This document shows, one piece after another, positions 1 through 58,037 of a stretch of 58,037 nucleotides of DNA (positions are counted from its first letter, which is position 1; each line of letters begins with the position of its first letter). Origin of the DNA: a virus; IMG/VR virus record IMGVR_UViG_3300045988_081319; one strand, given 5' to 3'. The notes beneath the pieces are model-generated. The model was not told where the DNA came from and did no database searches. It saw nothing but the letters and a program-made list of their open reading frames with translations. A program made the translations under genes and the position numbers.

Positions 1-22
1 TTTGTTCTTTCCTACAATTATA
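1..22. repeat. Terminal overlap, copy 1 (identical to 58016-58037)
   Basis: tttgttctttcctacaattata is read at both window ends. Confidence 0.85.
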
Positions 23-50
23 TTATACTGCATTATCTTATAATAGTCAA
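22..50 (-). promoter_or_regulatory. sigma70-type promoter firing leftwards across the circular junction into the 57986->52692 operon
   Basis: Minus strand TTGACT (50..45), 17-nt spacer, TATAAT (27..22). It is part of a 64-bp repeat shared with 40934-40997. Confidence 0.6.
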
Positions 51-92
51 TAGGTACAGCTTAAAAATTTGAGTTATTTTGAGAAGAAACGC

Positions 93-121
93 AAAAAAAC
101 CGCCTCCCCGAAGGGAAGCGG
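93..121 (-). terminator. Rho-independent terminator ending the structural/lysis operon
   Basis: Minus strand CCGCTTCCC-TTCG-GGGAGGCGG followed by TTTTTTT, just downstream of the holin-like gene stop. Confidence 0.8.
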
Positions 122-137
122 CTTTGCGTATCAGTAT

Positions 138-530
138 TTACTTGTTCAGCTTCGCAAAAGTGACTTCATAGCTACCGTATGCCATCAGTGCCGAAACGAG
201 CGCGTTCACAGCGGCCAGAAGAGCTGACTGTACCGTAAGACCGGTTGTGAACGCAGTCGCTGCAATCATTACGGCAAGCGACACGATGTAGGCGAAGGCC
301 CGCGTGGGAATCTTCCATACTTTATCAAGCGGAACCTTGAAGAGTTGTACGAACAGCAGCGTAAACGCAGCCGCGCCCGCAATCGTGGCGAGGTACGACC
401 AAGTGAACGGCTCCCCGGCGTTTACGTCAGGGACCGTCACGACAGTCGTTTCTTCGGCCAGCGCCGCAAACGGCAGAGCCATTGCGAACAGCAGCAGGAG
501 GGTAAACAGGAAGCAGAGAATCCTTTTCAT
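138..530 (-). CDS. Putative holin (multi-pass membrane protein, last gene of lysis cassette)
   Basis: 130 aa with a hydrophobic N-terminus plus about 3 further TM segments. Position directly after the endolysin and XhlA-like gene. Confidence 0.6.
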   Translation of the reverse strand: MKRILCFLFTLLLLFAMALPFAALAEETTVVTVPDVNAGEPFTWSYLATIAGAAAFTLLFVQLFKVPLDKVWKIPTRAFAYIVSLAVMIAATAFTTGLTVQSALLAAVNALVSALMAYGSYEVTFAKLNK

Positions 531-551
531 GATTTTCCTACCTTTCCGGCC

Positions 552-860
552 TTATTTCAGGCCAATCTGAGTAAAGATGAATGTAAGCACGGCGGTGATG
601 ATCGCCGTAATTACCACGGTTGTGGCGCTGTCCCACTTCTTCGAGGGCTTGGTCTTCAGCTCTTCCACGTCGTCCGCCAGAGAATCGACCTTTGTCTCGG
701 TGTTTTTTTGCGCCATTGTCAGACGTTCCAGCGAGAGGGCGAGCTTGTGAACGCTTTCAGTGAGCTTCTCCTGCTCATCCAGTCGCCTGCTGATGTTGCT
801 GATCTGTTCTTCCATGTGCGCCTGCTTTTCAAGCATGGCATCGTGCGTATTCTCGGCCAT
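552..860 (-). CDS. xhlA: XhlA-like lysis-associated membrane protein
   Basis: 102 aa with an N-terminal coiled coil and a single C-terminal TM (TTVVITAIITAVLTFIFTQIGL). This architecture and position are typical of the XhlA family. Confidence 0.7.
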   Translation of the reverse strand: MAENTHDAMLEKQAHMEEQISNISRRLDEQEKLTESVHKLALSLERLTMAQKNTETKVDSLADDVEELKTKPSKKWDSATTVVITAIITAVLTFIFTQIGLK

Positions 861-919
861 CGTTCAAATCCTCCACATTTCGCCCGCAGAAACGGGCGGA
901 ATGCCCGTCCGGGCTATTT

Positions 920-2503
920 TTAGCCCACGGTTACGGAATCGACTTCGGCGAGCGTACCACCATACTGCTCAAAGAGCTTGCGGAGCGTGGCCTCGTCGCC
1001 GCTGACGATCAGAACGAAGGAACGAACGGGGTCATTGCCCGTGTCATCCGGGACATTGCCATCCGGCTCCTTCGGTGCATTCAGCGCATCGGTCAGCGCC
1101 TTATAGGTCGCTTCGTCGAGCACACCGGTCTGGTTCAGACCTTTGGCGGCTTGGAAAGCGGCGACGGCTTTCTGCGTTTCAGAACCGAAATCGCCATCTG
1201 CGCCGTACTTCGGCAGAGTTTGGTCCAACGCCAGCAGCGCGTTCTGCAATTCCTTCACATCGTCGCCCTTAGCACCCTTGGAGAGAGGAAGGCGGTCGCC
1301 GATCTTCTTCTTGGTGGATTCAGGCTGGGAGACGGTTCCATCTGCGGCATAGGTCAGCATAGACGCAGGGAGCTTGCCCCAATGCGTCCAAGGGCCTTCG
1401 CTTACCTTGCGCTTTACGCAATCGTAGGCGAAGCCGCGCATCTCCACGGTGTAGCCATTGCCAACGTATACGCCGATGTGGCCGGATTTCCAGACGACAA
1501 TGCCGGGAATATCCGGAATGGAGGAAATCGGCCCGGATTCCTTGCACAGCGCAAACATACTGTTCGCGCCCTTGTCCGGGCAGCCATTGGCGCCGTACTT
1601 CGGGGTGGCGTTGAGGTCGCCATTTTTCCAGAAGAACGCCTTAATCAGTCCGACGCAATCTGCACAGGTGCAGCCGTTTGCGATGTCCTTCATGTAGCCG
1701 TTCTTACGGCTGGCGGTATAATGCGCAGGGTACTGCTTCGCCTTGCTCTCGTACTTGCTCTGCGTGCACTTGTTGCCGTAGGTTCCGTACCAGTAGACCC
1801 ACTTTGCCTCGAACACCTTCAGGGCGAACTCCGCGAGCCGTATATTGGTAAACATTTTCTTTACACTTCCCTCTGTTTCGTCCGGGGCTGGAATGGTTTC
1901 GACACCAGTAAAGAAATCAAGCGGCTTGCCGCCTGAAAGCAAGCTCAGGTCAACGTTGCCGTTCACGCCAGCGAGTCTTCCGCAACTGGTGTACTGCCAA
2001 AGCTCATGCGGGCAGCTCGGCTTATACTTGTCAGCCGGAATGTTCCCATCGTTCAGACCCCAGTGCGGAATCCACACGATGTCGCACATGCCAATGGCGG
2101 CGCCAGCCCACTTATAGCGAGTGTTGATGTACAGCCCGATCTTTTTGCAGCCGAGCTTGCGCAGCTCGTCGAGGAACGCGACACAAACTGCTTCCGTGGT
2201 CATCTGTGTCTGAGCTTCATACTCGATGTCGGCAATGAAAAAAGACGGCTGCTTTGCCGCCTTTTCCGTGCAGAACACGAAGTAGCTCGCTTCTCTCCGG
2301 GCTTCCTCTGCCGTCCCAGCTTTGACGTAATGGTACGCACCGAATGGGATACCATGCTGAACGCAGCCTTCCACGTTGCGCAGGTACTTGACGTCCATGC
2401 TGATGCCGCAAGAGGCTCGAAGAATTACAAATTCAAGCTCCGCTGCGGCTTTCGCCCAAACAACATTGCCCTGCCATTTGCTGATGTCAGCAATCTTTTT
2501 CAT
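920..2503 (-). CDS. Multidomain endolysin: GH25 muramidase + NlpC/P60-like peptidase + PG_binding_1
   Basis: GH25-like N-terminus (DISKWQG..FVILRAS..GAYHY), Cys/His peptidase core (CADCVGLIK..GHIGVYVG) and a PG-binding repeat (GDDVKELQ..GADGDFGSETQKAV). Start trimmed to MKKIADI behind GGAAAGGAGAG. Confidence 0.85.
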   Translation of the reverse strand: MKKIADISKWQGNVVWAKAAAELEFVILRASCGISMDVKYLRNVEGCVQHGIPFGAYHYVKAGTAEEARREASYFVFCTEKAAKQPSFFIADIEYEAQTQMTTEAVCVAFLDELRKLGCKKIGLYINTRYKWAGAAIGMCDIVWIPHWGLNDGNIPADKYKPSCPHELWQYTSCGRLAGVNGNVDLSLLSGGKPLDFFTGVETIPAPDETEGSVKKMFTNIRLAEFALKVFEAKWVYWYGTYGNKCTQSKYESKAKQYPAHYTASRKNGYMKDIANGCTCADCVGLIKAFFWKNGDLNATPKYGANGCPDKGANSMFALCKESGPISSIPDIPGIVVWKSGHIGVYVGNGYTVEMRGFAYDCVKRKVSEGPWTHWGKLPASMLTYAADGTVSQPESTKKKIGDRLPLSKGAKGDDVKELQNALLALDQTLPKYGADGDFGSETQKAVAAFQAAKGLNQTGVLDEATYKALTDALNAPKEPDGNVPDDTGNDPVRSFVLIVSGDEATLRKLFEQYGGTLAEVDSVTVG

Positions 2504-2639
2504 GTTCTCGTTTCTTCTCTCCTTTCCGCGAGCGTATAGCCTTGAAGATGCCTTCCGGGTGATGCGTCCAAGCGATTGCGGCAACAGAGATGATGCTGAA
2601 AACGACGAAGAGGAACACAGCGATGCAAAGCTCCTTCAT
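2487..2639 (-). CDS. Small single-TM protein (50 aa), translationally coupled
   Basis: The ATG overlaps the upstream stop (GTATGA). Sequence MKELCIAVFLFVVFSIISVAAIAW is hydrophobic. It overlaps the endolysin start and is below the ORF-track size cutoff. Confidence 0.4.
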   Translation of the reverse strand: MKELCIAVFLFVVFSIISVAAIAWTHHPEGIFKAIRSRKGEKKREHEKDC

Positions 2640-2896
2640 ACGTCAATCACCTCCGCACTGTCGCACCATGCCTCATACCGGCAGCGAATATCGTCTTCAA
2701 GTCCTTGATATGGTACTACGCCCCGAACCACGCGCAAATCTATGTCATACTCATCAACACCGACGTCCGTATGATAGGTCTGCGCCGAAGGTATGAGGTA
2801 CACGTCTACCGTGCCATCTCCGCATGGTTCAATGGCATAAAATTTTCTCGCGGGGTGATCTCTCGGAGAGTTACCGCGATTCTGCGATGCTCTCAT
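2636..2896 (-). CDS. Hypothetical protein
   Basis: ORF with GAAGGGAG 8 nt before MRASQ. Sits between the RT remnant and the lysis genes. Confidence 0.6.
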   Translation of the reverse strand: MRASQNRGNSPRDHPARKFYAIEPCGDGTVDVYLIPSAQTYHTDVGVDEYDIDLRVVRGVVPYQGLEDDIRCRYEAWCDSAEVIDV

Positions 2897-3397
2897 AGGC
2901 TTGCTCCCTTCTTGTGCTGTCGCGTTGCAGGACAATGTTCTCTTCTATCCAGCGGCGCAGATTATAGCCGTTCTTATGCTGTGACATTCCGATATAACTC
3001 CGGATTGTGTCGAGCGCGGAATCCAGATCAATCGCGCCGATGGCGTACATCTCTTCGATGTGTTTCATAGCCCGCTTCGCGTGCCGTACCGTCCGTTTCC
3101 TCGACGGATGCCGTGCGGCGTGATGATACATCCGACAAATTCCACCGGCTGATCTATGCGGCACACGCACGTTTTGTTGTTGAGGCTCAATTTCAGCGCT
3201 GTCCAGAGAAAGTCTTCAATCGCGTCTTTGACAGCTTCGACATCTTCAGCCTTGATAATCAGGTCTACGTCATCCACATAGCGAATATAGTATTTTATTC
3301 CCAGCCTGTGCTTGCAGTATTTGTCCAAGCAGTCAAGATAAGCGTTCGCCGTCTCCTGCGACGTAAGGTTACCAATCGGCAGACCCACATCGTACAA
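2871..3397 (-). pseudogene. DGR reverse transcriptase remnant (N-terminally truncated and frameshifted)
   Basis: GLPIGNLTSQ (DGR-type motif 4) and YIRYVDD (YxDD box) lie in ORF 3065-3397. The C-terminal region (RSYIGMSQHKNGYNLRRW) is in another frame, with the shift near 3099-3106. Motifs 1-3 are absent. Confidence 0.8.
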
Positions 3398-3445
3398 CCG
3401 CTCGGAGCGTGGGCATTCATCGGCGCTTCTGCCGGGAGGCAGCCC

Positions 3446-3478
3446 ATTTCAATCCACGCTCCCCGCACGGGGAGCGAC
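3446..3478 (-). CRISPR. Solitary type I-C-like CRISPR repeat (no array, no cas genes)
   Basis: Minus strand GTCGCTCCCCGTGCGGGGAGCGTGGATTGAAAT. It has the GTCGC start, a 7-bp GC stem (GCTCCCC/GGGGAGC) and the GTGGATTGAAAT tail characteristic of I-C repeats. Confidence 0.75.
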
Positions 3479-3504
3479 AATTGCCGCCGCGCCGGGGAAA
3501 CCGC
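3479..3504 (-). repeat. Remnant of DGR template repeat (first 26 nt only)
   Basis: GCGGTTTCCCCGGCGCGGCGGCAATT is identical to 4211-4236 in the target gene. Similarity stops abruptly at the CRISPR repeat. Confidence 0.7.
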
Positions 3505-3570
3505 AGAAAGCAGAAAGCAGAAACAGAGGCGCGTATTTTGGCGTATTCCCAAGACTAAGGCAGAAAGCGC

Positions 3571-4050
3571 TCAGTCGCACTCTCTGCCGTCGTTCTTATA
3601 CGGTACGGCTTCGACCTTTTGAATCCATGCGTCAAGCATCTTGCCCGTTTCGATCAGCAGACCAGACCACACGCCGTAGGTATGGTCATCGACGAGCCGC
3701 TTCATATCGGTGATCTGAGCGCCGTTTTCATCTTTCGCGGGCTTTCCGCTCACGCGCCGCGTCACCTTGTACTTGGCGCAGTTGCTTCTACGCAGCAGAC
3801 GGAAAAGCGCGGCGAGCCGTGCATCAGCTTCGTGCAAGCTGGTTTTGATGCGGTACTTCCGCTGTGCCATTTCCAGCAGCACTGCAATCTCGTCTATCAG
3901 TTCCGGCATCCGCGTTCCCCGCGTAAAACGGTACTGGCGCGGCCACTGGTTGATCTGGTTCTCGCCATATTCGCAGGCGTCACCAAACTTCTGCTGCACG
4001 GTTGCTTTCATTGCCATTGCCTGACGGCTTTCGGTTTTCTTTTCGCTCAT
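3571..4050 (-). CDS. avd: DGR accessory variability determinant (Avd-like)
   Basis: 159 aa, basic and helical, with an Avd-like C-terminal motif ETGKMLDAWIQK. Canonical position between VR and TR. Confidence 0.7.
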   Translation of the reverse strand: MSEKKTESRQAMAMKATVQQKFGDACEYGENQINQWPRQYRFTRGTRMPELIDEIAVLLEMAQRKYRIKTSLHEADARLAALFRLLRRSNCAKYKVTRRVSGKPAKDENGAQITDMKRLVDDHTYGVWSGLLIETGKMLDAWIQKVEAVPYKNDGRECD

Positions 4051-4076
4051 ATCATCATCCTCTCAACGGGAGACGA

Positions 4077-4098
4077 GGGCGACGCTCCTGCGCCGCCC
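4077..4098 (-). promoter_or_regulatory. GC-rich hairpin immediately downstream of VR
   Basis: Minus strand GGGCGGCGC-AGGA-GCGTCGCCC (9 bp including one G.U, tetraloop), 9 nt after the target stop. It resembles the VR-flanking hairpin of the BPP-1 DGR. Confidence 0.5.
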
Positions 4099-4106
4099 TT
4101 CAGTTT

Positions 4107-4236
4107 TCAGGTTTCAAGGAAGCCGCCGCGCACGCCAAGGGCCACGCCCGCGTACGAGCGCGGGCTGAGCGAGGACACATAGCCCAGCCCAGCGTTCGAC
4201 GTGTTGCTGTAATTGCCGCCGCGCCGGGGAAACCGC
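4107..4236 (-). repeat. DGR variable repeat (VR) at the 3' end of the target gene
   Basis: Begins with the 26-mer shared with the TR remnant. Encodes GGNYSNTSNAGLGYVSS..GVRGGF with Asn/Ser/Tyr-rich positions. The extent towards the stop codon is inferred. Confidence 0.65.
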
Positions 4237-5318
4237 TCGCCCTGAGCAAACTGCATGTAGCAGTAGCCCTGCGTCGTATCGCCAGGCGTCGGGAACAGAC
4301 CGAGTTCATACAGGAGCGCGGGCACATACGGGATGTTCGCGGAATTGACTGCGAGGTCTTTGAAGGACGTTCCGCGATACTCACTGTCGAACGTCGGCGC
4401 CACGGTATCCAGCGTGATTTTGCTGTTTGCCCACGTCCAGTGCAGCGTACCGGACGTGCCGGGAGCCACGAGGGTATGGCCGTTGTTCGCAGAGTTCGGC
4501 AGGATTGCCTTCCAAGCGGCGCTGCTGGCAGACAAGTCAGCGGAGGGGTCGGCGGCGTTGTTGTTTTCAAGCACCTGCAATTCGCCATCATAGATTCTGT
4601 AACCGTAATCCTGATCGAAGCAGTTGCCATTCACATCGTCAATGCCGCTGATCGTTCCATCAAGCCGCCAAGATGCGGGGCCGGAACCCGTCAGCGTATT
4701 GTAGCCGCGATAGCTATTGTCCGCACTGTACTGAGAGGCAACAGGCGTACCGCCGACATGCTTGCCCTTCTTCCAGTAGCCAACATCCTCCGAAGGAAGA
4801 TGCTCCGCGCTGGTCGTATGAGCTACGAGGGCGGTATACTCCCAGCTGCGAAAAACACGCTTGTCGCCAACGGCGACGCTCTTATTCAGTTCGAAAGAGG
4901 TGCCATCGCGGTAATCAACGCCATAAGCGTTGTTACCCTTCGGAACCCAGCCGTTCTTCTTGGCGAGCAGCAGAATCAGGCCGCTGTCTGCACAGGTTTT
5001 CGGGCCGAAGCCAGTACCGCAGGCTTTAATCTTTGCAAGCAACTGATCGGCGCCCGTGTTGACCAGCGGCGGCATGTTGGGGATGGAATGGCAGGCTTCG
5101 TTATGGCTGCTGCCTTTGAAGACGGCAATCAGGCGGCGGTCGATTTCCTGACCGTTGACGATGAACGCCGGGTGCGTATGCTCCGGAAGGCTCGCGTCGA
5201 GGTCAGAGCTTTTGCACTTGTAGATGGGATAAAAGAAATTGGGCGTACCATCGTCAGCATACTTGACGACCCAGCCCATTTCCTGAGCGAAGCGCTCAAT
5301 GGAATCGTGCAGTCCCAT
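4107..5318 (-). CDS. DGR target: receptor-binding tail fibre protein with C-type-lectin-like variable C-terminus (Mtd-like)
   Basis: 403 aa. C-terminus RRGGNYSNTSNAGLGYVSSLSPRSYAGVALGVRGGF resembles the CLec/FGE-type DGR variable fold. Follows the tail-fibre genes. Confidence 0.8.
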   Translation of the reverse strand: MGLHDSIERFAQEMGWVVKYADDGTPNFFYPIYKCKSSDLDASLPEHTHPAFIVNGQEIDRRLIAVFKGSSHNEACHSIPNMPPLVNTGADQLLAKIKACGTGFGPKTCADSGLILLLAKKNGWVPKGNNAYGVDYRDGTSFELNKSVAVGDKRVFRSWEYTALVAHTTSAEHLPSEDVGYWKKGKHVGGTPVASQYSADNSYRGYNTLTGSGPASWRLDGTISGIDDVNGNCFDQDYGYRIYDGELQVLENNNAADPSADLSASSAAWKAILPNSANNGHTLVAPGTSGTLHWTWANSKITLDTVAPTFDSEYRGTSFKDLAVNSANIPYVPALLYELGLFPTPGDTTQGYCYMQFAQGERFPRRGGNYSNTSNAGLGYVSSLSPRSYAGVALGVRGGFLET

Positions 5319-5467
5319 TATTCAGCGCCTCCCATCAATTCCACGAGTTCCTGATACTCTTCCGCAGTGATGCGGTCGGCCATCAGAAACACGTCGAGCT
5401 TCTGCAAGGTCTTTTCACGGTCATAGCCGCCCTTGGTGATGATGCGCTTCATCAGCTTGTAAGTCAT
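5318..5467 (-). CDS. XkdX-like small phage protein
   Basis: MTYKLMKRII...ITAEEYQELV. GGAGG lies 9 nt upstream. Paralog of 5544-5702. Confidence 0.55.
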   Translation of the reverse strand: MTYKLMKRIITKGGYDREKTLQKLDVFLMADRITAEEYQELVELMGGAE

Positions 5468-5543
5468 GTTCATTTCCTCCAATCTTGCAAGGTCGCGTTT
5501 GAACTGCCTCTCGGCAAAGAAAAAGGCGATGCTGTCGATGATC

Positions 5544-5702
5544 TTATTCATCGGGCATCATCGCCACGAGTTCCTGATACTCCGTCGCCGTCAGCCGGTC
5601 GGCGGCAAGAAAAGCGTCCAGCTTATCCATCGTCGCAGCCCGGTTCAGCGTGCCGTTTTTGACGTCCCGCGCAATGATACGCTTCATGAGCTTATACGCC
5701 AT
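5544..5702 (-). CDS. XkdX-like small phage protein (paralog)
   Basis: MAYKLMKRII...LTATEYQELV behind a GGAGAGGAGG RBS. Confidence 0.55.
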   Translation of the reverse strand: MAYKLMKRIIARDVKNGTLNRAATMDKLDAFLAADRLTATEYQELVAMMPDE

Positions 5703-5967
5703 CGTTCGATTCCTCCTCTCCGCCGATTGCACTGATCGTCATCTCATACAGCATTTCAGCCATGAGATCGTCGTGCTCTGCAATGGTTTCCGTGTTAGCC
5801 TTTTGCCGAGCAGCAAAAGCCTTGTAGGGTGCAAGCTCCGCTTCCGAGCGAGCTTCGCGTTCCGCTTCCCACTCCGCGATCTGCTCAGGCGTCGGCGGGG
5901 CCGGAAACGGCTCGCTTGTTGCCTGCGCGTCTTGCGACGTGCCAAGCGCTTCTTTGTTGTCCGTCAT
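5692..5967 (-). CDS. Hypothetical acidic protein (XkdW position)
   Basis: ORF trimmed to MTDNKE behind AAAGGAGAAGG. Lies between the fibre and XkdX-like genes. Confidence 0.6.
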   Translation of the reverse strand: MTDNKEALGTSQDAQATSEPFPAPPTPEQIAEWEAEREARSEAELAPYKAFAARQKANTETIAEHDDLMAEMLYEMTISAIGGEEESNDGV

Positions 5968-6001
5968 TTGAAGCCTTCTCCTTTCTTGCCATGGTGAGCG
6001 G

Positions 6002-6634
6002 TTAGGACGAAAGTGCATCGAGCTTCGCCTCGACAGCGGTCAATCGCTGTTCATTCGCACGGTGCGCAGCATAGTTCACAGACTGCATTGCGTCCATGAA
6101 GACAAGCATTGCCGCGATGTCAAGATTGGACGGGACTTCAAGATTGGTGCGGGCCGCCGCCTTCGTCGTCGCTCCCGTGCCGCCCTTCATAACGGGAACG
6201 GCTGCTGACAGTTGCGCAGGGTTGAGCGCCGTCACGTTGATGGTGATGTTGCCGCTACCGTCAAACGTCACGCCCTCCGCAGTAGCTCCGCCAGAGATGG
6301 CGATGGTTCTCGGATTCGCCAATTTGTCGGCTTTCCCTGCGCTGTCGGCTTTGCCGTGCAAATCCAGCTTCGCGGCGTCAAGGCTGTCCAGCGTGTGGTC
6401 GCTGTAACCGAGTTTCAGCATGACGAGAGTGTACAGCAGATCAAGCATCGAATGTGCGGCCAAGATGCCCTGCTCGGCGTTGTTGAAATTGGTGGCCGAC
6501 ATAGGCGTACCTTGCTGAATGACGTCTCCGGGGGACGGGACAAGTGTCAGCGTGCCGTCAGCATTCTTCTTGACTTCAAAGGTCTTGGGGCGCTGCACAA
6601 CGTGGTCTTTCCAGTCAGTCGGTGTATAAGCCAT
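6002..6634 (-). CDS. Tail fibre protein
   Basis: N-terminus MAYTPTDWKD and the fibre motif PVMKGGTGATTKAAARTNL, with a C-terminal coiled coil. Confidence 0.75.
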   Translation of the reverse strand: MAYTPTDWKDHVVQRPKTFEVKKNADGTLTLVPSPGDVIQQGTPMSATNFNNAEQGILAAHSMLDLLYTLVMLKLGYSDHTLDSLDAAKLDLHGKADSAGKADKLANPRTIAISGGATAEGVTFDGSGNITINVTALNPAQLSAAVPVMKGGTGATTKAAARTNLEVPSNLDIAAMLVFMDAMQSVNYAAHRANEQRLTAVEAKLDALSS

Positions 6635-6655
6635 GTTCTTTCCCTCCTTTCAGCC

Positions 6656-6961
6656 TCAAGATTCGGTAATCGTGAAGGCGAAGCGGTAGAGAATGCCCTC
6701 CTGCACAGCTTTGCGGGAAATACTCTCTGCCTTGCTCGCCCAGAGGCTTCCGTTGTGGTCGTAGAGCTGGACCTCCGTGACGATAATATCGCCCGGCAAA
6801 GTATGGTCAATGATGAAGGTGATGCCCACACGGCCATCAGACATGATCCTCGCATCCCTGATTTCTGCCTTGTGGTATGCTCCATTGACCTTGTACTGCG
6901 CGTAGTGAATGTTGTCCTTGATGCAATTCTTCAGAGCGGTCAGCGCCGTATTCGTCAGCAT
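6656..6961 (-). CDS. Hypothetical baseplate/fibre-associated protein
   Basis: ORF trimmed to MLTNTAL behind AAGGAAGGAG. Position between the XkdU-like gene and the fibre. Confidence 0.55.
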   Translation of the reverse strand: MLTNTALTALKNCIKDNIHYAQYKVNGAYHKAEIRDARIMSDGRVGITFIIDHTLPGDIIVTEVQLYDHNGSLWASKAESISRKAVQEGILYRFAFTITES

Positions 6962-6986
6962 CAGTTCCGTCACTCCTTCCTTGTCG

Positions 6987-7679
6987 TTACAGAATGTCCC
7001 CGCCAAGCGTATACACGCCGCACAGGGGATAGCCAATCGTATAGGCTCCGGAATCCATCATCGCCTTGATGTCGGGGGCCTTGGCAATGCCGCCCGAATA
7101 ATTCTCCTGCGGAAGTGTGCCGCACAGAAGATAGTCGAAAACCCAGTATTCGGTTACGACCGACACCTGTATTTCAGCGGCACTCTGGCAGAGAATTTCA
7201 TAGGACATGTGGCTCTGCTTGTGCGCGTTGATGTATCGCTTCAGCGCGGTAAGGTCAAGCGGCTCGCTTCCGTCTGCATCAGTAATATTGACACCGAAGG
7301 TGTGCGGCCCGATTCGGTCGATTACCTCAACATCTCGACCGGTCATGATCTTGATGTAGCGTTCGAGCGCATAGGGCGTGAACGGGTGCGGCAGCGCTCG
7401 CATTTCGAGCACCTTCTGGCGGCGCTGTTCGAGCGTGTGCGTAGGCGCAGGAATGAGGCCATATCGACGTTCCCATAGTTCGATGGCCCACGTCACGCTT
7501 TCAGGGAAAAGCTGCGACGGCAGCGACTTTATGATGTCCCACAGTTTGTCGTACTCACGCCCCATGATTTCGTACATCCAGCAGCCGACGTAGGATTCCT
7601 CGTAGATCGGGGAAACCGTGTCGATCATTCGGTTGCCGGATTCGCTCTTGAGGATGATGTCTCTTTGTGTGGCATCCAT
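6987..7679 (-). CDS. Baseplate protein, XkdU/DUF2313-like (P2 gpI-like)
   Basis: 230 aa following baseplate J, with a WAIELWERRYGL-type motif typical of DUF2313. Confidence 0.65.
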   Translation of the reverse strand: MDATQRDIILKSESGNRMIDTVSPIYEESYVGCWMYEIMGREYDKLWDIIKSLPSQLFPESVTWAIELWERRYGLIPAPTHTLEQRRQKVLEMRALPHPFTPYALERYIKIMTGRDVEVIDRIGPHTFGVNITDADGSEPLDLTALKRYINAHKQSHMSYEILCQSAAEIQVSVVTEYWVFDYLLCGTLPQENYSGGIAKAPDIKAMMDSGAYTIGYPLCGVYTLGGDIL

Positions 7680-7681
7680 GC

Positions 7682-8827
7682 TTACACCGCCTTCGTGAAC
7701 TCGACGCTCTTCAAGGCCGGGTAATCATCCACATCAATGGCAACGTTATTCCTTGTGCCGTTGATGTACAGCTCCTTGTAGTCAGCCACGCCAGCCGTTC
7801 CCGACAGGACGCTGCCGACACGGGTGTAGCGCACGCAGCCTTCCTGCTTCGCCTCGTCAAAATACGCAGACAGTCCAACCTTGAAAGCAGCAGTTACGCT
7901 GTCGATGTCCGCATCATCTTCAAGCGTGATCTGGGCTGTGATGGTAAGGTCAACGGAATCAGCCGTGACAACGGTCAAAATCGCCCCAATCGGGGCAAGA
8001 CGTTTGTCGCGGTTCTCCGGCGACATGATGTGATTGTAGACATCTTTCAGCGTTTTTTCATTGGCCGGGTCGCCGTTCGCGTCCATGATAATCAGCTTGA
8101 CAGTTCCGGTTCCTGCGCCTTCCCATTCCGGGACGACGGCAACAGAGCCTACGCCGTCAATCTCCTTGGCCCAGCGCTTATAGTCCGCATCATTGCCGAC
8201 GAACGAGGATTCATTGCTTTTATCATGCTCCATGATGCGCTGACGAAGATCCTCATCCGTTTCATCGTCGGTTCCGCCGGTAATGGCATCCTCATTCGTA
8301 ATATCGGCGATACCGCCGATTGGAGACGCCATGAGCGTTACGCTGTTGGCCGGTACATTTCCAACAGGGCCGTTCTCGGTGCATTGGATGTCGATGTAGA
8401 CAGTTCGTTCTTCGCTGTCTCCGGGGATAACAGCATCTTCCAGTGTAGCATATTCCACGTTGGAAGTTACGGCTGTTGCGGGAGTGCTGAACACAAAGCC
8501 TTTGGGGATGAGCGTTCCTTCAACGCCCGTTACCTTCAATTTACCAGAGGCGGCAGTGGCGGATTTACGGCTCAGACCGGCGGCGCGAGCGTGCATATCG
8601 AGGTATTCGCCATATGTCCATTCCGGAAAGAAAATCTGAATGATTTCATTCAGGACAATCATGGCATCGGCCTTTTCGATTGCCGCAGGGAACGTGAAGT
8701 CCGACGCAAAGCCACCTTCTGTCTTGTCGATGTCTCCGGGAAGATTTTCAAGCATTCTTGCCCGTATCGTTTCCTCATCCATATCGTCAAGGATTTCAGG
8801 CGGCGTATAGCTGGTTACGTTTTCCAT
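7682..8827 (-). CDS. Baseplate J-like protein (XkdT-like)
   Basis: 381 aa. Size, position and N-terminal region (EETIRARMLENLPGDIDKTEGGF) are typical of the baseplate J family. Confidence 0.75.
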   Translation of the reverse strand: MENVTSYTPPEILDDMDEETIRARMLENLPGDIDKTEGGFASDFTFPAAIEKADAMIVLNEIIQIFFPEWTYGEYLDMHARAAGLSRKSATAASGKLKVTGVEGTLIPKGFVFSTPATAVTSNVEYATLEDAVIPGDSEERTVYIDIQCTENGPVGNVPANSVTLMASPIGGIADITNEDAITGGTDDETDEDLRQRIMEHDKSNESSFVGNDADYKRWAKEIDGVGSVAVVPEWEGAGTGTVKLIIMDANGDPANEKTLKDVYNHIMSPENRDKRLAPIGAILTVVTADSVDLTITAQITLEDDADIDSVTAAFKVGLSAYFDEAKQEGCVRYTRVGSVLSGTAGVADYKELYINGTRNNVAIDVDDYPALKSVEFTKAV

Positions 8828-8846
8828 ACAGTATCTTCACCTCCCA

Positions 8847-9296
8847 TTACGTCACGACCGTCATTCCAACATCAAAAGCCTCCCAGCTCTTCGGCTTGAT
8901 GATGAAAGAGGTGGTCAGTTCGTTGCCTTTCCACAAATACTCAAAGTTGTACACCCTATCCACATGCGGGTTGCTCAAAAGAGCTTCGGAGATCGTGCGT
9001 TCAAGCGCAGACTGCACTGCATCGCGCGTCGGCTCCATCAGACAGGCTTCCACGTCGATTCCGCAGCCGTAGTAGCTCTGGCAAGCCCCGGCTTGCGTCT
9101 GAAGCGTTTTCAGCACCCACAGCATGAAAGCGTCTCTGCCGTTTACCATGACGACGCGGTTCGCACCGTCTCTGACAAAATCTCCGGTATCAAAATCAAA
9201 AAGAGGGGCTGGAAGAAAAACCTGTTCCTCCGTATCATCGGATGCCTGCATTGCAGGAATCTCGAATACCGGGTATAATTTCTGGCTTTCTGCCAT
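8847..9296 (-). CDS. Baseplate protein, XkdS/DUF2634-like
   Basis: 149 aa after trimming to MAESQKLYPVFE behind GGAGGTG. Synteny with the Xkd baseplate module. Confidence 0.6.
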   Translation of the reverse strand: MAESQKLYPVFEIPAMQASDDTEEQVFLPAPLFDFDTGDFVRDGANRVVMVNGRDAFMLWVLKTLQTQAGACQSYYGCGIDVEACLMEPTRDAVQSALERTISEALLSNPHVDRVYNFEYLWKGNELTTSFIIKPKSWEAFDVGMTVVT

Positions 9297-9310
9297 TTTC
9301 ACACCTCCTA

Positions 9311-9679
9311 TCAGATGACGCTGCTTGCCGAGAGAATCACGTCCACGACCACAGCATCGTTCTGAACCCATGCAACCAGCACTCGGTCGCCAACTTTGAG
9401 CGCTTCGCGTGTGGAGACGTCCACGGTATGACTATGGCTTCCGTGGTCGCCAACGCTCCTTGACGAGGTTGTAGCCTTGACGGTACGGCTTTTCAAGTGC
9501 CGACACACAAGGTAGTCAGAACGTGGTATCGGCAGCGGATATGTGTTTGTAAGCAGAGACTTATCGCCCTGAATGACGCCAAAATCAAGCAAGAGCTCCT
9601 TTGGAATCTGCTTATCCGCAATACCCCGAAGCACGCTTGCCAGTCTGCTTACACCCGGACTGTTGTCGCCTTTGCTCAT
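9311..9679 (-). CDS. Baseplate spike-region protein, XkdR/DUF2577-like
   Basis: 122 aa. Synteny between the XkdQ-like and XkdS-like genes. Confidence 0.55.
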   Translation of the reverse strand: MSKGDNSPGVSRLASVLRGIADKQIPKELLLDFGVIQGDKSLLTNTYPLPIPRSDYLVCRHLKSRTVKATTSSRSVGDHGSHSHTVDVSTREALKVGDRVLVAWVQNDAVVVDVILSASSVI

Positions 9680-10674
9680 GCCGGTTCCACCTCCATCTGC
9701 ATCGTCATGGTTGTCGCATTGTGCGTGATGCCGAGAACGTAGAAAAAACCGCTCAGACCATCCGTCTTCGCGTGTATTCTGTCGCCTTTCCGAATCAACG
9801 GGAAGTCGGGAGACTGAAACGTAATCGTGCGTTCAGGTTTACCCTTCTCGTCAATCAACTCCTGCGCTTCCTTCTTGGCATCGGCAAGCGAACTGCTGCC
9901 AGCCGCCTTGACAGACTGCAAGATGCCGTACTCCACGTCGCCGTCCACCGTCGCTTCAACCTTCGGGCGGCCTTCGCTGTCGTCCTTGCCGGTAATCACT
10001 ACGCGGGTGACAAGGTTCGTCATGGAGAACTTGTCCTTGCTTGCCGTCAAATTCGTATCGGCTGTGAATGCGTAGATGTCAGGGTTTCCGCCCTGCTTTA
10101 CAACATCCGCCTTTCCTTTGTTTGCGCGAATAATCGACTTCGCGCCGCCGAGCTTCTTTGCATCGTCCAGCGTCTCGGTCAGCATGGCAGAAATGGTCTT
10201 GCTCTTATAGAGAATTTTCTGATGGGTGACGTTTGCGCCGGAGTATTCGCCGACCGGCACATTCCACGAAGTCAGAATATCGGACATGATGCTCTGCGTG
10301 GTCTTGCCTTTGGCGTAATACTTGCTGTCCGTAGACTTTTGCAAATAGAAAAGCAGGTCGTAGCACGTCAGGACAATGGAATCACCCGCTATGCGCGAAT
10401 GTTCCCATTCCCAAACCGTGCCGCGAAAAATCTCCTGCTGCCCAGCTCCCCAGTCTGCAAACAGATAAACAATCGTGCAGAGGGCGAGCGCCTGAGATAG
10501 GCGCCCACCCTCAAACGGGATGTCTCGAATCGCAAGGTTCAGCCGGACGGCAAGCTCTTTCTCGTTTTCTTCCCAAGCAATATTCTCGGCTACATTTTCG
10601 AGATGAACCTGCCGCCCATCTGAAAGAACGGCAATCAGGTAGTAGCTGATCTTTGACAAATCAACGGATACCAT
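9676..10674 (-). CDS. Baseplate hub / late-control-D-like protein (XkdQ-like)
   Basis: 332 aa directly downstream of the XkdP-like gene and the tape measure. Confidence 0.65.
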   Translation of the reverse strand: MVSVDLSKISYYLIAVLSDGRQVHLENVAENIAWEENEKELAVRLNLAIRDIPFEGGRLSQALALCTIVYLFADWGAGQQEIFRGTVWEWEHSRIAGDSIVLTCYDLLFYLQKSTDSKYYAKGKTTQSIMSDILTSWNVPVGEYSGANVTHQKILYKSKTISAMLTETLDDAKKLGGAKSIIRANKGKADVVKQGGNPDIYAFTADTNLTASKDKFSMTNLVTRVVITGKDDSEGRPKVEATVDGDVEYGILQSVKAAGSSSLADAKKEAQELIDEKGKPERTITFQSPDFPLIRKGDRIHAKTDGLSGFFYVLGITHNATTMTMQMEVEPA

Positions 10675-10686
10675 AAACTGCCCTCC

Positions 10687-11706
10687 TTACTTCTTGAGCC
10701 TGTTGAACGTATTCTTCTTTGCAGGGGTAATCTTCTTCGTAGGGATATTTATCTTTGTGGTGGTCTTCTTCGTAGTAGACTTTGCAGCGCCCGCAAGAGC
10801 ACTCTTGATTGCATTGGTGACTTTGCTCAATGCGCTGGACACGACCTTCGTCTTGGATTCAATGCTCTTCTTCACTGCATCCTTCGCCACATTGATTAGG
10901 CTCGTATTCGGCTTCGATAACGTCAGGGACTTCTTGCTGTTGGTGTTGTTCGAGGTCGTCGATTTCGCCGTAGACGAGTTGGAATTCTTCTTGCTGGAAC
11001 TATTGCTCGACGAGCCGCTGCTGGAAGACGAGGAAGATGTCGTCAGCTTGATATAGCTCGCGCTAATCCAGCCTACGCCGCCTTCGCCCTTCGGGTATAC
11101 GATCTTATACCAGTTGCCGCTTTTGTCGAGTATTTCGACCTGCGTGCCCTTGCTGAGGGTTCCGTAGCTCTTATAGCTGGTTCCCGGCCCTTTGCGCACG
11201 TTCACCTTGCCGCCCGTAACAGTTCCGTATTTCTTGTTTCCGCTACTCTCGCCCGAAGATGAAGCGGAAGAAGGCGGAACAACAGGCGCTGGCGTTGTGG
11301 TCACGAACAGCTCAAGCCGCTTTGTCAGGTTGATGGTATAGGAGACGTTTCCGACGCCGTAATACTCGTAGACGAAGCTCTCTATGAACGTATCCACGTT
11401 GATGGACAAATCCGTTACCATCAGTGTGATGGTATCGCCGTTTTCCTGCCACTCTTCAAGCAGTTTGATGATTTTCGCCGGTTCCTGCCAGTCATAGACA
11501 TACGAAGCGGAAGCCAGTTGGTCTGACGGGAATACACCATTCCAAGAATACCCCGCGAGTGTTGACCCACGGGGTATCTTGACTTCGCCTTTTTTGATGA
11601 TGGACAAGGAGACGACGCTCGCACCAGTCTTCACATTCAGGCGGTCTGGCAACAGAGGGATGCGCAGACGCGCTCCCGTCCTTTTGGAAGTGAGGTAGAA
11701 TTCCAT
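10687..11706 (-). CDS. XkdP-position tail protein with SH3b domain and Ser/Lys/Thr-rich tail
   Basis: SH3b-like segment GTVTGGKVNVRKGPGTSYKSYG..GWISASYI. aa 221-339 are low-complexity (poly-Ser, then K/T-rich). Confidence 0.7.
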   Translation of the reverse strand: MEFYLTSKRTGARLRIPLLPDRLNVKTGASVVSLSIIKKGEVKIPRGSTLAGYSWNGVFPSDQLASASYVYDWQEPAKIIKLLEEWQENGDTITLMVTDLSINVDTFIESFVYEYYGVGNVSYTINLTKRLELFVTTTPAPVVPPSSASSSGESSGNKKYGTVTGGKVNVRKGPGTSYKSYGTLSKGTQVEILDKSGNWYKIVYPKGEGGVGWISASYIKLTTSSSSSSSGSSSNSSSKKNSNSSTAKSTTSNNTNSKKSLTLSKPNTSLINVAKDAVKKSIESKTKVVSSALSKVTNAIKSALAGAAKSTTKKTTTKINIPTKKITPAKKNTFNRLKK

Positions 11707-11720
11707 GCGTTACGCCTCCC

Positions 11721-14700
11721 TTAAACCATATTGGCAACGATGTCTTCGAGCTGCTCGGCAATCGCGTTTCCGAAGATTTCCGCAAGCTCCTTCTGCTTTC
11801 CCTTGAGCTTGTCAAGAATATCGTCGGTGCTTTCGCCGCCTTCAATCTGGAAAACAGGATTTGCTGCGACGCTGACCGAGAACGAATTGCTTCCGCCGCC
11901 ACCGGTAGTCTGAATCGGTTTAGGCTTGCTGTCGCCGTCCCCGTCATCCCACACAACGTCGGGCAGGTTTTCGATAGCGCTGGAATAGGGGGAAAGAATC
12001 CCTCCGTCCGCAAACTCGGCAACACCCAACATTTCACCGGCTTGCAGCCACAGATCAATACCTCTGTCACGGCGCTTCGCGCCGAGCGGAATAATTGCTT
12101 CCGGGCCGTCTTCAGCCACCCACGAAAGCATGGCCCCATCATAGATGCCACCGTTGGCATTTTTCATCAGGGAACCAAACGACCGGGTGTAGGAATTATT
12201 GTAGGTATTGTTGTAGGTGTTGTTCGTGAGCGTCGTGGTCGCCGACGTGCCATCCAGCGCCTTCAGTGAAGTGCGGAGACTGTCAACCTGTGTCTTGCAC
12301 CCACTCGCATCGCCGCCAAGAGCAACGAACGCTTCCTGTGCATCCACGAGAGAGAAGGACGAAAGATCAATTCCATTGAGAGTTTCCAGCGCAGTGTTGA
12401 GTTCATCCAGACTGCTGATTTTATCGGCGCCCAAGGCTTCCAGCGCTGCGTTGACGCTTTCCAGCGCCGCAACGCCTTCTTCAGAGGCGGCGAAAGCCGC
12501 CTGCTCTTCGGCTGTCATGGCCGTGTACTGCGTTGTTACAGCCTGTACCTGCTGCTGCACCTGCTGCATGACCTCAGCTTTTGCAGCAATCTCAACGACC
12601 TCGACAGGCTGCGTCTTGTCGCTTTCGGCGAGGTAGTCCGTCTGTGCATTCAACTGCTGAAGCGCCATCACAGCGTCTTGGAATAATTGCTGTCCGACAG
12701 AATCAAGTTCGGAATAGCTCGCGGCGATTTCCTCAAGGCTCATACCCGCCTGAGCGGTTCCCTCGAAGGTTTTGCCAGTCAGAAGGGAAACTTCGCCGCC
12801 GTAGATGCCCTTTAGCTGATCGTTGTACTTGATATAATCGGCATTGTTCGATTCCGTGGTATTCGAGGCTCTCGTTTCTGCATCCTGAATGGTGCCGAGA
12901 AGCGAACCGAAATAGGAACCGTCCAGCAACCAGTCGAACGCAGGTATGCCCTGAGAAACAAGAGGAAGCCCGTAGTTATCAATCGCATACGGAGCAACTT
13001 CATTCGTATACCTTTCCTGAATGCCTTGGATTCCGGGCATGAACGTCTCTTCGTACCAAGTATCGTACTGATCGGACGTGATTTCTCCCGATCTACGCCT
13101 TGCGTACTGAAGATCGTCCTGAGCAACCAAATTCGCTCGGTCAGCTTCGAGCTGCATCAAATTGCCTCGCGCCGTGGACAGGCTGTCCTGCACGGCTTTA
13201 TCCACTTCGTACTGCTGCTGGTATTCGCCACGCCTTTCAACAAGCTCAGGAATAAGCTGACGGCTCTGGACGAGGCTGGTTTCAAGCTCAATCAGCTTCG
13301 TGTTGGCCTCAGTCGCCAGCGTATCGGACACTTGCTGCTGACGTTCCTCGGTGACACGCCCAGCGTTCACGTCGTCCTGCGTGATCTGCCCGCCGCTGAG
13401 GTCAATAAGATTACCGTACAGCTCTTCAAGCTGCGCATTGTAGGCTTGAAGGTCTTCTGTCTTCAAGCTGCCGCCAGCAAACGAGAAGTTGAGCACGGCA
13501 GTCTTGTCGCCAATAGTCATCATGGCATCAGACAGTTTCTTGAGCTCGTCTATACTCAGGCCAGCTTCGTTCAACTCGGCGTTGATCTCAGCACGGCGAT
13601 CTTCCAGCCGGTCATATTCGCCTGCGATTTCCTTGATCTGCGCCTCCGTCAGGCTCTGACCAGACAGCATAAGCGTGATAGCCGCTTCCTTCGTCTTCAA
13701 GGATTCGTATTCTTTGGACAAGCTCGCAATTTCCGCTTCGGTAAGCCCGCCCTCAGCTATTTTCGCCTCAATTTCTACACTTCTGGATTTGACGCCTTCG
13801 AGTGCTTCCTTGTACTGCTTCACTTCAGCTTCAGACAAGGAAGAACCAGCGAGCGTCAACTCAATTTCTGCTTCGCGAGTGTAGATGCCGGACAGCTCTG
13901 TTGTGTAGCTTTCAATCTGGTCTTTCGTCAGGCTCGTTTCGGAGAGAATGACGCTGACTTCGGCTTTTTTGCCATCAATCGAACCCATGAGGCTCGAAGC
14001 AAGAGCAATACCAGCAGTCGTAAGCCCAAGCCCTTCGAGTTTTACGGAGAGCTTTTCTTCACGGCTCTTGATGATTTCAAGTTCACTCTCATAAGCCGCC
14101 GCTTCTTCCGCAGTCAACGTGCCGGAAGCAAGAGCTACCTTAATTTCTTCCTCGCAGCTCTGCAAAACAGCAAGCTGACCTGCATAGGTCTGGATAGCTT
14201 CCGGAGTTACGCTGGACGCAGCAAGTTCGGCCTGAATCTCGACCTTTCGGCTTTTCAGCTTATCAAGTTCGGCCTGATATGCCGCTATGTCGGAAGGTGT
14301 AAGCGTTCCAGCGGCAAGGGCTGCTTCAAGTTCAACTTCGCGCCCATTGAGCTTATCCAGCTCAGATTGATAGGTGGTCACTTCTTCGGCAGTCAGCGTG
14401 CCAGAGGCAAGCTGCGCTTCGATGTAAGCCTTGCGGTCTTTGATTTCCTTTAGTTCCGTATTGTATGCGGCAATATCACTTTCCGTAAGCGAAGTATCAG
14501 ACAGGCGAGCGGTCAGCCAAACTTCCCGGTTTTCAATTCCGGCCAGTTCTGCTTTCAACTGAGTGATTCTATCCTGATTCTCCGAATCGTAATTGGCGAT
14601 CTTGAGTTTGACTTCCTTGATGTCCTGAATCGTGCCAACCGCATCATTCACACGCTTTGCGCTGGTTTCATAGGCGGTCGCCGCGTCCTGTACTTTGTCT

Positions 14701-17072
14701 CCTGCGTGCAGCAAATCCTGCTCATGGCGAGCCTGAGCATTCTTGTAGATTGCATATCCCGCCCCAAGTGCCACAAGCGCTGCCGCTGCCACCCATCCCC
14801 AAACAGGAATGGCAGCAAGGGCGGTTTTCAGGCCGCCGAGAATGACGCTGGCTTTGCCGATGCCGACAGCGGAAGCTGCTGCGGTCGTTCCGACTGTCTG
14901 CACAGCAGGGGCAGCAGCCGCTGCAGCAGATGTTACGCCGCCAAACGCGGCTTTGAGTTGGCCAAAGGTTTTCACTACGCTGAACGCACCACTGCCAACC
15001 TTGAGTGCACCAAAACCAATCATTCCAGCCTTCATCAGGCCGGGCATTTTTCCAGCGAGATCGCCGAAGTCAAGCCCGCTCATGAACGCAGAAACAAATT
15101 CCTTTGCCATCTGTGCACCGGCTTTGGCGATGCCAGTGATGTTCATTCCCTCAAAGTCGATTTCTTCGCCTTTGAGTGCTGCAAACACGCCGGTCACAAT
15201 GCCGTTGAGCAGTTCGCCCGCGCTTTTGCCGAACTTCGAGATGGCACCAAGCATGATTTCCTGACCGCCGCCATTCCACCAGTCATTGAACGGTTCTGCG
15301 ATGATTTTATCCCACGCAACAAAGAACTTATCGGCGAATCCATCCGCATTCTGAAAATCAGCGCCGTTGAACACGCCCGAAAGAAATTCTTTGAGCCGCT
15401 TCGCTTTGGAGATGCCGCTGTCGATAAGCTGCTCAATCTTCTCCTGAATGGCGGGGATTTTCGTCGTTAGCCACTGTACGCCTTCACGCAGGTACGGATT
15501 CAGCTTGTCCATGATTTCGAGCTTGGCTGTTTCGAGCGCGCCGCCCATTTCCTCAAGGTCGCCAGCGAGGTTGTCGAGGCGCGTCTTTGCCATTTCGTCT
15601 GCCGCGCCTTTGGCGTTGTTCAGTTGTTCTGCGAAGCTCTCGTAGGTATCTGCGCCCTGATCGAGGATGCCAAGCCATGCGCTGGCGGCTTCCGTGCCGA
15701 ACAACGTCTGCGCGGCCTCAAGGCGCTGGGATTCAGACAGGCCCGTGAACGACTTTTCGAGCATTCGCACGATGTCGCCGGTTTTCTTCATGTTTCCGTT
15801 TGCATCCGTAAAGGAAATGCCCAGCTCGGTCATGGTCTTCTGCATGTCCGTCGTGGGCTTCGACATACGCAGCAGAGAAGCACGAAGGGCCGTACCGGCT
15901 TGGCTACCCTTGATACCTGCGTTTGCCATCATGCCAGCCAAAGCAGACACCTCTTCGAGGCCCATGCCGAAGGTGTGCGCGATGGGTGCAGCGTACTTCA
16001 TGGTTTCGCCCAGCATTTCTACGGTCGTGTTGGAAGATGTGGCTGCTTTGGCGAATACGTCTGCGGCCCGGCTGGCTTCATTCGCTTCCATGCCCATTGC
16101 GGTCATCACGTCGGAAACGATGTCTGCCGCCGCACCAAGGTCAGTTGCTCCGGCTGCGGCCAAGTCCAGCAGACCGGGCATAGCCGCAATAATCTCGTTC
16201 GTATCCCAACCAGCCATAGCGAGGTATTGCATACCCTCGGATGCTTCAGACGCGCTGAACGCAGTTGTCGCACCGAGGTCTTTTGCAGTTTGCTTTAGCT
16301 GGATAAATTCCTCGTTCGTTGCACCGGATAGAGACTTCACGGCACTCATGCCAGTCTCAAAATCGTTGTACGTTGTAACAAGGTCGCTTGCGCTCAAACC
16401 GACGCCAGCGACCGATAGTGCTATTGTGATTGGACTTGAAATCCAATTATACAGTTTCCTGAACGGTGCCGTGATGAAGTCCTTCATTCGCACAGCAACG
16501 CTCCAAGTTCTGGATACCAAATTCTTCGCGCTGTTCCAGATGTTCTTCAGGATAGGAGACGCCTTGTCCAGCGCCTTCATGATGAGCTTGAATTTTTTCT
16601 TGAACATGCCACGAAGCGTCTGATTGGTTCTTTCGACACGCTGCGTAAATCTGTCCGCACCGGTGGAAGCAGAATTAAAAGCGGAGCCGGAGCGTTCTCC
16701 GGCTTCCGCTGCCGCCGAAGCGGTTTCTTCGTATGCTTCGCCAACTCCGCTGACGGAATCTTCAAGTCTGGTGTTCGCACTTTCGGCCTCGGAAGCTGCT
16801 GCCGTCTGATCGGAACCGGCATCAGAAGCAGCGCTGCCTACGTCGTCATAGGAATCGGCAACATCAGCATTTGCGCTTTCGACCCTTTGAAGGGAACTGG
16901 CTGTGCTGGCGGCTGCGCGGTCGATAGCATCGAAGGCTTCCGTGGCGGCAGTTCTATTCTGCTTCATCCCGTTGATGATTTTCTGCAAGGCAGTTTCGAG
17001 CCGCTGCAATGCTGCGGCATCTGTTTTGTCAATCGCTTCAACCGGGATTTCGATTCTGAATATCTGCTCCAC
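11721..17072 (-). CDS. Tail tape measure protein (1783 aa)
   Basis: GTG start. Ala/Gly-rich helical protein with an internal TM (IPVWGWVAAAALVALGAGYAIY) and twelve 31-aa repeats. Sits between the chaperone and the baseplate genes. Confidence 0.9.
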   Translation of the reverse strand: MEQIFRIEIPVEAIDKTDAAALQRLETALQKIINGMKQNRTAATEAFDAIDRAAASTASSLQRVESANADVADSYDDVGSAASDAGSDQTAAASEAESANTRLEDSVSGVGEAYEETASAAAEAGERSGSAFNSASTGADRFTQRVERTNQTLRGMFKKKFKLIMKALDKASPILKNIWNSAKNLVSRTWSVAVRMKDFITAPFRKLYNWISSPITIALSVAGVGLSASDLVTTYNDFETGMSAVKSLSGATNEEFIQLKQTAKDLGATTAFSASEASEGMQYLAMAGWDTNEIIAAMPGLLDLAAAGATDLGAAADIVSDVMTAMGMEANEASRAADVFAKAATSSNTTVEMLGETMKYAAPIAHTFGMGLEEVSALAGMMANAGIKGSQAGTALRASLLRMSKPTTDMQKTMTELGISFTDANGNMKKTGDIVRMLEKSFTGLSESQRLEAAQTLFGTEAASAWLGILDQGADTYESFAEQLNNAKGAADEMAKTRLDNLAGDLEEMGGALETAKLEIMDKLNPYLREGVQWLTTKIPAIQEKIEQLIDSGISKAKRLKEFLSGVFNGADFQNADGFADKFFVAWDKIIAEPFNDWWNGGGQEIMLGAISKFGKSAGELLNGIVTGVFAALKGEEIDFEGMNITGIAKAGAQMAKEFVSAFMSGLDFGDLAGKMPGLMKAGMIGFGALKVGSGAFSVVKTFGQLKAAFGGVTSAAAAAAPAVQTVGTTAAASAVGIGKASVILGGLKTALAAIPVWGWVAAAALVALGAGYAIYKNAQARHEQDLLHAGDKVQDAATAYETSAKRVNDAVGTIQDIKEVKLKIANYDSENQDRITQLKAELAGIENREVWLTARLSDTSLTESDIAAYNTELKEIKDRKAYIEAQLASGTLTAEEVTTYQSELDKLNGREVELEAALAAGTLTPSDIAAYQAELDKLKSRKVEIQAELAASSVTPEAIQTYAGQLAVLQSCEEEIKVALASGTLTAEEAAAYESELEIIKSREEKLSVKLEGLGLTTAGIALASSLMGSIDGKKAEVSVILSETSLTKDQIESYTTELSGIYTREAEIELTLAGSSLSEAEVKQYKEALEGVKSRSVEIEAKIAEGGLTEAEIASLSKEYESLKTKEAAITLMLSGQSLTEAQIKEIAGEYDRLEDRRAEINAELNEAGLSIDELKKLSDAMMTIGDKTAVLNFSFAGGSLKTEDLQAYNAQLEELYGNLIDLSGGQITQDDVNAGRVTEERQQQVSDTLATEANTKLIELETSLVQSRQLIPELVERRGEYQQQYEVDKAVQDSLSTARGNLMQLEADRANLVAQDDLQYARRRSGEITSDQYDTWYEETFMPGIQGIQERYTNEVAPYAIDNYGLPLVSQGIPAFDWLLDGSYFGSLLGTIQDAETRASNTTESNNADYIKYNDQLKGIYGGEVSLLTGKTFEGTAQAGMSLEEIAASYSELDSVGQQLFQDAVMALQQLNAQTDYLAESDKTQPVEVVEIAAKAEVMQQVQQQVQAVTTQYTAMTAEEQAAFAASEEGVAALESVNAALEALGADKISSLDELNTALETLNGIDLSSFSLVDAQEAFVALGGDASGCKTQVDSLRTSLKALDGTSATTTLTNNTYNNTYNNSYTRSFGSLMKNANGGIYDGAMLSWVAEDGPEAIIPLGAKRRDRGIDLWLQAGEMLGVAEFADGGILSPYSSAIENLPDVVWDDGDGDSKPKPIQTTGGGGSNSFSVSVAANPVFQIEGGESTDDILDKLKGKQKELAEIFGNAIAEQLEDIVANMV

Positions 17073-17075
17073 GTT

Positions 17076-17291
17076 TTATCGCCTCCTTTGTTTGGCGGAT
17101 GCTGCTTGCCGACGCCGTTCTTCCGCCGCTGCCGCCGCTTGCTGTTCAGCCTCAAGCTGGACTTCCATGCTCTTGAGCATGAAGGTGCGAACAAAACGCG
17201 GCTTGCTCATCACTTCATCAGGGGTCAATCCCGTCCGCTGAAAGATGTGATGGAGCAGCCGCGCTTTTCCGCCAGCTATAATCAGTTTTTT
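17076..17291 (-). CDS. -1 frameshift extension of the tail assembly chaperone (G/GT-type)
   Basis: Slippery A_AAA_AAC at 17291..17285 in the zero frame. The -1 frame stays open for 69 codons to a TAA at 17078..17076. Confidence 0.7.
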   Translation of the reverse strand, partial: KKLIIAGGKARLLHHIFQRTGLTPDEVMSKPRFVRTFMLKSMEVQLEAEQQAAAAAEERRRQAASAKQRRR

Positions 17292-17797
17292 ACGGTGTCG
17301 TTGTAGTTGTCGTCGCTTTCGTCGTCGTAGCCGGAAAGCTGCTCGATCTGATCGACGATGGCCTGCTTCTTACCAGCGTAAGGAATCAGGTGATCGACCA
17401 TATCCGTACCGGTGACAGCGTTCACGGCCTTCCACAGGGCCTTGTTGTCCCACAGCTTGGCCTTGTCCTCATCCACGGTAGCGGTATAAATCAGGCTGGA
17501 ATGGTAGCCGGTCGTGTCGGTGCTTTCCGGCAGACGCATACCGCCCAGCCTGCGATTCTTCTGGTACTTGGTGTTGCGTTCACGGCACTTATCCCATTCG
17601 CGCTCGCTCAGGGGACGAATCCGGAAACGGAAAGCGATGCCGTTGAAGGACACTTCGATGGTCTTCGTATCGCTGCTCACACGTTCGGAAGTCAGAGCTT
17701 TGAGCAGCTCGTTTTCATTGATGGCGACCTCGTTCTGCATCTCTTCCTGCGTCATAGGGGCTTCTTCATAGGTGTCATTGACCTTGCTCATGTTCAT
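17282..17797 (-). CDS. Tail assembly chaperone (XkdN-like)
   Basis: 171-aa acidic protein between the tube and tape measure genes. Ends ...DTVKN at the slippery site. Confidence 0.75.
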   Translation of the reverse strand: MNMSKVNDTYEEAPMTQEEMQNEVAINENELLKALTSERVSSDTKTIEVSFNGIAFRFRIRPLSEREWDKCRERNTKYQKNRRLGGMRLPESTDTTGYHSSLIYTATVDEDKAKLWDNKALWKAVNAVTGTDMVDHLIPYAGKKQAIVDQIEQLSGYDDESDDNYNDTVKN

Positions 17798-17835
17798 ACT
17801 CCTTTCAAATATATCCGTTACAGCTTGTTACAGGG

Positions 17836-17863
17836 CACAGGGCGGCTTTTACGCCGCCCTGTG
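17836..17863 (-). promoter_or_regulatory. GC-rich stem-loop between tube and chaperone genes
   Basis: CACAGGGCGGC-6 nt-GCCGCCCTGTG (11 bp) with no T-tract. Probably a transcript-stability or partial-termination element. Confidence 0.4.
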
Positions 17864-17908
17864 ATAGATTGTAGGGGTTGAAACGGAAGGGGCGTAGCGT
17901 CCCTTTAC

Positions 17909-18376
17909 TCAGGCGTTCTGAAGATAGGACTGAAGCTCAGGCGGCTGGTTGACGATAAAACTCCAAGTGCGCTTGTACAGCTCGCCGACCTTCATGTTCT
18001 GGATGTCGATGTTGCCATCGGGCACGCAGTCGCGGTAGACGGTCTGCTCTTCGGAACCATCGTAGGGGCTGCGTACCATGCCACGGAAATTCCACACGGG
18101 CATCCGGTGCGTCCGCAGACCTTCCATGAGCTGCTTGAAGAACTCCGACGTCTCAACGATGATTTCAGAGAACTGAAGCGTGACCTTGTAGCTGCTCATC
18201 GTGCCATGCTCCTGCGCGTCGCCGAGCGGCTGATAGGTCTGGTTGTTCACAGCCACTGAGGACTGAAAGCTCTCAGTGGAAACAAGCAGCGTGCCGTTTT
18301 CGTCGTAGAGGCCGCCGTCCTTGCCGGACATGACCTTGCGAACGTCCACAATAGGCGCGTTATTCAGTACAGACAT
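17909..18376 (-). CDS. Tail tube protein (XkdM-like)
   Basis: 155 aa immediately downstream of the sheath gene. Confidence 0.8.
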   Translation of the reverse strand: MSVLNNAPIVDVRKVMSGKDGGLYDENGTLLVSTESFQSSVAVNNQTYQPLGDAQEHGTMSSYKVTLQFSEIIVETSEFFKQLMEGLRTHRMPVWNFRGMVRSPYDGSEEQTVYRDCVPDGNIDIQNMKVGELYKRTWSFIVNQPPELQSYLQNA

Positions 18377-18395
18377 GTTTGTTTACTCCTTTCCA

Positions 18396-19826
18396 TTAGT
18401 CTTCGGAGAAGTGGAACTTGTAGGTGATGTAGACCTTCTCGATGCTGTCGAGATCGTACACATCAATGACAAACCACGCGCTGTCGCCCTTAGCGGGGTT
18501 GGCGGGATCTTCGTAGACAGCGCCAGCCAGCAGCTTGCCTTCGGCGATCATCGAATTGATGACACCGTTGGCAATCGCGATGAACGTGGCGCGGCCATTG
18601 GAATCGTTGTTCACAGAGCCGACGATGCCCTCAGTGCTGGAATTGATGCGGGTAATCAGCTCGTAGCGGGTCTTGGTGCGGCGAATCTTCTTCCAGCCGG
18701 CATCCTGATTGGAGGCAAGGACAGTCAGGGTGTTGATGCCCTGCTCAATCCACACAGCGCCAGAAGAGGAAACCGTGAATACCAGAGCGCCGGACTTCAG
18801 GCACTCTTCGACCTTGGCATTCGTGAGCGGGCCGATGATCTTCCTGGCATTGGGCACGACCTTGTGGGTCGCGCTGTCGCTCGCGGGCAGGTAGGCCAGC
18901 AGACCGGCAATCACGGCGGCAGCCTTCCAGCCTTCCTGAGCCTCGTCGTCGATGTAGAAGCCGTTGAGCACATACACCACGTTCGGGCTGTTGAAGGCGG
19001 CGGCATCGGACTTGCGGGTCGCGTATTCGACGCTGGTCGGCTCGCCGACGACCGCAATACCCATCAGGCCGCCATCGGTAGCGCGATTGATGAACGCTTT
19101 GACCAGAGCATGGATGGCGGTGGCGTCAGAATCGACACACAGCACATTCCAGACGGAGGCTTCGAGAACGTCGAAAGCCGCGCTGTAATCGGCGTTCGCG
19201 ATGGTCGGAGACGCGCCCGCAGTAGCGAACGTAGCCTGCGTCGCAGTAGCGAGTACGCCATTACCGGCAGCGAGTTTCGCTGCGGTCACGACACATTCCG
19301 TGTTGGCATTGATAGCCGCAACCAGCGCGTCAACTTCGCCAGAATTGCCCTTCGCAAACGTCACCTTGCTCAGTTCCTTCGTGCCGGAGTAGATGATGCA
19401 CTCGCGCTTCGTAGTATCGGACAGGCTGTCCTTGATGGTGACGGACAGGGCGCGGGTTCCGGCATACTTTGCCGTCAGAGAAACAACCTCGACCGCCGTA
19501 GACGTGGTAGTGTCCTTCAGCTTGGTCGTGGCCTTCGTGCCGCCGCTGCCTACGCGGACAGCCTTGATCGTGGAAGCGCCGCCAAGGAAAATCTTTTCCA
19601 AGATGGAGACGTTGCTGTCTTCTCCGGAATCGTCGCCAAAGTAGCCCGGAATCTCAGCCGGGGATTCGAGCGTGACGACTTCACCAAGCGGGCCCCAGTT
19701 GGCCTTGAACGCGACGGCAACGACGCCATTCGCCGCGCCGCTCAGTTCTGCGCCGCCGCCATTTTCCTCGCGGAAGTAGATGCCGGGGCGAACTTTGGTT
19801 TCGCCATTGGAGTATCTGCCGCTCAT
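18396..19826 (-). CDS. Contractile tail sheath protein (XkdK-like)
   Basis: 476 aa. N-terminus GETKVRPGIYFRE and overall size and position are typical of sheath proteins. Confidence 0.85.
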   Translation of the reverse strand: MSGRYSNGETKVRPGIYFREENGGGAELSGAANGVVAVAFKANWGPLGEVVTLESPAEIPGYFGDDSGEDSNVSILEKIFLGGASTIKAVRVGSGGTKATTKLKDTTTSTAVEVVSLTAKYAGTRALSVTIKDSLSDTTKRECIIYSGTKELSKVTFAKGNSGEVDALVAAINANTECVVTAAKLAAGNGVLATATQATFATAGASPTIANADYSAAFDVLEASVWNVLCVDSDATAIHALVKAFINRATDGGLMGIAVVGEPTSVEYATRKSDAAAFNSPNVVYVLNGFYIDDEAQEGWKAAAVIAGLLAYLPASDSATHKVVPNARKIIGPLTNAKVEECLKSGALVFTVSSSGAVWIEQGINTLTVLASNQDAGWKKIRRTKTRYELITRINSSTEGIVGSVNNDSNGRATFIAIANGVINSMIAEGKLLAGAVYEDPANPAKGDSAWFVIDVYDLDSIEKVYITYKFHFSED

Positions 19827-20039
19827 TTAGTCCACCTTCCTTTCTGCAAAGTCCTTGATGAGTTCTTTCGCCTTTTCGAGCGAACAGCGCGTAACATGGT
19901 TGAAGTCAAGCGCTGCGGTCGCGATGTCGGCGTTGTAGCCGAACAGATGCTGCGCATTGGCAGCGATTTCTGCGGCATCGTAGACGGGTTCTTCCACAGT
20001 CGCAGGGGCGACGATGGATTCCTTGATTTCCTTCGCCAT
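19827..20039 (-). CDS. Hypothetical small protein upstream of sheath
   Basis: 70-aa ORF abutting the sheath start. Confidence 0.55.
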   Translation of the reverse strand: MAKEIKESIVAPATVEEPVYDAAEIAANAQHLFGYNADIATAALDFNHVTRCSLEKAKELIKDFAERKVD

Positions 20040-20118
20040 TGCTGGTATCTCCTTTCATGTATCAGTCAGATTTTTCTGCGCTTTTCTGGCCGGATACTGG
20101 GTATGGGAACACATACGG

Positions 20119-21063
20119 CTACGTCGAGCTGCTATCCAAAACAACCTGCGTTTCCTCTGTGTCGATGATCTCTCGCGAGATGTTGGTCTTCATCAGTTTG
20201 CTTCCTGTGGCGCGATTCTCGAAATGGGATTGCGGCTGCAATATTCCGAAACGCCCCTGCGCCTGAATCTGGCCTTGCGAGAGGTAATTCAAGTGAGGCT
20301 TGCACGAGTAATCCTTCAGAAACAGCGGCGACGTATCTTCCATCGGGATATGCCCAGCAAGCGCCTGTGCGGTGTTGAGCTTTACGAGATTGAACAGCCG
20401 GTCTGCGGCGGTTCTTGCATACACATGGCCTTCAAGGCTTGCGTTCAGCCATGTGTGTGTGAAGTGGCGCTGCTGGATTCCGACAGACGCAAGCCGCCAG
20501 TAGACGACAGGTCTTTCTTTCGTCGGCACTACCCATCTGGAAATCTCGTCATGCCCAATAACAACCGCGTCCGGCAGAACCTTCTTCGTCCATTCGTTCA
20601 TGGCTTTGATCGGGTCGGGGCACATGGTGTACTGCGACGGGCAAGCCATGATGTCGAAGATGGTTGTGATGCCGATGGTTCTTGGTGTCTGCTCCTTTTC
20701 GTTCTTTGCCTCAAAGGCGTCAGAACGTACCCATGCGAAGCAGTACGGGTAATCGTCCGCTTGCGCGAACGTCGCGTGCAGGAGGTCGCGGAGCGTGTAG
20801 TCGATGTCTTCCGGTTCGCTGCCGTATTCCATATCACACCATGTGTTGATGGACAGCACGCCGCTGGCGTTACGCGCCGGGTTCTCCTGCATATCGACGA
20901 TGTAGTCAATACGCGGATACTGCCGGTTTTCGCCCCACTTGGGGTCGTCCGCAGTGGCTGCGTGCTGATAGAAGATGGCAGGCTTCCCTTTGTATTTCGT
21001 CAGCAGCCCTGCAAGTTTCTCACTTCCAATAAGCCGCTGGTATAGCATTTCGTACAACTCCAT
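20119..21063 (-). CDS. Tail completion / neck protein (two-part)
   Basis: 314 aa between the HK97 gp10-like gene and the sheath. No specific motif recognised. Confidence 0.5.
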   Translation of the reverse strand: MELYEMLYQRLIGSEKLAGLLTKYKGKPAIFYQHAATADDPKWGENRQYPRIDYIVDMQENPARNASGVLSINTWCDMEYGSEPEDIDYTLRDLLHATFAQADDYPYCFAWVRSDAFEAKNEKEQTPRTIGITTIFDIMACPSQYTMCPDPIKAMNEWTKKVLPDAVVIGHDEISRWVVPTKERPVVYWRLASVGIQQRHFTHTWLNASLEGHVYARTAADRLFNLVKLNTAQALAGHIPMEDTSPLFLKDYSCKPHLNYLSQGQIQAQGRFGILQPQSHFENRATGSKLMKTNISREIIDTEETQVVLDSSST

Positions 21064-21076
21064 GTGCGCCGCTCCT

Positions 21077-21490
21077 TTACAGATTGATGTTGTAAGGCTC
21101 GGAGTAAATCTCCACGATTTCCGGTTCGGCCTTATCTACGGTTCTCTGAGCAAACGGGCGCGGGGCGATCATGCCGCCGGGTGTGCCGTTTTCCATGTAT
21201 CCGGCATACTCCACGCTGCTTTCAATGGTCGGGTTGTTGCCATTCGGAAGCGGTCGCCAGCTTCTTGCAAGCGTGCCGGTTCTCCATGCAGGCGGCTCGC
21301 CGGGCGCAGAAGCGGTGTAGCTTCCGCCGGACGGCTTTCGGTACGTCCTGCCGCCACGTTGCCCACGCATGACTTCCAGCTCGGCATTTCGCAAAGCATT
21401 AGAGGCTCGGAACGCTCTTGAAGGCAGTTCTGACTGCACTTGCGAAATCGCTTTCTTTACCCGTTCGCTTATGTTGATGTTGAATCCCAT
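21077..21490 (-). CDS. HK97 gp10-family head-tail joining protein
   Basis: 137 aa. The PPAWRTGTLARSW segment matches the gp10-type PvdTGxLrrS motif. Confidence 0.65.
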   Translation of the reverse strand: MGFNINISERVKKAISQVQSELPSRAFRASNALRNAELEVMRGQRGGRTYRKPSGGSYTASAPGEPPAWRTGTLARSWRPLPNGNNPTIESSVEYAGYMENGTPGGMIAPRPFAQRTVDKAEPEIVEIYSEPYNINL

Positions 21491-21858
21491 TGAAGATCAC
21501 CACGCTCTTCGCAATAGTAGGTGGTATCCACGTCAAGCTCTCCCTTGTTGTGGACGGTCTGAACACGGAAGCAGCGCGTTTCTTTGCCGCCTTTCGCCAA
21601 AACGAACGTATCCTGCTCCTTCGCAATCGGAGCGCCACGCTGGATAATCTTGTGGGAAACGGCGACGCCGGTCTGGCTGTACATCATCTTTTCCTCCGGC
21701 GTAGCGACGGACAGAATGCAGCGGACGCTCGCCTTCAGAGCAGGGGCTTTCAGGCGTTCACGCCCTCGAATGCTGCTTTCCGTGTCTTGCCCGTAGATGT
21801 TGAACGGCTTCGGAAACTGCTCTGGCCGCATGAGGCCGATTCTTCCATGCTTCAGCAC
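21469..21858 (-). CDS. Head closure / head-tail adaptor protein
   Basis: 129 aa in the neck module. Function assigned from position only. Confidence 0.55.
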   Translation of the reverse strand: MLKHGRIGLMRPEQFPKPFNIYGQDTESSIRGRERLKAPALKASVRCILSVATPEEKMMYSQTGVAVSHKIIQRGAPIAKEQDTFVLAKGGKETRCFRVQTVHNKGELDVDTTYYCEERGDLQWDSTST

Positions 21859-22295
21859 TTTTTCTCACCTCTGAATGGTATGGGCGGTTTCACATATGGG
21901 TTCTGCATCATTCCGCCGTAGAAATAATGGCCGCCGTCCTCCGGGTTCCGCATGGAATCATCGACCGCGCCGGAGGTCGGCAAGATGTCGGCGGCGTCCG
22001 CTTCAGCTTTCAGGCGCTTACGCAGATCAAGCCAACGTTCTGCGCGTTGATTGAGGTTGAATTGCGTACCATCATCGCGCCAATCAGTTTCAAACGAAAG
22101 ACGCATACAGACCGCATCTGCAAGCCTGAACAACGCCCGTTTCCACTTGGGGCACTCGTTGATGATCGCCTGAATCTCTTCGTCGCAGAGCATACAGCTT
22201 TCGCCTTCGTCGTCAACAAGCACGTCGCCCAGCTCGAAGCGAGCACGACTTACCGTGCGCCCGGTCAAATCGGACGGGTCGTAGGTGTACGTCAT
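21852..22295 (-). CDS. Head-tail connector protein (putative)
   Basis: 147 aa, following the capsid genes. Confidence 0.5.
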   Translation of the reverse strand: MTYTYDPSDLTGRTVSRARFELGDVLVDDEGESCMLCDEEIQAIINECPKWKRALFRLADAVCMRLSFETDWRDDGTQFNLNQRAERWLDLRKRLKAEADAADILPTSGAVDDSMRNPEDGGHYFYGGMMQNPYVKPPIPFRGEKKC

Positions 22296-22537
22296 TTTGC
22301 GTCCTTCTTCCTGCCGACGGGCTTTTCTTCGGTCGTTACATTCTCAGGTTCTGTGGCGGCTTCAACAGGCGCTTCATCCTCGCCGGGCTTATCGTCGATT
22401 TCAATCTGCACGATGACGCCTTCGCGGGTAAGCGCATGGATGCGGCTCGGTTCAATCAAATCAGTCGGGATGGTATCACCGATTTCGAACGGATTTCCGC
22501 AAAAACGACACGGCATCTTGGCGATGTACTTCAGCAT
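22292..22537 (-). CDS. Hypothetical small protein with acidic tail
   Basis: Trimmed to MLKYIAKMPCRFCG behind AAAGGAGGAA. Confidence 0.55.
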   Translation of the reverse strand: MLKYIAKMPCRFCGNPFEIGDTIPTDLIEPSRIHALTREGVIVQIEIDDKPGEDEAPVEAATEPENVTTEEKPVGRKKDAK

Positions 22538-22725
22538 GATGGATTCCTCCTTTCCGTAGAAATATGGCAAAACGCAACGGCAGAAACCACTTTGCGCCCG
22601 GAGGCCGTTGGTCAGGCGGCACATCCGGGCGAGCGGTTTCACCAATGCGAGGAGGTGAACACATTACGGCGCTCTTTCGATGAGCTTTTCAGAACCGTTG
22701 CGCGTAGCTGGTTAGGTTTGAGAAA

Positions 22726-23748
22726 TCAGACGCATTCCTTCATGAACACGCCCAGCTCATCGCAGACCTTCTTGGAGGTATAGGACGTCAGGCCTTCGAT
22801 GAACTCGGTATGCGTACCCTTTTCGCCTTCGTACTGGTCGAAGGCGAGATACTGACCATTGCCGAGCATGTCCCACGCGAAGGTGTAGCCAGCAGAGACT
22901 TCATCAATGGCAGGATTGGGAGCCGCATAAGCAAGCAGCGCGCCCTTGCTGTCACACACGAAGTCCATGTTCGTGCTGCCATAGCCGCCCTTGTTGTAGG
23001 TGCTGTTCAGCACCACAACGCGGTCAATCTCGAAGAGCTGCGCCAGAACATTGGCGTTGACGGTCGCGGGATTGGCGGTGGAGCCGCTATACTTCACGCG
23101 GTCGAGAATGGAGGCGTTGTTCTTCAGCGCTTCGTAGGTTTCGACGCCCAGTGCAAGGACGTTCGGCCTGCGGCGGCCTTCACGCATCATCTCAACACGG
23201 CGGTCGCCGATGAACTTCACAGGGTCGCAATTGCTGTCGCTGAACTTGTAGAACTGATTGCCAGAGGGAGTGGTGGTCACACCCGCCCATTCGTTTGTCC
23301 ATACGCCGGGCTTGAAATAGCCATCAGCAAAAGCGCGATCCATATGCAGTTTGAGCTGCTCGGTCGCAAGACGCACCTTGGAGCGGCGCGGGTCGATGAT
23401 GCCGGGAGCGGCAGAGCGCTGATAATTCAGCGTGCTGATCTGGTCGATGCCAATGATGATCTGATCGACTTCACAGCTGTACAGCTCCTGCTTGGAGCCG
23501 AACATCATAGGCGTTGCCTTGCCAAACTCAGGCTTGCGCTGCACGTTGTCGCGCGCAAGGTCGCCCTTGTCGAAGATGTAATAGTAGCTGGTGGAAAGCT
23601 GCACCGGCAGAATCGGGAAAACGAAGGGCGACACGAACCAGTCATCCGGCTGGAAATACGCGACGCTCATGTTGGTCAGGTAGTTATTCGGCTTCCATCC
23701 CTTGGCGATGTCCGCGGCGACGGAGCCGTTGGTAGCGATTTTGCTCAT
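22726..23748 (-). CDS. Major capsid protein (lambda gpE-like, HK97 fold)
   Basis: 340 aa downstream of the decoration and scaffold genes, with family-like N- and C-terminal segments. Confidence 0.75.
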   Translation of the reverse strand: MSKIATNGSVAADIAKGWKPNNYLTNMSVAYFQPDDWFVSPFVFPILPVQLSTSYYYIFDKGDLARDNVQRKPEFGKATPMMFGSKQELYSCEVDQIIIGIDQISTLNYQRSAAPGIIDPRRSKVRLATEQLKLHMDRAFADGYFKPGVWTNEWAGVTTTPSGNQFYKFSDSNCDPVKFIGDRRVEMMREGRRRPNVLALGVETYEALKNNASILDRVKYSGSTANPATVNANVLAQLFEIDRVVVLNSTYNKGGYGSTNMDFVCDSKGALLAYAAPNPAIDEVSAGYTFAWDMLGNGQYLAFDQYEGEKGTHTEFIEGLTSYTSKKVCDELGVFMKECV

Positions 23749-23773
23749 GTTCTTTTACTCCTTTCGGTCAAGA

Positions 23774-24181
23774 TCAGTCGCCTCCGGCAGCGGCGGCAGC
23801 AGCGGGAACAGCGGTATGCTGCAAGAAAACCTTGCACGGTACGTCAGAAGCGCCAGCTTCAAGCGCGATGGCATTTACCACGTTGCCCGCGTCAGCCTTA
23901 ACGCACTTGCCGTTGGCGTCCGTCTTCAGCAGGTCGCCCGCAGCGAACGTACCGCCCGCAATCCAGTAGCAGATGTCCTTGATCTGGACGTTTAGCGTAT
24001 CGCCCGCAGCAACGTCGCCCTGATCGGCGAGAACAATGCCGATCACAGGGTCGCCCGCAGAGGGAAGCGCCAGCTTGCCGCTGGAAAACTTGACAGCCTT
24101 CATCGCAGGGTCAGTAATGGCCGCGCTCGCAGCGGCACAGATGGTCGGGCTATCGTCATAAGCGTGAGTGTTGTAAGCCAT
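23774..24181 (-). CDS. DUF2190-type head decoration protein
   Basis: 135 aa, Ala/Gly-rich beta protein directly before the capsid gene. Confidence 0.6.
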   Translation of the reverse strand: MAYNTHAYDDSPTICAAASAAITDPAMKAVKFSSGKLALPSAGDPVIGIVLADQGDVAAGDTLNVQIKDICYWIAGGTFAAGDLLKTDANGKCVKADAGNVVNAIALEAGASDVPCKVFLQHTAVPAAAAAAGGD

Positions 24182-24207
24182 GGTTTTTCTCCTTTCTGCC
24201 GTTCAAA

Positions 24208-25386
24208 TCAGCGGCGGGATTTCTCGTACTCCTGCACCAGCTCAGGGTGGGCGATGCAGGCGGCGTCGATGGCGTCGGCGTACCTCATGTCAGGCTTGCC
24301 CTTCATGATTTCCTGCGCCGCAGCTTCGATTTTGCCCCAAGCGCCGTCAACGGCAGATTCTCCGCGCTTGCCGATTTCCGAGAAGGTGCCAGACTTTTCA
24401 ATCGCATCAAGGCTGGCGTCCAGCACGCCGATCATGTCGCTGTACGCGCTGCCGCCCGCGTTCTTGAGGCTCTTCAGCACAGGAGCCAGCTCTTCGGGCT
24501 TCTTGCCGAGAAGTTCATAGCGCTTGGCAACATCCAAAAACTCGCGATTTTCCGCGTCTTCGCGGAATTTACGCAGGTTTTCGAGTTCGGCCTTGACGGC
24601 AGGATGCAGGCCTTTGTACATGTCCTCGGCTTCGCCGGGAGTTTCAAGTGCGGGTTCGGTAATGGCAGCAGGAGCGCCGGGAGCTTCCTCGCTGCCGAAG
24701 CGCTTGGCGAAATCCTCGTAGGTCGCCCGCTCTTCGGGGGTCATTTTGCTGGTATCGAAAAACATGTCAGTTGCTCCTTTCTTGACGGTCGGTTCTTCTT
24801 CGCCGTCATTCGCAGGGGGATTTTCTTCGCCGACGGGAGCAGATGCTCCATCGGCAGTAGGGGCATCGTCGCCGGTCGTTCCTTCCTCGATCAGCGCCGT
24901 CAGATGATCGCGCATTTTCACAAGAGCTTCATCGCCCTTCTGGATGTCCGTCTGAGCATTCTTTCCGGAAGCCCAGCTCTGAGCAGCAGAGCCAAAGGCA
25001 TCGGAGAACTCGGAAACGCTCTGCTTCAGCAACGCAGCTTTTTCGTCGTCGCTCTTCTGAACATCGCAGAAGATGGAATAAACGCTGTCGGTCAGCGCAT
25101 ACACCATCGGCCACACTTCATCGCGCATGATGCCGTCATAGTCGCGCTTCACCTCACCTTCGGCGAAAGTGTAAGCGGCCTTCTCAACAGCAGCGCCGCC
25201 GGAGAACGCTTTGTGCACGAAAGCGACAAGGCGGTCCATGATGGACAGCGCTTCGTCCGCTGTCATATCAGTGCTGTCAGGCGGAGCATCCTTGCTCTTG
25301 GCGAATCGGATGTGTGCGTCCGGATTTGCCCCTTCATCGACCAGCGCTACACGCTTGATCTTCAAGTTTTTCAGCTTGGTAGGCAT
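24208..25386 (-). CDS. Scaffolding protein
   Basis: 392 aa, acidic and helical. N-terminus LKIKRVALVDEGANPDA is typical of the partners of XkdF-type proteases. Confidence 0.65.
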   Translation of the reverse strand: MPTKLKNLKIKRVALVDEGANPDAHIRFAKSKDAPPDSTDMTADEALSIMDRLVAFVHKAFSGGAAVEKAAYTFAEGEVKRDYDGIMRDEVWPMVYALTDSVYSIFCDVQKSDDEKAALLKQSVSEFSDAFGSAAQSWASGKNAQTDIQKGDEALVKMRDHLTALIEEGTTGDDAPTADGASAPVGEENPPANDGEEEPTVKKGATDMFFDTSKMTPEERATYEDFAKRFGSEEAPGAPAAITEPALETPGEAEDMYKGLHPAVKAELENLRKFREDAENREFLDVAKRYELLGKKPEELAPVLKSLKNAGGSAYSDMIGVLDASLDAIEKSGTFSEIGKRGESAVDGAWGKIEAAAQEIMKGKPDMRYADAIDAACIAHPELVQEYEKSRR

Positions 25387-25401
25387 TTCACATCACCTCC
25401 A

Positions 25402-25872
25402 TTACACTTTTTCCCTTATGGCTTGGCCTTCGATAGAAAACATGCGGTACGTTCCGTCCTTGACCTTGGCCCAAACATCGTCATCAATAACCCGGAAGCC
25501 TACCCACCATCCGTGAGGGATAGTTCCGGCAGGGATGCCCAGCAGCGCCAGCTTTTCTTCGGTGAAGACCATACTCTCCACAAGAATCGCAATATCGAAG
25601 CCACCGCGTTCGTGCATCTCGGAACCTTCCCGATAGAACTGCACGAAATCATAAGCGGCTGCTTCAAGCTCCGGCATCTCAACAATGTCTTCCTGCCAGT
25701 CAATGATCTGTTCTCCGTCAGTGCGTTCCGCAACAGAGGCCCAGCCAAAGACAAGCCTCTCTTCATCGTCACTCTTGGTGAGTTTGAAGGTGCATTGCAG
25801 CGTGCCTTCGCAGGGGTCAGCTCGCGGTTGTTGCTCGTGGCTGATGACGCATTCTTTGAATGTTTTGCTCAT
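25402..25872 (-). CDS. Prohead serine protease, XkdF-like (Peptidase_S78_2)
   Basis: 156 aa with LVFGWASV...DWQEDIV and a SIEG C-terminal region. Lies between the morphogenesis and scaffold genes. Confidence 0.6.
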   Translation of the reverse strand: MSKTFKECVISHEQQPRADPCEGTLQCTFKLTKSDDEERLVFGWASVAERTDGEQIIDWQEDIVEMPELEAAAYDFVQFYREGSEMHERGGFDIAILVESMVFTEEKLALLGIPAGTIPHGWWVGFRVIDDDVWAKVKDGTYRMFSIEGQAIREKV

Positions 25873-25945
25873 TGGATTGATTCACTCCCTTGTTACGGTG
25901 TGTAACACGGTCTACAACAGCGCGTATTTACTCGGATGAGTATTT

Positions 25946-25970
25946 GCAAAAGCCCCTTATGGGGGGCTTT
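25946..25970 (-). terminator. Intrinsic (probably partial) terminator inside head module
   Basis: Minus strand AAAGCCCC-loop-GGGGCTTTTG right after the morphogenesis gene stop. Confidence 0.55.
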
Positions 25971-25978
25971 ACGCTTGA

Positions 25979-26845
25979 CTATGGATTCGTCGGCAATTTC
26001 CGTTCGGGCGCTTTCAGCAGATACTTCACCGCGCACCGGCAGCCCGGATGCCCCGGCGGCAGGTCAACACCGATGGAAAAAGTCTCATTCAGAGGAACAA
26101 CCTCGCCATCGACCGCACCGCAGCGTTTGCACACCTTCTCGTCATCAGCAGTCGTCCATTCCTTCATGACTTCCGGCGAAATTAGCCCTTGCTCTACGGC
26201 ATCAATGATGACCATCTTTGCCGCGTTGTTGTAGGCATAGGCTGTTTCGGTTTCAGCAATCGAAGCCGCTCTCTGCCGGTGCATCTTCGCAGCGTAGGTC
26301 ATTTGGCGCTTCAGGGCTTTCTTGTGCGAATAGCCCTGCTCAATCAGGTTGTCGTAAAACTTCTTCGTCTGTTGGCATTGCCACTTGGTCAATCCGATGC
26401 AAGGGCGTATTGCCCGCGCAAGCTGATCGACGGTCATCGTGTCCGTCATTACCGCTTGTCGTACAAGGACATTGATTGCCTGATACTGCGCTGTGCTGAC
26501 TTCACGAATCAGTCTGCCGCCATGAGTGGATATGTAGCGCTCAATGGCGCTGTACATCGGGTCACGCAGCTCAACTCCGTACTCGGCAATCAGGTCTTTG
26601 ACCACCTGCTTGCTGGCGGCTTCCACGAGCGGCGTGTAGCTCTCGACAAGGAAGTTACTGTAATCCTGCTGCCAGTCGAGCAGATAATTGATGCTCAGAC
26701 CACCGTTCAGAATTGCTTCGCGCAGTTCGTGGTAAGTGATAACCTTCTGCTGGTCTGCCCACATGCGATAGAGGAACCTTGCCGGTTGCGGGCTTTTCCG
26801 GTCAATGAAGGACGATAGCCTCTGAAGGATGTCGTCATCGCTCAT
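25979..26845 (-). CDS. Head morphogenesis protein (SPP1 gp7 / Mu F family)
   Basis: C-terminal signature KVCKRCGAVDGEVVPLNETF...PPGHPGCRCAV. Confidence 0.8.
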   Translation of the reverse strand: MSDDDILQRLSSFIDRKSPQPARFLYRMWADQQKVITYHELREAILNGGLSINYLLDWQQDYSNFLVESYTPLVEAASKQVVKDLIAEYGVELRDPMYSAIERYISTHGGRLIREVSTAQYQAINVLVRQAVMTDTMTVDQLARAIRPCIGLTKWQCQQTKKFYDNLIEQGYSHKKALKRQMTYAAKMHRQRAASIAETETAYAYNNAAKMVIIDAVEQGLISPEVMKEWTTADDEKVCKRCGAVDGEVVPLNETFSIGVDLPPGHPGCRCAVKYLLKAPERKLPTNP

Positions 26846-26851
26846 TCAAGT

Positions 26852-28276
26852 TCACCGCCTCTTGAGCCGCTTCTTTGCCGCTTCAGCCTCCGTATCCTCG
26901 TCTTCGGGAGCGATTTCTTCCACGTCGAGGTCTTGGCCCGCCTTGGATGCCTTGGCTTTCGTGCCAGCATCCTTCTTTTCGCGCTCTTCTTTTTGACGCT
27001 GAGCACGCATCTCCCGGTCGAACTCCTGATTTTCCTGCCGTTCCGGCAGACTGGCTACCTTGCGGCAATACTCTTCGAGGGCTTCGTCAGCGATAATGAC
27101 GCCACAGCCGGTAAGCTCGCGGATATAGGCGGACAGGTCTTTCAGGTCAGGCGATTCAACGTCGCCATGCGTCAGCTTGGGGTACTCCGTAATTCCACGG
27201 AAGTGTTCTGCGTTCATGCCAACCAAACGCGGGATGCCTTGGCTGTTGAAAACCTCGCAAATGATGTCGAGGTATGCGCCCAGCGCCATGCTGAACAGGT
27301 GTGTCTTGTCGCTTGACAGGGCGAAGCTGCCTACCTGCTGATGACCAAGCAAAAGAAAATCGCTCATGGTTGACATGGCGATTCGCGTGTCGTAGCGTTC
27401 GATGATGCTGTTCGTGTCGAACTGCCGACTTCCGCCTGCACTCAGAAGCTCCAGCTTCCAGCCTTCTGGAAGCACGATGCCCTCAGTAGCGTCACGGCGA
27501 ATATTGCGGACGATGGTCTCAGATCGCCGAAGCGCCTCGGCCATATCGAGGTCGTCTGTGTTCCAGATGTCTACGCCGGGCGGTGCGGTCAGGGTCGGCA
27601 GACCGGCAAGGTCGCGCTCTATGCCGACGCCTTCAATTTCCTGAATCCGGCGCTTGAAGTACCACGCACGGTAAGCACTGCGCAGAATGCTCCTGCCTTC
27701 AGGGTTGTTCTTCCGGCTCTTCGTGCGGAAGTGCAGCGCTTTGTCAATAGGGATGGTTGCCATGACGTATTTCGGGGGCGGCAGTTGCGTCATGCCCGTC
27801 AGGTTGTCATGGTCGTCGTACTCCCAGCGGAACAGCGTTTCCTGAGAGCGGATGGGGAGCTTCTGCCAGCCAATCAGCCCGTCAGTGTACTTCGAGTTCA
27901 AGCGCGGGTCACGACTGTTCCCAGCTCTGCGCTTATACACAATTTCGTGGAAAGACCAGCCGAAGGTCAGGAAGGACAAAATCTCGGAGATCGTATCCGT
28001 CCATGTATCCTGCATATCGTTCATGCAACTTTCCACGAACTCGGCACATTCCTTGTCCTTTGTGCTGTCACCGCCGGGTTGGATGCTCCAATCCGTCTGC
28101 CGGAGCAGAATTTCGATGGCATACAGAATGGCGCCGCACACTTCGTCATTCTCAGACATTTCACGGTATACCTCGATACCGCGCTTGCCCTGAAGTTCTC
28201 GCAGAAATTCTTCAGAGAACATACCGGCATAGCGGCGCTGGCCGATGCTGCCGTATTCTTTCATGCCTCCGGGCAT
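26852..28276 (-). CDS. Portal protein
   Basis: 474 aa between the large terminase and the morphogenesis gene, with an acidic C-terminus. Confidence 0.75.
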   Translation of the reverse strand: MPGGMKEYGSIGQRRYAGMFSEEFLRELQGKRGIEVYREMSENDEVCGAILYAIEILLRQTDWSIQPGGDSTKDKECAEFVESCMNDMQDTWTDTISEILSFLTFGWSFHEIVYKRRAGNSRDPRLNSKYTDGLIGWQKLPIRSQETLFRWEYDDHDNLTGMTQLPPPKYVMATIPIDKALHFRTKSRKNNPEGRSILRSAYRAWYFKRRIQEIEGVGIERDLAGLPTLTAPPGVDIWNTDDLDMAEALRRSETIVRNIRRDATEGIVLPEGWKLELLSAGGSRQFDTNSIIERYDTRIAMSTMSDFLLLGHQQVGSFALSSDKTHLFSMALGAYLDIICEVFNSQGIPRLVGMNAEHFRGITEYPKLTHGDVESPDLKDLSAYIRELTGCGVIIADEALEEYCRKVASLPERQENQEFDREMRAQRQKEEREKKDAGTKAKASKAGQDLDVEEIAPEDEDTEAEAAKKRLKRR

Positions 28277-28287
28277 AGGCTGTCACC

Positions 28288-29727
28288 TCATTTCTTCCAA
28301 TAGCTCTGCCGGTCGTTGCCGTAGTCAGCCGGGGGCGCAGAGCGTCCACCCGTTGCCGACATGTAATTGATTGCCTGTGTCATCGCGTCCACATCGTCGT
28401 CGTGCTTTCCATTGGGGAAAGCTGCGCACTCTTCGATGAAGTCGTGAATCCACGGGGCGTTTTTCGGGTTTGGAAGATAGATATTCCCAGCTTCCAGATA
28501 CGGCGCAACCGCGCTTGCGCGAACGACTTTGCCGCCCATTGGGGTAATCGGTATAATGCCGGGGATCTCTTTCTTCAGCATTTCGATAACTGCGGGGCCG
28601 TTTGCCGCATCCTCAATCAGCTTGCCTCGCGCTTTCGGGTGTTTATAGGACATCGTGCGTATGGCTTGCATGGTGTCCACGATACCGATCTGATCGTGAA
28701 CTCGGTCTACCAGATAATAATTCGGGCCAGAACGCATCCACACATGACCGGCAACATAGTCGCTGGCTTTGCCTTCTTTGAAGGTGCAGTCCCAAGACTG
28801 GACAGCCTGAGAAACTTTGTCAGGCAAAACGTCGTAGAACTTGAACCAGCCGCGCTTGAGGATTCCGCCTTCGATTGGGGACGGGTGCTGCTGGTACAGG
28901 CTTGCCCATGCGTAAGAGCCGACGGCACGTTTTGTCTGTTCGCACCATTCGTTGTCAAAGCCGTGTTCCGGCCAGAGCGGTTCACCGATCTTTCTGCCGA
29001 GCAGGTCGTTTTCATCGTCGCACACGCATGGAAGCGATAAGACCTTCCAGTCGCCAGCCTCACTTTCCAGCAGGCTTGCAGCCAAGTCGGCTTCGTGCCA
29101 CCGCGTCAGAATGATGATGACCGACGCTCCGGGATGAAGTCGCGTGTAGATGGATGAACGCCACTCATCCAACAGGTTCTTCCGATAGGTTTCCGATTCG
29201 GCTTCCTGCCGGTTCTTGATCGGGTCATCCAGAATCAGCAGGTCAGCGCCTTTACCAGTGATGCCGCCGCCGACGCCAACGGAGATCATGCCGCCCGAAT
29301 GGCCTTCCAGATTCCACGAAACTTTGGATGCCGCCGTCTGAGAAAGCAGCACGCCAAACAGCTCGCATCCGTGCTCTGCAATTTTCATGCGGTTGGCGTC
29401 GCCAAATTCCTTGGCAAGATCATCGCCGTAGCTGACCTCAATCACGCGCCTGTCCGGATACTTGCCGAGATAGTAGCTGGGAAACGTCGCCGTGACCGTC
29501 ATAGACTTGCCGTGACGTGGCGGCATGAAGATCATCAGGCGTTTCGTCTCGCCAGTGATGACCTTCTCCAATTCCGCACAGATGAGGTCAAGATGTCTGG
29601 CTCGTTTCCATCTGCCGTGATGGACATACTCGACGTAATCAGCATAATGCGTCCGTGCGAGCTGTCGCTTTGCGGCTTCAGCTACGGCCTGAATCTTTGC
29701 CGGGGACAGGTGTCTCTTTTCTCGCAC
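28288..29727 (-). CDS. terL: Terminase large subunit
   Basis: Walker A-like PPRHGKS, an ILDDP Walker B-like motif and a C-terminal nuclease region (HDDDVDA). Confidence 0.85.
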   Translation of the reverse strand: MREKRHLSPAKIQAVAEAAKRQLARTHYADYVEYVHHGRWKRARHLDLICAELEKVITGETKRLMIFMPPRHGKSMTVTATFPSYYLGKYPDRRVIEVSYGDDLAKEFGDANRMKIAEHGCELFGVLLSQTAASKVSWNLEGHSGGMISVGVGGGITGKGADLLILDDPIKNRQEAESETYRKNLLDEWRSSIYTRLHPGASVIIILTRWHEADLAASLLESEAGDWKVLSLPCVCDDENDLLGRKIGEPLWPEHGFDNEWCEQTKRAVGSYAWASLYQQHPSPIEGGILKRGWFKFYDVLPDKVSQAVQSWDCTFKEGKASDYVAGHVWMRSGPNYYLVDRVHDQIGIVDTMQAIRTMSYKHPKARGKLIEDAANGPAVIEMLKKEIPGIIPITPMGGKVVRASAVAPYLEAGNIYLPNPKNAPWIHDFIEECAAFPNGKHDDDVDAMTQAINYMSATGGRSAPPADYGNDRQSYWKK

Positions 29728-30263
29728 TATTCGGTTTCGGGCCGGGCGAGCGCAGCGAGATTGCGCAGGTCTTCTTCGCTCATGTCGCTGAGATCAACCT
29801 CCGTTTCCGTCCTGAGCGTAATATCCTGCTTCTGCGACCATTCGCCCGTCTTCCGCTTTCTGTTGTTGAGCCAGTACATGATTGCCATGACGTCCGGCGG
29901 CACGCGCTTTTTTACAGTACGCACCTTCACCGGCTTCACACTGCCATCAGGGTTGTATTCGAGAATCCGCTCTTCCTCGGTGTGGTCGAAACCGGTGCAG
30001 CGTTGGAAAAGGCACTTTTCTACTTTGGCATCCGCCGCTTCCTTAGCACAAGCAAGGAGCTTGCCAAACTCAGAAAGCACCTTTTCGCCGTTTTCATCGG
30101 TTATAGGCTTTCCGCTTGCATCCGTCTCATACTTCCAGCGATTGATTGTCCGCTCCGAGACGTGAAAAGCGTCCGCAATATCCTGATCGGTTGCGCCGCG
30201 AATGGCGAGTGACCACGCCCAGTCCATATGGATATCGGGATTGAACTTTGTCGGTGCGGCCAT
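29727..30263 (-). CDS. terS: Terminase small subunit
   Basis: N-terminal HTH (ATDQDIADAFHVSERTINRWK). Directly upstream of terL. Confidence 0.75.
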   Translation of the reverse strand: MAAPTKFNPDIHMDWAWSLAIRGATDQDIADAFHVSERTINRWKYETDASGKPITDENGEKVLSEFGKLLACAKEAADAKVEKCLFQRCTGFDHTEEERILEYNPDGSVKPVKVRTVKKRVPPDVMAIMYWLNNRKRKTGEWSQKQDITLRTETEVDLSDMSEEDLRNLAALARPETE

Positions 30264-30295
30264 GCTGTTTCACCACTCTTTCTGCACACCGCGTC

Positions 30296-31195
30296 TTACC
30301 CGGCGAGGTAATCCGCCGCAAGGTACTCAATAAGCTGCCAGCGGTTCCGCTTCGTGACAACGCCTTCCTTCTCAGCCTTCTTAAGGGCCTGTTCGATTAC
30401 TTCAGCGGCCTCCTTAGGAACGGAATTGCTGCCAAAAATCTTGGTCAGGTACGTCCATTCTCCGGCAGGGTCATAACCTGCGATCTCCATCTTTTCGTTC
30501 GTCGCTTCCACCATAGAAGCAACCGCAGCACCAAGATTGCGAACATCCTGAAACTGCTGATACTTTGCCAGTGTCTCGGCGAACTGCTTTCCCAGCTCGT
30601 AGGGAGCCGTGCCGATGACCTCAGCGCCCTGCTTTTCAAGGTGCTTCACCAGCAGCTCAAGGTTTTTGAGCTGATACGGCAGGAAGGCGAACGTGATCGT
30701 CTTGAAATCAAACTGCACCGCAGGGGAAATGAGCTTGTCGAACTCCGCAGACGGCTCTTCCAGAATGTCTTTGCCGACAAAGCTCTCCAACATGTCGTCC
30801 ACGTCCGAGATCATCTTTGCAATCTCGCGCAGCGTGGACTGGTCGTCAAAGCCAGAAATCGCGTTGTGGGCAAGCTGTTTCGCTGCCTCCTGCGACTTAC
30901 TCAAGCCGGACACATCCAGCAGACAGTAGATTTCCTTGAGGCCGGCGGCTCTTGCGCTCTTGATGCGATGATGCCCGGAGATAATCTTCAGCTTGCCGTC
31001 GATCAGGGCGACAAGGGGCAAGCTCTCAAGCTGTCCGCGCTTCTGGATATTCGCCGTAAGCTGGTCCTGCATCTGGTCTTTCATGATGCGAGCGTTGACG
31101 TTCTGCTCGACCAAACTGTCAAGCTGAACCTTGACAATCAACAGCCCGGAACCCATGTCGTGGATTACTTGGTAGCGTTTCTCTTCGTCTGCCAT
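30296..31195 (-). CDS. ParB/Srx-like nuclease-domain protein
   Basis: ParB N-terminal box KIISGHHRIKSARAAGLKEI. Confidence 0.7.
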   Translation of the reverse strand: MADEEKRYQVIHDMGSGLLIVKVQLDSLVEQNVNARIMKDQMQDQLTANIQKRGQLESLPLVALIDGKLKIISGHHRIKSARAAGLKEIYCLLDVSGLSKSQEAAKQLAHNAISGFDDQSTLREIAKMISDVDDMLESFVGKDILEEPSAEFDKLISPAVQFDFKTITFAFLPYQLKNLELLVKHLEKQGAEVIGTAPYELGKQFAETLAKYQQFQDVRNLGAAVASMVEATNEKMEIAGYDPAGEWTYLTKIFGSNSVPKEAAEVIEQALKKAEKEGVVTKRNRWQLIEYLAADYLAG

Positions 31196-32571
31196 TCTTT
31201 CTCCCTCCTAAGCCATTCTTTCAGCGTCTCAGCTTCCGTGCGCCCATCAACGACCGGGGCTGCATACGTCAGCTTGTATCCGTTGGTCTTGTCCTTCTTT
31301 CGGTCAACCAGCTTCATGATGCCGCGTACTTCCTTGTTTTCAGGGTGCTTGGTGAGCATTGCCGTTCGGACGCTGACAAGGCGTTCCTTGTCGAAGTCAT
31401 TCACGATAGTTTCGCAGAACTGCCTGTTCTGGGCCAGCATGTACAACAGCCGACCAAGCCGGTACTGCTGGTGCGGAACCTTCATCACATACCAGATGAA
31501 CAGTGAATCCGCCTGAACCTTCGAGATGCCAAAGACGCCCGCAACCATCTTGTCGATGAGTACGGCGAAATTGAAGGTGGCAGAGCTTCCGACGAAGTTG
31601 TGCGTCCAGATTTTGCGGTAATACTGCGTATTCGCTGCCTTGACCTTGATGATCTTGAGGTCGGATGCCTCTGTGATCTCATAGTCAGTCGGCATGATTG
31701 CGCAGGGCAGCGGTTCCAAAGCACTATCAGAAGGACGTTTGATCTTCTTTCCGTGAGCGAGTGCTTCGGCTTCGTCGCCTCGGTTGGAACAGACGTAGGC
31801 GTTCATGCCCTTGCGGGTTTCGCCGCGAGCGAAGATTGCTTCACCGATATACTCACCGGCGGGCTTTTCCTGATAACAAAGCACCAGAGCTTTCGCGTCG
31901 GCAATCATCTCGAACAGCTTCCCGTGGCCGCTGTCCGGGTCGAACAGCTCGTATTCCGGTTCCTTCCACGTCATCAGACCGCCTGTGTCATAGTAGCGCT
32001 CGTAGCCGCTGAAGTACGTCGGCGGATTGACCACGACGATTGCGTGCTCATCATCCAGCACCTCGCGCATGTGGACGAACATATCCAGCGGACGGTAATT
32101 CATGCCGCCAAGCCGCGCCTTGCACCGCGCAAGCCCTTCGTTGATCTGGGCGACGTACTTCTCTCGCTCGAAGCTCAGGTCATTCAGCAGGTTGTGAAAG
32201 TATTCCGTGCCCGCTTTCTTGGCCGTGCGAAGGTAAAGCTGCGCGTACAGCGCGGTTGCCGGGTCGAGCAGCTCTTCGTCAGAAAATCCCTTTGCCTTGA
32301 TCTCAAGCTCGTCAAGCGGCTTTCCCATAATCGAATAGCCAAGAATCGTCGGCATCATCGACACGTCGCTCGTTTCAAGCTGGCTCGTTTTGTACCCGGT
32401 ATCGACCGCGAGATTCGACATGGCGAACGTGCCCGCGCACGGCTCAACGAATCTCGTATATCCGGCCTCACGCGCCGTTTTGAAGAGCTGACAGAGGAAA
32501 CGCTGCTCAACTGCACCAAGACAGCCAAGGAACATTTCTCCGGGGTTCATGTACATCATAGCTGTCACCAC
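31165..32571 (-). CDS. N6-adenine DNA methyltransferase (Dam-like) with C-terminal domain of unknown function
   Basis: Motif I-like FVEPCAGTFA and motif IV VVVNPPTY. The start may be the ATG at 32559 (AAGGTGG RBS). Confidence 0.7.
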   Translation of the reverse strand: MVTAMMYMNPGEMFLGCLGAVEQRFLCQLFKTAREAGYTRFVEPCAGTFAMSNLAVDTGYKTSQLETSDVSMMPTILGYSIMGKPLDELEIKAKGFSDEELLDPATALYAQLYLRTAKKAGTEYFHNLLNDLSFEREKYVAQINEGLARCKARLGGMNYRPLDMFVHMREVLDDEHAIVVVNPPTYFSGYERYYDTGGLMTWKEPEYELFDPDSGHGKLFEMIADAKALVLCYQEKPAGEYIGEAIFARGETRKGMNAYVCSNRGDEAEALAHGKKIKRPSDSALEPLPCAIMPTDYEITEASDLKIIKVKAANTQYYRKIWTHNFVGSSATFNFAVLIDKMVAGVFGISKVQADSLFIWYVMKVPHQQYRLGRLLYMLAQNRQFCETIVNDFDKERLVSVRTAMLTKHPENKEVRGIMKLVDRKKDKTNGYKLTYAAPVVDGRTEAETLKEWLRREKEWQTKRNATK

Positions 32572-32583
32572 CTTGATTTGAGT

Positions 32584-32622
32584 AAAAGAAAACCAGCCTG
32601 CGATGCAACCGCAGACTGGTTC
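32584..32622 (-). terminator. Intrinsic terminator immediately upstream of the methyltransferase RBS
   Basis: Minus strand AACCAGTCTGC-loop-GCAGGCTGGTT followed by TTCTTTT. Confidence 0.7.
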
Positions 32623-32632
32623 GTAATTGATC

Positions 32633-32707
32633 TGGACCGGCGGGACGGATTGGCTACCGCCACTTCCGTTCAGGAATGAACGGTGTCCTGCATTAGACTA
32701 CCGCCGG
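32633..32707 (-). ncRNA. tRNA-like cloverleaf element (75 nt, ends UCCA), non-canonical loops
   Basis: 7-bp acceptor CCGGCGG/CCGCCGG, D-arm GUCU/GGAC, anticodon-like arm CCGUU/AACGG with an 8-nt loop, T-like arm GGCGG/CCGUC with an 8-nt loop, then discriminator U and CCA. Confidence 0.4.
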
Positions 32708-32744
32708 ACATTGAGGGGCGGTAACACGCCCCTCTCGGATTCGC

Positions 32745-33272
32745 TCACCAGCGACCGTTGCCGAACATGCTCAACTGCATTTGTTCCGCTTCGCGGTCTT
32801 TGATTCGCTGCTCCGCTTTATTGGGCACTGCTGGCACAGCCGCGCTTGCCCTCGCCTCTTTAGCCTTCTGAACGCCCGTGCTTCCCTTTACCTTGACCGT
32901 GGTTGGGTCAGGGAGTTCGTCGGCAATCTCGCCCGTCTTTTCGAGCAGCCACTTCGCAAACATCGTTCGGTGGCACCACTGCAACGGGTCGCGCACGTCC
33001 TCGTAGCAGAGAAGGACGACCGGCTTTCCGCTGTCGAAAGCCTGAATCTGGCGATAAATCCGATCTATACCCACCCGGTCAAGCCGTTCACGATACTTGT
33101 GTTCGTAAACCTCCTTGCTTTGGATGCTCAGCAGACCATAGGGCATCAGGTCGTTTATCGCCCCGGCAATCTCATAGCCCAGCGGCCACTTCGGGGCGCC
33201 AAGGCTGATTCTGACTGCCGTGTACTTCCCGGATTTCAGCTCCGGGTTGGAAAACCTGCTCGTGTAAAGCAT
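32745..33272 (-). CDS. DUF488-family protein
   Basis: MLYTSRFSN...VVLLCYED...WCHR pattern typical of DUF488. Confidence 0.7.
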   Translation of the reverse strand: MLYTSRFSNPELKSGKYTAVRISLGAPKWPLGYEIAGAINDLMPYGLLSIQSKEVYEHKYRERLDRVGIDRIYRQIQAFDSGKPVVLLCYEDVRDPLQWCHRTMFAKWLLEKTGEIADELPDPTTVKVKGSTGVQKAKEARASAAVPAVPNKAEQRIKDREAEQMQLSMFGNGRW

Positions 33273-33334
33273 CTAAACGTTATCGCCTCCGGTCGGTTTT
33301 TTCGGGCTGACATAACCTTCAAACGCCTGATATA

Positions 33335-33363
33335 ATCATAGCACCTGAAAGCCGCCCTGTGAA
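33335..33363 (-). promoter_or_regulatory. Candidate promoter for the DUF488 gene, overlapped by a TGTGA-N2-TCACA palindrome
   Basis: Minus strand TTCACA, 17-nt spacer, TATGAT. The palindrome TGTGAAGTCACA covers the -35. Confidence 0.4.
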
Positions 33364-33401
33364 GTCACATAATCCGGCTACTTTCCGGCTACTTTCCGGA
33401 A

Positions 33402-33713
33402 TCAAGCCGCGAGGTCCTGAACCGTGCAGCCTTTGCACCAGAGATCGCGCTCAATTCTGAGCCGGTACGGCGGGCAGACGGTGTTTTCCAGCTCAGAGAG
33501 AAGGACGGCTCCCCATTCCCACTCGAAGATGTGGCAATAGCCGTGAAGCAGCCAATCGCCGTCTTCGAGCTTCTCGCCCTCGGTAATCAGCCACGTTCCT
33601 GCGCCGCAGGGGTTGAAATACTTCACGATTACCTCCGCATCCATGTTGCCCAAGGTGCTGCCGGTTTCCGTCTTGAGCAGCTTCTTCTCAATCTCCTTCG
33701 TCATCAGCTTCAT
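33402..33713 (-). CDS. DUF2958-family protein
   Basis: VKYFNPCGAGTWLITE...EWGAVLLSELE...IERD signature. Trimmed to MKLMTKE behind AAGGAGGAA. Confidence 0.7.
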   Translation of the reverse strand: MKLMTKEIEKKLLKTETGSTLGNMDAEVIVKYFNPCGAGTWLITEGEKLEDGDWLLHGYCHIFEWEWGAVLLSELENTVCPPYRLRIERDLWCKGCTVQDLAA

Positions 33714-33836
33714 GGTTCTTTCCTCCTTGACGTTTCCTGCCTTACTGTGGTACAATCAAGGTGGCCGGGGTAAGGCTCCCGGCTCACCTTTCTTGGTGTG
33801 GTAGCGGTTCGCTTTGCGAGGGTGGCCGCTACTTTT

Positions 33837-33950
33837 TTATTTCGCTTTCGCCTGTCGGATAAGCTCTGCCGCTTCTTCAGGCGACTTCGCTTTGCTTTCT
33901 ACGAGCCGTGCCAATGTCTCGAGGAAAGCGTTGAACTCAGCGTTGGTCAT
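33837..33950 (-). CDS. Small helical protein (37 aa)
   Basis: MTNAEFNAFLETLARLVESKAKSPEEAAELIRQAKAK behind GGAGGGCGGA. First ORF after the promoter at 34013-34041 and below the ORF-track cutoff. Confidence 0.45.
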   Translation of the reverse strand: MTNAEFNAFLETLARLVESKAKSPEEAAELIRQAKAK

Positions 33951-34012
33951 TCCGCCCTCCATTGTCCTCCCTCCTTTCTCAAGAACAATTACTTGTTCTG
34001 CCTTACAATTAT

Positions 34013-34041
34013 ATTATACACTATTATAGGATATTTGTCAA
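34013..34041 (-). promoter_or_regulatory. sigma70-type promoter of the packaging/structural unit
   Basis: Minus strand TTGACA (34041..34036), 17-nt spacer, TATAAT (34018..34013). Shares the tacaattatattatac core with the promoters at 22-50 and 40944-40972. Confidence 0.6.
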
Positions 34042-34055
34042 GAGATACAGCTCAG

Positions 34056-34080
34056 AAAAGCGCCTATAATGGCGTTTTTT
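34056..34080 (-). terminator. Bidirectional intrinsic terminator after the late-regulator gene
   Basis: AAAAGCGCC-tataat-GGCGTTTTTT, with A/T tracts on both sides. Confidence 0.6.
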
Positions 34081-34274
34081 CATTTGATCGTAGACTGATT
34101 TTACGGGTGGCGTACATTGCCTTGTTGTCCTTATATGTATTATATAATATAAACACTACTACACATACACACGGGTCTATTATCTATCTCTATATATATT
34201 ATAGATATTGGGAGGGGAGCTTTTCACTTGACGGCAGGTTTCAGAAAGCCCCTCTCCCAACGGTCGAGAATGAA

Positions 34275-34775
34275 TTATGTCGCTATCCGATAAATCTTTT
34301 CGAGTGCCCTGTCCCGAATCTTCTTCAGCCCCTGCTTCGAGTAGACCTCGCCGAAGCGCTGCTGGTAGGCGTAGATCAGCTCCCGCCAGAATGCGCCGCC
34401 AATGGTCTTGCTCTCGATCACGAAGCGCTCCTTCTCGGACAGCCCTTTGAGCCACGCAGTCACGAACACGACGGTCGGTGTCTTGCGGCGAAGCTCGTCC
34501 TTCTTGCTCGCGATCTCTTTCTCGATGTCAACGATGTAATCCGGGACATAGCCGTCAGCAAACTTGATGGCGATTCGTTCCGTCGGACTGCTGACGCTTG
34601 TGCCATGTGGCATACCGGATAGGTTCTGAGAGCCGGACAGTGCGTCCGTCATCATCGTCCTGCGCAGATCGGCGGCAATGCGCTCCAATTCCTGAATCTC
34701 CTGTTCGAGGAACTCACATCGGGCCGTATATTCGCGGTAATTGCCAAGCATCAGATCGACGCTCTCTTTTTGCAT
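34275..34775 (-). CDS. Late-gene transcriptional regulator (sigma region-4 / ArpU-RinA-like)
   Basis: 166 aa. C-terminal HTH-like region ERFVIESKTIGGAFWRELIYAY..GLKKIRDRALEKI. Last gene before the structural promoter. Confidence 0.55.
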   Translation of the reverse strand: MQKESVDLMLGNYREYTARCEFLEQEIQELERIAADLRRTMMTDALSGSQNLSGMPHGTSVSSPTERIAIKFADGYVPDYIVDIEKEIASKKDELRRKTPTVVFVTAWLKGLSEKERFVIESKTIGGAFWRELIYAYQQRFGEVYSKQGLKKIRDRALEKIYRIAT

Positions 34776-34846
34776 TGCCTCCGCACCTTGCCTTTCTGTT
34801 CGCGTTCATCATTTCCGTTCTGTGCCCTCTGATGGGCCGGCGGCGA

Positions 34847-35281
34847 TCAAAACGGCAACTCGTCGTCATCCACCTGTGTGAAGCCATCGGAAGAACTGCC
34901 GCCGGTATACTGCTGAGATGAGCCCTGCTGGGCCGTCTGCCCGCCGCCGTTATGGGCATCAGACCTGTTGCCGGACGGCAGGAACATAATCTCCGTCGCC
35001 ACAATCTCAAAACCGTAGCGCTTGGAGCCATCCTGTGCTTCGTAGGAGTAGGTTTGCACCGGGCCTTCGATTGCTACCTTGCTGCCCTTGCTCAGATACT
35101 TCGCGCAGTTCTCGGCGCGGTTCTTGAAGGTCTTGACCGGCAGGTAATCCGCGCGGGATTCTCCGTTCGCATCGCGCATACGATTGACGGCGACGGTGAA
35201 GGTGCAGACCGCCACACCGCTCTGAGTGGTTTTCAGCTCCGGGTCGCGGACAAGGTTGCCGACGAACATGGCTTTATTCAT
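34847..35281 (-). CDS. ssb: Single-stranded DNA-binding protein
   Basis: OB-fold N-terminus MNKAMFVGNLVRDPELKTTQSG, Gly/Gln-rich linker and acidic tip DDDELPF. Confidence 0.9.
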   Translation of the reverse strand: MNKAMFVGNLVRDPELKTTQSGVAVCTFTVAVNRMRDANGESRADYLPVKTFKNRAENCAKYLSKGSKVAIEGPVQTYSYEAQDGSKRYGFEIVATEIMFLPSGNRSDAHNGGGQTAQQGSSQQYTGGSSSDGFTQVDDDELPF

Positions 35282-35334
35282 TCCATATCACTCGCTTTCC
35301 ATTGAAATCATTTGAAATCAAATGCTATCAGCTG

Positions 35335-36003
35335 TCAGCAACGCTTCCCGCCGTGGCGGTAGGGTCTGCTCTTGTTGTATTCGTGCTTTTCAATCATGAC
35401 GGCCTTCGGGTCTTCACAGCCGTGAGCTTCGAGCCAGACGAATACGCGGTAGATGATTGCTACAAGATGGCACATCGCTTCATCCAAACGCGCACCATTT
35501 GCTACCAAAGTGCTCTCCATCGCGTGCGTCGTCATGGCATGCAGCCTTGCAACGAAGACCGGAAATGGAGTTGCTTTGAAGGTTGCTTCAACACGTTCTC
35601 GCGTTTTATCACTCGGACGAATGAATTCATCAAAATCCACATCATCCGCATCGGAATCCAAGGTGAGTACACTGCCCATGAAATCCAGAATGCGAATGCA
35701 GCCGTCAATCAGCTCAACAGCGATGCCTTCCGGCTTCTTACCACGATGTGAGCATTTCTCCCGCGTTTCATAGTTCAGGCAATTGTTCTCGTCTTTCGGG
35801 TCGCAGGAATGTCCGTGACCGTCAGGCTCACATTCGCAGCAGTGATACCACTCCATCGGCCTTCCGGCGCGGTATTCCTCAAGAGCTTCGCTCCATTCAG
35901 AGTGAATAAGGGCAAAAATCTCGCTGACGCCTCGCTCAGCATCATACCAGCCGTGATCGACGGCGTTCTGATGAACTTCCTTCGCAAATTCTCCAAACTT
36001 CAT
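35335..36003 (-). CDS. MazG-like nucleotide pyrophosphohydrolase
   Basis: EIFALIHSEWSEALEEYR helix typical of the MazG/NTP-PPase family, with a Cys/His-rich insert. Confidence 0.55.
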   Translation of the reverse strand: MKFGEFAKEVHQNAVDHGWYDAERGVSEIFALIHSEWSEALEEYRAGRPMEWYHCCECEPDGHGHSCDPKDENNCLNYETREKCSHRGKKPEGIAVELIDGCIRILDFMGSVLTLDSDADDVDFDEFIRPSDKTRERVEATFKATPFPVFVARLHAMTTHAMESTLVANGARLDEAMCHLVAIIYRVFVWLEAHGCEDPKAVMIEKHEYNKSRPYRHGGKRC

Positions 36004-36017
36004 TCCTCTATTCTCCT

Positions 36018-36386
36018 TTACAGCCAAGTTTCAACGATCACCGGGTCATCATCCGGCGATTTTTGCACACAATAGAATCCTTCGGGAATGGTGGCCCTTG
36101 CTTCATCCAGCGTGTCACGGATGGTAATCAAGCGCATTGGCCTCGTCCCGTCGAACAAGCGCACAACATATTTGCCGGGGAAATCGCGCAGGTTTTTGTA
36201 GACGGTGAAGACCGGGAATATCTTCAGCTTCTCATGCCAATTCACGCCGCAAAAGCTATCAGCAATGATGCTGGTGTAAGCATCTTTTTCCACACGCCGC
36301 ATTTGCATCCGCTCAAAGATATTCGGGCCGTTACTCTTTTTCGGAATCGTCCGCATCTTCTTCGACTTTTTCACAGCTTCCTCCAA
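36018..36386 (-). CDS. Hypothetical protein (start ambiguous; GTG at 36374 has the best RBS)
   Basis: ORF with GGAGGAA upstream of the GTG. Overlaps the 3' end of the preceding gene. Confidence 0.55.
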   Translation of the reverse strand: MEEAVKKSKKMRTIPKKSNGPNIFERMQMRRVEKDAYTSIIADSFCGVNWHEKLKIFPVFTVYKNLRDFPGKYVVRLFDGTRPMRLITIRDTLDEARATIPEGFYCVQKSPDDDPVIVETWL

Positions 36387-36903
36387 TCGTCATTCCGGCA
36401 AACGGGCATTCTTTCCCGTCGTCCGGGTAATCGTAGTGATACGTTGCTTCGATGTCGCGCCGCAGTTGGCAGCGCCGGGCATCCTTTCCCGCCTTCTCAC
36501 AGCAGAAGCATTCATAACCAACGACTTTTTCCATGATTCTTTCCAGTGCTCGTTGGGGAACGTAGGTGAGCAGATTCCCATCATCGCGGCTCTGAGTAAT
36601 TTCCGGCTTTACTTCGACCACAATCCGCGTATACTTCAGCTCCTTTGAAATCTGAACCAGCTTGTTCTTCGGAACCGTCGTCAGAAGTTTCCGCACGAGT
36701 TTCTCTGCCACGGACTGAATCATGCGATAGTCGCGGTATGCTCCCGGAATGCTCCGAACCCGCTTGTCGAGTTCGCCAGCGCAGTTGTTGAACGTGCTGA
36801 CGACGCCGAACAGTTCGCGAAGCGCGTAGTATTCACGGCCAGACAAGGGAAAACGGTCAGGAACAGGTTGCGCCGTCGGTCGTTTTTTCTCCCGGCTGTT
36901 CAT
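36331..36903 (-). CDS. Hypothetical Cys-cluster protein
   Basis: 190 aa with a CFCCEK...RRC...ECPF cluster. Confidence 0.6.
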   Translation of the reverse strand: MNSREKKRPTAQPVPDRFPLSGREYYALRELFGVVSTFNNCAGELDKRVRSIPGAYRDYRMIQSVAEKLVRKLLTTVPKNKLVQISKELKYTRIVVEVKPEITQSRDDGNLLTYVPQRALERIMEKVVGYECFCCEKAGKDARRCQLRRDIEATYHYDYPDDGKECPFAGMTIGGSCEKVEEDADDSEKE

Positions 36904-37129
36904 CCAACAGCCTCCTTTCGAGCATGGTCACACAGTTGTCGAGAGTGTCGCGTTCGGCTCGAATAGCCCTATACTCCCGCGCCAGAATTTCATGCCGCCC
37001 CTGCAGGAAGCGGATTCGTCTGCCATAGCGGTCGCGGTCATGTTCTGCCTTTGCCAGCTTCCGGCGCGTTTCCGCATGAGCGCGGCGTTCAAGGTAAAGC
37101 TGCGCGACAAGGCGTTCTTCAAAGGTCAT
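36857..37129 (-). CDS. Hypothetical coiled-coil protein
   Basis: 90-aa Arg/Glu-rich helical ORF in an operon of overlapping genes. Confidence 0.5.
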   Translation of the reverse strand: MTFEERLVAQLYLERRAHAETRRKLAKAEHDRDRYGRRIRFLQGRHEILAREYRAIRAERDTLDNCVTMLERRLLDEQPGEKTTDGATCS

Positions 37130-37356
37130 CTGTACGTCCTCCCGGTACGTCTGTCTTTGACCTCGATGCGGGTTACCAAATCGAAGTCCGCAAGGTCGAT
37201 CACCGTTTTGATGGACTTAATTAGACGGTTGCAACGCAAGTCCGCTTCTTCTGTCTCACGCATGACGTTTGTGAGCGCATCGTGCGTGGTCAAATCCATG
37301 TATCCCTCCGGATTGCGCAGGGGGATACGGTTCTCGTCGTTCATCCTCGGATGCAC
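37126..37356 (-). CDS. Hypothetical small protein
   Basis: 76-aa ORF, translationally coupled on both sides. Confidence 0.55.
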   Translation of the reverse strand: MHPRMNDENRIPLRNPEGYMDLTTHDALTNVMRETEEADLRCNRLIKSIKTVIDLADFDLVTRIEVKDRRTGRTYR

Positions 37357-37886
37357 CTCCCGCAGGATTCCGGTTCATGGCACACACCGCCGTGCCATAC
37401 GCAATTCGGGACGAGATACTGCGCAATCTCCGGGCACACGCGAGCAGCTTCGCTACACATCAACTGCGCAACCTGCTGCGTTTTCTCGGAAGCCTTTCCA
37501 CATAGCCGCTTGTTTGCGACGTTCATGAGTTCTTCGGCGTTGCAGTAGAAGATCATGTGGACCGGCGTGGTTCGAGGTGCTTCGTCGCCATCTATCTTAT
37601 CCTGCCGGTCATTACGCAGACTGCTGATATACGGCTGCGCGTGGACGTGACGGGCGAAATGGGTGGAGATATTGGACGGGACGTTCTCCACCAGAAATGC
37701 GAAGTTCAAAACCCTCACAGGGGAATGACGAGCGTTGAGCAAAGCGCTCAAGAGCTTAGACGACGGCGGCAGCGACGGCATCTCCGTTTTGCCCATCGTA
37801 ACCCATACGCAGCGCTTGAACAGCGTCAGCTCTCGCTCTTCGGGCCAATAGATGGCGGTGACTTTGGTTTCCAGTTTGTCTTGCAT
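37341..37886 (-). CDS. ThyX-like protein (divergent, short)
   Basis: ARHSPVRVLNFAFLVENVPSNISTHFARHVH..SSLRNDR resembles the ThyX HeS..ftF..S..hqlvRHR..S.RY core. Trimmed to MQDKLE. Confidence 0.45.
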   Translation of the reverse strand: MQDKLETKVTAIYWPEERELTLFKRCVWVTMGKTEMPSLPPSSKLLSALLNARHSPVRVLNFAFLVENVPSNISTHFARHVHAQPYISSLRNDRQDKIDGDEAPRTTPVHMIFYCNAEELMNVANKRLCGKASEKTQQVAQLMCSEAARVCPEIAQYLVPNCVWHGGVCHEPESCGRCIRG

Positions 37887-38031
37887 ATCACAAGCTCCTT
37901 TCATATGCCTTTATGTACTCTCGCGGAATGCGGCCGTGGTGGACGCGCCGGTTTTCCGACTTCCGTAAGCCCGTTGCGCAAGATGCCCTTGATGTGCCGA
38001 TCTGCGCAAAAGTGATAGAACGTCATCGGCA

Positions 38032-38499
38032 TCACCTCCCGAAAGCCAGTAGGAACAGCTTGTAGATCACCGCAGGATAAGCAAGCCAGACGAGAACGAT
38101 TGCCGACCACTTGAGGAATCGCTCTGACCGGCTGGGTTTCAGTTGGGCTGTGGGCATCGGCTCCCACGCCTCGTAGCCGCCTCCGGCTTTGCATTCGTTT
38201 TCGACGTTCAAACGGCAATCGACGCCGCCGATGCTGTTCTTGCATCCTTCGCACGGACAATGTTTCATGGTTTCTTTGTCTCCTTTCCTGCAAGCAGACC
38301 ATCGAAAATGCTGATCTGCCGCATGTTCTTCGGCGTTTTCTTCTGCCCCATGCTCGAAATACAGGGCTGTTTCCGTGCTGTCCGTCGTGTTTCCCGCCGG
38401 GATAACCTCGTAGTGGTTTCCGGTCTTGCGAATGCAGCGGGTGCAATGTACCCAATCACCGAGTTTCATCCACGGCCACGCTTCCTTCCGCAGAATCAT
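38032..38499 (-). CDS. Hypothetical Cys-rich protein with C-terminal TM anchor
   Basis: 155 aa with CPCEGCKNSIGGVDC and WSAIVLVWLAYPAVIYKLFLLAF. Confidence 0.6.
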   Translation of the reverse strand: MILRKEAWPWMKLGDWVHCTRCIRKTGNHYEVIPAGNTTDSTETALYFEHGAEENAEEHAADQHFRWSACRKGDKETMKHCPCEGCKNSIGGVDCRLNVENECKAGGGYEAWEPMPTAQLKPSRSERFLKWSAIVLVWLAYPAVIYKLFLLAFGR

Positions 38500-38887
38500 T
38501 GCTCCACGGTCTACTCGCTCGTTCTTCCTCGGACGGTTTGCTCAGCCAGCATCGCCAATTCTTTCGGTAGTCCTCCAACGGATAATCGGTGATTTCTCCG
38601 TCTCTGCTTGCAAAGGCGATGCAAGGGCAGTAGCTGTTCGCATCATCGCAAACCTTGCCATAGACCAGCATGGCGACCACCGGAAGCGCTTGCCCGTCCA
38701 GCGTTTCTTCCATCCATATGACTTCAGCCTTTTCGATTTCTTCCGGCTTCAGCACGCGGCTCGCAGGTTTGGCGCGGTTCGCGGTAGTCTCCCAGACTTC
38801 GCTCACCGTTTCGCATTTCGGGCTGCTGCTCTTACACTTCGGGCAAAAAAACTCAAGATAGCCCGCCCATTTCGGACAAAGGAACAT
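38456..38887 (-). CDS. Hypothetical zinc-ribbon-like protein
   Basis: 143 aa with an N-terminal CPKW..CPKC motif. Confidence 0.55.
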   Translation of the reverse strand: MFLCPKWAGYLEFFCPKCKSSSPKCETVSEVWETTANRAKPASRVLKPEEIEKAEVIWMEETLDGQALPVVAMLVYGKVCDDANSYCPCIAFASRDGEITDYPLEDYRKNWRCWLSKPSEEERASRPWSNDSAEGSVAVDETR

Positions 38888-38936
38888 TTCGGCTCCGCAG
38901 TATGGGCAACGCGGAAGTTCTTTGAAACTGGCTATT

Positions 38937-39740
38937 TTATTTCACCTCCCAAGGAAATTCCTGCTTGAAATCATCACCCATCAATCCGCGCAGGCTGTCT
39001 TTCATGAAGAGCGGTTTCCTACGCCGCTTGCACTCTGCGGCGATTTCATCAATCCATTCCTTCTGTGGCACAACCTTGCCTTTTCGATTGCTGGTTTCTG
39101 CGCCCACAATCACCCAATCAGGCATTACCTGCATGGTTCCAACCGGTTCGAGAATCGGCTCTATGGAGCAGAACGTATGCGGATTGTCGTCCGGCACCTG
39201 GCTGAAAAAGAATGGTTCGTTTGCGCCCGTTATTGTTGAGCCATACCAGAAAGAATCACGAACGCGCAGAATACCGTTTCCGTACAGGTCTACATATCGT
39301 TTCGGGTTCTTGGTGAGAAACAGATACCGATGCTGAGGCGCCGCCTCGCAAGCTTCGAATACCTGCTCAATCCATTCGTCCGGAACCCACTCGCCGAAGA
39401 GGTCGGCCATGCTGCACACAAAGATGGCGCGGGGCTTCTTCCAGCACTGCGGCTCATCCAATTTGTAGCGATGGAAGGTGGGATCAAACGCAAATGGATA
39501 GGGCGCTTTTTTGCCGCTGTAAGCATCTACGAGCGGATAATCAAGCTCATGTGTATCACCCTCCGCATGCAACCGTACAACGTCATACATTCCATATCGA
39601 TTTTCCAGTTCATCTTCGTAATCCACACCGCCGAATCGCTCTGCAATCTTCCGCGCATAGCAGTATGCGCATCCGTGCAGGCAACCCGTTACTGGATTCC
39701 ATGTGCTGTCGCACCAGTCGATTTTCGTTTTCGCACCCAT
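38937..39740 (-). CDS. Gp37/Gp68-family (DUF5131) phage protein
   Basis: N-terminal signature KIDWCDSTWNPVTGCLHGCAYCYA. Confidence 0.75.
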   Translation of the reverse strand: MGAKTKIDWCDSTWNPVTGCLHGCAYCYARKIAERFGGVDYEDELENRYGMYDVVRLHAEGDTHELDYPLVDAYSGKKAPYPFAFDPTFHRYKLDEPQCWKKPRAIFVCSMADLFGEWVPDEWIEQVFEACEAAPQHRYLFLTKNPKRYVDLYGNGILRVRDSFWYGSTITGANEPFFFSQVPDDNPHTFCSIEPILEPVGTMQVMPDWVIVGAETSNRKGKVVPQKEWIDEIAAECKRRRKPLFMKDSLRGLMGDDFKQEFPWEVK

Positions 39741-39743
39741 GTG

Positions 39744-40211
39744 CTACCTCCTTATTTCGTAACCGACGTCAATACCATCGGCCACCATTCTCGCACAGTA
39801 TCGCTTCATGGTAACGTAGTCGCCCGTCTCTATTGCTTGTCGAAGATCAGCGCTCCTGCCCGATTGATTCATGCTCTTTGAGTTGCCGAGAATAGAGAGG
39901 GCTTTCCTTGCGCCTTGAAGAATTTCGCCCTTCCTTGCCATGAAGTCGTTGGGAGCCTCCGGCGGAATGGGTACGAGATCGACGCTTCCATCGTCAATCA
40001 GCCTTTCGCAGTCGCTGAACATCGACAACTGCACAGGCGCGGAAGACAGTTCCTTCAAGCGCCTATTCGCATAGATGATGTGGTTCCGCACCAGATTCAG
40101 ATTGACGCCATCCGGCCATAAGGGGTCATTGCTTCCGTTTTTCCTGATGGCATTCCATCTTTCCAGCTCCTTCAGGGCATCGGCTCTGATGGATTCAGCC
40201 GTTTCTGCCAT
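39744..40211 (-). CDS. Hypothetical protein
   Basis: Trimmed to MAETAES behind GGGAGGA. Confidence 0.55.
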   Translation of the reverse strand: MAETAESIRADALKELERWNAIRKNGSNDPLWPDGVNLNLVRNHIIYANRRLKELSSAPVQLSMFSDCERLIDDGSVDLVPIPPEAPNDFMARKGEILQGARKALSILGNSKSMNQSGRSADLRQAIETGDYVTMKRYCARMVADGIDVGYEIRR

Positions 40212-40393
40212 TTGGCATCCTCCCTTCTCGGACAGCAAGCGGAGCGTCCTTCGGTCAGCGCTTTCAGGCCCTTCATTGCTCCGCTGACATCACCAGCGAG
40301 CACCTGCCCTTTGAGCGTTTTCATCTGCTGAGAACTCAAGCGCGAGCGCTGGGCTTTGATTGCTTTGAGTGCATAAGCGATGGGCACGTCCAT
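40172..40393 (-). CDS. Hypothetical small protein
   Basis: MDVPIAYALKAIKAQRS... start coupled to the stop of the preceding small TM ORF (TGAGCATG). Confidence 0.45.
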   Translation of the reverse strand: MDVPIAYALKAIKAQRSRLSSQQMKTLKGQVLAGDVSGAMKGLKALTEGRSACCPRREDAKWQKRLNPSEPMP

Positions 40394-40395
40394 GC

Positions 40396-40548
40396 TCACC
40401 ACCCTTTCAGCCAGTAGAACGCCCTGCCCAACAGGTTGCTGACGGTTGCCAGCGGAAACATAGCAACGAGCACGGGCAGGAGGACAATATACGCCACAAA
40501 CCGGAACGTGAACCGCTCCACCGCCCATATCGCGTAATGGTTTCTCAT
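40396..40548 (-). CDS. Small membrane protein (50 aa)
   Basis: MRNHYAIWAVERFTFRFVAYIVLLPVLVAMFPLATV behind AGGGAGG. Below the ORF-track cutoff. Confidence 0.45.
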   Translation of the reverse strand: MRNHYAIWAVERFTFRFVAYIVLLPVLVAMFPLATVSNLLGRAFYWLKGW

Positions 40549-40559
40549 ACCGGCCTCCC

Positions 40560-40892
40560 TCAGCGAACAAACATCGTCGCCTTGCCCTGCGTCTTCATCC
40601 GATTGGCGAAGACAGATTCAAGGTTGAGCTCGCGGCGCAGTTCCTCATTGTCCGCCGCCAGCGTGTCGATCTGCTGGCGGAGTTCTGCGCGATACCGCCG
40701 CTGGGCGTCGCTCTCATAGTCGCGGCCCTGCCGGTAGGCATCCTTGCAGGTCAAATCAGAAATCCTGCGGTTGCTTCCTTCGAGCTGCCGCTCGTACTGC
40801 GCCCGCTGCTCCCTGAGCTTCTTGTTCATCACATGAACAAAGATCAGTGCGGACGCTCCGCCAGCAACGTATCCGACAATCAACTGCCACAT
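40560..40892 (-). CDS. Membrane-anchored coiled-coil protein
   Basis: Trimmed to MWQLIVGYVAGGASALIFVHV behind AAGGAGGAA. First gene after the promoter at 40944-40972. Confidence 0.6.
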   Translation of the reverse strand: MWQLIVGYVAGGASALIFVHVMNKKLREQRAQYERQLEGSNRRISDLTCKDAYRQGRDYESDAQRRYRAELRQQIDTLAADNEELRRELNLESVFANRMKTQGKATMFVR

Positions 40893-40943
40893 ACCTACGT
40901 TTCCTCCTTGTGATGGGGTTGTTTTTGCATTTTCTACGATTAT

Positions 40944-40972
40944 ATTATACTGCATTATCTTATATTTGTCAA
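40944..40972 (-). promoter_or_regulatory. sigma70-type promoter of the middle unit
   Basis: Minus strand TTGACA (40972..40967), 17-nt spacer, TATAAT (40949..40944). Confidence 0.65.
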
Positions 40973-40984
40973 TGGGTATGGCGC

Positions 40985-41008
40985 AAAAATTTGAGTTTTC
41001 ACTCAAAT
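40985..41008 (-). terminator. Intrinsic terminator overlapping the RuvC-like gene stop
   Basis: Minus strand ATTTGAGT-GAAA-ACTCAAAT followed by TTTT. Confidence 0.6.
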
Positions 41009-41511
41009 AATTTCGCTCTATCCCGTTCGATTTCTTTCTTGTAGAGGTGTGTATAACCGACCGCAAACGCGGCCCAAACGTCCTTCGCAAAGCCGTAGAA
41101 GAAGTCCGGCTGTTTCTTTGTGCCTTTGCCATTCTTCAGATCATGCTCCGCAAATCGGTCAATCAGCGCCCTGCGGATATTCGCATCCCCGGCGCTCATA
41201 TTGTGACAGATAAACTTCTTTTCTTCAGTCCGAAAGACGTACTGCGCGTCAGCTCCGCGCACGTCCTTGATGATCTGGCTGAAGCGCCCAATCCATTCGC
41301 AGGTGTCGAACACTTCTCGCCCGACGGCCATGCCGTAACAGGCGACGCGCTCAATAACATACTCATCTGCGGAGAAACGCTCGTCCGTTTTGAGCATTTC
41401 TTCGAGGGCAGCGTTCTCTACTTTCCCAAAGTGGAGCGGCTTGCAGTCTGCCGACTGCATGATGACATAAGCCGAATAAACATTTCCAGGGTCAATCGCA
41501 ACCAGCAACAC
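40999..41511 (-). CDS. RuvC-like Holliday junction resolvase
   Basis: N-terminus LLVAIDPGNVYSAYV (catalytic Asp context). 170 aa, downstream of the replication genes. Confidence 0.6.
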   Translation of the reverse strand: MLLVAIDPGNVYSAYVIMQSADCKPLHFGKVENAALEEMLKTDERFSADEYVIERVACYGMAVGREVFDTCEWIGRFSQIIKDVRGADAQYVFRTEEKKFICHNMSAGDANIRRALIDRFAEHDLKNGKGTKKQPDFFYGFAKDVWAAFAVGYTHLYKKEIERDRAKLFE

Positions 41512-41525
41512 GCAAGCCGCCTCCT

Positions 41526-42419
41526 TCAGTCTCCAAGCAGGATATTGTTGATTTCGTCATAGTCTTTTTCCGCCGTGTTCCAACGCCATGACGGGCCGGT
41601 AAACTCGACGGGGTGGCAGATTTCAAAGATTCTCTCGTACACTCTGCGCTTCCGCATGTTTGGTTCATGCTGCATCTGATAAAGGCTCAGGTTCGTTGTA
41701 ATAATCATCGGGCGTTTCGCCCCATATCTGCTGTCGATGATCTCGAACACCTGCTCCATTTTGTAGTCGGTTTCGCGTTCGGTTCCGAGATCGTCAATGA
41801 CAAGCAGCCTTGCCGCATTCATCTTGCGGACAAGCAGCCGCTGTTCCTCGGCTTCCTTGGAGAACGGGCCGGACGCGGAAGTCAGCTTGATGATAGAAGT
41901 CACAATCAGCGGCACACGCTTTTTCAGCAGGGCGTTGGCGATGCAGGATGCAAGATAGGTTTTGCCGGTGCTCGGTTCGCCATAGAACAGCAGCCCCTTA
42001 TTCCGGGCATACATTTCCTCGAACTTTTCAACATACCGCTTTGCCAGTTTGAACTGCCTCTGGTTATATTCGTTGATCTTGAAGTTCTCGAACGTGCTTT
42101 CCTTGAAGCGGTCGTCAATCAGGCTGAATGAGAACAGATCGTCGCAGCGTTTCTGTTCCTCGCGCCGCACCTTTTCCTCTTCCTCTCTGCGGATTTTTTC
42201 TTCTCCGCAAGCGCAGAGCGTCGGAACGACGCGCTCGCCAAGATATGGGACGTTCAGCTTTCGTTCCTTGCGCTTTCCGCATACGCCGCACACAAGCAAT
42301 CCCTCTTCGTTGCGATAATCGCCATTCTCTTCTTTCGGACAGTCGTAACCGACCATATTCACCAACGACTGCATCATCGCTACGCCCGCCGGGGTCATTT
42401 TATCGTCCATAGCCGTCAC
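41526..42419 (-). CDS. DnaC/IstB-like AAA+ helicase loader with N-terminal zinc-ribbon
   Basis: Walker A GEPSTGKT, Walker B LLVIDDLGTE, and a CGVCGK...CACGE motif. Confidence 0.75.
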   Translation of the reverse strand: MTAMDDKMTPAGVAMMQSLVNMVGYDCPKEENGDYRNEEGLLVCGVCGKRKERKLNVPYLGERVVPTLCACGEEKIRREEEEKVRREEQKRCDDLFSFSLIDDRFKESTFENFKINEYNQRQFKLAKRYVEKFEEMYARNKGLLFYGEPSTGKTYLASCIANALLKKRVPLIVTSIIKLTSASGPFSKEAEEQRLLVRKMNAARLLVIDDLGTERETDYKMEQVFEIIDSRYGAKRPMIITTNLSLYQMQHEPNMRKRRVYERIFEICHPVEFTGPSWRWNTAEKDYDEINNILLGD

Positions 42420-43153
42420 CTCTTAAAAGGATTCCCGCCACTCGGCTTGTTGGATGGCGGAGCATAGGATACGCTACTTCCGCCCTTGCTTTTGCTATTG
42501 TCTTGCTCCCTCGCAAGCCAGCCATAGATGTACCGCTTGATTCCAGCCTTCGTTTTGCGGCGCGTAGGATTGCCTTCGAGCCAGCCCGCCGCATTTCGCA
42601 GTTCCTGCATAACGTCAACCGCAGGATAAAGAGCCTGATAACGCTCGGCTTCAGAACGAGTGACCTTATACGTTCCGCCGTCGTTCAGCACCATCTCGAC
42701 AACAACCGGGTCATCGGCGCTCGGCTGATTTTCTCTGCCGTCATGCGTTTCCGCCTGTTTGGACGTGCATTCGCCTGCTTGCGCTTGATTGCAGTTGATT
42801 TCAGGCAGTTCCTCGTCTGCTTCCTCCGGACGCGGATATTTCGGCTTCTTGGCTCTGATTTGCTGATTCCGCTCCCAGCCGGTCAGGTGCAGATACGGTC
42901 TTCCTTTGCAGTGGTACACCTCTACCAAGCCTTCCTCGCACAGGCGCTTGAGCGCTTTTTCAACCTCGCTGTCCTTCATCGTACCGCAGCGCAGCGTAAA
43001 CAGCTTTGCCTTGAGGACGGAGACGCGCCCGTCCATCAGTCCGTAATCATCGACGTTCACGATCAAACGATAAAAGAACGTTTCTTCAAACGCGGTCAGC
43101 CGATCGATCTGCTCGTTTGCGCAAATACCCTCCTTGATGATTCGGTTCGGCAT
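42416..43153 (-). CDS. Replisome organizer / DnaD-like replication protein
   Basis: N-terminus MPNRIIKEGICANEQIDRL..FFYRLIVNVDDYG and a C-terminal WLEGNPTRRKTKAGIKRYIYGWL box. Confidence 0.55.
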   Translation of the reverse strand: MPNRIIKEGICANEQIDRLTAFEETFFYRLIVNVDDYGLMDGRVSVLKAKLFTLRCGTMKDSEVEKALKRLCEEGLVEVYHCKGRPYLHLTGWERNQQIRAKKPKYPRPEEADEELPEINCNQAQAGECTSKQAETHDGRENQPSADDPVVVEMVLNDGGTYKVTRSEAERYQALYPAVDVMQELRNAAGWLEGNPTRRKTKAGIKRYIYGWLAREQDNSKSKGGSSVSYAPPSNKPSGGNPFKR

Positions 43154-43215
43154 TGTCTGTATCGCCTCCTTCCTGAAGACCGGGGCGGTATGTCCGCCCC
43201 GGCTTTGCTGATTGC

Positions 43216-44055
43216 TTACGCGAGTACGACTACGCCGTAACCGTACAGCTTGCTTTCGAGATAGTTCTTGATGTTCGCAACCGCAGCGTTCTTCCAAGCG
43301 CCGCCATCGGCTTCAAAGAGCGCGACATCCGCGTCGCCATTCACGCGCAAGGTGAAATTGCTCTCCGGCTGGTCCACCTCAGAGAAGGTACGCATAGGCT
43401 TGAGGGGAACCGGATTCTGAAGCGTGACGTTCTGTGCGAGTGATACGCCCTGCTTGACGGTCAGCACCTGAGATACGCCATCGTCGGTCACGTTGCAATT
43501 CTGCTCTTTCGTCAGAGACTTGACGATCTTGAAAAGCTCCGCTCGCACAGGCGTTTCAATGAAGGTGGAAAGAAGCTGCACGTTGAACTGCTCGATGTCC
43601 ATGTAGCTGTCGAAGCGGATGTCCGGCACATGCGCCTCCACGCAAGCGATGCAATGGCGAGCCTTCTTGTACTTCGAGGGCTGAGACATCAGTCTGACAA
43701 TGTGATGATTCACCACCTGCAAAATCAACCGGTCGCCGCCCTTTGCTTCGGAATCAAGCTGCGGAATATTGCCCTCGGCATTCTCGCGAATATAATCGAT
43801 CAGGCCGTCAAGGGTGAAGAAAACATACCGCTCCGGGACAGGTTCGTCGTCCGGAATGGGCGCCGTAATCGGGCGCCAGCGAAGGTTACTGCTGTCCCAA
43901 TAGTGCTGAACGCCGTCAATTTCAATGAGCTTCTGGTTTACCGCCAGCTCGTTCTTTGCGTCGTTCTTGCCCTGGGATACCAGATACTGCGCCAGCTCAG
44001 TGGCGCCGTTGAAGAAACCGTTACTCTTGGGTTCGATGTTGGGGGTAGTAGCCAT
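43216..44055 (-). CDS. Hypothetical protein (recombination module)
   Basis: 279-aa ORF. Size and context are reminiscent of DUF2303/YfdQ-type prophage proteins, but this is unverified. Confidence 0.5.
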   Translation of the reverse strand: MATTPNIEPKSNGFFNGATELAQYLVSQGKNDAKNELAVNQKLIEIDGVQHYWDSSNLRWRPITAPIPDDEPVPERYVFFTLDGLIDYIRENAEGNIPQLDSEAKGGDRLILQVVNHHIVRLMSQPSKYKKARHCIACVEAHVPDIRFDSYMDIEQFNVQLLSTFIETPVRAELFKIVKSLTKEQNCNVTDDGVSQVLTVKQGVSLAQNVTLQNPVPLKPMRTFSEVDQPESNFTLRVNGDADVALFEADGGAWKNAAVANIKNYLESKLYGYGVVVLA

Positions 44056-44076
44056 ACGTCAATCATCCTTTCTCGT

Positions 44077-44454
44077 TCACTTGACTGCTTCGAGCCGCCC
44101 AAAGCTGATGGTGCTGGGCAAAGGGGCTTCATTGCCTTCCATGTCAAGCTGCCCCGGAACCTGCTCCGTGCGCTCCGTAGCAGTAATCGTGCCGTCTGCG
44201 CCGAGACTGAGCATGACCGTCTGCGTAAGCGCCACATGCGGTGCGAGCTTGGAGGACACATTCACATGGAACTGTACGGAATCGCGCCGCTCATTGGGAA
44301 CGATTTTGACCTCCATCACGACCTTCCGCGCTGCGGTCGGATTCGTGTTGGGGTCGTAGACGTTCTGCCACACTTTCGTAAGCTCCTGATTGAAGCGTTC
44401 CTCCAAGCCTCCGTCCATCAGGTCGGACAGGCTTTTGATGGGTCTTTCAGCCAT
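44077..44454 (-). CDS. Hypothetical protein
   Basis: 125-aa ORF following the annealing protein gene. Confidence 0.55.
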   Translation of the reverse strand: MAERPIKSLSDLMDGGLEERFNQELTKVWQNVYDPNTNPTAARKVVMEVKIVPNERRDSVQFHVNVSSKLAPHVALTQTVMLSLGADGTITATERTEQVPGQLDMEGNEAPLPSTISFGRLEAVK

Positions 44455-44457
44455 TGC

Positions 44458-45558
44458 TTATTTCTCCTTTCCCTCGGACGGTACAGGCTTGTCCGAACCG
44501 CCTTCGATTTTTGCCGGCTGCTCCTGCGTGCCGAAGCTGGCAATCAGGCTCTTAACCTCTTCGTAGCGCGCAGCCGGGGTGTCGGCAAACTTCGCAATTC
44601 CGGCCTTCTTGAGCGCGTCGCTGATTTCGCCCTGCCGTCCGGTCGCCTTCGCCGCCTCCATGAGCGCAACAGCCTGTTCCTTGCTGACAGTGGCGTTCTT
44701 GTCGTTGCCCGCCAAGTGAGGGAAAACCTCTCCGATAGGCAGAACACCGTCGTCGATGGAGTTTTTCAGCTCCTTCAACCGCAGCATGTGGTCGGCAGAC
44801 CAGTCCTGCTTTTTCGCGTTCAGGTAATCTTCCAGATCAGCAAGGCTGATGCCCATGCGCTCGTAGATGCGGACAGTAGCGGAGATCAGCTTATCGCGCT
44901 GCTCCTTGTCGGCCATCTTCTCAGCAAGTCCAGAAGAAGCCGTTTTGCGGCAGGCGGCAACGGCAATTTGCGTAACATCGCCCGGAACCATCTGCAAGAT
45001 GCAGGCACGAATGCGGCGTGATGCCATGTTCGCTTCGAGTTCGTAGATGTCGCGGTCGTCCGTCAGCTTATAACCGCCGTTCTTGGTCGTGCGCCAGTGC
45101 TTCAACTCAAACTGCCGGGAGATGTACATGTTCGTCTCCAAATCCCAAGCGTAGGCGCGAATGACGGAATAGCCCACTCCGCGATTGTCCTGCCGGCGTT
45201 CAAGCACTTCATAACCGAAAGTGCAGTTGCCCCAATTCCGGGCAAGAACCTCTGCCAAGCGAATCGACGGGCCGGTGACGGTTTCCTTGCCGCGCGGGAA
45301 GGTGTAAACCGCCGCGTCAGCAAGCGTAGGACGCGCACACTCGCGCAGAATCTTCTCAGCGGCCATCTGCTCATCGCGGGGGAACTGCCGCGCCATAAGC
45401 ACTTGGGCTTTGACTTCGGCAACAACGCGGGCTTCGGCGTTCGCCGCCAGCGCATTTCCGGAATCATGGCGCTGGGCATCCTGCATGGACACTCCCTGCG
45501 CTGGGACTACGGCATAGGGATTGGCGATAATGACGTCGCCCTCAAACGGTTCGTTCAT
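44458..45558 (-). CDS. Putative single-strand annealing recombinase (RecT/Redbeta-like)
   Basis: 366 aa. Context with a PD-(D/E)XK exonuclease two genes upstream. The family call is from context, not motif-certain. Confidence 0.5.
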   Translation of the reverse strand: MNEPFEGDVIIANPYAVVPAQGVSMQDAQRHDSGNALAANAEARVVAEVKAQVLMARQFPRDEQMAAEKILRECARPTLADAAVYTFPRGKETVTGPSIRLAEVLARNWGNCTFGYEVLERRQDNRGVGYSVIRAYAWDLETNMYISRQFELKHWRTTKNGGYKLTDDRDIYELEANMASRRIRACILQMVPGDVTQIAVAACRKTASSGLAEKMADKEQRDKLISATVRIYERMGISLADLEDYLNAKKQDWSADHMLRLKELKNSIDDGVLPIGEVFPHLAGNDKNATVSKEQAVALMEAAKATGRQGEISDALKKAGIAKFADTPAARYEEVKSLIASFGTQEQPAKIEGGSDKPVPSEGKEK

Positions 45559-45572
45559 GGATTACTCCTTCC

Positions 45573-46259
45573 TCAGCTTCTTGCGCTGATGTTCATTTCC
45601 TCGAAGAACTCCACGCCCGGAATCTTCGCGGTGCCTTTCGTCATGCGGGCAATGCTATTGAGCGCCGCGAGATTGATCTTGCGGATTTCAAGCCCGTTCG
45701 CATAGGCCGGAACTGCCGTCTCGTCTACGACACGGGCCTTCCAGCTCTTGCTGACGCTGGTTCCGACAGCCTTCGCCGTTTCGATGATCTCCGGCGGCTG
45801 CATTTCCTCGACCATCTCGGCCATTGCCATTCCAACGGCTGCGCCGTGGTCGTCGCCGTTCTCCTGCGACTGAATCGCCTGAGCAAGCAGACGGTCAGCT
45901 TCCTCCTGCTGGCGGCGGCGAGCTTCTTCCTCGGCTTCGCGCCGTGCCCGCTCAAGCGCGGCCTGATACTTGACCATGCTGGCTTTGATGATCTTTTCAG
46001 CCTCGGTCAAGGGGACAAGCATCTCTTTTTCGCGGTCAACAACAGACTGATGCGCCGCCTTCGCCGCCGCCTTGGTAGGCGCCCAATAGTCCTTGATCTG
46101 CTTCGCACGGGTCTTGATCTCAACCAAGAACCTTCCTGCCTGCTCGTAGTCCTGCTTGTTCTCGATGACCATGCTGCGAGCTTCCACAATAGCCATCTGA
46201 CCGGATTTCTCAAGCTGGTTTTCCAGCGAGGGGTTGATCGGCTTCGCTTCGTTGACCAT
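45573..46259 (-). CDS. DUF1351/Gp157-like coiled-coil protein
   Basis: Helical, Ala/Glu/Arg-rich protein between the exonuclease and the annealing protein. Confidence 0.45.
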   Translation of the reverse strand: MVNEAKPINPSLENQLEKSGQMAIVEARSMVIENKQDYEQAGRFLVEIKTRAKQIKDYWAPTKAAAKAAHQSVVDREKEMLVPLTEAEKIIKASMVKYQAALERARREAEEEARRRQQEEADRLLAQAIQSQENGDDHGAAVGMAMAEMVEEMQPPEIIETAKAVGTSVSKSWKARVVDETAVPAYANGLEIRKINLAALNSIARMTKGTAKIPGVEFFEEMNISARS

Positions 46260-46294
46260 AGTCTGTTCCTCCATTCGGGATTGCCTCCTTCTGT

Positions 46295-46906
46295 TCACGG
46301 CTTCCTTTCGGCAGCCATTGCGTTGTAGATTGCCAAACAGTGCAGGAAGGTCTTGTAGCCATCCTCCACCTGCTCGAACCGGTATTTTTGCGTCTTGAGA
46401 AGCTGCAAGCCGTATCGATGCCTGACCTTGACGCCGTGGCTTTTGAGTGCTTCACAATAGCCGGAGAGCTGTGTTGCCAGCATAACCGGATGATAGACGC
46501 TCGTGCATTTGAGGTCGATCACGTCAACGCCGCTCCCGTCGTCCGGCTCAATATAGCCGATCAAGTCGATGGTTCCAGCGTACCGAAGAATCTTGTGATA
46601 CGTTCGATACTCGCTCTCAACCCATGCGGGCTTGTATGCACGTTCAAACTTCTTGAACGCCTCGAAGTACGGCTCGGTATCCTCGTCCGGTTCTTCGACG
46701 CCATACTTGACGTAATTGCTGATCTGTTCATGCGCCCGCGAACCGCGGTCAGCCGCTTCGTTCAGCACATCAAGCGGAATGCCGTTGTAGAGCATCAGGC
46801 TCAGCGGCTCCATGATCTGGGTAACGGACGGAACGCGGAAACCGCGCAGCGTGTAGGAGTGCTGTTCCTGCTCGAAATCAATCGCCACATCAGGGAGCTG
46901 AATCAT
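46295..46906 (-). CDS. PD-(D/E)XK exonuclease (YqaJ/Cas4-like fold)
   Basis: GTIDLIGY...VDVIDLKC motif (D...D/E-x-K). 203 aa. Confidence 0.65.
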   Translation of the reverse strand: MIQLPDVAIDFEQEQHSYTLRGFRVPSVTQIMEPLSLMLYNGIPLDVLNEAADRGSRAHEQISNYVKYGVEEPDEDTEPYFEAFKKFERAYKPAWVESEYRTYHKILRYAGTIDLIGYIEPDDGSGVDVIDLKCTSVYHPVMLATQLSGYCEALKSHGVKVRHRYGLQLLKTQKYRFEQVEDGYKTFLHCLAIYNAMAAERKP

Positions 46907-47160
46907 AGAACACTCCTTTCATACTCACGATTCATGGCCGCAAGCTCCTGTGCATCGGCTTTGTCGAGAATCGCATCGTATTCGGCTTTTTCTTCTTCCG
47001 CTGCGCTGATGATCTCTTCGATCATGGAGATGTGCTCAACCGTCCGGCTTCCCGAACCCTCAAGCTCTTCCTTCGCACTGTGCAGGTGGTACAGCACTTC
47101 TTCGAGCGCCGAAGTGACGCTTTCGGCCCTATCAACCTGATCTGCCGTTACAACTGTCAT
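46903..47160 (-). CDS. Hypothetical acidic helical protein
   Basis: 85-aa ORF with ends overlapping its neighbours. Confidence 0.5.
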   Translation of the reverse strand: MTVVTADQVDRAESVTSALEEVLYHLHSAKEELEGSGSRTVEHISMIEEIISAAEEEKAEYDAILDKADAQELAAMNREYERSVL

Positions 47161-47408
47161 CCTGCCGCCTCCTTTTTCGCTTCCTGCAGGAACTCCTGAA
47201 TATCCCGCTTGCGCTCCCTCAAATCGGCCCCATCCTGTTCGGACAGGAAACGGCTGAAGATATTCAGATCAACCATCTTCTTTCGCCCGTTCCGGACGGT
47301 CTGGCCGCGCTGGTCGAACATGTTCAGCGTGTACTGAGCCTGACGGATGCTGATGCCCATCACAGCGGAAATATCAGCGCTTGTCAGGAAAATTTTTGCT
47401 GCCGGCAT
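47157..47408 (-). CDS. HTH DNA-binding protein (MerR/excisionase-like)
   Basis: LTSADISAVMGISIRQAQYTL HTH-like segment. Confidence 0.5.
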   Translation of the reverse strand: MPAAKIFLTSADISAVMGISIRQAQYTLNMFDQRGQTVRNGRKKMVDLNIFSRFLSEQDGADLRERKRDIQEFLQEAKKEAAG

Positions 47409-47412
47409 TTAA

Positions 47413-47862
47413 TCACCGCCTCTCTCTTTGGGATTTCAGCACATTCATGAAGCGCTGAATCGCCGCTTGAGCTTCCTCGGCTTCCCGCAGAATATCCACC
47501 CTGAGCTTCGGGTCATCAATCTTGCCGTCCGCCGCGTCTCGCAAGGTTTCTCGGCGAAGGTCAACCAGATCGGCAAGCTCGGCGAACATGGTCATCGTCG
47601 CTCCGGGAAGGTCGTTTGCTCGTCCCTCCGGATGGAGCCGCGCATAGCTGCTGTACTTCGTCCGCATCCAGTCATACCAGATATTCAAATCGCCAAGAGC
47701 CTCCGCAATCTGGTAAAGGCTGTCGGGGTCGGGGTCGCACTTTCCGCTTTCCCAGTTGTAGACCGTGGTCGGATCTCGCCCGATCATCTCGGCAAGCGTA
47801 GCGGCGGTCATTTTCAGTAACTCACGCCGTTTTTTGATGTCGCTATTCGTAAACACCGCCAT
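47413..47862 (-). CDS. XRE-family HTH regulator
   Basis: RRELLKMTAATLAEMIGRDPTTVYNWESGK. Confidence 0.7.
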   Translation of the reverse strand: MAVFTNSDIKKRRELLKMTAATLAEMIGRDPTTVYNWESGKCDPDPDSLYQIAEALGDLNIWYDWMRTKYSSYARLHPEGRANDLPGATMTMFAELADLVDLRRETLRDAADGKIDDPKLRVDILREAEEAQAAIQRFMNVLKSQRERR

Positions 47863-47903
47863 TTTCTTTGCCCTCCCATGCGGTTACAATAACCTCAGAT
47901 GGT

Positions 47904-48392
47904 TTAATCACACCGCAGCGAATGGAGGTCTACGATGCTACTGCCGGATTCGGACAACCCCATCATGATGCAGCGCTGCAAGAGCGCTCGTTGCGCCTCG
48001 CGGAACCATTCGGCGCTTGACCTGTATCCGAGCTTGGCAACCGCCTTCTCAATGGCCTCTTTCTCTTCCGGCTTGACCCACACTCGAAATTCAGTCATGC
48101 CTTCGTGTCCGGGGCCGCGACCGCCGCCTGTCTTTGCGGAAGTGCTGCATTTGGTCGGGAACTGCTCGCTGAGTGAAAGATCAAGGTCGTCAAGCAAATA
48201 CAGATCAGACGGCGAACAGATGAACAAATCGCATAGAGCTTTCATGCCGTCTACCGTTGGGAGGGTTCGTCCTGCCTCCATGAAACTGACCATTACGCGG
48301 TTTGTTCCTTCCGGCAGGCTGCTTGCCACGTCTTCCTGAGACAATCCGGCGCGAACTCTCATGCTGCGGATGTTGTTTTCCGTCATCCACAC
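47904..48392 (-). CDS. XRE-family HTH regulator with RHH/MobC-like C-terminal region
   Basis: RVRAGLSQEDVA...FMEAGR, then RVWVKPEEKEAIEKAVAKLGY. The start could be 48386. Confidence 0.6.
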   Translation of the reverse strand: MWMTENNIRSMRVRAGLSQEDVASSLPEGTNRVMVSFMEAGRTLPTVDGMKALCDLFICSPSDLYLLDDLDLSLSEQFPTKCSTSAKTGGGRGPGHEGMTEFRVWVKPEEKEAIEKAVAKLGYRSSAEWFREAQRALLQRCIMMGLSESGSSIVDLHSLRCD

Positions 48393-48601
48393 ACACTCCC
48401 GTCTTCCTCGAAGTAGTTCGGCTTAAGACCAAACATGGCAATCAGCTTTTGGGCTTCTTGCGGAGTTGGACTTTTATATCCGTTTTCGATCAGCGAATAC
48501 TTGGCCTGAGAGATTCCCAGCAATTTCGCCACATCGAATTGATTCAGCAATTTCACTCTCCGCGCAAGCACCAGCTCGCTGCGTTTCGTGGTAACGCTCA
48601 C
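48383..48601 (-). CDS. Cro-like XRE-family HTH regulator
   Basis: 72 aa with ARRVKLLNQFDVAKLLGISQAKYSLIENG. Confidence 0.7.
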   Translation of the reverse strand: MSVTTKRSELVLARRVKLLNQFDVAKLLGISQAKYSLIENGYKSPTPQEAQKLIAMFGLKPNYFEEDGSVCG

Positions 48602-48621
48602 TCGTCGTTCACCTCCAATCC

Positions 48622-48650
48622 TTGACTTTGCCTCGCTCGCGTGCTAAAAT
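48622..48650 (+). promoter_or_regulatory. Plus-strand promoter inside the early leftward operon (extended -10)
   Basis: TTGACT (48622-27), 17-nt spacer ending TGC, TAAAAT (48645-50). It points toward the HTH gene at 49093 and is antisense to 48691-48984. Confidence 0.5.
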
Positions 48651-48690
48651 GAATGTGGGTAGTAATATCATCATTACGCGCGCGTGTTTG

Positions 48691-48984
48691 CTATACGTTT
48701 TTCAATGCCGCCGCTTTGGCCTCAATCTCCCGTTGAGCCATCTGCGCATTTGCGTATAGCAGGGAAATCTCTGTGTCGCTTTTCAGCTCCTCCGGACTGA
48801 AACTGCGATACAGCTTGGTGATGCCATCAAAGTATGCCGCAGCTACATCTGCGACGAGCGGATACGCACCCGCTCCATACTCGCCGGTATCAAGTTCTTC
48901 CTTGATGCATACGAAGCAGTTGACTGCTCCGAAGTACCTGAGCCTCTTCCTGCCAAAATTCTCGTAGGGGGGGGTAGTCGTCAT
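48691..48984 (-). CDS. Hypothetical protein (first gene of early leftward operon)
   Basis: 97-aa ORF behind AAGGAGCGTGAAGCCCGATG, downstream of the promoter at 49020-49048. Confidence 0.6.
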   Translation of the reverse strand: MTTTPPYENFGRKRLRYFGAVNCFVCIKEELDTGEYGAGAYPLVADVAAAYFDGITKLYRSFSPEELKSDTEISLLYANAQMAQREIEAKAAALKNV

Positions 48985-49019
48985 CGGGCTTCACGCTCCT
49001 TCAAGAGGATGATGATAAT

Positions 49020-49048
49020 ATTATATCCCAAGTTCTTTTTAAAGTCAA
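49020..49048 (-). promoter_or_regulatory. Early leftward promoter
   Basis: Minus strand TTGACT (49048..43), 17-nt spacer, TATAAT (49025..20). Confidence 0.65.
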
Positions 49049-49092
49049 CGAGTTTTCAAAAGAATTTTATATTTTTTCAGAGAGGTGTCATC

Positions 49093-49329
49093 ATGCCTGA
49101 GTACAACTCCGCCTTTACAGCCGATCGTATCAAACAACTGCTGAAAGAACGCAAAATGTCTGTCAGCAAAATGTTGACCGATTGCGACATAAACAAGAAC
49201 GCGCTGTACACCATGCAAGCATCAGGGTACCTCCCCCGCGCGGAAGCCCTCGCCCGCATCGCGGACTATCTGGACTGTTCGGTCGACTACCTGCTCGGCA
49301 GAACGGACAATCCAGATGTGAATAAGTGA
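49093..49329 (+). CDS. XRE-family HTH repressor-like protein (78 aa)
   Basis: IKQLLKERKMSVSKMLTDCDINKNALYTMQ...DYLDCSVDYLLGRTD. Confidence 0.7.
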   Translation: MPEYNSAFTADRIKQLLKERKMSVSKMLTDCDINKNALYTMQASGYLPRAEALARIADYLDCSVDYLLGRTDNPDVNK

Positions 49330-49362
49330 CCGTATCGCGCTCCTTTCTTGTGGTATGATGAT

Positions 49363-49391
49363 ATTATAATTCACATTTGGGGATTTGTCAA
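49363..49391 (-). promoter_or_regulatory. Second leftward consensus promoter, flanked by ATTCACATTTG operator-like repeats
   Basis: Minus strand TTGACA (49391..86), 17-nt spacer, TATAAT (49368..63). Repeats at 49369-79 and 49400-10. TCACA-TT-TGTGA palindrome at 49402-13. Confidence 0.6.
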
Positions 49392-49434
49392 TGGGTTTCA
49401 TTCACATTTGTGATATTTTTTCGGAGGGGTATTT

Positions 49435-49794
49435 ATGTCTATCTGCGAACGAATGTTTGACCTTCTTTCCTCCATAGAGGGAAAGAACGCCGCCAGCCTT
49501 TGCAAGACCGTTGGGATAAACACCAGCGTAGCCACTAACTGGAAGCAGCGCAACACAGACCCGCCCGCGAAATACATAGTCCCCATTTGTGAATATCTTG
49601 GTGTTTCCGTGATGTATCTTCTCACGGGAGAGGACGCCCAGCCCGAAAGCTCTCTCTCCGAAGATGAACAGCGCCTGATAGAAAAATACCGCGAGCTTGA
49701 CGCAGACGGCAAGGACGTCGTACGGGGAACAGCGATTACTGAACACCGCCGCATCGCTTCGAAAAAGAGCGCGGGCGCCGAAAAGATTGGATAA
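49435..49794 (+). CDS. CI-type HTH repressor-like protein
   Basis: [47 protein letters not shown], similar to the phage CI repressor HTH family. Confidence 0.7.
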
Positions 49795-49839
49795 CGTCGT
49801 CTATCTTGACGAGCACCCGAAATGGAGGAACAAACACAC

Positions 49840-50205
49840 ATGACCGTATCTGAGCGAATGTTCGCCTTTATCGACGCGCGGAAAGATAAGTCCGCGGCTG
49901 GTCTTGCAAAATTGTTGGGTGTAAGCACCGGACAAACCACAAGTTGGCGTCAACGGAACTGCGATCCGCCTGTAAAATACCTCCCGCAGATTTGCGAATA
50001 CCTGGGCGTGTCAATCGCTTTTCTCGTCACCGGCGAAGAGGCCAAGGTCGATCTGGCAAAAGTTCTCGCCGAAGATGAAGCTGTTCTGCTCGAACGGTAT
50101 AGGTCCCTTGACGCCGACGGCAGGGAAATTGTCAGAGCAACAGCTCTCCAAGAACAGCGCCGTGCGGCGGCGGAAAAGGGATTGGCTGAAACGCACGTTG
50201 GCTAA
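49840..50205 (+). CDS. CI-type HTH repressor-like protein (tandem paralog)
   Basis: MTVSERMFAFI..AAGLAKLLGVSTGQTTSWRQRNCDPPVKY..CEYLGVS. Same architecture as 49435-49794. Confidence 0.7.
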   Translation: MTVSERMFAFIDARKDKSAAGLAKLLGVSTGQTTSWRQRNCDPPVKYLPQICEYLGVSIAFLVTGEEAKVDLAKVLAEDEAVLLERYRSLDADGREIVRATALQEQRRAAAEKGLAETHVG

Positions 50206-50250
50206 TGTCGTGTGTCTCTCAGATTACAAGAATCGAAAGAAGGGGCCACC

Positions 50251-50463
50251 ATGAAAACCACCAGCAGCAACTATGTCAAAGACCGGAGCTGGACGGAAGA
50301 CTGCGAAGAACTCGCTCGAATTTTCGACCGGCTCGACGTCTCCGGAAAAGTCGAGGTTCTGAACGCAGCTTATCGTGAAAAGCTACGTTGTCTGAATCAA
50401 TGCGTCAACGACAATGACGCCATCGGCTGGCAAGGAGCGATCAAAGATCGTTCCTTGCAATAA
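50251..50463 (+). CDS. Hypothetical small protein
   Basis: 70 aa after trimming to MKTTSSNY. Last gene of the plus-strand regulator cluster. Confidence 0.5.
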   Translation: MKTTSSNYVKDRSWTEDCEELARIFDRLDVSGKVEVLNAAYREKLRCLNQCVNDNDAIGWQGAIKDRSLQ

Positions 50464-50641
50464 ATAGATTCGGATTACGAATAGGATTCCGAATACGATT
50501 GGATTGGATTACGGGGACTATTGCAAGCACCTGATAGCAAATGATTTCAGATGATTTCAGCAGTAAAAAGTGCATAGTTTCCGCTATGTGGAATTGTGCA
50601 GTATTGAATTTCTGCAAGCAGATGATTTCAGATGATAGCAA
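50464..50641. repeat. AT-rich non-coding repeat cluster (candidate attP arm or regulatory region)
   Basis: GGATT x5 (GGATTACG x2) at 50468-50512. ATGATTTCAG at 50541, 50551 and 50622. TGCAAGCA x2 and GATAGCAA x2. Confidence 0.6.
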
Positions 50642-51265
50642 GTGACCGCAAAATCGGCAATTAGAAGGATGCTCGCAGTGAATAACATTGACCGTTTTTC
50701 GGGGCAAGAGAGGTTCACACTCAATGGTATTGATACATCCGCGCAAGTTCTCGACTTCTGGTGCTGGATGGGGTCAGACCTCAACGACAACCTGATACGC
50801 GCAGCACTCGGTGAGTTTATCGTCGCTACTGCGCTCGGCGATTCCGTCGTGGATGAGCGCCGCAGCGGCTGGCGAGTGTTCGATATTCTCACGCAGTACG
50901 GATGCAAGATCGAGGTCAAAACATCAGCCTACCGTCAGGTTTGGAAGCAGCGCAAGCCGTCTTCTCTCGTCTTCGATGTCGCTCAGAAAATAGACTGGGA
51001 GAATGGCAGCAATGCTCCGAAGCGCCATGCAGACGTGTATGTCTTCTGTGTGTTCAATAACGAGCAAGACGTGGCAAGCCCCCTTGATCTGGAAGCATGG
51101 GATTTCTATGTCGCCGCGACCGCAGACATGGACGTCATCCTCGGAGAGCAGAAAACCGCGACGCTTGCGGCCCTGAAGAAACGATTACCGTTGAGAGCGA
51201 CCGGCTACACCGGCTTGGCGATGGCTATATTCGACACTTATCGCAGCATTGGAGGGATGGAATGA
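50642..51265 (+). CDS. PD-(D/E)XK nuclease-fold protein (putative), moron position
   Basis: RVFDILTQYGCKIEVKTSAY (D...E-x-K) and ADVYVFCVF. GTG start, or ATG at 50669. Confidence 0.45.
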   Translation: MTAKSAIRRMLAVNNIDRFSGQERFTLNGIDTSAQVLDFWCWMGSDLNDNLIRAALGEFIVATALGDSVVDERRSGWRVFDILTQYGCKIEVKTSAYRQVWKQRKPSSLVFDVAQKIDWENGSNAPKRHADVYVFCVFNNEQDVASPLDLEAWDFYVAATADMDVILGEQKTATLAALKKRLPLRATGYTGLAMAIFDTYRSIGGME

Positions 51266-51456
51266 TGCAAATCATTACGCTGAAGCAGTATCTTCAAAAC
51301 CCCGAAACGGTCATCAAGAGTGCTGCCGCAGGGGACTATACTGCTGTAAAAGTAGGCAACGGACAATGCGCCGTGATTATCGACGACACAGAATGGACGA
51401 TGCTTCGGCAGGCTCTCGCCCTCTGTATGGAGCACCCCGAATGGACGGCGAAGTAA
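51262..51456 (+). CDS. Small Phd/YefM-like protein (64 aa)
   Basis: MMQIITLKQYLQNPETVIKSAAAGDYTAVKVGNGQCAVIIDDTEWTML. The ATG overlaps the upstream TGA (ATGA). The 3' end overlaps the integrase start. Confidence 0.45.
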   Translation: MMQIITLKQYLQNPETVIKSAAAGDYTAVKVGNGQCAVIIDDTEWTMLRQALALCMEHPEWTAK

Positions 51457-52652
51457 AAAAGCGCAAAAGGAAGGGCGAGCGAAAAGACAAACGCATCCAG
51501 ATTACTTACACGGATGGCGTTCGTCCGGACGGTCATCCGAACCGCATCTCTTTCTACGGGCGCACTCGAACGGAAGCGCTGGAAAAGCGCGAACGGTATA
51601 AGCGTGAAAAAGAGCAGGGCTTGGCTCATGGTGAAAGAGCCACCACCGTGAACGATTGGATAGCTCGCTGGCAAGAGGCGTACTCCGTCAACGTGAGCGA
51701 TTACGCGCCATATATCAACCGTCTCAAAAAGGACTTGGGCAAGAAGCCTATCCGAAGCGTTTCTGAAGCCGATCTCGTTCAGTCTCTATCTGCCTATGCT
51801 GGAATGTCATCTTCGTCCGCGCTGAAATACAGGATGATTCTCAAGCAGATTTTCCACAAGGCCAAGAAGAACCGGCTTATACCAGAAGACCCTGCGGAGG
51901 ATTTGCCGCTTCCGGACGACGTTACTACCGGCACTCATCGAGCGCTTGCTCCTTGGGAAAGCGAGTGCATACTGAACAATTGGTCTGTGTACCATGCCGG
52001 ACGTTGGGCAATGCTCATGCTGCTCTGTGGTCTACGACGCGGGGAAATGGTCGCTCTGGACTGGGATGCCATAGACCTTGAGAGCAGGAAGCTGACCGTC
52101 AAGGCATCCGCGTCCATGCGTGGAAGCGTTACGACGGTCAAAGACAGGACGAAGACGAAGGCAGGTGCGCGCATTCTGCCGATCTGCGAGCCGCTGTATC
52201 AAATGCTGGTGCAGGTTCCTCCGGAAGAGCGAACCGGCCCTGTGTGTCGGAGCGCAAAAGGCGAGCGGATAACGCAGTCTTCCGTTGACCGGTGCTGGAA
52301 GACGTACTGTAACATGATGACACGCATCTTGAACGGCGAAGAACCAGATCAAAGAGGACGACGGCGAGACTGCGTTGGGGACAAGTACCGCAGTTCATCT
52401 GATGACGATGGCGGTGAACGCATTGTTTTCTCTTGTTTGCCGCACGACCTTCGTCACACCTATGCAACCGCCTTGTATGACGCAGGTGTTGACATCAAAA
52501 GCGCTCAATACTATCTTGGGCACGATGACGTCAACATGACCATCAACCTCTACACGCACTTGTCCAAGATAAAAGAAAACGAGGCCCGCAGCAGCCTCGT
52601 GAATTATCTGGATAAATGGCTCGATAAGCACCTTTTGCCTGTTAAAAATTGA
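51441..52652 (+). CDS. int: Tyrosine integrase
   Basis: C-terminal catalytic region LRRGEMVAL..HDLRHTYATALYDAGVDIKSAQYYLGHDDVNMTINLYTH. Confidence 0.9.
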   Translation: MDGEVKKRKRKGERKDKRIQITYTDGVRPDGHPNRISFYGRTRTEALEKRERYKREKEQGLAHGERATTVNDWIARWQEAYSVNVSDYAPYINRLKKDLGKKPIRSVSEADLVQSLSAYAGMSSSSALKYRMILKQIFHKAKKNRLIPEDPAEDLPLPDDVTTGTHRALAPWESECILNNWSVYHAGRWAMLMLLCGLRRGEMVALDWDAIDLESRKLTVKASASMRGSVTTVKDRTKTKAGARILPICEPLYQMLVQVPPEERTGPVCRSAKGERITQSSVDRCWKTYCNMMTRILNGEEPDQRGRRRDCVGDKYRSSSDDDGGERIVFSCLPHDLRHTYATALYDAGVDIKSAQYYLGHDDVNMTINLYTHLSKIKENEARSSLVNYLDKWLDKHLLPVKN

Positions 52653-52657
52653 TGTGC

Positions 52658-52683
52658 GTGGTCAAAACGTGGTCAGGTGGTCA
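52658..52683. repeat. Three direct GTGGTCA repeats between the convergent int and accessory operon (candidate attP core or Int-binding sites)
   Basis: GTGGTCA at 52658-64, 52669-75 and 52677-83, within a 39-nt intergenic gap. Confidence 0.5.
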
Positions 52684-52691
52684 TAGTGGCT

Positions 52692-53201
52692 TTAGCAATC
52701 CGTAGTTTCGTCCATTTCGTCGTCGCTGCCGTAGCGGTCATCCAGCCAGCCAAGATACATATTGTCGTCCAGATAACCGGAATCAAGGCAGACTTGCGAC
52801 GTCGTGATGCCGTACTCGGCCAGCTTGGCTTCCACTTCCACCTTGAAGTTCTCTGCCGCCTCGCGTGTGGAGAAGGCACTTGTCCAGATGTCTGCTTCGT
52901 TGCACTCAAGGTCTTTGATTGCCACCGTGTAGATGGTCGTCCGCTGCGGCTGTTCGCCATTCAGCGCACGCAGAATAGCATGATGAGTTTCGTCTCCGTG
53001 CTCTACTTCCAGCAAGTCGCCCTCAATGGTACTGTCGGCCTTGCAGTAGTCATCGTAGCTGATCTCAAAGCCGAGCAAATCCTCCAAATGCGTCCAGCAG
53101 TCGAAGTCCAGCAGGGACAGGCCATGCTCTTTGACGTACATTGCCGCCTTGTAGTGTGGTTCGCCTTCCTTGATGTTGAGCTGTTCTTCCAGATAGCTCA
53201 T
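52692..53201 (-). CDS. Strongly acidic protein (possible DNA-mimic or anti-restriction protein)
   Basis: 169 aa with roughly a quarter Asp+Glu and an acidic tail DDRYGSDDEMDETTDC. Trimmed to MSYLEE behind GAAGGAGGG. Confidence 0.5.
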   Translation of the reverse strand: MSYLEEQLNIKEGEPHYKAAMYVKEHGLSLLDFDCWTHLEDLLGFEISYDDYCKADSTIEGDLLEVEHGDETHHAILRALNGEQPQRTTIYTVAIKDLECNEADIWTSAFSTREAAENFKVEVEAKLAEYGITTSQVCLDSGYLDDNMYLGWLDDRYGSDDEMDETTDC

Positions 53202-53217
53202 AGTTTCGCCCTCCTTC

Positions 53218-53415
53218 TCAGTAATTCCAGCTCTCGAAGCGCTTATAGGAGGTTTTGCCCTCTCCCGTTTTGTCCAGCTTGTAGAGAACCGGGAACCATT
53301 CACCGTCCGTTTCCTCATCGCGCTTGCGGCAAGCCTTGCGAACCTCAGCCATCGTGTCGCACTCAGCGAGCAGTTCCTTCTCTTCGTAGGCGTCGTACAG
53401 CTTGTACTTCTTCAC
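53218..53415 (-). CDS. Hypothetical small protein
   Basis: 65 aa, GTG start behind AAGGAGGAA. Confidence 0.5.
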   Translation of the reverse strand: MKKYKLYDAYEEKELLAECDTMAEVRKACRKRDEETDGEWFPVLYKLDKTGEGKTSYKRFESWNY

Positions 53416-53418
53416 GGT

Positions 53419-53568
53419 TCATTCCTCCTTTTGATCTGGCAGCTCCGTTGCATCGCAAGTGTCAATCAGTCCCATTTCAATCTGGTCAACAGCCTTTTCA
53501 ATCGCCTTATCTTCATTCTCTGCTTCCAGTCAGACTGTCGTGCGAATAGCAACCTTATACCGCTTCAT
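53419..53568 (-). pseudogene. Small DpnD/PcfM-like ORF interrupted by an in-frame TGA
   Basis: MKRYKVAIRTTV-TGA-LEAENEDKAIEKAVDQIEMGLID.... The ATG is coupled to the upstream stop. The in-frame TGA is at 53532..53530. Confidence 0.35.
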
Positions 53569-53843
53569 TGCTCCATCCTCCAATCGCATTCGCCACCAAA
53601 GTGAACGCCGGCATAGTAGTATTTGCCACCCACGCCCACGAACGTCAAATACCTCGCACGCCACTTGCCGTTGGCATCTTCCTTGTGGTCGTGGGCCTCG
53701 CCCAACTGAAAGCCGCAGTAGGGCGACTTGCGCAGCGGAATCGGCGGCATTGCATTCAGCATATCGTCAAAGATTTCCTCGGAAATCTCCGTGCCGGGTG
53801 CAACTTCATTCCAACTGTCCGGCATAGAATCCCAAGTCAGCAC
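53565..53843 (-). CDS. Hypothetical protein
   Basis: 92-aa ORF coupled to the upstream methyltransferase gene. Confidence 0.55.
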   Translation of the reverse strand: MLTWDSMPDSWNEVAPGTEISEEIFDDMLNAMPPIPLRKSPYCGFQLGEAHDHKEDANGKWRARYLTFVGVGGKYYYAGVHFGGECDWRMEQ

Positions 53844-55810
53844 GCAGTTTCACCTCCAATCAGCAGTGGCGCCGTTTTTGCTTCGATGATGTACTTCTCC
53901 GGCGCTCGCATGATTTCATCATACTTTTCCTTGCCTTGAAACTCATCCACTACACGTTGGCTCTCAGAATCCATATCGTCGTAGTGAACCTTGCCGTAGG
54001 TTGGAGGGAGCCACATACGCTGACGACCAACGTAGATGTTCAGCTTATCCACAATTTTCTGGTCATAGAACTTGATGTGGCACGTCCCCTTCTTGTAGAA
54101 GGTCACGGAGAAATACTTGCACGGAACGCTCGTTACGCCATTGTCCGCTGCCATTTTCAGCGTATGTTCAAGACTGGTCGGCACCGTTTCTCCGCAGTCG
54201 ATGTAATCCAATGCCTTCTCCAAATCGTCCAGCGCAGAAAAACAGCCGCGCACGTCCAAGCCTTCCAGCGTATCCTTCCAATTTCCGTGCTTGTCAGTCT
54301 TATATCCGCGAGCGAAGCAGCCGTAGGTCGGGATGACGCACTTTGAATTGACGTAATGCGCCTTATTGGTCTTCCAACCGTTGTAATAGTGGACGTTCCC
54401 ATTTTCGACGTTCTGATTGTAGCTGTGCTCCGCCGATAGCTTGTCGAAGCAATTCAGAATGGCGTCCTCCACGCCAGTAGCAATCTGCCCCACGATGCGG
54501 TCAAGCACCTGACGGATATTGAACTCCGAAAATTCGTAGTCTCGCATATGGCTGATGGTTCTGCTGTATTCGTCCCGCATAGCGGAAGTCATTTTGCTTC
54601 GCAGCTCCGGCAGATCAAACAGCTCCTGCCAGTACCGGGAACGAGCAGCACGGAGAAAGCGATTCAAGTCGCCGGGGTGGCAAATGTTGCCGCAGTGCTT
54701 GCCATTTACGCTCATTTCAATAATCGGCTTGGTGTAGTCGCCATTGCTTGCGTTATGGATTCGCGGCGCCACGCCATTGTATTTCTGCATCAATGCGATT
54801 CCCGCCTCGCAAAGCAGGTCATATTCGCGTATCAACCGGTCAATCTGATTGGCGGACGCAACCTCGTTCAAACTCGTGGTTTCAAGAGGCGTTTCCCGCG
54901 CTTTCTCCAAATCATCCCAGATGGACGTATCCGCATTCATCACGGGCATTGAGACATTGATAAGCGCGACATCCACATTCGTCTTCCGTGCAGCGCCACT
55001 AAAGCCCTTGCTGATAAAGCGGATAGATGCCCCTCGTTTTTTCAGCTCCCGTGCAAGCAGTTTCCGGCTTTTTGTGAACGGGTTGCGGATGGTTTCGGCA
55101 TTGAGGATACAGGCAATCTGCCCGCCATGTTCACACAATTCCAGCGCGTGAAGCAAGTGTTTGTCACCCTCAGAAAATGGCGGATTCATGAGAATGAGGC
55201 TGTACCGCTTGTGCGTGTGATAAGTGAGAAAATCGTCATGCACTACCCGGAAGCCCTTGCCGGTCAAAAGTGCTCGGAGATTCGGGTCTATTTCTACGCA
55301 GTCAATATCGTCCAGATCATATCTGCCGTTGCGGACGCTCAGACCGCCGCCGTTGCGTCGAATGGCACATTCAATCAGATCGCCGCGTCCTGCGCTTGGT
55401 TCGAGGATGGTTTCTACACGCTTCCAGTCAACTGCGGACAGCAGCTTTCCGGCGATTTCCGGCGGTGTCGGGAAGAACTGGCAATCGGATTCCGGGAGCG
55501 CCGCAGCGGGCGTTTTATGCAGTAGCTCATACTCTTTTTTCTTCCGAAGATACTCTCGTGCAGGTTCCACCAGAGCAACCTTCGCTTCATACAGGCTGTT
55601 GTGGCGACCGACGAATCTCATTGGCCCTCTTCCATCCGAATCCAATACCTGCGATTCGTAGTGCTTTTTGTAGCCTCCGTCCGTAATAAATTGAATGCCG
55701 CCAACCAGCTCGCCGCAGAGAAAGCAATCCCACAGCTTGTACCTGTCGCTTTTGATGTAGTTTCCGCTTTTCGGAACAATGGTCACATGGTTTTCATCGT
55801 ACATTTTCAC
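53837..55810 (-). CDS. N6-adenine DNA methyltransferase with DUF4942-like C-terminal domain
   Basis: FFPTPPEIAGKL, motif I ILEPSAGRGDL and motif IV LILMNPPF, followed by a C-terminal extension of about 350 aa. Confidence 0.75.
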   Translation of the reverse strand: MKMYDENHVTIVPKSGNYIKSDRYKLWDCFLCGELVGGIQFITDGGYKKHYESQVLDSDGRGPMRFVGRHNSLYEAKVALVEPAREYLRKKKEYELLHKTPAAALPESDCQFFPTPPEIAGKLLSAVDWKRVETILEPSAGRGDLIECAIRRNGGGLSVRNGRYDLDDIDCVEIDPNLRALLTGKGFRVVHDDFLTYHTHKRYSLILMNPPFSEGDKHLLHALELCEHGGQIACILNAETIRNPFTKSRKLLARELKKRGASIRFISKGFSGAARKTNVDVALINVSMPVMNADTSIWDDLEKARETPLETTSLNEVASANQIDRLIREYDLLCEAGIALMQKYNGVAPRIHNASNGDYTKPIIEMSVNGKHCGNICHPGDLNRFLRAARSRYWQELFDLPELRSKMTSAMRDEYSRTISHMRDYEFSEFNIRQVLDRIVGQIATGVEDAILNCFDKLSAEHSYNQNVENGNVHYYNGWKTNKAHYVNSKCVIPTYGCFARGYKTDKHGNWKDTLEGLDVRGCFSALDDLEKALDYIDCGETVPTSLEHTLKMAADNGVTSVPCKYFSVTFYKKGTCHIKFYDQKIVDKLNIYVGRQRMWLPPTYGKVHYDDMDSESQRVVDEFQGKEKYDEIMRAPEKYIIEAKTAPLLIGGETAC

Positions 55811-56043
55811 CCCTCCATTTCAATCGGCTGCTGTACGACATTTGCGGGCATCAGCTCATAATCCCGTATTTCCTCCGGCGTAAGCTGCCGGCTGTAATCA
55901 ACCGTTCCCCACGCAGAACGGTTGATTTCCGGAACAAACGGGCGGCTGCCCCACGCGCAGACAGCGATTGCGCCCTTCGGGATGCCGCCCGGCATCGGCG
56001 GGCGACACAGCGTATAGTAGCGGTAGACCTTTCCCATGTTCAC
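55807..56043 (-). CDS. Hypothetical small protein
   Basis: 78 aa with the YRYYTLCRPPMPGGIPKG motif seen in small mobile-element proteins. Confidence 0.5.
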   Translation of the reverse strand: MNMGKVYRYYTLCRPPMPGGIPKGAIAVCAWGSRPFVPEINRSAWGTVDYSRQLTPEEIRDYELMPANVVQQPIEMEG

Positions 56044-56249
56044 TTTCTCCTCTCATAGTGCTGAACCGAGCCGTCGCTGAAACCGACGTCGATTCTCGGC
56101 GGATATACCGCGCACACGCCCTTCGCTCTGTGATGGACGGCGACGATTTTACACGGAACCGCGTGCTGCTTCTCGCAGGCGGCGCACTCACTCTTGTCAG
56201 CGTAGAGCGTGCCGCAATACTCGCATTTGTACTGCTTGACTTCCTTCAT
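56040..56249 (-). CDS. Zinc-ribbon small protein
   Basis: CEYCG...CAACEKQH. Confidence 0.55.
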   Translation of the reverse strand: MKEVKQYKCEYCGTLYADKSECAACEKQHAVPCKIVAVHHRAKGVCAVYPPRIDVGFSDGSVQHYERRK

Positions 56250-56485
56250 CCCTTGACAGGCCTCCTTTCCAGATACTCGTTGCCGTTACAGTCGCGGTGC
56301 AACATGATGGTGCTCTCGCCATCAACCGTGCTGATTTCCACGCCCGTGAACTGGTCAGCGTCCAGCAGAATGTCGCCTCGGCCCCAGTGTTCTTTGACCT
56401 TTGCCACGGCTTCAGCCGCACAGTCAGCTTTGACGCTGACTGTGACCTGAAGCATCTCCGTAATCAGTACCGGGTAATTCCTCAT
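56246..56485 (-). CDS. DpnD/PcfM-like small protein
   Basis: MRNYPVLITEMLQVTVSVKADCAAEAVAKVKEHWGRGDILLDADQF. AAAGGAG RBS. Confidence 0.5.
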   Translation of the reverse strand: MRNYPVLITEMLQVTVSVKADCAAEAVAKVKEHWGRGDILLDADQFTGVEISTVDGESTIMLHRDCNGNEYLERRPVKG

Positions 56486-56499
56486 AATGATTTCTCCTT

Positions 56500-57714
56500 T
56501 CATGCCACCGCAGTGCAGCGGGTGACGATAGTCTGCTTTACTCCATCACGCTCAGAATGGCTCTTGATTGACGCTTTCAGGCGTTTCATCGGGTCAACGC
56601 ACTTCGACGAATACCAGATCAGGACGTTGCCGAGCACATCAACGATCTTGTAGAGGAAGGTGTAGCCGTAGTCGTTCTCCCACGAAGTCAGAAGGTTCAT
56701 TTCAGCCACGTCCACGGTCACGCGCTCGCCGACTTCGCCGATATAGTCCGAAGAAGTGCGCTCCCTGTTTTTCGACGCTTCCCGTTCGTCGTTCTTGCGC
56801 TTCCACTCAACGTATCGCTCATAAGCAACGGGCGCATAGGCGAGATACCCGAAATGGCTTTTCTTGCAGTAGCCACCGCGAACAAGCGCTTGCGTGTTAT
56901 TCAGCAGGTTCTTCATTGCTGCGCCATCATCAACGGCGTCGATCTCTGTGGCAAGCGCGGCGCCTTCGGCCAGCTCTTTCTCGGTGAGGGTTTCCTTGGC
57001 TCGGCCCAGCATTACGTCCTTGTTGCTGCGGGATTCACCGCTGCTGCGATACCCCTGTTCTTTCCTGACCTTGATGGCGAGCGCGAGGATTCGCGCTGTT
57101 TCATAGGCCGTCGGGACGGGCCGGACGTCGAAGTCGTAGCGCTCAACGTCAAGGCCAAGAATCAGATCAGACAACTGCTTCGCAATACCGACGCCCTGAG
57201 GGTCGATGCCGCAGTAGTCCTTCAAGCAGGTACGACCGACCTGCTTTTCGGTTCCATCCTCGCCACGCACAATGAACGTGATTCGCTGACCGTGGTTCCC
57301 GTTGCAGTGGTCGCAATGAGGCTTCAGCTTCGTCCATGCCGGATTCGCTTCATCCGAGAAAGCAGCGACGATATTGCCGCCATCCAAGTGCTCAATCTTC
57401 GCAACGACCGAGTAGTTGCCGTTCCGGATGATCTCACCCTCAATGCTCAAGTCGAAGACTTCGATCATCTGCTCGCCGACCTTGCTGTGGCTAAAGGTTC
57501 CCGTGGTATAGTCGATGCACTCTTCGTAGACGTTCCGCTTGGTGGCATAGGGTTCGCCAGCGTCTACGGTCAGACTGGTTCCATAGGCCATTGCCTTCTT
57601 CTGATAGCGGGCGAGAATCTTCAGAACGTTTTCACGCTCGCTCTCTGGAATGGTGTAGGTTTCTTTCACTTCTGGTTCCTCCTTTATGCCTTCATGGCTT
57701 TCATAACTTGTCAA
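56500..57714 (-). CDS. Hypothetical protein (404 aa) with CxHC motif
   Basis: PHCDHCNGNHGQRITFIVRGEDGTEKQVGRTCLKDYCGI. No family assigned. Confidence 0.6.
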   Translation of the reverse strand: MTSYESHEGIKEEPEVKETYTIPESERENVLKILARYQKKAMAYGTSLTVDAGEPYATKRNVYEECIDYTTGTFSHSKVGEQMIEVFDLSIEGEIIRNGNYSVVAKIEHLDGGNIVAAFSDEANPAWTKLKPHCDHCNGNHGQRITFIVRGEDGTEKQVGRTCLKDYCGIDPQGVGIAKQLSDLILGLDVERYDFDVRPVPTAYETARILALAIKVRKEQGYRSSGESRSNKDVMLGRAKETLTEKELAEGAALATEIDAVDDGAAMKNLLNNTQALVRGGYCKKSHFGYLAYAPVAYERYVEWKRKNDEREASKNRERTSSDYIGEVGERVTVDVAEMNLLTSWENDYGYTFLYKIVDVLGNVLIWYSSKCVDPMKRLKASIKSHSERDGVKQTIVTRCTAVA

Positions 57715-57986
57715 ATATCGATGCCGCCGTAGAGGTTCGCTTCGCTCCTGTACCAGTCACGCCCGTCGCTCAGGGTTTTTACGAAACGGTAGGTAACTTC
57801 GGTGCGCATGTTCTCGCGGTGATTCGTAATCTTCTTGCCGCGCATGGAGGTGCTCTCGGTGAGCCGCACTCGGATGCTCTTTTTGTTCACCTTAATGATC
57901 TCACCCTGCCATTCGGTGCTTTGGATTATGATACCGATGCAGCTTCCTTCGTAAGCTCTGACCTTCATGCCGACCTGTGCTTTCAT
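57711..57986 (-). CDS. Hypothetical protein, first gene of the accessory operon
   Basis: 91 aa behind CAAGGAGGA. Lies about 45 nt downstream (across the junction) of the promoter at 22-50. Confidence 0.55.
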   Translation of the reverse strand: MKAQVGMKVRAYEGSCIGIIIQSTEWQGEIIKVNKKSIRVRLTESTSMRGKKITNHRENMRTEVTYRFVKTLSDGRDWYRSEANLYGGIDI

Positions 57987-58015
57987 AGCTCGCGTCCTCC
58001 TTGATTGGTGGTGGT

Positions 58016-58037
58016 TTTGTTCTTTCCTACAATTATA
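58016..58037. repeat. Terminal overlap, copy 2 (identical to 1-22)
   Basis: Same 22-mer as the window start. Confidence 0.85.

What the first reader, a model, noticed from the sequence alone, without database searches (positions are those of the whole stretch)
2871..5318. Decayed DGR: intact target, VR, hairpin and Avd, but a 26-nt TR stub and a broken RT
Seen in the sequence:
- Canonical DGR order on the minus strand. The target gene (5318..4107) ends in an Asn/Ser/Tyr-rich CLec-like segment.
- A 9-bp GC hairpin with a tetraloop follows, 9 nt after the stop (4098..4077).
- Next comes an Avd-like gene (4050..3571), then a 26-nt match to the VR (3504..3479).
- Last is an RT fragment with the DGR hallmarks IGNLTSQ and YVDD.
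- The RT lacks motifs 1-3 and needs a frame change near 3099-3106 to reach its C-terminal region.

Established knowledge:
- DGR RTs carry the [LIV]GxxxSQ motif 4.
- The TR is normally about 100-140 nt and about 90 percent identical to the VR, differing at TR adenines.

Inference:
- Mutagenic retrohoming is no longer possible, so the receptor-binding VR is frozen in its last state.
- The otherwise intact target and avd genes suggest the loss is recent.
Basis: partly seen in the sequence, partly recalled or inferred. Interest (0 to 1): 0.7.

Follow-up and report, generated by a model that had tools for sequence, protein, structure and literature searches.

The report
CRISPR repeat scar killed phage DGR
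A gut phage lost its protein-diversifying retroelement when 923 bases of it were replaced by exactly one CRISPR repeat of its host, most likely by recombination with the host's CRISPR array; this gives a base-by-base example of how phages can acquire solitary CRISPR repeats.

Summary
The target gene, VR, hairpin, Avd, a 26-nt TR stub and an RT lacking its N-terminus and carrying a frameshift are all present, and the VR is frozen. Directly after the TR stub lies one exact 33-nt type I-C CRISPR repeat (window 3446-3478, minus strand).

- **What was replaced.** A sibling phage about 97% identical (L028) has the full TR and a 389-aa RT. In the window, 923 bp of that (TR nt 27 to its end, the spacer, and RT codons 1-184) are replaced by exactly one repeat.
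- **Breakpoint geometry.** Both breakpoints fit type I-C protospacers. The right one directly follows a TTC in the intact siblings. The left one lies 34 nt (the modal spacer length) after a TTC. The joint chance probability is about 0.001.
- **Host link.** The same 33-mer builds arrays of 145 or more repeats next to I-C cas operons in the host lineage. There the PAM is TTC for 22 of 25 protospacers, and adjacent co-linear spacer pairs from one phage occur.
- **Best explanation.** A double spacer/protospacer recombination with a host array.
- **After the event.** Fourteen copies share the junction and an identical VR, but carry different secondary lesions.
- **Not settled.** No array holding the two spacers was found. 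Whether the repeat now acts as an RNA anti-CRISPR is untested.

The parts
4107..5318 (-). DGR target gene (variable protein, 403 aa) with an FGE-type CLec fold inferred by homology
   Evidence: ORF. It matches TaqVP, PDB 5VF4, at E 1.7e-36 with alignment to the C-terminus, and PHROG 2889 at 3e-72. It sits among tail and baseplate genes.
4118..4236 (-). Variable region (VR), now frozen
   Evidence: It is 85.6% identical over 118 nt to the TR of sibling L028. 13 of 17 differences lie at TR adenines, and the VR is identical in 14 copies.
4077..4098 (-). GC-rich hairpin downstream of the VR (9 pairs, tetraloop)
   Evidence: Fold energy -20.5 kcal/mol, z -3.5.
3571..4050 (-). avd (accessory variability determinant), intact in this sublineage
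   Evidence: Pfam bAvd 41.1 bits against a cut-off of 40. PHROG 3206 'Avd protein of DGR' 3e-17. NCBIfam DivGenRetAVD 48 bits, below its cut-off of 80.
3513..3515 (-). TTC, in the PAM position for a 34-nt protospacer that ends at the repeat
   Evidence: Read directly from the sequence. PAM TTC was verified for this repeat family at 22 of 25 protospacers.
3479..3512 (-). Left flank: a 34-nt protospacer-like segment ('A'). Its last 26 nt (3479-3504) are the only remnant of the TR.
   Evidence: The 26-nt stretch is an exact repeat of the VR. The segment is colinear with the TR start of L028 and L033. 34 nt is the modal spacer length.
3446..3478 (-). Solitary type I-C CRISPR repeat GTCGCTCCCCGTGCGGGGAGCGTGGATTGAAAT, which replaces 923 bp
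   Evidence: Single copy in the window. It is identical to the repeats of arrays next to I-C cas operons. Hairpin energy -16.8 kcal/mol, z -3.4. It replaces L028 2488-3410.
3411..3445 (-). Right flank: protospacer-like segment ('B'), equal to RT codons 185 onward. Its TTC PAM (Phe184 codon) exists only in intact siblings.
   Evidence: L028 and L033 read ccgTTC|GGGCTGCC. The more distant relatives L005-L007 also have TTC GGG CTG.
2871..3445 (-). RT remnant (residues 185 to the end; motifs 4-7 and thumb), with a 1-nt deletion at about 3102 that shifts the frame
   Evidence: tblastn of the L028 RT: aa 185-298 at 99% and aa 290-389 in another frame. RVT_1 C-terminal part only. PHROG 1423 reverse transcriptase 7e-30. 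The frameshift is polymorphic among copies.

Best explanation
The locus is a relic diversity-generating retroelement of a temperate gut phage. One event inactivated it. The stretch between two type I-C protospacers was replaced by the single CRISPR repeat that separates the two matching spacers in a host array. One protospacer spans the start of the TR. The other begins at RT codon 185.

The most likely route is a double homologous exchange, or gap repair templated by the array. The host array read spacer A - repeat - spacer B, co-linear with the phage. Each spacer supplied about 34 bp of homology.

The product keeps protospacer A with its PAM. Protospacer B loses its PAM, because the repeat's ...AAT takes the place of TTC. 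The phage also loses TR nt 27 to its end, the TR-RT spacer and RT residues 1-184. Mutagenic retrohoming therefore stopped and the receptor-binding VR was fixed in its last state. The remaining avd and RT pieces are now drifting into pseudogenes.

Shown here:
- the exact replacement;
- the PAM and spacer-length geometry;
- the identity of the repeat with host arrays;
- the frozen VR and the secondary decay.

Inferred:
- recombination with an array was the mechanism;
- the event was selected, either through escape from spacer B or through gain of a repeat RNA.
For: 1. **Exact insert.** It is one repeat unit, 33 of 33 nt, with no extra base. The spacers in real arrays start and end with variable bases, which sets the boundaries of the repeat unit.
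2. **Intact siblings.** L028 (99.0% and 96.4% identical on the two sides) and L033 carry 923 bp there: a full 118-nt TR and the RT N-terminus. In L028, 11 of 11 VR/TR differences lie at TR adenines.
3. **Right breakpoint.** It directly follows TTC in L028, L033 and L005-L007.
4. **Left breakpoint.** It is 34 nt after a TTC.
5. **PAM and spacer length.** For arrays with this very repeat, the 5' flank of 25 distinct protospacers is TTC in 22 and TTT in 3. Spacer length peaks at 34 nt.
6. **Chance.** The probability that both breakpoints fit is about 0.0012, or 0.0006 when the repeat's orientation is included.
7. **Required substrate.** In these arrays, adjacent spacers from one phage occur on the same strand, co-linear, 381 and 521 bp apart.
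8. **Host link.** The prophage sits beside the cob operon gene His_Phos_1. One contig (ERZ28757802 contig_5042) holds both that flank and an I-C locus with this repeat.
9. **Not an artefact.** The same junction occurs in 14 assemblies from ENA, Logan, NCBI, JGI and IMG/VR. These copies carry lineage-specific later lesions.
10. **Second junction.** Phage contig L002 has the same repeat joined at a site that is preceded by TTC in four repeat-less relatives.
Against: - No array with spacers A and B was found. The metagenome scan for spacer B followed by a repeat gave 0 hits. The viral scan for a repeat followed by spacer A gave 0 hits.
- None of 1,405 unique spacers from 20 arrays of the host lineage matches this phage or its intact siblings. 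The L002 phage family, by contrast, is hit about 100 times per locus.
- The product keeps protospacer A with its PAM, so the exchange alone would not free the phage from the array that made it.
- The TTC upstream of the left breakpoint lies in a T/C-rich run (ctgctttctgctttctg), where TTC is common.
- L002 ends 6 nt beyond the repeat, so it could be an assembly chimera.
Confidence: 0.8

Rival explanations
1. The solitary repeat is kept because it works. Transcribed with the late genes, it would bind the host's Cas5d and Cas7 as an RNA anti-CRISPR (Racr). Alternatively, together with the RT-derived sequence after it, it would act as a one-repeat mini-array. This concerns the repeat's present function and is compatible with the origin proposed above.
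For: - Solitary repeats in phages inhibit CRISPR-Cas, including type I-C (RacrIC1) (PMC10651486).
- The repeat is identical to the host's and folds into the canonical hairpin.
- It is on the same strand as all surrounding phage genes.
- It shows no substitution in 14 copies.
- The repeat-bearing lineage is common (567 index blocks for its Avd), whereas I found only two full-length siblings.
- No spacer against this phage occurs among 1,405 spacers.
- Such a function would explain survival despite the retained protospacer A.
Against: - No sigma-70-like promoter was found within about 770 nt upstream. Published candidates were chosen for having a promoter within 250 bp.
- The neighbours are avd and RT remnants, not acr genes.
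- 33 invariant bases among copies that differ by about 0.6% is what neutrality predicts.
- The prevalence comparison is crude.
Confidence: 0.25
2. Ordinary decay. A spontaneous deletion removed the TR and the RT N-terminus, and the sequence at the junction merely resembles a CRISPR repeat.
For: DGRs of this phage group do decay independently. L027 lost avd, the TR and most of the RT without any repeat. L033 has a stop codon in the RT.
Against: - A 33 of 33 match to a repeat found in arrays of up to 146 copies cannot be chance. There were 0 matches in 100 shuffles even with 3 mismatches allowed.
- A deletion adds no sequence.
- The breakpoints fit PAM geometry.
Confidence: 0.01
3. Assembly chimera. 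Assemblers joined phage reads to a host array through shared spacer sequences.
For: This could apply to L002, whose contig ends 6 nt beyond the repeat.
Against: - The window's junction has phage DNA on both sides.
- It recurs in 14 assemblies from different pipelines and sources, including megabase contigs.
- The frozen VR and later pseudogenisation show that the deletion is old and real.
Confidence: 0.01
4. The repeat entered by a route other than homologous exchange with an array. Candidates are aberrant Cas1-Cas2 integration or disintegration, template switching by the DGR RT onto pre-crRNA, or capture from another mobile element that carried a solitary repeat.
For: None directly. The retained, still targetable protospacer A is easier to accept if escape from interference was not the driver.
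Against: - Cas1-Cas2 integrates spacers at repeats, not repeats into targets (established knowledge).
- DGR cDNA homes to the VR, not to the TR-RT interval.
- None of these routes predicts that both breakpoints sit on PAM-flanked, spacer-length units in the repeat's orientation.
Confidence: 0.04

Closest known systems
Solitary repeat units (SRUs) of viruses and RNA anti-CRISPRs (Racr), e.g. RacrIC1 (Faure et al. 2019; Camara-Wilpert et al. 2023, PMC10651486)
   Same: A single CRISPR repeat, identical to the host's, sits in a (pro)phage genome without cas genes. It is of type I-C, for which a Racr has been shown to work.
   Different: Here both flanks are the phage's own genes, cut exactly at PAM-defined protospacer borders, and an intact sibling shows what was replaced. 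No own promoter and no acr neighbour were found. Function is untested. The papers I could read do not explain how SRUs arise.
Spacer-protospacer recombination between phages and CRISPR loci (Varble et al. 2019; Watson et al. 2018; known to me only through citations)
   Same: Homology of one spacer length between array and phage is used for recombination.
   Different: The described outcome is transducing particles that carry CRISPR-cas loci, produced by single exchanges. Here a double exchange left a one-repeat scar and a 923-bp deletion in a viable, widespread phage lineage.
Virus-borne CRISPR mini-arrays (Medvedeva et al. 2019; review PMC11656645)
   Same: A host-type repeat lies next to a sequence that matches close relatives of the virus. 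Segment B matches intact siblings, which carry the PAM.
   Different: There is only one full repeat. After 34 nt there is merely a 6-of-8 resemblance to the repeat's start. The 'spacer' is simply the continuation of the phage's own RT gene.
Phage DGRs of the BPP-1 type with a CLec-fold target (Mtd, TvpA, TaqVP)
   Same: The gene order is target-VR-hairpin-avd-TR-RT, the RT has IGNLTSQ and YVDD, the target is homologous to TaqVP, and the sibling L028 shows adenine-specific VR/TR differences.
   Different: In the window the TR is a 26-nt stub and the RT lacks residues 1-184, so this is a relic and not a working DGR.

Membership tests
Diversity-generating retroelement (functional) | Template repeat about 100-140 nt long, about 90% identical to the VR, differing at TR adenines | tested here: not met
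   Only 26 nt remain and there is no other VR-like copy in the circular genome. Sibling L028 meets the feature with 118 nt and 11 of 11 differences at A.
Diversity-generating retroelement (functional) | Complete RT with motifs 1-7, including [LIV]GxxxSQ | tested here: not met
   IGNLTSQ and YVDD are present, but residues 1-184 are absent and the frame is broken at about 3102. NCBIfam has no DGR-specific RT model; the best hit is group II intron RT, below its cut-off.
Diversity-generating retroelement (functional) | Avd accessory protein | tested here: met
   Pfam bAvd above its cut-off and PHROG 'Avd protein of DGR' 3e-17. NCBIfam is below its cut-off.
Diversity-generating retroelement (functional) | Target protein with the VR at the C-terminus of a CLec fold, followed by a GC hairpin | tested here: met
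   Homology to TaqVP 5VF4, E 1.7e-36, reaching the C-terminus. Hairpin z -3.5. The fold is inferred by homology and was not predicted here.
Type I-C CRISPR repeat | Sequence identical to repeats of arrays adjacent to cas3-cas5d-cas8c-cas7-cas4-cas1-cas2 | tested here: met
   The exact 33-mer occurs in the array of Faecalibacterium sp. CAG:74 beside Cas8c, Cas7, Cas4, Cas1c and Cas2 (NCBIfam equivalogs). It also occurs in 15 further loci with full I-C operons.
CRISPR array or mini-array | Two or more repeats separated by a spacer | tested here: not met
   One copy in 58 kb, even with 3 mismatches allowed.
RNA anti-CRISPR (Racr) | Solitary repeat in a viral genome that mimics the host's repeat in sequence and hairpin | tested here: met
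RNA anti-CRISPR (Racr) | Own promoter close upstream (within 250 bp in the published selection) and/or acr genes alongside | tested here: not met
   No sigma-70-like site in 3300-4250. The neighbours are avd and RT remnants, and the nearby small ORFs have no anti-CRISPR match. Read-through from the late operon remains possible.
RNA anti-CRISPR (Racr) | Inhibits CRISPR interference by sequestering Cas proteins | not testable with these tools
   Needs expression and plaque assays in an I-C host.
Product of spacer/protospacer recombination | Breakpoints coincide with the borders of PAM-flanked protospacers, in the repeat's orientation | tested here: met
Product of spacer/protospacer recombination | A donor array with the two matching adjacent spacers exists | tested here: inconclusive
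   It was not found in one metagenome scan, one viral scan or 20 arrays. That is a tiny sample: the matching Cas2 is indexed in 23,125 blocks.

The most novel reading that the evidence does not exclude
The scar may be an asset. In an I-C-positive lysogen, the repeat could be cut by Cas5d. The downstream RNA would then carry the 11-nt 5' handle followed by RT codons 185 onward and load into Cascade. The resulting guide would match only DGR-intact sibling phages, because they keep the TTC PAM that the scarred phage lost. The upstream half (stub plus hairpin) could meanwhile soak up Cas proteins like a Racr. One recombination with the host's array would then turn a targeted phage into one that blunts the host's CRISPR and recruits it against its closest competitors. 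That would explain why the DGR-dead lineage is so common.
Probability: 0.12. Interest if true: 0.85.

Novelty: new variant of a known kind. Interest (0 to 1): 0.68.

Why it matters
Solitary CRISPR repeats are widespread in phages, and some act as RNA anti-CRISPRs. The papers I could read do not show how a phage acquires one. Here the 'before' genome (L028) and the 'after' genome (the window) both exist. The junctions are exact to the base and fit the host system's PAM and spacer length. This makes a specific origin testable: a host array used as a recombination donor through two adjacent spacers.

It also shows a cost of CRISPR pressure for phages, because the collateral loss here was the phage's own receptor-diversifying machine. 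That left a widespread gut prophage with a fixed receptor-binding tip. Practically, such repeat scars link a phage to its host lineage and record a past encounter with CRISPR. They could be searched for systematically.

Tried and rejected
- **Rfam.** Nothing at gathering thresholds. Only weak CRISPR-DR9 and DR21 hits (17 bits) in the permissive mode, so the repeat had to be proven through real arrays.
- **INPHARED phages.** No blastn match for the DGR region.
- **Donor array.** Not found in the metagenome scan for spacer B plus repeat or the viral scan for repeat plus spacer A.
- **Spacer searches.** None of 102 spacers from GTDB genomes, 27 from L037-L045 or 1,405 unique spacers from L056-L079 hits this phage. 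The one hit (25 nt, CTG-rich, no PAM) is chance.
- **Cas2 homologue P0267.** Its loci carry a different repeat, so they were of no use.
- **One CAG:74 spacer in IMG/VR.** It gave a single protospacer flanked by CTC. The 25-protospacer set replaced that result.
- **Window ORF 56500-57714.** The look-up failed because the start codon was called differently.
- **Protein searches for a close full-length RT.** Only short clusters were returned. The intact sibling came from a DNA pattern instead.
- **Cracr-like reading.** A test for guide B repressing the host cas promoter found only a TTC plus 7-nt seed inside cas3, 19 of 35 identical, p about 0.08. I treated it as chance.
- **Varble et al. 2019.** The paper is not held.
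- **Structure prediction.** Not run, because homology to TaqVP answered the fold question.
Full report
**1.

On the minus strand the window carries the following DGR parts:
- A 403-aa target gene (5318..4107).
- A GC hairpin (4098..4077; -20.5 kcal/mol, z -3.5).
- avd (4050..3571). It matches Pfam bAvd above the cut-off and PHROG 'Avd protein of DGR' at 3e-17.
- An exact 26-nt copy of the VR start (3504..3479 = 4236..4211).
- An RT remnant with IGNLTSQ and YVDD that matches only the last part of RVT_1 (profile positions 118-205 of 205).

The target is homologous to TaqVP (PDB 5VF4), a solved CLec-fold DGR variable protein, at E 1.7e-36, and the alignment runs into the VR.

The window's ends share 22 nt, so it is a complete circular phage genome. 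It has an integrase at 51249-52652. It holds no second TR or RT.

**2. What was missed.**

The 33 nt directly after the stub read GTCGCTCCCCGTGCGGGGAGCGTGGATTGAAAT (3478..3446). This sequence occurs once in the window.

- Rfam gives only weak CRISPR-DR hits.
- The exact 33-mer forms arrays in GTDB genomes.
- In Faecalibacterium sp. CAG:74 the array directly follows Cas8c, Cas7, Cas4, Cas1c and Cas2, all NCBIfam type I-C equivalogs.
- In 20 further loci the array follows a full cas3-cas5d-cas8c-cas7-cas4-cas1-cas2 operon. Fifteen of these use the exact 33-mer as main or minor repeat, and the others use a 1-nt variant. Up to 146 repeats fall within the 10 kb fetched.

**3. Before and after.**

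A DNA pattern specific to an uninterrupted RT found L028, a human-gut contig. It is 99.0% identical to the window on the RT/lysis side and 96.4% on the other side.

L028 has a 118-nt TR, a 389-aa RT, and a VR that differs from its TR at 11 positions, all of them TR adenines. L033 is a second full-length sibling, with a stop codon in its RT.

In the alignment, L028 2488-3410 (923 bp) is replaced in the window by exactly the 33-nt repeat. The replaced stretch covers TR nt 27 to its end, the TR-RT spacer and RT codons 1-184. No base is shared or added at either junction.

**4. The breakpoints are protospacer borders.**

- In L028 and L033 the right junction reads ccgTTC|GGGCTGCC. The more distant relatives L005-L007 also have TTC GGG CTG.
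- The left junction lies 34 nt after a TTC (ctgcTTC|tgctttctgcggtttccccggcgcggcggcaatt|repeat).
- Both sit on the strand on which the repeat reads in crRNA sense.

I derived the PAM for this very repeat family. Among 1,106 unique spacers from ten arrays, 25 distinct protospacers were found in another phage (L002). Of these, 22 have 5'-TTC and 3 have TTT. Spacer lengths peak at 34 nt.

With TTC at 1.6% of positions, the chance that both breakpoints fit is about 0.0012.

**5. Substrate and host.**

Among the adjacent spacer pairs that hit L002, two are same-strand and co-linear, 381 and 521 bp apart. That is the configuration a double exchange needs.

The prophage form of this phage lies beside the cob operon gene His_Phos_1. 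The 90% cluster of that gene includes proteins named 'Christensenellales bacterium'.

One contig, ERZ28757802 contig_5042, holds both this flank (with another island at the attachment site) and an I-C locus with these repeats. The host lineage therefore owns the repeat.

In my recollection of GTDB, 'Faecalibacterium sp. CAG:74' gives its name to family CAG-74 of Christensenellales. I did not test this.

**6. Consequences.**

Fourteen copies from ENA, Logan, NCBI, JGI and IMG/VR share the junction and an identical VR, while 11 other sites in the target gene vary.

The window's VR differs from the sibling's TR at 17 sites, 13 of them TR adenines. Two of the other four are confirmed as TR polymorphisms by the stub itself. 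The DGR therefore worked before the event and has not worked since.

The copies fall into two sublineages with different later lesions:
- The window type has a 1-nt deletion in the RT at about 3102.
- The L001 type has a 1-nt deletion in avd and a 62-nt deletion in the RT.

The window's exact Avd is indexed in 567 blocks, on contigs of up to more than 1 Mb.

**7. Mechanism and rivals.**

Best explanation, confidence 0.8: a double spacer/protospacer exchange, or array-templated gap repair, with an array carrying spacer A - repeat - spacer B.

Weak points:
- The donor array was not found.
- None of 1,405 spacers hits this phage.
- The product still carries protospacer A with its PAM, so the exchange alone does not give escape.

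The last point is one reason to consider that the repeat now serves as a Racr or a guide source. Type I-C Racrs do exist (PMC10651486). Against this, I found no promoter and no acr neighbours. I put that reading at 0.25.

Chance resemblance and assembly error are excluded for the window. Assembly error remains possible for L002, where the repeat meets a site preceded by TTC in four relatives but the contig ends 6 nt further on.

**8. Comparison with what is known, and novelty.**

Relic DGRs are common. L027 and L033 show independent decay in this same phage group. Solitary repeats, Racrs and spacer-mediated recombination are all known.

In the library I could search, I found no description of a repeat-scarred deletion whose two breakpoints sit on PAM-flanked protospacers with an intact sibling for comparison.

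I class it as a new variant of a known kind: a solitary repeat with a readable origin, which happened to destroy a DGR.

Noticed in passing
L002:1-80 (IMGVR_UViG_3300045988_051741), with L066-L069: Another phage contig starts with 'agcgtg' plus the same 33-nt repeat, joined to ttgtggcgcgtcc.... In four repeat-less relatives that sequence is preceded by ...ggaTTC or ...ggcTTC. This is either a second repeat/protospacer junction of the same kind or an assembly chimera through a shared spacer.
   Followed up: partly
L002 and L066-L069, against arrays L056-L079: This other phage family is hit by about 100 spacers per 11-14 kb locus from 20 arrays of the host lineage. The window phage and its siblings are hit by none of the 1,405 unique spacers.
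   Followed up: partly
L027:5780-6420 (Logan SRR26926533): In a related phage the target gene and hairpin are followed only by a 109-aa middle piece of the RT and then the endolysin. There is no avd, no TR and no CRISPR repeat. This is an independent DGR decay.
   Followed up: partly
L033:5001-6119 (Logan ERR13267143): This sibling has a full TR and RT region, but TGG has become TGA at about RT codon 120, which splits the RT into 119-aa and 248-aa ORFs.
   Followed up: partly
window 3398-3411: Thirty-four nt after the solitary repeat, the native RT sequence reads caCGCTCCgaGCGG. This matches 6 of the first 8 bases of the repeat (GTCGCTCC), with p about 0.02 by my hand calculation. It could have extended the homology with the array, or it could mimic a degenerate second repeat.
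   Followed up: no
window 4099-4106, with L001, L023, L028, L030, L032, L033: A 13-nt indel (ctgaatctgaaac) lies between the target stop codon and the hairpin. It is present in the intact siblings and in one scarred sublineage, and absent in the window's sublineage.
   Followed up: partly
window 2871-2873 and 2636-2935: The RT remnant ends at TAA where L028 has CAA. In the distant relative L004 the RT reading frame runs on into a homologue of the 99-aa ORF 2636-2935, which has no Pfam or PHROG match.
   Followed up: no
window 5318-5551 and 5544-5732: Two tandem paralogous small genes (77 and 62 aa, PHROG 2310, a 79-nt repeat at 73% identity) lie just upstream of the target gene.
   Followed up: no
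window 3559-3588: A 12-pair terminator-like hairpin overlaps the avd stop codon, just upstream of the former TR. It is also present in the intact siblings.
   Followed up: no
window 1-22 and 58016-58037; L029-L032 and L080: The window ends share 22 nt, so the genome is circular. As a prophage it sits downstream of His_Phos_1 and CobU. In another strain the same site holds a small integrase/VapE island, which suggests an integration hot spot.
   Followed up: partly
L056-L065, about position 3610 (inside cas3, antisense): TTC followed by GGGCTGC (a 7-nt seed of segment B, 19 of 35 overall) is conserved in all I-C loci. With p about 0.08 and a location outside any promoter, I treated it as chance.
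   Followed up: yes

Follow-up and report, generated by a model that had tools for sequence, protein, structure and literature searches.

A solitary CRISPR repeat within the remnants of a DGR

The window, i.e., the whole stretch of 58,037 nt of viral DNA that was analyzed here, derives from a Mu-like temperate myovirus that carries an integrase-family ORF and whose large terminase is most similar to that of the Faecalibacterium phage FP_Brigit (58.6% amino-acid identity). Its minus strand harbors a 33-nt CRISPR repeat surrounded by avd, an RT stub, small ORFs, and an endolysin gene. The features of this locus, several of them delimited by comparison with the intact relative L025 described below, are as follows.

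4107..5318, minus strand: DGR target gene encoding 403 aa, with the VR at 4236..4118 (ORF; VR aligned to the L025 TR)
3571..4050, minus strand: avd, DGR accessory protein of 159 aa, intact in the window (ORF)
3513..3515, minus strand: TTC (I-C PAM), retained, directly 5′ of protospacer 1 (sequence; collinear with L025)
3479..3512, minus strand: protospacer 1, 34 nt of native phage DNA, collinear with L025 to the last base before the repeat
3446..3478, minus strand: solitary type I-C CRISPR repeat GTCGCTCCCCGTGCGGGGAGCGTGGATTGAAAT, present as an exact copy in host arrays and absent from the intact L025
3411..3445, minus strand: protospacer 2, probably ~35 nt long, native RT coding sequence from GGGCTG (Gly-Leu) onward (comparison with L025)
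2871..3445, minus strand: remnant of the DGR RT, C-terminal ~53%, from motif 4 GLPIGNLTSQ (codon ~185) onward (ORFs, homologues)
3404..3412, minus strand: 9-nt stretch CCACGCTCC, complementary to GGAGCGTGG within the repeat (native RT codons Cys-Pro-Arg-Ser)

The only copy of the 33-mer in the 58 kb, scanned with up to three mismatches tolerated, is the one at 3478..3446 on the minus strand, and no occurrence was found in 100 shuffles. It can fold into a 7-bp stem (GCTCCCC/GGGGAGC) closed by the loop GTGC. With one repeat and no spacer, the window does not harbor a CRISPR array, for which at least two repeats with spacers are needed. PADLOC and Pfam searches of its 123 ORFs on both strands revealed no Cas proteins; the sole “Cas1_IIIb” match accompanies many RT-family hits, each on a single ORF, and most likely represents the RT stub.

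Upstream of the repeat, the last 26 nt of protospacer 1 (3504..3479) are a stub of the DGR template repeat (TR), which is identical to the start of the VR at 4236..4211; these are the only two copies in the window. The TTC in front of protospacer 1 is kept in all genomes that bear the same junction, even though the copy number of the neighboring TGCTTTC heptads varies among them. These heptads place a TTC every 7–9 nt near the left flank (offsets 18, 27, 34, and 41), so that the left TTC taken alone is weak evidence. Downstream of the repeat, the reading frame continues as GLPPGRSADECPRSERLYDVGLPIGNLTSQ, and intact relatives run through the same point in the same frame (PF, followed by GLP(P/R)GRSAD(E/D)CPR), indicating that native RT sequence begins at the first base 3′ of the repeat. 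At protospacer 2, L025 reads gtcccgTTC and then GGGCTGCCTCCC.

Neither of two components of a functional DGR is complete in the window: 26 of the 119 TR bases are left, and the RT lacks its first 184 codons and carries an additional frameshift. This 1-nt deletion near 3102/3103, which is absent from L001, L004, and L021–L023, splits the RT remnant into ORFs 3065..3397 and 2871..3170. The avd orthologue has a weak bAvd match in Pfam, and the mismatches between the window VR and the L025 TR lie mostly at TR adenines.

The 9-nt stretch complementary to the repeat has the counterpart CCGCGCTCC in L025. As it is native RT coding sequence in the intact relative, it belongs to the phage and was not brought in by the repeat. 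A designed structure was therefore rejected, also because the fold is not unusual, and we regard the complementarity as coincidental.

A preliminary description of this DNA had already noted the lone 33-nt repeat without a second copy or a cas gene, the identity of the 26 nt at 3504..3479 to the VR start, the TTC at 3515..3513 ahead of the 34 nt that precede the repeat, the in-frame passage into the RT, and the 9-nt complement at 3412..3404. All of these hold, with the qualifications just given for the TTC in its TTC-rich surroundings and for the complement.

The repeat builds type I-C arrays in gut bacteria

Type I-C repeats are ~32–33 nt long, start with GTCGC, contain an internal GC-rich stem-loop, and end with GTGGATTGAAA(T/C); the type I-C PAM is TTC. 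The window repeat fits this consensus with its 33 nt, its stem-loop, and its 3′ end GTGGATTGAAAT. Rfam holds no close model for it, and a scan gave only weak matches to CRISPR-DR9 (17.0 bits; gathering cut-off 45) and DR21 (17.5 bits; gathering cut-off 48). A search of host genomes, as the preliminary description had proposed, showed that the exact 33-mer builds arrays with spacers of 33–37 nt in four species, namely a Lachnospiraceae MAG, an Oscillospiraceae MAG, Faecalibacterium sp. CAG:74 (L019), and a Ruthenibacterium MAG. In Faecalibacterium sp. CAG:74, genes for Cas8c/Csd1, Cas7/Csd2, Cas4, Cas1c, and Cas2, all assigned above the curated NCBIfam cut-offs, lie directly upstream of the array.

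One repeat stands in the place of 923 nt of an intact relative

A degenerate search for the sequence 3′ of the repeat identified L025, a 41-kb contig from human gut, which matches the window on both sides of the repeat (96.7% identity for window 12000..3481 and 99.0% for 3445..960). L025 encodes a complete DGR with a 403-aa target protein, a 159-aa Avd, a 119-nt TR that differs from its own VR at TR adenines, and an RT of ~389 aa. The repeat is absent from it, so that the 33 nt are not native TR or RT sequence, and its place is occupied by the 923 nt at L025 9943..10865. These missing 923 nt comprise 93 nt of the TR, the 278-nt spacer between TR and RT, and 184 RT codons. L025 is ~3% diverged and is not the ancestor of the lineage that carries the repeat.

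Both edges of the exchange can be defined to the base. At the right boundary, L025 reads gtcccgTTC followed by GGGCTGCC, and the last three bases lost are this TTC, a conserved Phe codon that is also TTC in L016, whose RT is 61% identical. At the left boundary, the TTC and its 34 nt stop exactly where the repeat begins. The inserted DNA is exactly one whole repeat, in the orientation that turns both flanks into a PAM followed by a protospacer. Array DNA bounded at the repeat edges, with PAM-adjacent protospacers of the same orientation on both sides, is what is looked for in spacer-mediated recombination, and it is found in the window as well as in the unrelated L063 family described below. 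The alignment thus bears out the earlier claim that the repeat precisely replaces the rest of the TR and the N-terminal half of the RT, and it supplies the expected TTC 5′ of the second protospacer; the size of the lost segment, which had been put at about 0.6 kb, has to be corrected to 923 nt.

The junction is old and the DGR has decayed

The identical junction was found, internal to the contig, in at least 12 independent assemblies, which include L001, L004, L012–14, L021–24, L026, and the window. The contigs come from JGI, ENA, and Logan, i.e., from different samples and assemblers, and two of them are as long as 553 kb and 521 kb. Around the junction, these genomes show ~20 variable sites per 800 nt, one to three copies of the heptad, and lineage-specific SNPs and indels. 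Their VRs are identical save for one non-adenine SNP in L021/L022 and differ from the L025 VR at adenine sites. Since the VR is frozen in a state that differs from L025 at adenines, diversification ended in the common ancestor of the junction-bearing genomes. Moreover, every one of these genomes that was aligned has an additional frameshift in avd, in the RT stub, or in both, whereas the two genes are intact in L025:

Extra 1-nt deletion in the RT stub: window, L024, L026
Extra 1-nt deletion in avd: L001, L004, L021–23
Extra 1-nt deletion in both avd and the RT stub: L012–14

The junction is therefore real and old; the preliminary description had left room for a chimeric assembly, which is not compatible with a junction internal to so many contigs that carry their own frameshifts and a frozen VR. 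To judge from these lesions, the DGR of this lineage is dead. The repeat itself has no substitution in 12 genomes, compared with a drift expectation of ~0.8 at ~20 variable sites per 800 nt; as less than one change is expected, its invariance is uninformative on selection.

PAM-bounded repeats recur in unrelated phages

Scanning IMG/VR with a degenerate I-C repeat pattern yielded 67 loci, comprising true arrays, a large mini-array family, and ~15 independent solitary repeats. For a footprint test, we used the 24 independent upstream-flank families in which the flank spans at least 60 nt and is free of additional upstream repeats. In half of them (12/24), a TTC lies 33–37 nt upstream of the first repeat, with a sharp peak at 35 nt. 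TTC is the best of the 64 trinucleotides in this count, with 12 families compared with at most five for any other and a chance level of ~10% (P ~8e-7). Several of the 12 loci stand at the end of a contig, where an assembly walk may have produced them; at least seven are internal.

A phage family unrelated to the window (L063, L082, L090, L092, and L093) shows the same order of TTC, 35 nt, repeat, and flank, with exactly one repeat. In L118, both flanks of this family lie 1021 nt apart, and the repeat takes the place of the intervening DNA in the L063 family. Among the relatives without a repeat, 29 of 31 have a TTC directly before the right flank, and the other two have TCC. A further case is provided by mini-array phages: compared with L033-type phages, those of the L037 type have lost 67 nt from the repeat to a TTC-flanked site, and the last base of their repeat is changed from T to C, an imported repeat SNP. 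We considered this gap as the loss of one spacer-repeat unit (34 + 33 = 67) and rejected this idea because the 67 nt are phage DNA with a gene start on the other strand. Taken at the level of sequence comparison, these cases suggest that the PAM-bounded repeat swap is a general process.

A relative carries an array at the same site

A protein collection was queried with translations of both putative spacers, each flanked on either side by four residues from the repeat. This led to P0241, an ORF that traverses a CRISPR array and ends in the avd-TR intergenic sequence of the window phage. Its contig, L031 (105 kb), represents the same phage and shares both boundaries with the window; between them it carries 11 perfect repeats and 10 spacers of 32–36 nt. 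Spacers 9 and 10 match the phages L030 and L028, respectively, with three mismatches each; the PAM position of the target is TTC for spacer 10 and the non-canonical TCT for spacer 9.

The two matched phages are relatives of L002, a contig unrelated to the window that stops 6 nt past the same repeat. Four L002 relatives have a TTC in front of the sequence that abuts the repeat in L002. Because its repeat stands at the contig end, L002 itself probably arose when the assembly passed from a host array into the phage.

By SNP distance, L031 nests within the single-repeat genomes (6–14 differences from L001, L021, L022, and L023), and the single-repeat form is present in all clades. The simplest history consistent with these distances would be that the lone repeat came first and that L031 gained its spacer-repeat units later, through homology of the repeat with a host array.

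Proposed origin of the solitary repeat

Based on these observations, we consider it probable that the lone repeat is the scar of two exchanges with a host I-C array, one in each of two neighboring spacers. The preliminary description had offered this as one of two readings, and it gains support from the exact 923-nt swap, the TTC at the right edge, the identity of the insert with a I-C array repeat, the non-chimeric junction, and the recurrence in an unrelated family. The ancestor would have been a temperate gut phage with a complete DGR consisting of the target gene, avd, the 119-nt TR, and the ~389-aa RT. Its host would have carried an I-C array with two neighboring spacers, S1 and S2, that matched the phage on the same strand: S1 with 34 nt ending at TR base 26 and S2 with ~35 nt starting from RT codon ~185, with the expected sequences TGCTTTCTGCGGTTTCCCCGGCGCGGCGGCAATT and GGGCTGCCTCCCGGCAGAAGCGCCGATGAATGCCC. 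Each of the two protospacers would have lain 3′ of a TTC PAM, ~0.9 kb apart from the other. Homologous exchange in both spacer/protospacer pairs, by a double crossover or by gene conversion, would then have taken 923 nt out and put one repeat in; exactly one, because one repeat separates two adjacent spacers of an array. The exchange would have stripped protospacer 2 of its PAM and killed the DGR. With the DGR core dispensable, the recombinant would have been viable and could have given rise to a widespread lineage of prophages, with a VR that stayed frozen and an avd and RT stub that decayed.

In this arrangement, the target of the newer spacer would lie on the PAM side of the target of the older one, a geometry that type I primed adaptation yields. 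The scar does not explain full escape, because protospacer 1 and its PAM are retained and are still a target of S1. Instead, the exchange may have resulted from the repair of damage done by Cas3, or it may have occurred in a host with an ineffective first spacer. That S1 and S2 stood side by side in one array, and the recombination pathway that was used, are parts of the model that we infer from the two edges of the repeat. An origin of S1 from the VR copy was considered and rejected, because upstream of the VR no TTC is spaced appropriately.

The preliminary description had also proposed to look for arrays that contain both spacers, and here the outcome was negative throughout the material covered. 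Neither S1 nor S2 is present in the arrays of the four species with the 33-mer, and the spacers of these arrays have no match in the window (longest shared stretch at most 18 nt). IMG/VR contains neither repeat+S1 nor S2+repeat. An all-frame query of repeat-S1-repeat-S2-repeat gave no S1 or S2 peptide in array-derived ORFs among the 120 matches listed (8000 generic array ORFs), and the refined peptide query of the protein collection, with 4-residue repeat flanks, returned no host array and only L031 of note. The reach of these searches is limited to the four species, IMG/VR, and the protein collection. A megablast search of the DGR region against GenBank phages gave no match, and an Avd-based locus search of IMG/VR recovered the same contig only.

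The claim that CRISPR targeting is linked here to the inactivation of a DGR is borne out insofar as the link is real. It looks incidental, because the DGR core is dispensable and the loss of 0.9 kb was tolerated.

Alternative explanations and present function of the repeat

The array in L031, with its 11 repeats and 10 spacers between identical boundaries, could also be taken as the older state: a multi-spacer segment with non-adjacent S1 and S2 would have been captured first, and deletion between repeats would have left one repeat in most descendants. Leaderless arrays can only shrink, units between direct repeats are commonly lost, and the phage flank has, by inspection only, no obvious likeness to host leaders. 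However, since L031 is nested among single-repeat genomes, this order of events needs at least five independent complete collapses; no intermediate was seen among the genomes compared, and the L063 family, too, has exactly one repeat. We therefore regard a collapsed array as unlikely. Far less credible still is an artefact in which assemblers left the phage at the protospacer, entered a host array repeat, and returned beyond the 923 nt. A walk of this kind is the probable cause of L002, in which 6 nt separate the repeat from the contig end and a TTC-flanked protospacer of another phage adjoins it, and L015 begins inside the repeat; the junction studied here, in contrast, is internal in at least 12 contigs from three sources and different assemblers, up to 553 kb and 521 kb in length, and the genomes that bear it differ from the intact phage by their frozen VR and own frameshifts, which leaves this explanation hardly any room. 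It is also very unlikely that the repeat is an attP for integration into host arrays as in the Streptococcus phage PhiAP1.1. There is precedent for phages whose attP is part of a repeat and which gain spacer-repeat units when they excise aberrantly (10.1101/2020.10.09.333658), and L031 shows a gain of spacers at the same site, but in contigs of 553 kb, 521 kb, and 105 kb phage genes flank the repeat on either side, so that it is internal and not at a prophage end, and it lies between avd and the RT stub, near tail-fibre/baseplate and lysis genes, instead of at the end of a gene block.

A different question is what the repeat does at present. The second reading of the preliminary description, a selected RNA anti-CRISPR (Racr), is compatible with an origin as a recombination scar and differs from it with regard to present function: the repeat would be transcribed together with avd or the late operon, bind Cas5c and Cas7, and titrate parts of the I-C Cascade. 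An expressed solitary I-C repeat, RacrIC1, inhibits I-C interference (PMC10651486), the window repeat is identical to host array repeats and lies on the coding strand, with avd on one side and the lysis genes on the other, and it shows no substitution in 12 genomes. The last point loses its weight, as zero changes in 33 nt are what drift predicts. Moreover, a simple consensus scan detected no sigma-70-like site in 2800..4300, with read-through from the avd operon being possible, whereas the published Racr candidates were picked for a promoter within 250 bp (PMC10651486). In its sequence context, the repeat stem competes with the downstream 9-nt complement (fold z = −0.47), Racrs are frequently found close to acr genes and no neighbor was recognized as an acr here, and the scar fully accounts for the position of the repeat inside a dead DGR. 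By analogy with RacrIC1, a selected function of this kind is conceivable but improbable, and we rate a neutral relic and recombination handle above a selected decoy. Thus, the repeat is now most likely a relic, apparently neutral, whose 33 bp still offer homology for recombination with host arrays.

Implications

The second family with the same geometry, the enriched footprint of TTC, ~35 nt, and repeat, and the 10-spacer array of L031 make the process look general. We tentatively put forward that a double crossover via two phage-targeting spacers might be a general route to solitary repeats and that the repeat could then dock spacer-repeat units of the host, an idea that we hold with clearly less confidence than the origin of the window repeat itself. 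If true, this route would supply the solitary repeats from which RNA anti-CRISPRs and leaderless phage mini-arrays arise, and host immunity against a phage would become phage-borne immunity against its rivals, as L031 may illustrate. The origin of SRUs, Racrs, and phage mini-arrays would thereby become directly testable in the laboratory. The footprint offers a simple signature for detecting such events in sequence data, and it tells which CRISPR type, and hence which hosts, once attacked a phage. In addition, the locus documents a natural and datable inactivation of a DGR by its frozen VR and decaying accessory genes.

Comparison with known systems

Solitary repeat units (SRUs) of phages and plasmids were reportedly described by Faure in 2019. 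Together with Racrs, phage mini-arrays, and spacer-mediated recombination, they are already known; the studies consulted give no account of the way in which solitary repeats and mini-arrays without cas genes enter phages. The experimentally active I-C RNA anti-CRISPR RacrIC1 was reported by Camara-Wilpert in 2023, in a study that gives no mechanism for the origin of Racrs (PMC10651486). As in SRUs and Racrs, the repeat of the window is a single one in a mobile element, without cas genes and (near-)identical to the repeats of the likely hosts. Unlike them, it has no promoter-like site of its own within ~250 bp upstream and no known acr neighbor, and it resides inside a disabled DGR. A further difference from the Racr study is that comparison with an intact relative allows the origin of the window repeat to be retraced to the base.

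In the literature, with subscription journals poorly covered, we found no double spacer crossover that left one repeat in a viable natural phage, no description of the PAM-plus-protospacer footprint, and neither a link between CRISPR and DGRs nor a DGR inactivated by a repeat swap.

Viral mini-arrays and stand-alone repeats without cas genes, with spacers against competing viruses, were described by Medvedeva in 2019, and leaderless mini-arrays of phages may gain spacers by recombination with host arrays (PMC6858448). L031 resembles them in that its spacers 10 and 9 match another gut phage family. The window differs from them in lacking any spacer, and a PAM-plus-protospacer footprint at the edges is not described in that work. 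In PhiAP1.1, 8 bp of a type II-A repeat serve as attP in an integrase-driven process, the repeat is found at the prophage ends, and spacers are picked up (10.1101/2020.10.09.333658). Common to both phages is a repeat that mediates exchange with host arrays and allows the phage to carry spacer-repeat units; unlike in PhiAP1.1, the repeat studied here is a full 33-nt I-C repeat inside the late region.

Recombination between phages and arrays through spacers and protospacers is established by Varble 2019 and Watson 2018, as cited in PMC8616872 and 10.1101/2020.10.09.333658. According to these citing accounts, it is likewise the homology of an array spacer to its phage target that drives the recombination, and the outcome is a single crossover with transducing particles that carry CRISPR loci. 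In contrast, the window points to two crossovers, which would have produced a viable phage with one repeat in exchange for ~0.9 kb that became fixed in nature. Finally, the locus resembles deletions by which phages escape CRISPR, as a targeted dispensable region was lost together with a PAM. Unlike ordinary escape deletions, which leave no repeat behind, array sequence here replaces the deleted segment, and one target is kept along with its PAM.

A CRISPR array at the same site in a sister phage

The site that carries the lone type I-C repeat in the window is occupied by an entire array in the sister phage L031:

L031 9826..10532, minus strand: CRISPR array, same site as window 3446..3478

Its TR-stub and RT-stub boundaries are identical to those of the window, and 11 perfect repeats with 10 spacers lie between them. 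Spacers 9 and 10 match phages L030 and L028, with three mismatches each; the target of spacer 10 directly follows TTC, the type I-C PAM, and that of spacer 9 follows TCT.

The DGR region in the window and its relatives

Just upstream of the TR (window 3505..3525), the heptad TGCTTTC is present in one copy in the scar-bearing relative L021, in two copies in the window, and in three copies in L012-L014, which also carry the scar, and in L025, a DGR-proficient relative. The RT stub is disabled by a 1-nt deletion (near 3102/3103 in the window) in the window, L024, L026 and L012-L014. An independent 1-nt deletion, at the position equivalent to window ~3676, disables the accessory gene avd in L001, L004, L012-L014 and L021-L023. 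Both RT and avd are intact in L025. In another DGR relative, the 61%-identical L016 (600..1060), the N-terminal region of the RT seems to contain frameshifts or stops: the RT gene call begins at motif 1, and RT-like sequence extends upstream in other frames.

For the window as a whole, PADLOC searches of the ORFs returned strong matches to the candidate defence families PDC-M41B (6.6e-45) and PDC-M30B (2.3e-43) as well as to type II methyltransferases, and Pfam searches returned a DAM-like phage methylase, DUF4942 and DUF5131.

A PAM-bounded replacement in a second family

In five further loci (L063, L082, L090, L092 and L093), TTC plus 35 nt is followed by the I-C repeat variant GTCGCACCCCTCGCGGGGTGCGTGGATTGAAAT and then by the flank, with the repeat replacing 1021 nt. 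Comparison with L097-L127 included a repeat-less counterpart of the site:

L118 5689..6745: repeat-less counterpart of the L063-family site

The right flank is preceded by TTC in 29 of 31 repeat-less relatives and by TCC in L118 and L126, which are possibly PAM escape variants. The contigs of many relatives stop ~60 nt upstream of the repeat site, which may lie near a genome terminus.

Repeats in other phages

The exact repeat of the window recurs in an unrelated phage contig (tape-measure region), which terminates 6 nt past it, and a different arrangement is found in a large gut phage family:

L002 7..39: same exact repeat as in the window
L034 6497..6720: mini-array in which a 35-nt spacer lies between a degenerate repeat and a full one; ~25 related loci (L033, L037, L039, L041 and others)

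In four relatives of L002 (L027-L030), the sequence that abuts its repeat is directly preceded by TTC. Here the assembly probably passed from a spacer of a host array into phage sequence; alternatively, the junction could be a second scar.

The L034 family has two forms, which are separated by a 67-nt loss that reaches a TTC-flanked site and removes the start of a small gene on the opposite strand, and by the last base of the repeat (T versus C). The lone repeat of L087 (around 4858..4890) has the same 33-nt sequence, tggcagaaagggggggggctggagcaaaaaaaa, on both sides, with no TTC before the upstream copy. Upstream of the lone repeat of L077 (around 3040..3072), TTC lies at 35 nt, inside tRNA T-arm-like sequence (gggttcgattcc).

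Across the IMG/VR loci L032-L096, 24 independent flank families were compared, and 12 of them have TTC at a distance of 33-37 nt (mode 35) before the first I-C repeat, be it solitary or the start of an array (P about 8e-7). At least seven of these 12 are internal to contigs.
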